NCBI RefSeq assembly: GCF_014280175.1
Contig: NZ_CP047931.1
Location: 540,001 to 572,000 of the forward strand
Length of the DNA: 32,000 bases
Direction: 5' to 3'
Source of the DNA: Synechococcus sp. A15-28
GTDB lineage: Bacteria; Cyanobacteriota; Cyanobacteriia; PCC-6307; Cyanobiaceae
A program made the position numbers and the translations under genes. Positions 1 to 32,000 of the stretch are shown in pieces (position 1 is the first letter of the stretch; every line of letters begins with the position of its first letter). The notes beneath the pieces were generated by a model. The model was not told where the DNA came from and ran no database searches. It saw only the letters and a program-made list of their open reading frames with translations.

Positions 1-886
<886 letters not shown>

Positions 887-923
887 AACCCTTGCTACGG
901 TCGCGCCCAGCCAATCCGGTTTG

Positions 924-1635
924 ATGGCCGATCTCCAGAACCAGATGAAGCAGGCGGTGGCCGATGCCGCCGTTGAGCAGATCAAGGACGGCATGGTCCT
1001 GGGACTGGGGTCCGGATCCACGGCGGCCCTGATGATCAAGGCTCTCGGGGCGAAGCTGGCCAGTGGTGCGCTGAAAGACATCGTCGGTGTCACCACCTCC
1101 TTTCAGGGTGAGGTCCTCGCCACCGAGCTGAACATCCCTCTTCTCAGCCTCAATGCAGTGGATCGCATCGATCTGGCCATTGATGGCGCCGATGAGGTGG
1201 ACCCTGGTTTTCAGCTGATCAAAGGCGGCGGCGCCTGCCACGTTCAGGAGAAGCTGGTGGCGGCACGCGCCGAGCGGTTTGTGGTGGTGGTGGATTCCAC
1301 CAAATTGGTGGAGCGTCTGAACCTTGGATTTCTGCTGCCCGTGGAAGTGCTGCCCGGGGCCTGGCGTCAGGTTCACCAGCAGCTGTCTGCCCTTGGAGGC
1401 CAAGCCGAGCTGCGCATGGCGCAGCGCAAAGCCGGCCCGGTGGTCACCGATCAGGGCAACCTCGTCCTTGATGTGACGATGAACGGTGGCATCTCCGATC
1501 CCGCGGCTCTGGAATCAACGGTGAACAACATTCCCGGCGTTCTCGAGAACGGCCTGTTTGTTGATCTCGTCGATGAGGTGCTGGTTGGAGAGATCACCGA
1601 TGGCAAGGCTGGCGTCCGCAGCCTCGAGAAGCGGC

Positions 1636-1643
<8 letters not shown>
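924..1643 (+). CDS. rpiA: Ribose-5-phosphate isomerase A
   Basis: N-terminus [30 protein letters not shown], then DGADEVD and [11 protein letters not shown], all typical RpiA motifs. ATG at 924 sits just after the TTG at 921 used by the ORF track. TGA at 1641-1643. Confidence 0.92.
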
Positions 1644-3341
<1,698 letters not shown>

Positions 3342-3362
3342 TTCAGCGAAGCCGGCAGAATG

Positions 3363-3385
3363 GGGGCGAAAGCGCGTTTCGCCCC
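3363..3385 (+). terminator. Perfect 9-bp GC-rich hairpin (GGGGCGAAA-gcgcg-TTTCGCCCC) downstream of rpsT, ending 3 nt before the tatD-like start
   Basis: Pairs 3363-3371 with 3377-3385 around a 5-nt loop. The tail is TCTGTGTCG, only moderately U-rich. It could terminate or attenuate rpsT transcription, or occlude the tatD-like translation initiation region. Confidence 0.45.
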
Positions 3386-3388
3386 TCT

Positions 3389-4177
3389 GTGTCGTCCACT
3401 CCAACGTTGATTGACAGCCACTGTCACATCGTTTTTCGAAACTTCGACGAGGACCTCGACGAGGTGGCATCGCGCTGGCGCGAAGCGGGAGTCAAGGCGT
3501 TGCTGCATGCGTGCGTCGAGCCCTCTGAAATTCCGGCGATCCGGGCACTGGCTGATCGCTTCCCGGAAATGCGTTATTCCGTCGGGGTTCATCCCTTGGA
3601 CACGGAACACTGGCGCGACGACACCGTTGCCGTGTTGCGACGGGCGGCCCTTGAGGATGAGCGGGTTGTTGCCATCGGCGAGCTGGGGCTCGATCTGTTC
3701 CGTGACAAGAACCTCGAGGAACAACTGCAGGTTCTCCGTCCTCAGCTGGATCTGGCGGTGGAGCTGGATCTGCCGGTGATCATCCACTGCCGCGATGCCG
3801 CTGAGCCCATGCTCGAGGAGCTGCGCTCCCGCGTTCCGGACGGCCGTTGCCCGCGAGGGGTCATGCACTGCTGGGGCGGAACCCCCGCTGAGATGGACGG
3901 CTTTCTGGAGCTGGGTTTCTACATCAGCTTCAGCGGCACGGTGACCTTCCCGAAGGCTGTTCCCACCCATGACTGTGCGCGACAGGTGCCGGAGGATCGT
4001 TTTTTGGTGGAAACCGATTGCCCGTTTCTGGCGCCTGTGCCCCGACGGGGCAAACGCAATGAACCTGCCTTTGTGGCGTCGGTGGCCAGCAGGGTCGCTG
4101 ATCTCCGCGGTGTCGACCTCGACACTGTGGCCACCAGCAGCACAGCCAACGCCCGTCGATTGTTCGGGCTTCCCTAA
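3389..4177 (+). CDS. tatD: TatD-family metal-dependent hydrolase/DNase
   Basis: LIDSHCHI metal-binding motif at the N-terminus, plus IGELGLD, PVIIHCRDA and ETDCPFLAP, all typical of the TatD/YcfH family. GTG start. Confidence 0.88.
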   Translation: MSSTPTLIDSHCHIVFRNFDEDLDEVASRWREAGVKALLHACVEPSEIPAIRALADRFPEMRYSVGVHPLDTEHWRDDTVAVLRRAALEDERVVAIGELGLDLFRDKNLEEQLQVLRPQLDLAVELDLPVIIHCRDAAEPMLEELRSRVPDGRCPRGVMHCWGGTPAEMDGFLELGFYISFSGTVTFPKAVPTHDCARQVPEDRFLVETDCPFLAPVPRRGKRNEPAFVASVASRVADLRGVDLDTVATSSTANARRLFGLP

Positions 4178-4331
4178 CCGGAGTGGAGACAAACAAAGGC
4201 TGATGTGTAAGATGTTGTATTGGCCTGGCCATGGATCCGGTTCGCCGAATCCGTGGAGCCCGAAGCGTCCATTCCCTTCCGGTGCACTTGTCGTCGTCAG
4301 CTGATCTGACCCTCGATCTCTGAGCGCAATA

Positions 4332-4376
4332 GCGGCGCTGCCGGTCCCCTCATCGGGACAGGTGGCCGCCGCTTTT
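4332..4376 (+). promoter_or_regulatory. Long imperfect hairpin followed by TTTT in the rpoB 5' leader (terminator/attenuator-like)
   Basis: Outer stem GCGGCG (4332-4337) pairs with CGCCGC (4367-4372). Inner stem GTCCC (4344-4348) pairs with GGGAC (4055+300 register: 4355-4359). Partial pairing lies between the two stems, with one mismatch and one bulge. T4 follows at 4373-4376. The element lies 79 nt upstream of the rpoB ATG. Confidence 0.4.
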
Positions 4377-4454
4377 GCTGCGTCGGAGTGATGTGGTTGA
4401 GCTGATGGTGTTTGTCCAGGTCGTGTCCCTTTCGTCCTCTCTGCCGGTCCCCGC

Positions 4455-7400
4455 ATGAGCAGCAGCGCGATTCAGGTCGCCAAGACCGCCACCTATCTCC
4501 CCGATTTGGTGGAGGTGCAGCGGGCCAGCTTCAAGTGGTTTCTGGATCTGGGCCTGATCGAGGAGCTTGAGAGCTTCTCCCCCATCACCGACTACACCGG
4601 CAAGCTTGAGCTGCATTTCATCGGTAGCGAGTACCGACTGAAGCGTCCCCGCCACGATGTGGAAGAGGCAAAACGTCGTGATGCGACCTTTGCCTCGCAG
4701 ATGTATGTGACCTGTCGCCTGGTCAACAAAGAGACCGGTGAAATCAAGGAGCAGGAGGTCTTCATCGGCGAACTGCCGCTGATGACCGAGCGAGGCACCT
4801 TCATCATCAACGGTGCCGAACGCGTGATCGTGAATCAGATCGTGCGTAGTCCCGGTGTCTATTTCAAAGATGAAATGGACAAGAACGGACGCCGTACCTA
4901 CAACGCCAGCGTCATCCCCAACCGCGGCGCCTGGCTCAAGTTCGAAACCGACAAGAACAGCCTCCTCCACGTCCGCGTCGACAAGACCCGCAAGATCAAT
5001 GCCCACGTGCTGATGCGCGCCATGGGGCTGTCGGACAACGATGTGCTCGACAAGCTGCGGCACCCGGAGTTCTACAAGAAGTCGATTGATGCCGCCAACG
5101 ATGAGGGCATCAGCTCGGAAGACCAGGCCCTGCTGGAGCTCTACAAGAAGCTTCGTCCTGGTGAACCGCCCTCGGTGAGTGGTGGTCAGCAGCTGTTGCA
5201 GACCCGTTTCTTTGATCCCAAGCGCTACGACCTCGGTCGGGTCGGCCGCTACAAGATCAACAAGAAGCTGCGCCTCACCATCCCCGACACGGTGCGCACC
5301 CTCACCCATGAGGACGTGCTGTCCACGCTCGATTACCTGATCAACCTCGAGCTGGATGTCGGCGGCGCCAGCCTCGATGACATCGATCACCTGGGGAACC
5401 GTCGCGTTCGTTCTGTGGGTGAACTCCTTCAGAACCAGGTGCGCGTGGGCCTGAACCGCCTGGAGCGGATCATCAAGGAGCGGATGACGGTTGGCGAAAC
5501 CGATTCGCTGACCCCAGCCCAGTTGGTGAACCCCAAGCCCCTGGTGGCGGCGATCAAGGAGTTCTTCGGCTCCAGCCAGCTGAGCCAGTTCATGGACCAG
5601 ACGAACCCTCTGGCTGAGCTGACCCACAAACGACGGATCTCCGCCCTTGGACCCGGCGGTCTCACCCGTGAGCGTGCCGGCTTCGCCGTCCGCGACATTC
5701 ACCCGTCGCACTACGGCCGTCTCTGTCCGATCGAGACGCCGGAAGGTCCCAACGCCGGCCTGATCAACTCCCTGGCCACCCATGCCCGGGTGAATGAGTA
5801 CGGCTTCATCGAAACTCCGTTCTGGAAGGTGGAGAACGGGGTGGTCCTCAAGGAAGGTGACCCCATCTACCTGTCCGCCGACCGCGAGGATGAAGTGCGC
5901 GTGGCCCCGGGCGATGTCGCCACCGATTCCGATGGACGGATCACGGCCGATCTGATTCCTGTCCGCTATCGCCAGGACTTCGAGAAGGTGCCGCCCGAGC
6001 AGGTGGACTACGTCGCCCTGTCGCCGGTTCAGGTGATCTCGGTCGCTGCATCTCTGATTCCCTTCCTGGAGCACGACGACGCCAACCGTGCCCTGATGGG
6101 GTCCAACATGCAGCGTCAGGCTGTGCCGCTGCTGCGTCCTGAGCGTGCCCTGGTGGGCACGGGCCTGGAAACCCAGGTGGCCCGCGACTCCGGCATGGTG
6201 CCGATTTCACGGGTCAATGGCACCGTGATTTTCGTGGATGCCACCGCCATCGTCGTCCAGGACGACGAGGGGCAGGAGCACACCCACTACCTGCAGAAAT
6301 ATCAGCGTTCCAACCAGGACACCTGCCTCAACCACCGTCCGATCGTCCGCTGCGGCGATCAGGTGATCGTTGGTCAGGTGATGGCGGATGGCTCCGCCTG
6401 CGAGGGCGGTGAAATCGCTCTGGGTCAGAACGTTCTGATCGCCTACATGCCCTGGGAGGGATACAACTTCGAGGACGCCTTGCTGGTGAGCGAGCGTCTG
6501 GTGACCGACGACCTCTACACCTCGGTGCACATCGAGAAATACGAGATCGAGGCGCGCCAGACCAAGCTCGGACCCGAGGAGATCACGCGCGAGATTCCCA
6601 ATGTCGCCGAGGAAAGCCTGGGCAACCTCGACGAGATGGGCATCATTCGCGTCGGTGCCTTCGTGGAAAGCGGCGACATCCTGGTGGGCAAGGTCACGCC
6701 GAAGGGCGAGTCGGACCAGCCGCCGGAAGAGAAGCTGCTGCGGGCGATTTTCGGTGAGAAGGCCCGCGACGTTCGTGACAACTCCCTGCGGGTGCCCGGC
6801 ACCGAGCGTGGACGCGTGGTCGACGTGCGGATCTACACCCGTGAACAGGGTGATGAACTGCCCCCTGGCGCCAACATGGTGGTTCGGGTCTATGTGGCCC
6901 AGCGCCGCAAGATTCAGGTGGGCGACAAGATGGCCGGCCGCCACGGCAACAAGGGCATCATCAGCCGCATCCTTCCGCGGGAGGACATGCCTTACCTGCC
7001 GGATGGCACCCCGGTGGACATCTGCCTCAACCCCCTGGGTGTGCCGAGTCGGATGAACGTCGGCCAGGTGTTCGAGCTGCTGATGGGCTGGGCTGCTTCA
7101 AACCTCGATTCCCGCGTGCGGATCGTGCCTTTCGATGAGATGCACGGTGCCGAGATGTCCCAGGAAACCTGCGAAGCGTTCCTCAAGGAAGCCGCCAAGC
7201 AACCCGGCAAGGCCTGGGTCTACAACCCCGACGACCCTGGAAAGCTGGTGCTGCGGGATGGCCGCACCGGTCAACCCTTTGATCAGCCTGTGGCCGTGGG
7301 CTATTCCCACTTCCTCAAGCTGGTGCACCTGGTGGATGACAAGATCCACGCCCGCTCCACCGGTCCCTACTCCCTGGTCACCCAGCAGCCCCTGGGTGGT

Positions 7401-7748
7401 AAGGCGCAGCAAGGTGGTCAGCGTCTGGGTGAGATGGAGGTGTGGGCTCTTGAGGCCTATGGCGCCGCCTACACCCTGCAGGAACTGCTCACGGTCAAGT
7501 CCGACGACATGCAGGGCCGCAACGAGGCGCTCAACGCCATCGTCAAGGGCAAACCGATCCCCCGCCCCGGCACGCCGGAATCCTTCAAGGTGCTGATGCG
7601 CGAACTCCAGTCCCTCGGACTCGACATCGCTGTGTACACCGATGAAGGCAAGGAAGTGGATCTGATGCAGGACGTGAACCCCCGCCGCAGCACTCCAAGC
7701 CGTCCCACCTACGAATCCCTCGGCGTCGCGGATTACGACGAGGACTGA
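4455..7748 (+). CDS. rpoB: DNA-directed RNA polymerase subunit beta
   Basis: 1097-aa ORF with unmistakable RpoB sequence throughout (e.g. [64 protein letters not shown]). Confidence 0.99.
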
Positions 7749-7798
7749 CGGATCGAACGGATCACAACGACTGAAAGACCTTCCTCCAACCGCCGTCC

Positions 7799-13842
<6,044 letters not shown>

Positions 13843-13877
13843 TCACCGCCTCCTGCCATCCCATCGCTGATCCACCG

Positions 13878-14030
13878 ATGCTTGAGCCCACCGACATCCC
13901 CCAGCGTCGTCTGCCGCGATTTGGCTTCCACGGTCACACCGAAAAGCTCAACGGGCGTGCTGCCATGCTCGGCTTCATCGCTTTGCTGGTGGTGGAGATC
14001 AAGCTGGGCCATGGTCTCCTGATCTGGTGA
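13878..14030 (+). CDS. hli: High-light-inducible protein (one-helix CAB/ELIP/HLIP family), 50 aa
   Basis: Hand-translated, as it is below the ORF-track size cutoff: [50 protein letters not shown]. The E-x2-NGR-x-AM-x-GF chlorophyll-binding helix motif is diagnostic of HLIPs. ATG 13878, TGA 14028-14030. Confidence 0.88.
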
Positions 14031-14035
14031 GCCGG

Positions 14036-15070
14036 ATGTTGCTCGGCCGCAGCGCGGTCGAGCTGGAGAGCTGGGCGGTTGCTCAGGGGCAGAAGCCCTT
14101 TCGTGGGCGGCAGCTCCATGACTGGCTCTATGCCAAGGGGGCCCGATCCCTGGCGGACATCACCGTGCTCCCCAAGGCCTGGCGGGCATCCCTCAAGGCG
14201 GAAGGGGTTGAGGTGGGCCGCCTCAAGGAGGTGCACCGTTCAGTCGCAGCCGATGCCACAACGAAATTGCTGTTGTCCACCGATGACGGCGAGACGATTG
14301 AAACTGTCGGAATTCCCACCGATCAACGACTCACGGTGTGTGTCTCAAGCCAGGTGGGGTGTCCGATGGCCTGCCGTTTCTGCGCGACGGGCAAAGGCGG
14401 CCTGCAACGCTCTCTGCGGACCCACGAAATTGTTGATCAGGTGCTGAGTGTGCGGGAGGTGATGGACCGCCGCCCCTCCCACATCGTGTTCATGGGCATG
14501 GGGGAGCCACTCCTCAACAGCCAGGCGGTTCTGGATGCCATCCGCTGCCTCAACGACGACCTTGGGATCGGTCAACGTCGCATCACGGTGAGCACCGTTG
14601 GTGTTCCGAAAACGCTTCCACAACTCGCAGAACTGGCTCTGGACACCCTGGGTCGAGCCCAGTTCACCCTGGCGGTGAGCCTTCATGCCCCCAACCAAGC
14701 CCTGCGGGAAGAGCTCATCCCCACGGCTCATGCCTATCCCTATGAGGCCTTGCTGGAGGACTGTCGTCACTACCTGGCCGTCACCGGCCGTCGCGTCAGT
14801 TTTGAGTACATCCTTCTTGGCGGTTTGAACGATGCCCCCGAGCACGCCGCCGAACTGGCGGACCGGGTGGGGGGCTTCCAGAGCCACGTGAACCTGATCG
14901 CCTACAACCCAATTGAGGAGGAGGAGTTTCAACGCCCCACCCGCTCCAGAATTGAGACCTTCCAGCGTGTGCTCGAGCGTCGTGGTGTGGCCGTCAGTCT
15001 GCGAGCCAGCCGCGGCCTGGATCAGAACGCTGCCTGCGGTCAGTTACGGCGTCAACGTCAGGGGAGCTGA
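14036..15070 (+). CDS. rlmN: 23S rRNA/tRNA adenine-C2 methyltransferase, radical SAM
   Basis: [12 protein letters not shown]-terminal motif, radical-SAM [11 protein letters not shown] (CxxxCxxC), MGMGEPLLN, and C-terminal CGQL. The ATG at 14036 is preferred. An alternative GTG at 14027 overlaps the hli stop codon. Confidence 0.93.
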
Positions 15071-15795
15071 GCGGCGGTGAGCTTTTGATGGAGCTGGATG
15101 TCGAGTCCGTAGGTCATTTCGAATTGGCGTTGCACCCGTTCGAGCAGTCGAATGGATTGAGATTGATTGCTCTCTCCCTTTCGACTGCTGTTGAGGTGGG
15201 GGAGTTCTCGGCTTATGGGAATATCACGTTGCAACATCTGCTCGTTTAGGCGCTGCCAGTCTGTCCTCATAGATTCGATGCAGCCGATGAAGTCGGGAAG
15301 CTTTCCTTTTGAGTCGCTGATCAGGAAAGTCTGCGGTTGGGTATGAACATCCATCGCATCAAGGCTCAGGCTGCACGTGAGCTCAACAAATTCACTGAAG
15401 CTCATGGTCTTGTCATATCCAAGACGCTTCATCGCCGGAAAGACCGATGGACGCAGAACCTTTTCTCGATAACAAGAGTGAAGTCTTTGTAGTGGTTCTC
15501 GGATGAATGTAAAGCAAAAAACTTTTTTGCGAAGGGCTGTGTATTTTTCAGATTTTAAAAATTTTGCTTCTGTGGTGCAGTTTTTCCAGAAGCGATCGTT
15601 TGTTGGTTCCAGTGCTCGTTCAGTGCGTGGATTGGTCGTTGGTACTGCTTGTATGAGTTCAGATAGAGCTGTTTTGATCGATGTGTTTGCGCACTTTGGG
15701 ACTCGTGCATAGACGAGCTTGTGATGGGGGATGTAAATAAAGCCTTTCCCTTTCACGATCGCCCCATTCTGTTTGGGCCGAACTTTACGAACCAT
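15058..15795 (-). CDS. Sulfotransferase, family 2 (carbohydrate-sulfotransferase-like)
   Basis: 5'-PSB-like [10 protein letters not shown], 3'-PB-like [16 protein letters not shown] and DVHTQPQ match the Sulfotransfer_2 pattern from memory. The gene is markedly AT-rich: my count for 15481-15600 is 43/120 G+C, against 42/60 for 15841-15900 in the neighbouring symporter. The 3' end overlaps rlmN by 13 nt. Confidence 0.75.
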
Positions 15796-15824
15796 CCCAG
15801 ACTGATGCCTGAAGATGGCGGGTT

Positions 15825-17588
15825 ATGGCACCGATCGACTGGGCACTGCTCGGGGCCTATCTGGTTCTGACGCTGGTGCTGGGGCTGTGGCTGGCCCGTC
15901 GCAACAGCGGTGAGGAGGACTACTTCGTTGCCGGTCGTCGTCTCAGTGGCTGGCTGGCTGGTGCATCGATGGCTGCGACGACGTTCTCCATCGACACCCC
16001 TCTCTATGTGGCGGGGTTGATCGGCAGCCGTGGACTGGCGGGGAACTGGGAGTGGTGGAGCTTTGGCCTGGCCCATGTGGCCATGGCTGTGGTGTTCGCG
16101 CCGTTGTGGCGTCGCAGTGGCGTGCTCACCGATGCGGCGTTCACGGAACTTCGTTACGGAGGCTCTGCCGCAGCCTGGTTGCGGGGGGTCAAGGCGTTCC
16201 TACTGGCTCTGCCGGTGAACTGCATCGGCATCGGCTATGCCTTTCTGGCCTTGCGCAAAGTGGTGGAAGCGCTGGGCATCGTCACCGGCGCGCCCGCGGC
16301 CTTCGGCGTGCCTGACACGTTGTGGCTCCTGGCCGTGGTGGCCTTGATGGTGCTGGCTTACACCGTGGCTGGTGGTCTCTGGGCCGTGGTGGTGACGGAT
16401 CTGGTGCAGCTGGTGCTGGCGTTGCTCGGGGCCCTCGCCGTCGCCATTGCTGCGTTGCATGCCGCTGGCGGTATGGGAGGGCTGCTGGATCAGCTGGAGG
16501 GCATGAACCGCCCGGAGCTGCTGTCTCTCGTTCCCTGGTCCATCGAAGACGGCGGGGTGCATTGGTTGGAGGGAGCCGGCATCTCGGTTCCGATGTTCCT
16601 GGCCTACATCGCTATTCAGTGGTGGAGTTTCCGCCGCAGTGACGGTGGTGGTGAATTCATTCAACGCATGCTCGCCACCCGTGATGAACAGCAGGCGCGG
16701 TTGGCGGGTTGGGTTTTTCTGGTGGTGAATTATCTGGTGCGCAGCTGGCTGTGGGTGGTGGTGGCCCTGGCGGCGCTGGTGCTGCTTCCCGATCAGGGGG
16801 ACTGGGAGTTGAGCTACCCCGCCTTGGCGGTGCAGCTGCTGCCTCCGGTGGCGTTGGGATTGGTGGTGGTGTCGCTGGTGGCAGCCTTCATGAGCACGGT
16901 GAGCACATCGGTGAACTGGGGGGCCAGCTACCTCACCCATGACCTCTACCAACGCTTCATCCGCCCGAGGGCTGGTTCTGGTGAGCTGCTGCTGGTGGGG
17001 CAGCTCACCACGGTTTTGCTGCTCATGCTGGGCGTGGTCACGGCCTTGATCAGCGACAGCATCGGCACCGTGTTCCGTCTTGTGATCGCCATCGGGTCCG
17101 GGCCTGGCGTCGTGTTGGTGTTGCGCTGGTTCTGGTGGCGGGTGAATGCGGCGGCGGAACTGGCGGCCATGCTCTGCGGTTTCGTCGTCGGTTTGCTCAC
17201 CTCGGTGCTGCCCGTTGTGAGAATTGAGGATTACGGCCTGCGGCTGGCGGTGATCACTGGCGTTTCAGCGGTGGTGTGGCTGAGCGCCATGCTGCTCACC
17301 CCGCCGGAATCGGAGGCGGTGCTGGAAACCTTCATCCGTAAGGTGCAGCCACCCGGCCCCGGTTGGGCTCGGTTGCGGCAGCGCTTCCAGGTGGAGCCGC
17401 AGGAGAGCCTGTCAACGTTGCTGGCCCGGTTTGTGTGGTCCTGTGGGGTGTTGTTCGGTGGATTGATCGGAATCGGAGGATTTCTGCTGCATCAGCAGTT
17501 CAACGGTTGGGGCGGACTGGCGGTTCTTGTGGGCTCATGGCTGCTGTTGCGCCGCCTTCCCCAGCAGAATGGCGCTCGCATCGTCTGA
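15825..17588 (+). CDS. Sodium:solute symporter (SSS/SLC5) family transporter
   Basis: 587-aa polytopic membrane protein. The N-terminus DYFVAGRRLSGWLAGASMAATTFSIDTPL is typical of the SSS family, and many hydrophobic helices follow. GC-rich like the core genes. Confidence 0.85.
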   Translation: MAPIDWALLGAYLVLTLVLGLWLARRNSGEEDYFVAGRRLSGWLAGASMAATTFSIDTPLYVAGLIGSRGLAGNWEWWSFGLAHVAMAVVFAPLWRRSGVLTDAAFTELRYGGSAAAWLRGVKAFLLALPVNCIGIGYAFLALRKVVEALGIVTGAPAAFGVPDTLWLLAVVALMVLAYTVAGGLWAVVVTDLVQLVLALLGALAVAIAALHAAGGMGGLLDQLEGMNRPELLSLVPWSIEDGGVHWLEGAGISVPMFLAYIAIQWWSFRRSDGGGEFIQRMLATRDEQQARLAGWVFLVVNYLVRSWLWVVVALAALVLLPDQGDWELSYPALAVQLLPPVALGLVVVSLVAAFMSTVSTSVNWGASYLTHDLYQRFIRPRAGSGELLLVGQLTTVLLLMLGVVTALISDSIGTVFRLVIAIGSGPGVVLVLRWFWWRVNAAAELAAMLCGFVVGLLTSVLPVVRIEDYGLRLAVITGVSAVVWLSAMLLTPPESEAVLETFIRKVQPPGPGWARLRQRFQVEPQESLSTLLARFVWSCGVLFGGLIGIGGFLLHQQFNGWGGLAVLVGSWLLLRRLPQQNGARIV

Positions 17589-17605
17589 CGCCATTGTCTT
17601 TTTTT
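17568..17605 (+). terminator. Candidate intrinsic terminator of the symporter gene
   Basis: AATGGCG (17568-17574) pairs with CGCCATT (17589-17595). The symporter stop codon lies in the 14-nt loop. GTC plus a run of seven T (17599-17605) follows. Confidence 0.5.
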
Positions 17606-17753
17606 CGAACCACCCTCTTGCCGGCGCTGATTGTCGTGCTGTTCGGATTGGCGCTTGTGGCTGTCAGCGCCAGGATCTGGCTGCCGGGTGACATGCTGGC
17701 TCCAGCTCCGGTGGGGTGACAGGATCTGACAGCTCCTTGCTGAGCAACAGTGA

Positions 17754-18557
17754 TTACCAGAGGTCGGCGTTGAGACCCTCGTTTTCATCATTGCTCTCGG
17801 ATGATGAGTCGTTCTCTTCATCGGCATCGCTGTCAAGGGAATCATCTTCGGGGGTGTCTTTGATGTTGGCCAGGTACCAGCTTTGGCACGCATCAAAACG
17901 TCCCGAGTATGCGATTGTGCCGTTATGAAGAACGATGCCGTCCTGGCAATATTGCTGGAGAACGTTGTAATCCGTATGGGTCATAATCAGAGACTTTCCT
18001 GCAGTTCTCTCCCGCAGGGCCTGTTGGAGCCTCAACAATCGTTCTGATGTTGCATCAGACTTCCAGGCAAAGATCTTGGGGATGATGTAAGTGTCAAAGT
18101 CGAAGGCAAGGGCAACAGCAAGGTAAAACCTTGCCCGCATGAACTTGTTGTACACACGCAGGGGTTTATCGAAGAATCCCTCCTCCAGATCTGCCAGGGT
18201 TTGAATGACCTCGAGATCCCTGTTTCGCTGGCCGCCATGGCCGTACACACCTTGAAGGAAGGCAGCGTTCTGTCGACCCGTTAGTGAGCTCAGTAATCCA
18301 CCACGAACACCGAGTGGCCAACTGACATTGGTGTTGATCGACACCTCACCTTTTTGAACGGATACAACTCCCGCTGCACACTCCAGTAGGGCGTGGGCTT
18401 CACGCATCGATGCAGAGATAACACCAACCCTCTGGCCTTCCATCAGCTGCCAGCTGAGGCCATTCAGCAAGCGTTTGGTTGTTTCTTTGGAGCCGCTGAC
18501 CTCTCGAACCACGCCCTGAAGGTTGAGCAAAGGTCGGGTTGAGGAGGCAATCGTCAT
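17754..18557 (-). CDS. KpsT/TagH-like ABC nucleotide-binding-domain homologue with degenerate catalytic motifs and an acidic C-terminal tail
   Basis: Collinear with capsule/teichoic-type exporter ATPases: VSWPLGVRGGLLSSLTGRQNAAFL, FFDKPLRVYNKFMRARFYLAVALAFDFD, KSLIMTHTDYNVLQQYCQDGIVLHNG. The Walker A position reads VISASMREAH, with no GxxGxGK[ST]. The signature reads YNKFM, not SGG/YSSGM. The Walker B position reads TYIIPK, with no hhhhDE. The C-terminus is DTPEDDSLDSDADEENDSSSESNDENEGLNADLW. The ATG at 18557 is preferred; a TTG lies at 18569. TAA at 17754-17756. Confidence 0.7.
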   Translation of the reverse strand: MTIASSTRPLLNLQGVVREVSGSKETTKRLLNGLSWQLMEGQRVGVISASMREAHALLECAAGVVSVQKGEVSINTNVSWPLGVRGGLLSSLTGRQNAAFLQGVYGHGGQRNRDLEVIQTLADLEEGFFDKPLRVYNKFMRARFYLAVALAFDFDTYIIPKIFAWKSDATSERLLRLQQALRERTAGKSLIMTHTDYNVLQQYCQDGIVLHNGTIAYSGRFDACQSWYLANIKDTPEDDSLDSDADEENDSSSESNDENEGLNADLW

Positions 18558-18572
18558 CCTGGGAAACAACCG

Positions 18573-19658
18573 TTAACCACCGTTGACGGTATCGGCAATC
18601 AACCGATCGCGTAAAGCGGTGAGTTGGCGGGTCTCCTCCTGTTGCTGATCCGACGCAATGGCAGTCGTCACGTTTTCGGGTTGAGCGGGGAAGAGGTCAT
18701 CCCACTGCACGAATGGCCAGAAACACCGGCAGAACTCTGCATTCGAATGTGCGTAACGATCCCGGATGGTTTCCCGAAGCTCGGTGTCCAGACCATCAAA
18801 AGGCTGATTGGGCCATCCCTGCTGTCTGGCCAGGGTTTCGATCGCTGCTCTGAGTGCCTTGTCGTGCTTTCGGAGGATCTTGGGGTTCTGCTCTGTGAGG
18901 TGGGTCCCAATCGCTCGGGCGAGGGCAACCCCAAGGCGTCCTGGTTGCTGATTTTTGGAACGGGCCGGTCGACTTTGTTTTGCAACCTTCGCTGGTAAAG
19001 GCAGCTCCGCGAGCAACTGTTCGTAGGGGTCAGGGCGTGTCTGGATCGATCGGCCGTGGCAGTCCAGCGCAGAACCGAAGGGAATCATCACGGTCTCCAC
19101 TGACACGTGATCCACGAGCCAGCCGAACAACGTCATCAAGTCACATTCACTGATGGTGCTCTCCGTCATCACCCGGGTCACGTAGGACTTGAAATCGCCG
19201 TGAACCGTTAAACGTTTGACCAGCTGGGTGTAGCGGGAGTTGAGGTAACTCTCCTGGTCGCGAATGAAGCCCACAACCTTCAATTTCCATCCATGGGCCT
19301 GCAGCTTTTCGGCCAGCCACAAGCCCCGCGGCTGGGACTTCAGGTTCACTGTTCTTGAAAGGGACCAGGACAGGGCCTCGTGGGAAACGAGCAGATGGCA
19401 GCCTCTGGTTTCGGCTCGGTTGAGCCAACGTCGCCAGGGTTTCCAGCGCCCGTTGGCAAGCGCGTCCAACAGAACACGATCCTGGGGCCGTCGCGCAGGC
19501 ATCAGCAGGCCATGACGTCGCAAAAGTCCGCGGTTTTTGCGGAGTCGCTTCTGGATGTACGTCGAGGCCGTCTTGTGCATGCCGACATGCAGCACCACGG
19601 TCCGCTCGATGGCTGGCTGCGCGGACATGACCGTCTCAGAGAGACTTGGATTCTCCAT
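18573..19658 (-). CDS. Sulfotransferase-fold (P-loop PAPS-binding-like) protein, family unclear
   Basis: VVLHVGMHKTASTYIQKRL resembles a 5'-PSB loop (K-T/S-G/A-S/T-T). GFIRDQESYLNSRYTQLVK resembles a 3'-PB motif (R-D-x...S-x-Y). The ORF-track start at 19838 would overlap the divergent HEAT gene and encodes Arg/Pro-rich junk, so ATG 19658 (MENPSL...) or ATG 19628 (MSAQPAIE...) is preferred. The TAA stop lies 15 nt upstream of the next ATG. Confidence 0.6.
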   Translation of the reverse strand: MENPSLSETVMSAQPAIERTVVLHVGMHKTASTYIQKRLRKNRGLLRRHGLLMPARRPQDRVLLDALANGRWKPWRRWLNRAETRGCHLLVSHEALSWSLSRTVNLKSQPRGLWLAEKLQAHGWKLKVVGFIRDQESYLNSRYTQLVKRLTVHGDFKSYVTRVMTESTISECDLMTLFGWLVDHVSVETVMIPFGSALDCHGRSIQTRPDPYEQLLAELPLPAKVAKQSRPARSKNQQPGRLGVALARAIGTHLTEQNPKILRKHDKALRAAIETLARQQGWPNQPFDGLDTELRETIRDRYAHSNAEFCRCFWPFVQWDDLFPAQPENVTTAIASDQQQEETRQLTALRDRLIADTVNGG

Positions 19659-19702
19659 GATCGAACTGTCGTGGAGACGGACTGTCGACCTACGATCCCA
19701 AC

Positions 19703-20512
19703 ATGAGCGAAAGCGACGCCCGGCAACGTGATCATGGGATGTCCGGACTCTCCGTCGATCCGGATTTACTGGCCGAGGAACTCGCGGCCGAACAGGACAT
19801 CGACCCCCTTGATGCGATCGAGGCCGAAGGGTCTCCATTGGACTCTCAGGGTGTTGCGCGCGCCTGTGATCAAGGTCTGGTCTGGCTCGAGCAGGGTCAT
19901 GACCAGCGTCTTCAGGGGCTGAGAATTTTCTGCGAACACCGTGATCCCCGGGCTGTTCCGCTGCTGCTCAGCCTGTTGACGCGCCCCTGCCCGGTGGAAC
20001 GGATGAGCGCTGTCTATGCCCTCGGCCGCAATCCGTCCCCGCCGGCTGTCGACCCCCTGCTGAGCCTGCTGCAGTCAGACGGCAATGCCTACGTTCGTAA
20101 GGCCACGGCCTGGAGCCTGGGGAATTATCCCGATGCTCCAATTCTCAATCCGTTGATCCGAGCGCTGCAGACCGACGTGCCCGCGGTGCGGATCTGGTGT
20201 CCGGGGTCCCTCGCTGAAGCGGGGAGCCGCTCTCCGGCCAAGGCCGATCCGGCAGCCAGTCAATTGCTGGTCAGCCTGGCCATCGACAGCGAACCTGTGG
20301 TGCGCAGCAATTGCATCTGGGCCCTTGGGCGTCTTTACGAGCAATTGGTTGCTCCCAGGCAGTTGGAGCTGGTGGAGGCGCTTGTGTCGGCTCTGCTCCA
20401 AGACGAGGAAGCGTCGGTGCGGGATGAAGCGCGCACTGCCCTCGAGCAGCTGGAAGATCCAGCCGTTCTTGCTCGGCTGCAGACCTTGATTGATGAAGGT
20501 TTCCTGAGCTGA
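19703..20512 (+). CDS. HEAT-repeat (PBS-lyase HEAT-like repeat) protein
   Basis: Repeated units of the type ERMSAVYALGRNPSPPAVDPLLSLLQSDGNAYVRKATAWSLGNYPDAPILNPLIRALQTD and VVRSNCIWALGRL, ending in ASVRDEARTALEQLEDP. The N-terminus is acidic. Confidence 0.8.
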   Translation: MSESDARQRDHGMSGLSVDPDLLAEELAAEQDIDPLDAIEAEGSPLDSQGVARACDQGLVWLEQGHDQRLQGLRIFCEHRDPRAVPLLLSLLTRPCPVERMSAVYALGRNPSPPAVDPLLSLLQSDGNAYVRKATAWSLGNYPDAPILNPLIRALQTDVPAVRIWCPGSLAEAGSRSPAKADPAASQLLVSLAIDSEPVVRSNCIWALGRLYEQLVAPRQLELVEALVSALLQDEEASVRDEARTALEQLEDPAVLARLQTLIDEGFLS

Positions 20513-20606
20513 TCGCTGCCGCCGGGCTTGTCGACAACCTGTAACGGTCATGGCGACGGTCTCCGCAGACCCCGATTAGCATTCGCGCCTCAGCGCTCCT
20601 TGTTGG

Positions 20607-20810
20607 ATGCCTCAACGCACCGTTCGTTTCACGATTCGACCGGATGGTCGTGTGGAAGAACTGTTGGAAGGTGTGTCCGGAGAGGCGTGTCAACAGCTCA
20701 CTGAGCGTCTGGAAGCTGCCCTAGGAACGGTTGAACGACGGGAATTCACCGCCGAAGCCTTCCAGCAGCCCGAGTTCCAGTCCCAGCCCCTACCGAATCA
20801 CCTGCACTGA
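20607..20810 (+). CDS. DUF2997-like small protein
   Basis: 67 aa. MPQRTVRFTIRPDGRVEELLEGVSGEACQQLTERLEAALG matches my recollection of the DUF2997 family that precedes DUF1257 genes in cyanobacteria. Its stop shares one base with the next start (TGATG). Confidence 0.7.
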   Translation: MPQRTVRFTIRPDGRVEELLEGVSGEACQQLTERLEAALGTVERREFTAEAFQQPEFQSQPLPNHLH

Positions 20811-21202
20811 TGTCGCACTTCAGCACCGTTAAAACCGAACTGCGTCAGCTCGAGCCTCTCGTGCAGGCCCTGGAGGATCTTGGCTTCAAGCCTGATCAAG
20901 GTGAACAACCCGTGCGCGGCTATCGCGGACAGACCGTGACCGCGGATCTCGCCGTTTCAATGGATCATGGTGGTGACCTCGGATTTCGTTGGAACGCCCA
21001 GACCGGCGCCTACGAACTGGTCACTGACCTTGATCTCTGGAAGCAGACCATCCCCGTCGAACGGTTTCTCTCCAAGCTGACCCAGCGCTACGCCCTCAAC
21101 ACGGTCCTCAGGGCCAGCGACTCGGAGGGTTTCCAGGTGGCTGAGCAACAGGTCAAACAGGATGGCTCCATCGAACTCGTGGTGACCCGCTGGGACGCCT
21201 GA
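20810..21202 (+). CDS. DUF1257 (Ycf35-like) protein
   Basis: 130 aa. MSHFSTVKTELRQLEPLVQALEDLGF...YRGQTVTADLAV...LTQRYALNTV is characteristic of cyanobacterial/plastid DUF1257. Confidence 0.8.
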   Translation: MSHFSTVKTELRQLEPLVQALEDLGFKPDQGEQPVRGYRGQTVTADLAVSMDHGGDLGFRWNAQTGAYELVTDLDLWKQTIPVERFLSKLTQRYALNTVLRASDSEGFQVAEQQVKQDGSIELVVTRWDA

Positions 21203-21216
21203 TTCCATCCGATCCG

Positions 21217-21561
21217 ATGGATCCCTCGCTCGCGTTTTCGGCGTCAACCGACCAACCGATCGAACGTTCTGGATGTGAGCCACGGCTAGGGGGGGAGCTT
21301 CGCGAACGAGCGGTTTGGGTGGACGAATCCATCTGCATCGGTTGCCGCTACTGCGCCCACGTTGCGGGGAATACGTTTGTTGTGGAGCCTCATCTCGGTC
21401 GCTCCAGAGCGATTCGTCAGGATGGTGACAGCACGGAATGCATTCAGGAAGCCATCGACACCTGTCCTGTTGATTGCATCCATTGGGTGCCTTTTGAGGA
21501 ACTCGACACGCTGCGCAGCGACCTGATTCGCCAGGATCTGCAACCACGCCCCAGGGGTTGA
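21217..21561 (+). CDS. Single-cluster 4Fe-4S ferredoxin-domain protein
   Basis: CIGCRYCAHVA (CxxCxxC) plus the distal CPVDCIHWV (C-P) gives a bacterial-type 4Fe-4S ligand set. The start is 14 nt after the DUF1257 stop. Its stop shares one base with the next ATG. Confidence 0.8.
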   Translation: MDPSLAFSASTDQPIERSGCEPRLGGELRERAVWVDESICIGCRYCAHVAGNTFVVEPHLGRSRAIRQDGDSTECIQEAIDTCPVDCIHWVPFEELDTLRSDLIRQDLQPRPRG

Positions 21562-22763
21562 TGCCCAACCTGCTCACCCGCCGTTTCGGTCGCACGGAGT
21601 TGTCCATTCCGGTGCTGTCTCTGGGTGGGATGCGTTTTCAACAGAGCTGGACGGATCTGCCCGCAGGCGAGATCAGCTCCGAGTCCCAGTCCAACCTGCA
21701 GGCGACGCTTCAGCGCGCGACGCAACTGGGCTTGCATCACGTCGAGACCGCCCGTCACTACGGCAGCTCAGAGCGCCAGTTGGGGTGGGCCTTGCCGGCA
21801 GCGCCGGATCCGACGCGGATTCTGCAGAGCAAGGTGCCCCCCCGCGAGGACCCGGATGCCTTTGAGGCCGAGCTGGCCCTCAGCTTCGAGCGGCTCGACT
21901 GCCAGCGTCTGGATCTGCTGGCCATTCACGGGATCAACCTGCCGGAGCATCTGGAGCAGACCCTGCGTCCCGGTGGCTGCATGGAGGTGGTGCGGCGGTG
22001 GCAGGCCGATGGGCGCATCGGTCATGTGGGTTTCTCCACCCACGGTCCCACCGACGTGATCGTCGCCAGCTGCGACAGCGGGGCCTTCGATTACATGAAC
22101 GTCCACTGGTACTACATCCGCCAGGACAACGCGCCGGCGTTGGATGCAGCGCAGCGGCAGGACATGGGGGTGTTCATCATCAGTCCCACCGACAAGGGCG
22201 GCCATCTCCACACCCCATCCCAGCGTTTGCTGGAGCTGTGTGACCCGCTGCATCCCATCGTCTTCAACGATCTCTTCTGTCTGCGCGACCCCCGGGTGCA
22301 CACCATCAGCGTTGGAGCGGCCCGACCGTCGGATCTGGATCTGCACCTCGAGGCTGTGGACCGGCTGGACCATGCCGATGGGCTGATTGAGCCGGTGCAT
22401 CGACGTCTGCAACAGGCTGCAGAGGCGGCTCTGGGACAGGCCTGGTTGAACAGCTGGCGCATCGGGCTTCCCCGTTGGCAGGACACGCCTGGAGAGATCA
22501 ACCTTCCCGTGCTGCTCTGGCTGCACAACCTCCTCGAGGCCTGGGATCTGGAGAGTTATGCCCGGGCCCGTTACCGGTTGCTGGGCAGTGGTGGCCATTG
22601 GTTCGCCGGAGCCAATGCCGATGCTCTCGACGAGCGGGTCTCCATCACTGAGCTGGATGCCGTTCTGCAGGCCAGTCCATGGCGACAGCAGATCCCAGAC
22701 ATCCTGCGCGCATTGAAGTCCAGGCTGGCGGGTGAGGCGCAGATGCGTCTCAGCAGCGTCTGA
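21561..22763 (+). CDS. Aldo/keto reductase family oxidoreductase
   Basis: RRFGRTELSIPVLSLGGMRF, HVETARHYGSSERQLG and LDLLAIHGIN are typical AKR N-terminal motifs. The ATG at 21561 is preferred over the TTG at 21558. Confidence 0.85.
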   Translation: MPNLLTRRFGRTELSIPVLSLGGMRFQQSWTDLPAGEISSESQSNLQATLQRATQLGLHHVETARHYGSSERQLGWALPAAPDPTRILQSKVPPREDPDAFEAELALSFERLDCQRLDLLAIHGINLPEHLEQTLRPGGCMEVVRRWQADGRIGHVGFSTHGPTDVIVASCDSGAFDYMNVHWYYIRQDNAPALDAAQRQDMGVFIISPTDKGGHLHTPSQRLLELCDPLHPIVFNDLFCLRDPRVHTISVGAARPSDLDLHLEAVDRLDHADGLIEPVHRRLQQAAEAALGQAWLNSWRIGLPRWQDTPGEINLPVLLWLHNLLEAWDLESYARARYRLLGSGGHWFAGANADALDERVSITELDAVLQASPWRQQIPDILRALKSRLAGEAQMRLSSV

Positions 22764-22764
22764 T

Positions 22765-23496
22765 TCAGTCCCCCAGGGGTTGCCGGCTGGGAACACCCAC
22801 AGCGCGTGGAAATTGGCGGGGACAGGGGCTGACCGGTTGCACTCTGATCAGGTGGCGCACGCCACGCTCCGCCGGGAGCTGGCAGCGCTGGCTGGAGCTC
22901 AGTTGAGATTTGAGCGGTAGGAGTGCGCGTTTCAGCTGATGTTGGTCCGCTTCGCCCCACTGGCCGCGGTACAGCAGAGCATTCCCCTCGGTTTTCAGCA
23001 GCGGCACGAGATATTCCGCCACCACCGGTGCAGCGGCCACCGCCCGCGCCATCGCCAGATCGAAGCCTCCCCGCAGGGTCCTGTCGTGGCCGGCGCTTTC
23101 GATGCGGTCCGTCCGCACGCTGACCCGCTCACGCAGTCCAAGGGCATCCACCATGGCCTGCACGGCAGCGGTCTTGCGGCCAACGGAATCCAGCAGCGTC
23201 ATCCGGGTGCCGGGCATGGCGATGGCCACGGCGAGTCCTGGAAACCCACCCCCGGTGCCCACGTCAATGGCCATTCGGCTCTGATGGGGCGTGCCCAGTT
23301 CTGTTCGCAGCGGCCAGAGGCTGTCGAACACCTGGTTGATCCAGTAGTCGTCCCCCTCCACCAGGCGCGTCAGGTTGACCCGACTGTTCCAACTGCGCAG
23401 CTGATCCTGAAGAGCCTTCAGCTGATCGAGCTGCGAGGGCTCAGGTGTCCAGCCGAGCGCCTCCCAGAACGCGGCTCCTGGCGAGGAGTCGGGCAT
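22765..23496 (-). CDS. rsmG: 16S rRNA (guanine527-N7)-methyltransferase
   Basis: [10 protein letters not shown] and the SAM-binding [17 protein letters not shown], with RsmG/GidB-like length. The ATG at 23496 is preferred; a TTG at 23511 is an alternative. The stop lies 1 nt from the convergent AKR stop. Confidence 0.9.
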
Positions 23497-23522
23497 GGGG
23501 TGCTGCGGCAACTCTCCCTAGG

Positions 23523-24062
23523 ATGGATGACCGGCTGACCCCTGTGTCCGAGCGCGACCTCAGTCACTACGAGCGGTTGGGGGTGTCCGCCCAGGCGTCC
23601 CAGGCCAGCCTCCGGCAGGCCTTCCGCCGACGCAGCAAGGCACTGCATCCCGACACCACCACGCTCCCGGCGACTGAAGCGGCCAGGGACTTCCAGCGGC
23701 TGAAGGAGTCCTATGAGTTCCTCGCCGACCCCGTGCGCCGTCGTCTGTATGACGAGCAACTGCGGCAGCGCTTGCAACCACAGCGATCTCCCGCCCCGCA
23801 GCCCACCGAGGCCGTGGATGGATGGGATGGCATCGGCGAACGCCGCCCCCTCTCGGGGGGAGAGTGGACCGCATTGCTGTTGCTGGCCCTGGCGTTGCTG
23901 CTCAGCCTCATCGTGGGGCTTGGTGTTGCAGGGGTTCAGGGGCGAGCCTGGCAGGTGTCACCCGATTGGTTGTCCGATGTCTCCTCAGCCTCCATCGAAC
24001 ACCCCGTTGAATCAGCACTCCCTGAGGGCGCTGGAGGACTGGCTCAGCAGCCTCAACGCTGA
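23523..24062 (+). CDS. J-domain (DnaJ-like) protein with one predicted transmembrane helix
   Basis: J-domain SHYERLGVSAQASQASLRQAFRRRSKALHPDTT with the HPD tripeptide, then the hydrophobic WTALLLLALALLLSLIVGLGVAG. ATG 23523 is chosen because the ORF-track start at 23445 would overlap rsmG and encodes Arg/Ala-rich junk. Confidence 0.8.
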   Translation: MDDRLTPVSERDLSHYERLGVSAQASQASLRQAFRRRSKALHPDTTTLPATEAARDFQRLKESYEFLADPVRRRLYDEQLRQRLQPQRSPAPQPTEAVDGWDGIGERRPLSGGEWTALLLLALALLLSLIVGLGVAGVQGRAWQVSPDWLSDVSSASIEHPVESALPEGAGGLAQQPQR

Positions 24063-24246
24063 GCGCATCGACGGCGATCCCTGTCGTTGGGCGCTCACCC
24101 GGCCTGACTGGTCTGCTGAGATCCGCCTTGAACGCGAAGACGTTGTGGTGATCTGGCAGCAACCCGGTGCTGAGGAGCGTCGCTGCTCACTGCCCTACGG
24201 CCTCTCCCGTGCTGATGTGACGGCAGCCATTCAGGCCGGACCCTGA
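23977..24246 (+). CDS. DUF3143-like protein (89 aa)
   Basis: MSPQPPSNTPLNQHSLRALEDWLSSLNAERIDGDPCRWALTRPDWSAEIRLEREDVVVIW matches my recollection of the cyanobacterial DUF3143 N-terminus (TPLYNHPLP..E.WL). The ATG at 23977 is the only start that keeps this motif. It overlaps the J-protein ORF by 86 nt in another frame. Confidence 0.65.
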   Translation: MSPQPPSNTPLNQHSLRALEDWLSSLNAERIDGDPCRWALTRPDWSAEIRLEREDVVVIWQQPGAEERRCSLPYGLSRADVTAAIQAGP

Positions 24247-24259
24247 GCCGCAACGGTCG

Positions 24260-25546
24260 TCAGATCTGATCCAGGGCCGTTGTGATGGCCCAATAGCACT
24301 GAGCCAGCTGATCGTCGCTGATGCACAGCGGTGGCAGCAGGTACACCACCTGTCCCAGGGGCCTTAAAAACACCCCATGCTCCAGGGCGATCCGTTTGAT
24401 GGTCGGCCCGGCTGGATTGAGATAGCCGGCATCTCCGCTGACGCTGAGATCGAAGGCCGCCACGGTGCCGGTCAGGCGGCAGTGCTTCACCTTGGGGTGG
24501 CTCTGGAGTTGTTCCAGATGGGGACGATGTCGGGCCTCGAACCCCTGGAACTGCTCGGGGTTCTGCTCAAGAAGGTCAAGGCTGGCGTTGGCCGCGGCGC
24601 ATCCCAGCGGATTGGCCGTGAAGCTGTGGCCGTGCCAGAGGGTCAGGCTGGGGTCTGCGCCAACAAAGGCCGAGAAGATCCGTTCGCTGGCCATGGTCAC
24701 GCCCATGGGCAGACAACCCCCGGTCAGGCCTTTGGAGAGTGCCATCAGATCCGGCTGGATTCCGGCACGCCGGCAGGCGAACCAGTCGCCGCATCGCCCG
24801 AAGCCAGTCAGGACTTCATCCGCGAGCAGCAGTGCGCCTGATTGGCGCACCAGCGCCTCCACCTGTTGGAGAAAGCTGCCGCGCACCATCGTCATCCCGC
24901 CGGCGCCCTGCAGCAATGGCTCCAGGATCACCGCAGCGGTGGGCTGCTGCAGCGTGGTTTCCAGCACCGCCAGGGCAGCCTGCTCCCTGGCCTCCACGTC
25001 CGGGTCATCCCACCAGGTGGCGGGCCAGGGGCAGCGGGCAACGGGAAAGAGTTTGTCGTCGAAGGGTTCGCTGAACAGGTTGCGTTCGCCCACGGCCATG
25101 GCTCCGAAGGTGTCGCCGTGATATGCCCCGTCGAAAGCCACGATCTGGTGCCGCGGTTCGCCGCGGTTCACCCACCACTGACAAGCGATCTTCAACGCCA
25201 CTTCCACAGCGGTGGAGCCGTTGTCGGAGAAAAACAGCCGATCGAGCCCCGTGATCTGGCTGAGCCGCTCGCCCAGGCGCTCCGCTGGCTCATGGGTGAA
25301 ATCAGCGAAGATCACCTGCTCGAGGCGGGCTGCCTGATCGGCAATGGCCTTGGCCATCACTGGGTGACCGTGGCCGTGCAGCGTCACCCACCAGCTGCTG
25401 ATGGCATCGATCAGGGGACGGCCCTGCTCGCGGAGCAACAGGGCACCTTCACCGGCGATGACCCGTTGTGGCAGCGCTGCTGAGGCGATCTGCGTGAACG
25501 GCGGCCAAAGGTTCGGATGTCGTGACTGATCAGCCGTTGTTCTCAT
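24260..25546 (-). CDS. bioA: Adenosylmethionine-8-amino-7-oxononanoate aminotransferase
   Basis: HPNLWPPFTQ, IDAISSWWVTLHGHGHP, the class-III aminotransferase body and LADEVLTGFGRCG. PLP lysine context DLMALSKGLTGG. Start ATG 25546, or 25570. The 558-aa ORF-track version adds a non-homologous Pro/Gln/Ser-rich extension. Confidence 0.92.
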   Translation of the reverse strand: MRTTADQSRHPNLWPPFTQIASAALPQRVIAGEGALLLREQGRPLIDAISSWWVTLHGHGHPVMAKAIADQAARLEQVIFADFTHEPAERLGERLSQITGLDRLFFSDNGSTAVEVALKIACQWWVNRGEPRHQIVAFDGAYHGDTFGAMAVGERNLFSEPFDDKLFPVARCPWPATWWDDPDVEAREQAALAVLETTLQQPTAAVILEPLLQGAGGMTMVRGSFLQQVEALVRQSGALLLADEVLTGFGRCGDWFACRRAGIQPDLMALSKGLTGGCLPMGVTMASERIFSAFVGADPSLTLWHGHSFTANPLGCAAANASLDLLEQNPEQFQGFEARHRPHLEQLQSHPKVKHCRLTGTVAAFDLSVSGDAGYLNPAGPTIKRIALEHGVFLRPLGQVVYLLPPLCISDDQLAQCYWAITTALDQI

Positions 25547-25599
25547 GGCGGCCTGGGCGTCTCTTGTCATATTGGGTCTCGGAGCCGCAGTGCCATCCC

Positions 25600-25875
25600 A
25601 TGGCCACAACGCGATCTCGACGGCTGTCGAAACGCTTTGTTCCTGCTGCTGGGGCTGGTCCCGAGGCGGTTGGCCTTGAGGGCCAGCGCAGCGAAGTGTT
25701 TGCAGAAGGTGGTTGGCCCTCCATTCGCGTGTTTCTGGAGATGAGGGGGTGGTCCCCCCTTCAGATTGATCAGATCCACGAACAGCTGCGTCAGGGTTGG
25801 CCGCTGTCCCAGGCCGTTCGTCAGGTGTCGATGCGGATGGGAACGTGTCCGCTGCGCTCGAAATCCCTCGGCTGA
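25600..25875 (+). CDS. Hypothetical protein (91 aa), opposite in orientation to the surrounding bio genes
   Basis: ATG at 25600 gives MATTRSRRLSKRFVPAAG...GGWPSIRVFLEMRGWSPLQIDQIHEQLRQGWPLSQAVRQV... My count of third-position G+C is 58/91 codons. I recognise no family. It is the only plausible coding frame in the roughly 330-nt gap upstream of bioA. Confidence 0.4.
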   Translation: MATTRSRRLSKRFVPAAGAGPEAVGLEGQRSEVFAEGGWPSIRVFLEMRGWSPLQIDQIHEQLRQGWPLSQAVRQVSMRMGTCPLRSKSLG

Positions 25876-26031
25876 TCAGCGGCAGACCTGACTGTTTTTC
25901 TGAGCCTCCGTGGCGATGGGGCCGCAGTTGACCCAACGCACCAGCAGCAGTTCAACATCGGTGAACAGCACCAGAATCCCCCCGCACAGGATCACCAGCA
26001 CCAGGCTGATCAGCGATTGAGGTGGCTTCAT
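25876..26031 (-). CDS. Small single-pass membrane protein (51 aa), translationally coupled to bioD
   Basis: Hand-translated: MKPPQSLISLVLVILCGGILVLFTDVELLLVRWVNCGPIATEAQKNSQVCR*. Its ATG (26031-26029) overlaps the bioD TGA (26030-28) as ATGA. Third-position G+C is 40/51 codons, typical of genes in this window. It is absent from the ORF track because it is under 60 aa. Confidence 0.5.
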   Translation of the reverse strand: MKPPQSLISLVLVILCGGILVLFTDVELLLVRWVNCGPIATEAQKNSQVCR

Positions 26032-26687
26032 GGCTGTTGGATGCCAAGCAGGTCCTGGAATTTAGAGCTCAAGTGCTGACGTCTCCATTCCCTGGCCAGT
26101 GATTCAGCCGTCAGAGGGGCGAGGGGCGGCAGATGAGCCAGAACCGGCACACCACCGAAGTGTTCAAGGGTGGCTGGGTTGTCGGCATGGGCGGGGCCGT
26201 TGAGGATCAGCCCCAGCACCGTCAACTGACGACGCTTGAGGGCCTCCAGGCTCAGCAGTGTGTGGTTCAGAGTTCCGAGCCCGCTGCGGGCCACCAGAAC
26301 AATCGGCAGACCCCAGCGCTGCAGCTGGTCGATCTGCAGCCATTGCCGCGTCAAGGGCACCATCAGTCCGCCGGCGGTCTCCACCACCAGGGGCGCCGAG
26401 CAGTGAGGAACGACCAAGGCCTCGGGGTTGAGCATGGTGCTGTCCAGCTCAGCGGCCCAATGGGGCGATACCGGCTGTTGAAACGCATAGGCCTCGGGCA
26501 GCATGCGGTCAGGGGCGAGCTGAAGAAGGTCCTGCACCCGGCCGAGATCGCCGCCGTCCTCCAGTCCGCTCTGCACCGGCTTCCAGTAATGAGCGTTCAG
26601 CCCCTGCACCAGCCAGGCGCTGACGACGGTTTTGCCCACGTCGGTGTCCGTGCCGCAGACCACGATCTGGGGAGATGAATGGTTCAT
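26028..26687 (-). CDS. bioD: Dethiobiotin synthase (ATP-dependent)
   Basis: MNHSSPQIVVCGTDTDVGKTVVSAWL (GTDTxVGKT P-loop). The ATG at 26687 overlaps the bioC stop as ATGA. The longer ORF-track start at 26768 lies inside bioC. Confidence 0.9.
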   Translation of the reverse strand: MNHSSPQIVVCGTDTDVGKTVVSAWLVQGLNAHYWKPVQSGLEDGGDLGRVQDLLQLAPDRMLPEAYAFQQPVSPHWAAELDSTMLNPEALVVPHCSAPLVVETAGGLMVPLTRQWLQIDQLQRWGLPIVLVARSGLGTLNHTLLSLEALKRRQLTVLGLILNGPAHADNPATLEHFGGVPVLAHLPPLAPLTAESLAREWRRQHLSSKFQDLLGIQQP

Positions 26688-27430
26688 CGATTCAGCATCA
26701 GGCTCAGCACCTGCCAGGTGAGGGTCGGCGTTTCCGCATCGGGCCAGGCTCGCGCCAGACGACGCCACTGACCAGGTCCCAGGGCGGCATGCCGGCTGGT
26801 GCCGGCTCCGATGCTGGTCATCGGACGCAGCAGCTCCAGTGGCCGCTGGGCCCGGCGGCTGAAGCGATGCAGCCGTTGATGACGTACTGCCGAGGCAGGG
26901 AGAGCGTCCAACAGGTCATCGGCTCTTGGGAAGCGCAGTGCTGTGCAGGGCAGTTCGGCTCGTTCAGCGGCCTGATGCCATTGATGGAAACTGCCGGCTA
27001 CAGGAACAGCAACGACCAGCCAGCCCCCTTGCCCAAGTTGTTCAAACCAATGCTGCAGACATCGCGTTGGCTCGCTCAGCCAGTGCAGAACGAAACTGGA
27101 ACTCAGCAGCACCGGCGCTGAGCTCCAGGTCGGCAACGGCTGGTTCAGATCCACACAGCTGGTTTGGGCCGTTGGAGCATGGCGGCGGAGCATGGCGTCG
27201 CTGCCATCAAGCCGCAGCACCCTCTGGCCGGGATGCAGGCGTTCCAGATCATCCGCCAGTAAGCCGGTGCCACTGCCGAGATCCACCCAGAGCCCTCTGG
27301 GTATGGGCTGGCGACGGCAGCGCTCAGCCAGTTGCCTGGCCGTGGCGCGCTGGAGCCTGGCGGCGCCGTCGTACCGATCCGCGGATCGGCTGAAGCGCGC
27401 CACAACCCGTTGGCTCCAGGGATCGGTCAT
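26684..27430 (-). CDS. bioC: Malonyl-ACP O-methyltransferase-like class I SAM methyltransferase
   Basis: RFSRSADRYDGAARLQRATARQL, then the SAM motif WVDLGSGTGLL. It sits between an esterase and bioD in a bio cluster. ATGA overlaps occur at both ends. Confidence 0.8.
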   Translation of the reverse strand: MTDPWSQRVVARFSRSADRYDGAARLQRATARQLAERCRRQPIPRGLWVDLGSGTGLLADDLERLHPGQRVLRLDGSDAMLRRHAPTAQTSCVDLNQPLPTWSSAPVLLSSSFVLHWLSEPTRCLQHWFEQLGQGGWLVVAVPVAGSFHQWHQAAERAELPCTALRFPRADDLLDALPASAVRHQRLHRFSRRAQRPLELLRPMTSIGAGTSRHAALGPGQWRRLARAWPDAETPTLTWQVLSLMLNR

Positions 27431-28116
27431 GGATGACCTGACCAGCGCAACACCAGATCCAGCACCGCCGGCGTCACCAGGGCATGCCCCTCATCAGGGC
27501 GGAAAACGTGGTCGGTCCGCGCCATGTTCAGAGCCTGCAGCAGTTGGGTTCGGCTCTCCGGGCAGACGATCGCGTCCTGCTCCCCTTGCACCACCAGAAC
27601 CTTGGCTGCCTCGGGCCAGCCTTTCGGCAGGTCTCGACACTGCTGAAGCAGGGCCAGATCCTGCTGAAGCCGTTGGCGGCCTGGGGGATCCAACCCCTGC
27701 AGCAGTGCATTGTTTGGCAGAGCCGAGAGCGGCAGGGGTGAGGCGCAGCGGGTCAGGAACTTGCGCAACATCCCTGCCTCCTCCGCTGTCCCCAAGCTGG
27801 AGGCCATGCCCTTGAGCGCCACAGCCAGCGCCCGTCCTGCGGCGCCTGCGGGCACGAAGGCGGTAAAACCCGCCAGGCTCACCACGGCATCCGCCCTTTG
27901 CAGGATGGTCTCCGGCAGGAGATGGATCCCTAGGGAGTGGGCGATCACCAGACGCCGACCCGGCTGCTCAGTCCAGGCCGGCCGGCGGGGTTCCCGCTGT
28001 CCATAGCCCCGTTCCAGCGCATCCCAGTGCCAGCCCTCGGCCTCAAACCGCCGCTGCCAGGCCCGCCACACCGTTGCATCCCCGGCCCAGCCATGGGCGG
28101 CGATCACCTGATTCAT
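27427..28116 (-). CDS. bioK: Alpha/beta-hydrolase, probable pimeloyl-ACP methyl ester esterase (BioH-function; BioK-type)
   Basis: 229 aa. Nucleophile elbow AHSLG, with acid and His candidates in GEQDAIV and DEGHALV. It lies between bioF and bioC with ATGA overlaps on both sides. A distinct esterase class, BioK, has been described for Synechococcus/Prochlorococcus bio clusters. The assignment rests on context and has not been verified by alignment. Confidence 0.65.
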   Translation of the reverse strand: MNQVIAAHGWAGDATVWRAWQRRFEAEGWHWDALERGYGQREPRRPAWTEQPGRRLVIAHSLGIHLLPETILQRADAVVSLAGFTAFVPAGAAGRALAVALKGMASSLGTAEEAGMLRKFLTRCASPLPLSALPNNALLQGLDPPGRQRLQQDLALLQQCRDLPKGWPEAAKVLVVQGEQDAIVCPESRTQLLQALNMARTDHVFRPDEGHALVTPAVLDLVLRWSGHP

Positions 28117-29240
28117 GGGCAGGGGAGGGCCTTCAGCAGCTGCTCCACCGTCTCATCCGGCAGGTCGCGTCGCAGCACCAGCCGCAGCCGTGCGGTCCCT
28201 TCCGGAACGGTGGGCGGCCGGATCGCGACACAGAGCAATCCGTTGTCCTCCAGACCTGCCTGACCGGCAAGGGCCGCTGCATCGTCGCCCAACAGCAGGG
28301 GCAGCACAGGTCCCAGCCCCGCAGGCCGTGTCCAGCCTTCGCTTTCCAGGGCATCCCTCCAGCGGCTCGCCCGCTGCTGCAGTTGTCGGCTCCAGTGCGG
28401 ATGGGATCGGATCAGGTTCAGCGCCGCCTGGGCTCCGGCTACCAGGGGTGGAGCCAACGCCGTGGTGTAGCGGAAGGCGCCACTGGTCTGCAGCAAGACG
28501 TCGCCGAGGTCGGCATCACAGGCCAGGAAGGCCCCGCCACTGCCGAAGGCTTTCCCGAAGGTCCCGCTGATCAGACGCACCGGTTCGATGCCGAAGCAGA
28601 GGCCACGACCCTCCGGACCCAGGACCCCGAGGGCATGGGCTTCATCCATCAGAAGATCCGCCCCAAAGCGCTGGCACAGCACAGCCAGCGCGGCCACATC
28701 GGGACTGGTGCCCTCCATGCTGAACAGGCTTTCGCTGAGCACCACCACGGATCCCGGCTGGCCGGCCAACGCCTCAAGCCGCCGCTCGAGATCCGTCAGG
28801 TCGTTGTGCTGGAAGCGCTGCAGACGGGCACCGCTGGCCCGCACTCCCACCAGCAGCGAGTGGTGAATCAGTCGATCGGCCAGCACGGTGGTGTGCCGGT
28901 TGGCCAGCACGCTGACGGCTGCGAGGTTCGCCTGGAAGCCGCTGGGAAACAGCAGCACGCAGGCGCGTCCAAGCCACTCGGCCAGATCGGCCTCCAGATG
29001 GGCGTGACGGGGCCTGCTGCCGGTGACCAGGCGTGAGGCGCCGGCCCCGACTCCATCGTTGCGAAGAGCTTCGCTGGCCGCTTCGATCACCTCCGGATGA
29101 CGGCTGAGGCCGAGGTAATCGTTGCTGGCCAGATCCAGTAAAGGGGGTTGCTCGGTCTGAGCCCGCTGCAGGGTCCACGGCAGATCACCGCTGCTCCAGC
29201 TGTGAAGCGTGCGTCGGCGTGCGGGGTCCAGGGAAGCCAT
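28113..29240 (-). CDS. bioF: 8-amino-7-oxononanoate synthase
   Basis: LASNDYLGLSRHP, DEAHALGVLGPEGRG and the PLP-lysine context SGTFGKAFGSGGAF. The ATG at 29240 is preferred; a GTG at 29261 is an alternative. Confidence 0.9.
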   Translation of the reverse strand: MASLDPARRRTLHSWSSGDLPWTLQRAQTEQPPLLDLASNDYLGLSRHPEVIEAASEALRNDGVGAGASRLVTGSRPRHAHLEADLAEWLGRACVLLFPSGFQANLAAVSVLANRHTTVLADRLIHHSLLVGVRASGARLQRFQHNDLTDLERRLEALAGQPGSVVVLSESLFSMEGTSPDVAALAVLCQRFGADLLMDEAHALGVLGPEGRGLCFGIEPVRLISGTFGKAFGSGGAFLACDADLGDVLLQTSGAFRYTTALAPPLVAGAQAALNLIRSHPHWSRQLQQRASRWRDALESEGWTRPAGLGPVLPLLLGDDAAALAGQAGLEDNGLLCVAIRPPTVPEGTARLRLVLRRDLPDETVEQLLKALPCP

Positions 29241-29294
29241 GGCTCCAGTCTGGGCGGTCACTGGGGATCAGGATGGGCGTTTCACTGGCCGGTG

Positions 29295-30242
29295 ATGTCC
29301 CTCGAGCGATTCACCACGTTGTTTCCGCTCTGGACGCTGTTGGGATCACTGCTGGCGTTGGTGCACCCCCCTCTGTTCAGCTGGTTCCGGGGACCGTTGA
29401 TCACCATCGGGCTGGGTTTGATCATGCTGGGCATGGGCCTCGGCCTGGCGCCGCGCGACTTCCTGCGGGTCAGCCGACAGCCTGGAACGGCGACCGTGGG
29501 GTTGATCTCCCAGTTCCTGGTGATGCCGACCTTGGCGGCGGCCATCGCCATGGTGTTGCAGCTGCCCACACCGTTGGCTGTCGGTCTGATCTTGGTGGGC
29601 TGTTGTCCGGGGGGGACCGCCAGCAATGTGGTGACGCTGATTGCCAAGGGGGATGTGGCCTTATCGGTGGTGATGACCAGCATCAGCACCGTGGCGGCTG
29701 TGGTGCTGACGCCACGACTGACGGACGTTCTGGCCAGCCAGTACGTGCCGGTGGATGGCGGGTTGCTGCTGCTGCGGGTGCTGCAGGTGGTGCTGGTGCC
29801 TGTGACCTGTGGGGTGCTGCTGAAACAGGGATTGCCGAGGTTGGCCAGCCGTGTGGAGCCGGCCATGCCTCCAATTGCGGTGGTCGCCATCGTTCTGATC
29901 GTGGCCAGCGTGGTGGGAAGTCAGCGTCAGCTGCTGCTCGAGCAGGGGGCGCTGTTGCTGCTGGCCTGTCTACTGCTCCACGGCGGAGGGTTTCTGCTGG
30001 GTTTCCTGATGGCTCGAATGGCGGGGGCCTCCAGCCAGGCCCAGCGCACCATCAGCATTGAAGTGGGCATGCAGAATTCCGGGCTGGCGGTCGTCCTGGC
30101 CCGCAGTGGTGGTTTCGCAAGTCCTCTCACGGCGCTGCCAGGAGCAATCTCAGCGGTGGTCCACTGCCTGCTTGGCAGCGCGCTGGCTGCCCTGTGGCGT
30201 CGATCAGGCCGCGAAGAAGTCTGGAGCAGTCCACCTCCCTAG
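29295..30242 (+). CDS. Bile acid:sodium symporter (BASS/SBF-like) family transporter
   Basis: FTTLFPLWTLLGSLLAL, GLILVGCCPGGTASNVVT and IEVGMQNSGLA are hallmark BASS motifs. ATG 29295 is chosen because the ORF-track start at 29148 lies inside bioF on the other strand. Confidence 0.85.
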   Translation: MSLERFTTLFPLWTLLGSLLALVHPPLFSWFRGPLITIGLGLIMLGMGLGLAPRDFLRVSRQPGTATVGLISQFLVMPTLAAAIAMVLQLPTPLAVGLILVGCCPGGTASNVVTLIAKGDVALSVVMTSISTVAAVVLTPRLTDVLASQYVPVDGGLLLLRVLQVVLVPVTCGVLLKQGLPRLASRVEPAMPPIAVVAIVLIVASVVGSQRQLLLEQGALLLLACLLLHGGGFLLGFLMARMAGASSQAQRTISIEVGMQNSGLAVVLARSGGFASPLTALPGAISAVVHCLLGSALAALWRRSGREEVWSSPPP

Positions 30243-30269
30243 GATTCAGGAAGGTGTTCAGGGCCCGTG

Positions 30270-32000
30270 ATGGCTGCGTCCGGCCTCGACCCAACAACGA
30301 TCTTTCCCTTCCCGCTGGACGACTTCCAGCTGGAGGCCATCGATGCGCTGAACCAGGGCCATTCGGTGGTGGTGAGTGCCCCCACGGGGTCCGGTAAGAC
30401 CCTGGTGGGGGAGTACGCCATCCATCGGGCCCTCGCCCATGGACAGAAGGTGTTCTACACAACGCCACTCAAGGCGTTGTCCAACCAGAAACTGCGCGAC
30501 TTCCGGGAGGCCTACGGCGAGGACAACGTCGGGTTGATGACCGGTGACTTCAGCGTCAACCGTGAGGCCTCCATCGTTGTGATGACCACGGAGATCTTCC
30601 GCAACATGCTCTATGCGGAAGCCAGTGAGCACGACGACCCGCTGGCGGACGTGGAAGCCGTGGTGCTGGACGAGTGCCACTACATGAACGACTCCCAGCG
30701 CGGCACGGTCTGGGAGGAATCCATCATTCACTGCCCACCCTCGGTGCAGCTGGTGGCTCTGTCGGCGACGGTGGCCAACGCAGTGCAGCTCACCGATTGG
30801 ATCGAGAAGGTGCATGGTCCGACGACCCTGGTGCTCAGCGATCACCGGCCGGTGCCGCTGCAGTTCAGCTTCTGCAGTGCCAAGGGCTTGCATCCGCTTC
30901 TCAATGAGGCGGGAACCGGACTCCACCCCAATTGCAAGGTCTGGCGTGCGCCGAAGGGGCACAAACGCAAGGGACGTTCCGCCAAGCCTCCTCAGCCTGA
31001 GCCGCCACCGATCAGCTTCGTGGTGGCGCAGATGGCGGAACGGGACATGCTCCCCGCCATCTATTTCATTTTCAGCCGCCGTGGTTGCGACAAGGCCGTG
31101 CGTGATCTCGGCATTCAGTGTCTGGTCAACAAGGAGGAGCAGGCCCGGATCCGGGCACGATTGACGGCTTACAGCAATGACAACCCTGAGGCGGTGCGGG
31201 ATGGCATCCATGCCGATGCCCTGCTGAGGGGAATCGCCGCCCACCATGCCGGCGTCCTTCCGGCCTGGAAGGAATTGATTGAAGAGCTGTTCCAGCAGGG
31301 CCTGGTCAAGGTGGTCTTCGCGACGGAAACCCTGGCTGCCGGTATCAACATGCCGGCCCGCACCACCGTGATCGCGGCTTTGTCCAAACGCACGGAACGG
31401 GGCCATCGTCCGCTGATGGGCAGTGAGTTCCTGCAGATGGCCGGTCGCGCCGGGCGTCGCGGCCTGGATTCAAAGGGCTACGTCGTCACCGTTCAGAGCC
31501 GCTTCGAAGGCGTTCGGGAAGCGGGGCAGCTGGCCACCAGCCCTGCGGATCCGCTAGTCAGTCAGTTCACCCCCAGTTACGGCATGGTGCTGAACCTGCT
31601 GCAGCGCCATGACCTCAACAAGGCACGGGAATTGGTGGAGCGCAGTTTCGGGCGCTATCTGGCCAGCCTGGATCTGGTGGAGGAAGAGGAGATGCTGTCC
31701 CAACTGAGGCTGCAGCTCGGACAGCTTGAGGGGGTGGCAGGGGACATCCCCTGGGAGGACTTCGAGGAGTACGAAAAGCTCCGAGGCCGTCTGCGGGAGG
31801 AGCGGCGACTGCTGCGGATTCTGCAGCAACAGGCTGAAGAGACCCTGGCCAACGAACTCACCCTGGCGTTGCAGTTCGCCAGCACCGGCACGCTGGTGAG
31901 CCTCAAATCACCGCAGCTGCGCGGCAAGGTGACCCCCGCCGTGATCGTCGACAAAGTGGACGGCCCCGGTCAGTTCCCGCTGCTGCTCTGCCTCAGCGAT
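30270..32000 (+). CDS. Ski2/HelY-like DEAD/DEAH-box (superfamily 2) helicase, 3' end beyond window
   Basis: Not in the ORF track because there is no stop inside the window. I translated it by hand from ATG 30270 to base 32000, 577 codons with no stop. Motif I SAPTGSGKT, motif II VLDECHY, motif III LSATVAN, HHAGVLPAWKELIEELFQQGLVKVVFATETLAAGINMPART, and motif VI QMAGRAGRRG. Confidence 0.9.
   Translation, partial: MAASGLDPTTIFPFPLDDFQLEAIDALNQGHSVVVSAPTGSGKTLVGEYAIHRALAHGQKVFYTTPLKALSNQKLRDFREAYGEDNVGLMTGDFSVNREASIVVMTTEIFRNMLYAEASEHDDPLADVEAVVLDECHYMNDSQRGTVWEESIIHCPPSVQLVALSATVANAVQLTDWIEKVHGPTTLVLSDHRPVPLQFSFCSAKGLHPLLNEAGTGLHPNCKVWRAPKGHKRKGRSAKPPQPEPPPISFVVAQMAERDMLPAIYFIFSRRGCDKAVRDLGIQCLVNKEEQARIRARLTAYSNDNPEAVRDGIHADALLRGIAAHHAGVLPAWKELIEELFQQGLVKVVFATETLAAGINMPARTTVIAALSKRTERGHRPLMGSEFLQMAGRAGRRGLDSKGYVVTVQSRFEGVREAGQLATSPADPLVSQFTPSYGMVLNLLQRHDLNKARELVERSFGRYLASLDLVEEEEMLSQLRLQLGQLEGVAGDIPWEDFEEYEKLRGRLREERRLLRILQQQAEETLANELTLALQFASTGTLVSLKSPQLRGKVTPAVIVDKVDGPGQFPLLLCLSD

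Follow-up and report, generated by a model that had tools for sequence, protein, structure and literature searches.

A KpsT-type ABC subunit without ATP-handling motifs in marine Synechococcus and related picocyanobacteria

ABC exporters are defined by the ATP-driven dimerization of their nucleotide-binding domains (NBDs), and a protein with the fold of such a domain that lacks the motifs required to handle ATP raises the question of what it is kept for. The window analyzed here (the whole stretch of 32,000 nucleotides from Synechococcus sp. A15-28) encodes a protein of this kind, referred to below as the degenerate NBD. The original prediction had placed it in an open reading frame of 267 codons; position and length are correct, but the gene is located on the minus strand, and an in-frame TTG at 18569 provides an alternative start.

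17754..18557, minus strand: gene of the degenerate NBD, a KpsT-type ABC nucleotide-binding domain, 267 aa plus stop, ATG start

A KpsT-type fold and the fate of its motifs

In a phmmer search of the PDB the best match of the degenerate NBD was KpsT (8tsi_A, E 1.6e-21, residues 31-235), followed by Wzt (6amx and 6m96, about 2e-11) and TarH/TagH (1e-9 to 1e-5), while the Wzt, TagH and VexC profiles of NCBIfam gave sub-threshold scores (31-43 bits vs cut-offs of 313-538). Because Pfam is silent on this protein (no ABC_tran (PF00005) match even at E<=1, and precomputed PF00005 matches in 0 of 34 ortholog clusters) as well as on its neighbor, protein X, homology was taken from the PDB search, the sub-threshold NCBIfam scores and a fold search. 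The AlphaFold 2 (AF2) model (pLDDT 81.3, pTM 0.79) is predicted to contain both the RecA-like and the helical subdomain of the NBD fold, and its top Foldseek matches are KpsT, TagH and Wzt chains (E 3e-17, TM 0.80-0.83 on the target). As judged from sequence, the likeness to polysaccharide-export NBDs is well above chance, and the assignment to the KpsT/TagH/Wzt type made in the original prediction is borne out by both the phmmer and the Foldseek results.

Among the known systems compared, KpsT of the KpsMT-KpsE-KpsD machinery for group 2 capsules (8tsh, 8tsi and 8tsl; PMC11041684) is the closest in sequence and fold; both proteins are of the same length class and both lack the Wzt-type C-terminal carbohydrate-binding domain (CBM, PF14524), which is often present in Wzt. 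Wzt and TagH(TarH), from the type V exporters of O-antigens and teichoic acids, serve the same ABC-2 class of permeases and are second-tier matches in sequence and fold; unlike the degenerate NBD, they are catalytically intact, and NBDs of their type possess a gate helix, which is missing from KpsT (PMC11041684).

The regions of the protein that correspond to the functional elements of KpsT, and the C-terminal tail, are as follows:

18390..18425, minus strand: former Walker A, residues 45-56, GVISASMREAHA, without the Gly-rich loop and without Lys
18267..18323, minus strand: retained SWPxG...LTGRQN block (Q-loop region), residues 79-97
18126..18152, minus strand: former signature, residues 136-144, YNKFMRARF instead of YSSGMxxRL
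18060..18104, minus strand: former Walker B/D-loop, residues 152-166, FDFDTYIIPKIFAWK
17967..17990, minus strand: former H-loop region, residues 190-197, LIMTHTDY, with the switch His out of register
17757..17858, minus strand: acidic tail, residues 234-267 (34 residues), ending in ...DLW-COOH

The register of the motifs is the same in the HMMER, MAFFT and hmmalign alignments. In all three, GRNGAGKST of Walker A is replaced by SASMREAHA, with Glu53 and Ala54 standing where the G and K of GK[ST] belong, and the pattern G.{4}GK[ST] occurs nowhere in the protein. The AF2 model predicts a strand (residues 43-48) and then, at the former Walker A, a helix that begins at residue 51; the sole GKS of the protein (residues 187-189) is located after a helix and before a strand of the model, and therefore is not a P-loop. 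The signature YSSGM is replaced by YNKFM, again in three alignments, and a motif of the LSGGQ type finds no match. In the Walker B/D-loop region LIDEAMAVGD has become IIPKIFAWKSD, with Pro-Lys for Asp-Glu and FAWK for AVGD; TYIIPKIFAWKS aligns to YLIDEAMAVGD, and both the catalytic Glu and the D-loop are gone. In the H-loop VSHN has been replaced by THTD (IMTHTD vs ILVSHN), which shifts the His by one position, and most orthologs have no His in this region (LMTNTD, LMANTD). The loss of Walker A, signature and Walker B that had been read from the letters alone is thus real, as the motif positions are truly substituted according to the alignments and the structural model, and the replacement extends to the D-loop and the H-loop His. 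Neither binding nor hydrolysis of ATP is predicted at the canonical site.

Other parts of the protein are shared with canonical KpsT, namely the Q-loop block (mean identity 0.82 in the marine family) and an LAxSLAFDFDxY block. The Q-loop block presumably forms the interface with the permease, a role assigned to it from general ABC architecture. The tail has a net charge of -15 and is predicted to be disordered (pLDDT <50 in the AF2 model). It was found exclusively in the marine lineage, where it ranges in length from 32 to 36 residues and in net charge from -9 to -15, and where it ends in LW in 21/21 orthologs. Of the original description of the tail, the 34 residues and the strongly acidic character hold, whereas the richness in serine is peculiar to A15-28 (the S+T fraction among orthologs is 0.03-0.28).

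Selection and ancestry of the degenerate family

A protein that has lost every catalytic motif, whose GC3 is below that of its flanks and which NCBI labels 'hypothetical protein' might be taken for the product of a plain decaying pseudogene or of a sequencing frameshift. This reading is almost certainly wrong. The frame is open in >40 independent loci, there are 34 full-length ortholog clusters, and dN/dS is about 0.1 (0.07-0.16 in unsaturated pairs), similar to that of the adjoining SSF transporter (0.05-0.13); values for X in locus L008 and for the Sulfotransfer_2 gene in L006 were left out, since a stop codon within the HSP had shifted the codon map. All 46 of the 46 NBDs that adjoin X are fully degenerate and show the same eroded motifs. 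Besides, the fold is predicted with confidence, and conservation extends to the substituted residues as well as to the LW at the C-terminus: in the marine family the former motif windows are 0.75-0.89 identical vs 0.70 in the rest of the core, with mean identities of 0.75 for the former Walker A, 0.84 for the former Walker B/D-loop and 0.89, the highest of the blocks, for the former signature. The open frames, the dN/dS and the shared erosion rule out the pseudogene and frameshift readings, and the survey of orthologs that had been proposed along with the original prediction, now carried out, reveals former motifs conserved above the core average and no neutral evolution. Gene sequences thus point to a maintained pseudo-enzyme under purifying selection rather than a pseudogene, as had been suggested.

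The protein is not, however, the single oddity as which it had been treated. It belongs to a subfamily of about 24-26 clusters at 50% identity, whose named members are all from picocyanobacteria. In a neighbor-joining tree a single clade, of 26 tips, unites the degenerate NBDs and includes no canonical member; long-branch attraction between such rapidly evolving sequences may have influenced this grouping. Partly degenerate relatives exist, e.g. P0366 and P0371, which have an intact Walker A and no catalytic Glu. The residues at the former motifs are unlike between subgroups A, B and C, which argues for structural retention over a shared new active site. The dead state of the clade appears to be old and monophyletic.

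Protein X and the links to KpsM and KpsE

The genes around the degenerate NBD that enter into the comparison, and two motifs of protein X, are:

18573..19658, minus strand: X, 361 aa, pI 9.9, upstream operon partner of the degenerate NBD
19560..19589, minus strand: 5'-PSB-like loop of X, residues 24-33, HVGMHKTAST, strand-loop-helix
19230..19268, minus strand: 3'-PB-like motif of X, residues 131-143, FIRDQESYLNSRY
15058..15795, minus strand: Sulfotransfer_2 gene, Pfam E 9e-22, with a low GC of 0.48
30258..32000, plus strand: 5' part (581 codons) of a DEAD/DSHCT helicase gene of 915 aa, used as a synteny marker

X adjoins the degenerate NBD in all marine loci. It has the same orientation, its stop codon precedes the NBD start by 3-15 nt, the orthologous genes overlap, and neither a terminator nor a promoter is predicted at the junction between the two genes. 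(The mechanical open reading frame of X reaches 19838, but orthologs begin near 19658.) Its model, with a pLDDT of 91.9, suggests a P-loop kinase/sulfotransferase-like fold, for which Foldseek returns weak matches (E 6e-3 to 0.1) divided between nucleotide or sugar kinases and SULTs. Searches with 50 members of the family against Pfam gave no match at E<=10, Sulfotransfer_1/2/3/4/5 included, and neither sequence nor profile searches of the PDB gave any. Nonetheless, HVGMHKTAST, in which K29-T30-A31 are invariant, seems to be nearer to the 5'-phosphosulfate-binding loop of sulfotransferases (PKxGTT) than to Walker A, and the spacing of 8 between R133 and S141 is that of the sulfotransferase 3'-phosphate-binding motif; little or no variation is seen in HKTAST and R133-x7-S141. 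In hhalign comparisons FIRDQESYLNSRY falls on the 3'-PB of two sulfotransferases, in one of them IVRNPLDRIVSQW, but with non-significant E-values of 0.07-0.38, and X is therefore termed sulfotransferase-like and not a member of that family. We rejected X as an established sulfotransferase, as it has no significant sequence or profile match. Accordingly, the co-transcribed sulfotransferase-fold gene of the original prediction stands as a co-oriented, nearly abutting gene with a P-loop/sulfotransferase-like product, whereas its identity as a sulfotransferase is not established.

The second claim about partners, that there is no permease, is true within the window, where no KpsM gene is present, but turns out to be an artefact of the window's edge. 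A search of contigs with the single NBD protein as the query gave 4 loci, and metagenome loci were collected by a scan with an alignment of X. In relatives the degenerate NBD was found in the orders X-NBD-KpsM-KpsE (L014, L039, L040, L046), NBD-X'-KpsM-KpsE (L015, L018-L034) and NBD-KpsM-KpsE (L098/L099), with genes that overlap or abut. In the non-marine relatives it thus shares an operon with KpsM, an ABC-2 permease, and KpsE, a PCP-3 protein, and in subgroup C it occurs without X. In many lineages it is the sole NBD-like gene of the kpsM-kpsE operon, and no open reading frame in which Walker A, signature and Walker B are all intact was detected in the loci (flanks <=10 kb), except for the control L009. 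On the contig NHIA01000031.1, kpsM-kpsE are located about 17 kb from the X-NBD pair, with no NBD gene beside them. The helicase fragment at the end of our window is 94% identical to the copy in L017 (tblastn), and in L016/L017 the helicase is followed by fumarase-DUF1997-kpsM-kpsE; by synteny with NHIA01000031.1, kpsM-kpsE are predicted about 3 kb past the 3' end of the window. In the PDB, marine KpsM finds its match in chain C and marine KpsE in chain E of one and the same solved complex, 8tsh (E 6e-20 and 6e-38, respectively). No KpsD/Poly_export gene was seen adjoining the cyanobacterial loci. In an oceanic clade II strain, kpsE, kpsM and 'kpsT' are expressed and regulated (PMC12274634).

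The X-NBD cassette is low in GC, fast-diverging and hypervariable between close genomes; between the window and L006 it is saturated, whereas dS in the flanks is about 0.55. A defense system was considered for such a cassette and rejected, as neither the degenerate NBD nor X nor the Sulfotransfer_2 protein matched a PADLOC model at E<=0.1. The cassette is not flanked by any tRNA or Rfam element. The Sulfotransfer_2 gene is present, frameshifted or absent among otherwise syntenic genomes, and possibly is a part of the same surface-polysaccharide function. A functional link to the SSF symporter, the convergent neighbor of the degenerate NBD in all marine loci, was rejected because the L014, L015 and L098 contexts lack the SSF gene. 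A HEAT-repeat protein adjoins the degenerate NBD in marine loci only, and the idea that it binds the acidic tail is speculation.

Possible roles in a polysaccharide exporter

The explanation we consider reasonably probable is that the degenerate NBD is a non-catalytic subunit at the KpsT position of the KpsM-KpsE exporter, which serves as a scaffold or docking site for X. This is near to the original suggestion of a scaffold, or of a module serving a transporter whose genes lie elsewhere. The protein keeps the ABC NBD fold and the Q-loop block by which canonical NBDs grip the permease. Its job would be structural, namely to hold the KpsM dimer at its cytoplasmic face or to gate it there, and it might offer tailoring enzymes of the cytoplasm a place to dock; in subgroups A and B that enzyme would be X. 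In the marine lineage the X-NBD pair would have been relocated about 16 kb from kpsM-kpsE. The tail is most simply envisaged as a tether for a basic partner, or as a plug that mimics its substrate; such a partner could be X (net charge +15) or the cytoplasmic face of KpsM. The energy for translocation would have to come from something other than this protein.

Heterodimeric exporters such as TM287/288, TmrAB, BmrCD and CFTR (NBD1) retain one degenerate ATP site for structural or allosteric roles, and to our knowledge they always keep one full consensus site. Here, unlike in that class, every motif is lost from the operon's only NBD, so that no consensus ATP site can form. In Wzm-Wzt export, chain terminators of the WbdD type (kinase/methyltransferase) are coupled to the exporter via the CBM of Wzt. 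X would be the putative counterpart of such a cytoplasmic tailoring enzyme tied to an ABC polysaccharide exporter; it is, however, of an unrelated family, and WbdD is coupled by the CBM, not by a dead NBD. As for KpsT itself, the relatives of the degenerate NBD resemble it in their operons with KpsM/KpsE homologs and in the common SWPxG and FDFDxY blocks, and the degenerate NBD differs from it in the loss of all catalytic motifs, the polyanionic LW tail and the partnership with X. Canonical KpsT is an essential ATPase, and in KpsMT the single Walker B change E151Q abolishes export (PMC11041684), which means that an exporter with a dead NBD needs another energy source. A precedent for transport by an ABC-type membrane domain without ATP hydrolysis is SbmA/SLiPT, which is driven by the proton gradient (PMC13316013). 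SbmA, however, has lost its NBD completely and has a type IV-like fold of the transmembrane domain, whereas the picocyanobacterial permease is of type V (ABC-2) and is accompanied by a folded, dead NBD.

The strict requirement of canonical KpsMT for ATP hydrolysis (PMC11041684) invites the alternative that KpsM is powered by an intact KpsT-type ATPase whose gene lies elsewhere, and that the degenerate NBD is a regulatory decoy or adaptor, which competes or pairs with that ATPase and thereby switches export or couples it to sulfation by X. The marine X-NBD pair is indeed unlinked from kpsM-kpsE, the tail could be an autoinhibitory or competing element, and our search for intact NBDs was confined to the flanks of loci. 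Yet the flanks (<=10 kb) of about 25 KpsM-KpsE loci contain no intact NBD, the degenerate NBD is translationally coupled to KpsM, and its dead state is old and monophyletic; moreover, with both Walker A and the signature lost, a heterodimer with an intact NBD would, according to general ABC architecture, have no fully canonical composite ATP site. We regard this alternative as unlikely. Similarly doubtful is a role of the marine protein with X apart from KpsM, e.g. as a regulatory or substrate-presenting subunit, with the linkage to KpsM being only ancestral. Adjacency to X is kept in all marine loci despite the separation from kpsM, both genes co-vary as a fast-diverging, low-GC cassette, the charges of X and the tail are complementary (+15 vs -15), and the acidic LW tail is confined to the marine lineage; on the other hand, kpsM-kpsE persist in marine genomes with no other NBD nearby, the permease-gripping block remains well conserved, and the NBD of subgroup C works without X. 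It is very unlikely that ligand binding persists at the remodeled site (of a nucleotide in an unconventional mode, of another anion such as PAPS/PAP, or of the acidic polymer) and that the protein acts as a sensor or a weak enzyme: the above-average conservation of the former motifs in the marine family, the basic core (net charge +6) and the partial degenerates P0366 and P0371 would fit, but the glycines and the lysine of the P-loop are gone, a Glu occupies the phosphate cradle, the helix extends into the loop in the model, and the replacement residues are not conserved between subgroups.

What counts against the reading as a non-catalytic scaffold subunit is the E151Q result in KpsMT, the fact that the pair is unlinked from kpsM in the lineage of the window itself, and the divergence of the former motif residues between subgroups, which leaves their conservation without a functional account. 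More tentatively, picocyanobacterial KpsM-KpsE might be an ATP-independent conduit, whose engine died before subgroups A, B and C split and whose dead NBD has been kept as a scaffold or gate, with a polyanionic, substrate-mimicking LW tail in marine lineages; the driving force for export could then be synthesis or modification of the polymer, the membrane potential, or the action of the P-loop protein X.

We found nothing specific in the literature on degenerate KpsT, ABC pseudoenzymes or these Synechococcus genes. The degenerate NBD is best read as a new form of the KpsT-type subunit, masked by routine annotation as an 'ATP-binding protein'. Under IMG, KEGG and Cyanorak-style labels it appears as 'capsular polysaccharide transport system ATP-binding protein', so that metabolic and transcriptomic studies of marine Synechococcus, whose members rank among Earth's most abundant phototrophs, list as an ATPase a protein that almost certainly lacks this activity. 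The hypervariability of the cassette fits a cell-surface trait under pressure from phages or grazers. A dead NBD in KpsM/KpsE operons raises the question of how the exporter is powered, and a whole clade of motif-less KpsT homologs would constitute a natural experiment on the roles of NBDs beyond ATP hydrolysis and on the ability of a type V ABC permease to function in the absence of that hydrolysis.

Fold and catalytic motifs of the degenerate NBD

The genes of the window considered here are:

17754..18557, minus strand: degenerate nucleotide-binding domain (NBD) of 267 aa, ATG start; an in-frame TTG at 18569 is an alternative start
18573..19658, minus strand: protein X, operon partner upstream of the NBD
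15058-15795, minus strand: Sulfotransfer_2 gene (Pfam E 9e-22) between rlmN and SSF; GC 0.48, GC3 0.51
30258-32000, plus strand, cut by the window end: DEAD/DSHCT (Ski2-like) helicase gene, 915 aa, compared with L017 5207-7954

The NBD reading frame expected by the original prediction exists at its full 267 aa, and lies on the minus strand. It gives no match in Pfam, even at E<=1, and its NCBIfam matches to Wzt/RfbE, TagH and VexC are sub-threshold (31-43 bits, with cut-offs >300). The closest solved structure is KpsT of the KpsMT-KpsE complex (8tsi_A, E 1.6e-21, residues 31-235), ahead of Wzt and TarH/TagH. AF2, run on the family alignment, gives a model that is confident across residues 5-240 (mean pLDDT 81.3, pTM 0.79), the final ~26 residues being disordered, and Foldseek relates it to KpsT, TagH and Wzt chains (E ~1e-16, target-normalised TM 0.80-0.83). 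By these matches, with KpsT as the best, and by the modelled fold, the protein is an ABC nucleotide-binding domain of the KpsT type.

Its motifs fall into an identical register in the HMMER alignment, in a MAFFT alignment that includes three canonical ABC ATPases and in an hmmalign alignment covering 46 loci; in that register the Walker A, signature and Walker B positions are truly substituted, as had been claimed. The model, in which strand 43-48 precedes a helix that begins at residue 51, retains the canonical strand/P-loop/helix topology but with a shortened loop. The sole 'GKS' (residues 187-189) was ruled out as a P-loop, since it is placed after a helix and before a strand.

Motifs of canonical KpsT and of the degenerate NBD
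Walker A: GRNGAGKST in KpsT, SASMREAHA in the NBD
Signature: YSSGM in KpsT, YNKFM in the NBD
Walker B / D-loop: LIDEAMAVGD in KpsT, IIPKIFAWKSD in the NBD
H-loop: VSHN in KpsT, THTD in the NBD

The C-terminal tail, described at the outset as acidic and serine-rich, is indeed acidic in 21 orthologues (32-36 residues, net charge -9 to -15, with 22 basic residues among 711), while its serine content varies. Its inner sequence is poorly conserved (0.41), LW forms the end of all 21 tails, and 11 of them end in DDLW. The sequence suggests that the tail is a polyanionic linker under compositional constraint, with a short docking motif at its C-terminus. The LW-ended acidic tail is confined to the marine subgroup; in the freshwater subgroup B locus L015, both KpsM (14173-15021; …EGGGSDEEGDSIDI) and the NBD (12231-13106) carry acidic C-terminal tails, which, unlike the marine ones, lack the LW terminus.

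Selection, distribution and divergence

That the gene is a plain pseudogene is refuted and deserves practically no credence: full-length orthologues form 34 clusters (49-99% identity, PF00005 match in 0/34), their dN/dS is 0.07-0.16 (Nei-Gojobori, unsaturated pairs), and the windows that correspond to the former motifs are 0.75-0.89 identical, versus 0.70 in the remaining core. Omega is 0.11-0.155 at dS 0.10-0.19 among the related loci L002/L003/L004, and 0.074 and 0.079 between the window and L010 and L011, respectively; for comparison, dN/dS is 0.05-0.13 in the adjoining SSF transporter and 0.03-0.08 in RlmN. The survey of orthologues thus reveals no neutral evolution and, together with replacement residues kept within the family (GVISxSMxEAHAFL, YNKFMRARF, FDFDVYIIPKxFAW), bears out the maintained pseudo-enzyme originally proposed.

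A profile search over 1.84 billion representatives yielded 27 proteins at E<=1e-30. Among the best 115 single-domain matches 24-26 are fully degenerate, and these divide into subgroups A, B and C. An NJ tree, in which long-branch attraction is possible, groups the fully degenerate sequences into a single 26-tip clade that contains no canonical sequence and within which each subgroup is monophyletic. All named members come from Synechococcus, Cyanobium or Parasynechococcus, and IMG labels these proteins 'capsular polysaccharide transport system ATP-binding protein'. SWPxG...N (Q-loop region) and LAxSLAFDFDxY are common to the subgroups and canonical KpsT; the ex-catalytic positions are dissimilar among A, B and C. 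Partially degenerate KpsT-like NBDs have been also found (P0366, P0371, P0397, P0455), with an intact Walker A and no catalytic Glu (TDS, ADG; e.g. P0366, P0371) or with GR in place of GK, and may represent either intermediates in evolution or separate losses.

The window comes from a marine Synechococcus of the A15-28/'Parasynechococcus' type, and its gene order is rpoB-rpoC1-rpoC2-rlmN-[Sulfotransfer_2]-SSF(+) / NBD(-) X(-) / HEAT(+)-DUF2997-DUF1257-Fer4-AKR-gidB...bio genes-SBF-helicase, kept across every marine locus examined. The X stop lies 3-15 nt upstream of the NBD start, the two genes overlap in orthologous loci, and a scan of their junction found no promoter-like or terminator-like site. 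Some 44 bp (19659-19702) separate the likely X start (19658, minus) from the divergent HEAT-repeat gene (19703, plus), and a simple scan of this gap found no sigma-70-like promoter; the mechanical X frame continues for 180 nt more, antisense into the HEAT gene. L001, L003 and L004 carry an intact copy of the Sulfotransfer_2 gene, L002 and L006 a frameshifted one, and L005 and L012 none.

The X-NBD cassette (17754-19658) evolves much faster than its flanks in comparisons with L006, L010 and L011. Between the window and L006, the flanking SSF and RlmN genes show dS of ~0.55 and dN of 0.02-0.03, while synonymous sites of the NBD are saturated and its dN is 0.40; for X, dN is 0.49. GC3 is 0.59 and 0.69 in the cassette and 0.51 in the Sulfotransfer_2 gene, versus 0.73-0.80 in the flanks. 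The fast divergence and lower GC3 of the cassette suggest that alleles at this fixed core-genome site have been replaced or are very old; such divergence at a fixed locus is typical for surface-structure genes.

Protein X and the KpsM-KpsE linkage

Protein X (361 aa, pI 9.9, net charge +15) belongs to a family of which 50 members gave no Pfam match, and X itself has no sequence or profile match in the PDB. AF2 models it with confidence (pLDDT 91.9), and the Foldseek matches, weak as they are (E 6e-3 to 0.1), all fall into the P-loop kinase/sulfotransferase fold class: zeta/PezT toxins, dTMP and adenylate kinases, PFK-2, PPK2, SULT2A1 and LGS1. The invariant K29-T30-A31 (HVGMHKTAST) resembles the sulfotransferase 5'-PSB motif, and R133...S141 with a spacing of 8 (FIRDQxSYLNSRY) resembles the 3'-PB motif, on which hhalign places it in two sulfotransferases with non-significant scores. 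We infer from this only a candidate sulfotransferase-like protein. The X family extends beyond the reach of the first NBD search, and following it revealed the wider system. Lone or tandem X paralogues without an NBD occur in L013, L052-L054, L061-L063, L067, L070 and L078-L097, some in core-genome contexts (in L013, between GATase and a metallo-beta-lactamase-fold gene). Since many paralogues have no adjoining NBD, X makes up a wider family of picocyanobacterial enzymes, for which Pfam has no model.

Locus architectures found in the window and 98 loci by custom HMM annotation and motif scoring
X-NBD alone (marine): 25+ loci
X-NBD-KpsM-KpsE: L014, L039, L040, L046
Lone X ... NBD-X'-KpsM-KpsE (freshwater; X', counterpart of X): L015, L018-L022, L024-L026, L028-L031, L033, L034
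Lone or tandem X paralogues without NBD: many loci
NBD-KpsM-KpsE without X (subgroup C), beside pyruvyl- and glycosyltransferases: L098/L099

All 46 NBDs adjoining X are fully degenerate, and Walker A, signature and Walker B are intact together in a single ORF across all loci, the control kpsT of a normal kpsM-kpsT-kpsE-kpsD operon (L009). The earlier claim of no permease partner holds only within the window: relatives carry the degenerate NBD in a kpsM-kpsE operon, and marine Synechococcus possess KpsM and KpsE (WH8102 CAE07154; orthologues in A15-127, KORDI-49 and BOUM118), whose best PDB matches are chains C and E of 8tsh, a structure of the KpsMT-KpsE complex to which the NBD's own best match belongs (E 6e-20 and 6e-38). 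In NHIA01000031.1, kpsM-kpsE lies ~17 kb away from X-NBD, downstream of bio genes-SBF-helicase-fumarase-DUF1997, with no adjoining NBD gene. Because the window ends inside the same helicase gene (its residues 3-583 of 915 share 94% identity with the L017 copy), synteny predicts kpsM ~3 kb past position 32000. In freshwater L015, the helicase-DUF1997 pair (helicase 6761-9457) directly precedes the whole X/NBD/KpsM/KpsE module, hence X-NBD appears to have shifted from its ancestral place in the marine lineage. The pair stands before a kps-like module in both lineages, as a mark of the ancestral insertion site.

None of the cyanobacterial kpsM-kpsE loci showed a Poly_export (KpsD/Wza) gene nearby. 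Genes 3' of marine kpsM-kpsE (L016 6320-7111, 10069-13367; 263, 237, 408 and 436 aa) have no Pfam match and sit amid large GT2/RgpF glycosyltransferases. Around the X-NBD-KpsM-KpsE operon (L014 3903-5144 and 9319-15731; L015 11017-12183) lie genes for BNR/sialidase-like proteins, NeuB (sialic-acid synthase), two sulfotransferases and three DUF6716 proteins, which hints at a sulfated, nonulosonic-acid-containing polymer. Given the Sulfotransfer_1/2/3, NeuB and BNR genes of L014 and L015 and Sulfotransfer_2 in the window, the context fits a sulfated or acidic polymer.

Candidate role of the degenerate NBD

The best-supported reading, which we consider somewhat more probable than not, is that the degenerate NBD occupies the KpsT position in a polysaccharide exporter of KpsM and KpsE, as its resident subunit without catalytic function. 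It would be retained for its fold and permease-gripping surface and could act as a scaffold, gate or docking platform for X, with the marine tail as a possible tether or polyanion mimic for a basic partner. The data show the fold, the motif loss, the selection, the clade structure, the operon linkage and the lack of any intact NBD in these loci, whereas we infer the physical complex, the roles of X and the tail and, most of all, how export is energised.

Canonical KpsMT export is abolished by E151Q (PMC11041684), so a dead NBD implies either an ATPase encoded elsewhere or ATP-independent translocation. The latter has a precedent in SbmA, which is PMF-driven and related to ABC transmembrane domains (PMC13316013); the former, an ATPase powering export from another locus, strikes us as improbable. 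To about the same low degree we credit an X-specific role of the marine NBD, independent of KpsM. Less probable still is a site remodelled to bind a ligand.

Literature searches turned up no account of degenerate KpsT homologues, and the X and NBD genes figured there only under automatic names. A transcriptome study counts kpsE, kpsM and kpsT among the genes whose expression differed in an oceanic clade II strain (PMC12274634). New here are the wholly dead NBD in a KpsMT-type system and the family of its partner. A phylum-wide EPS survey defined KpsT by PF00005 and concluded that marine picocyanobacteria lack most EPS export genes (PMC4594306); since the degenerate NBDs fail PF00005, they would have escaped that survey. 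The dead-NBD phenomenon is more general than originally supposed.
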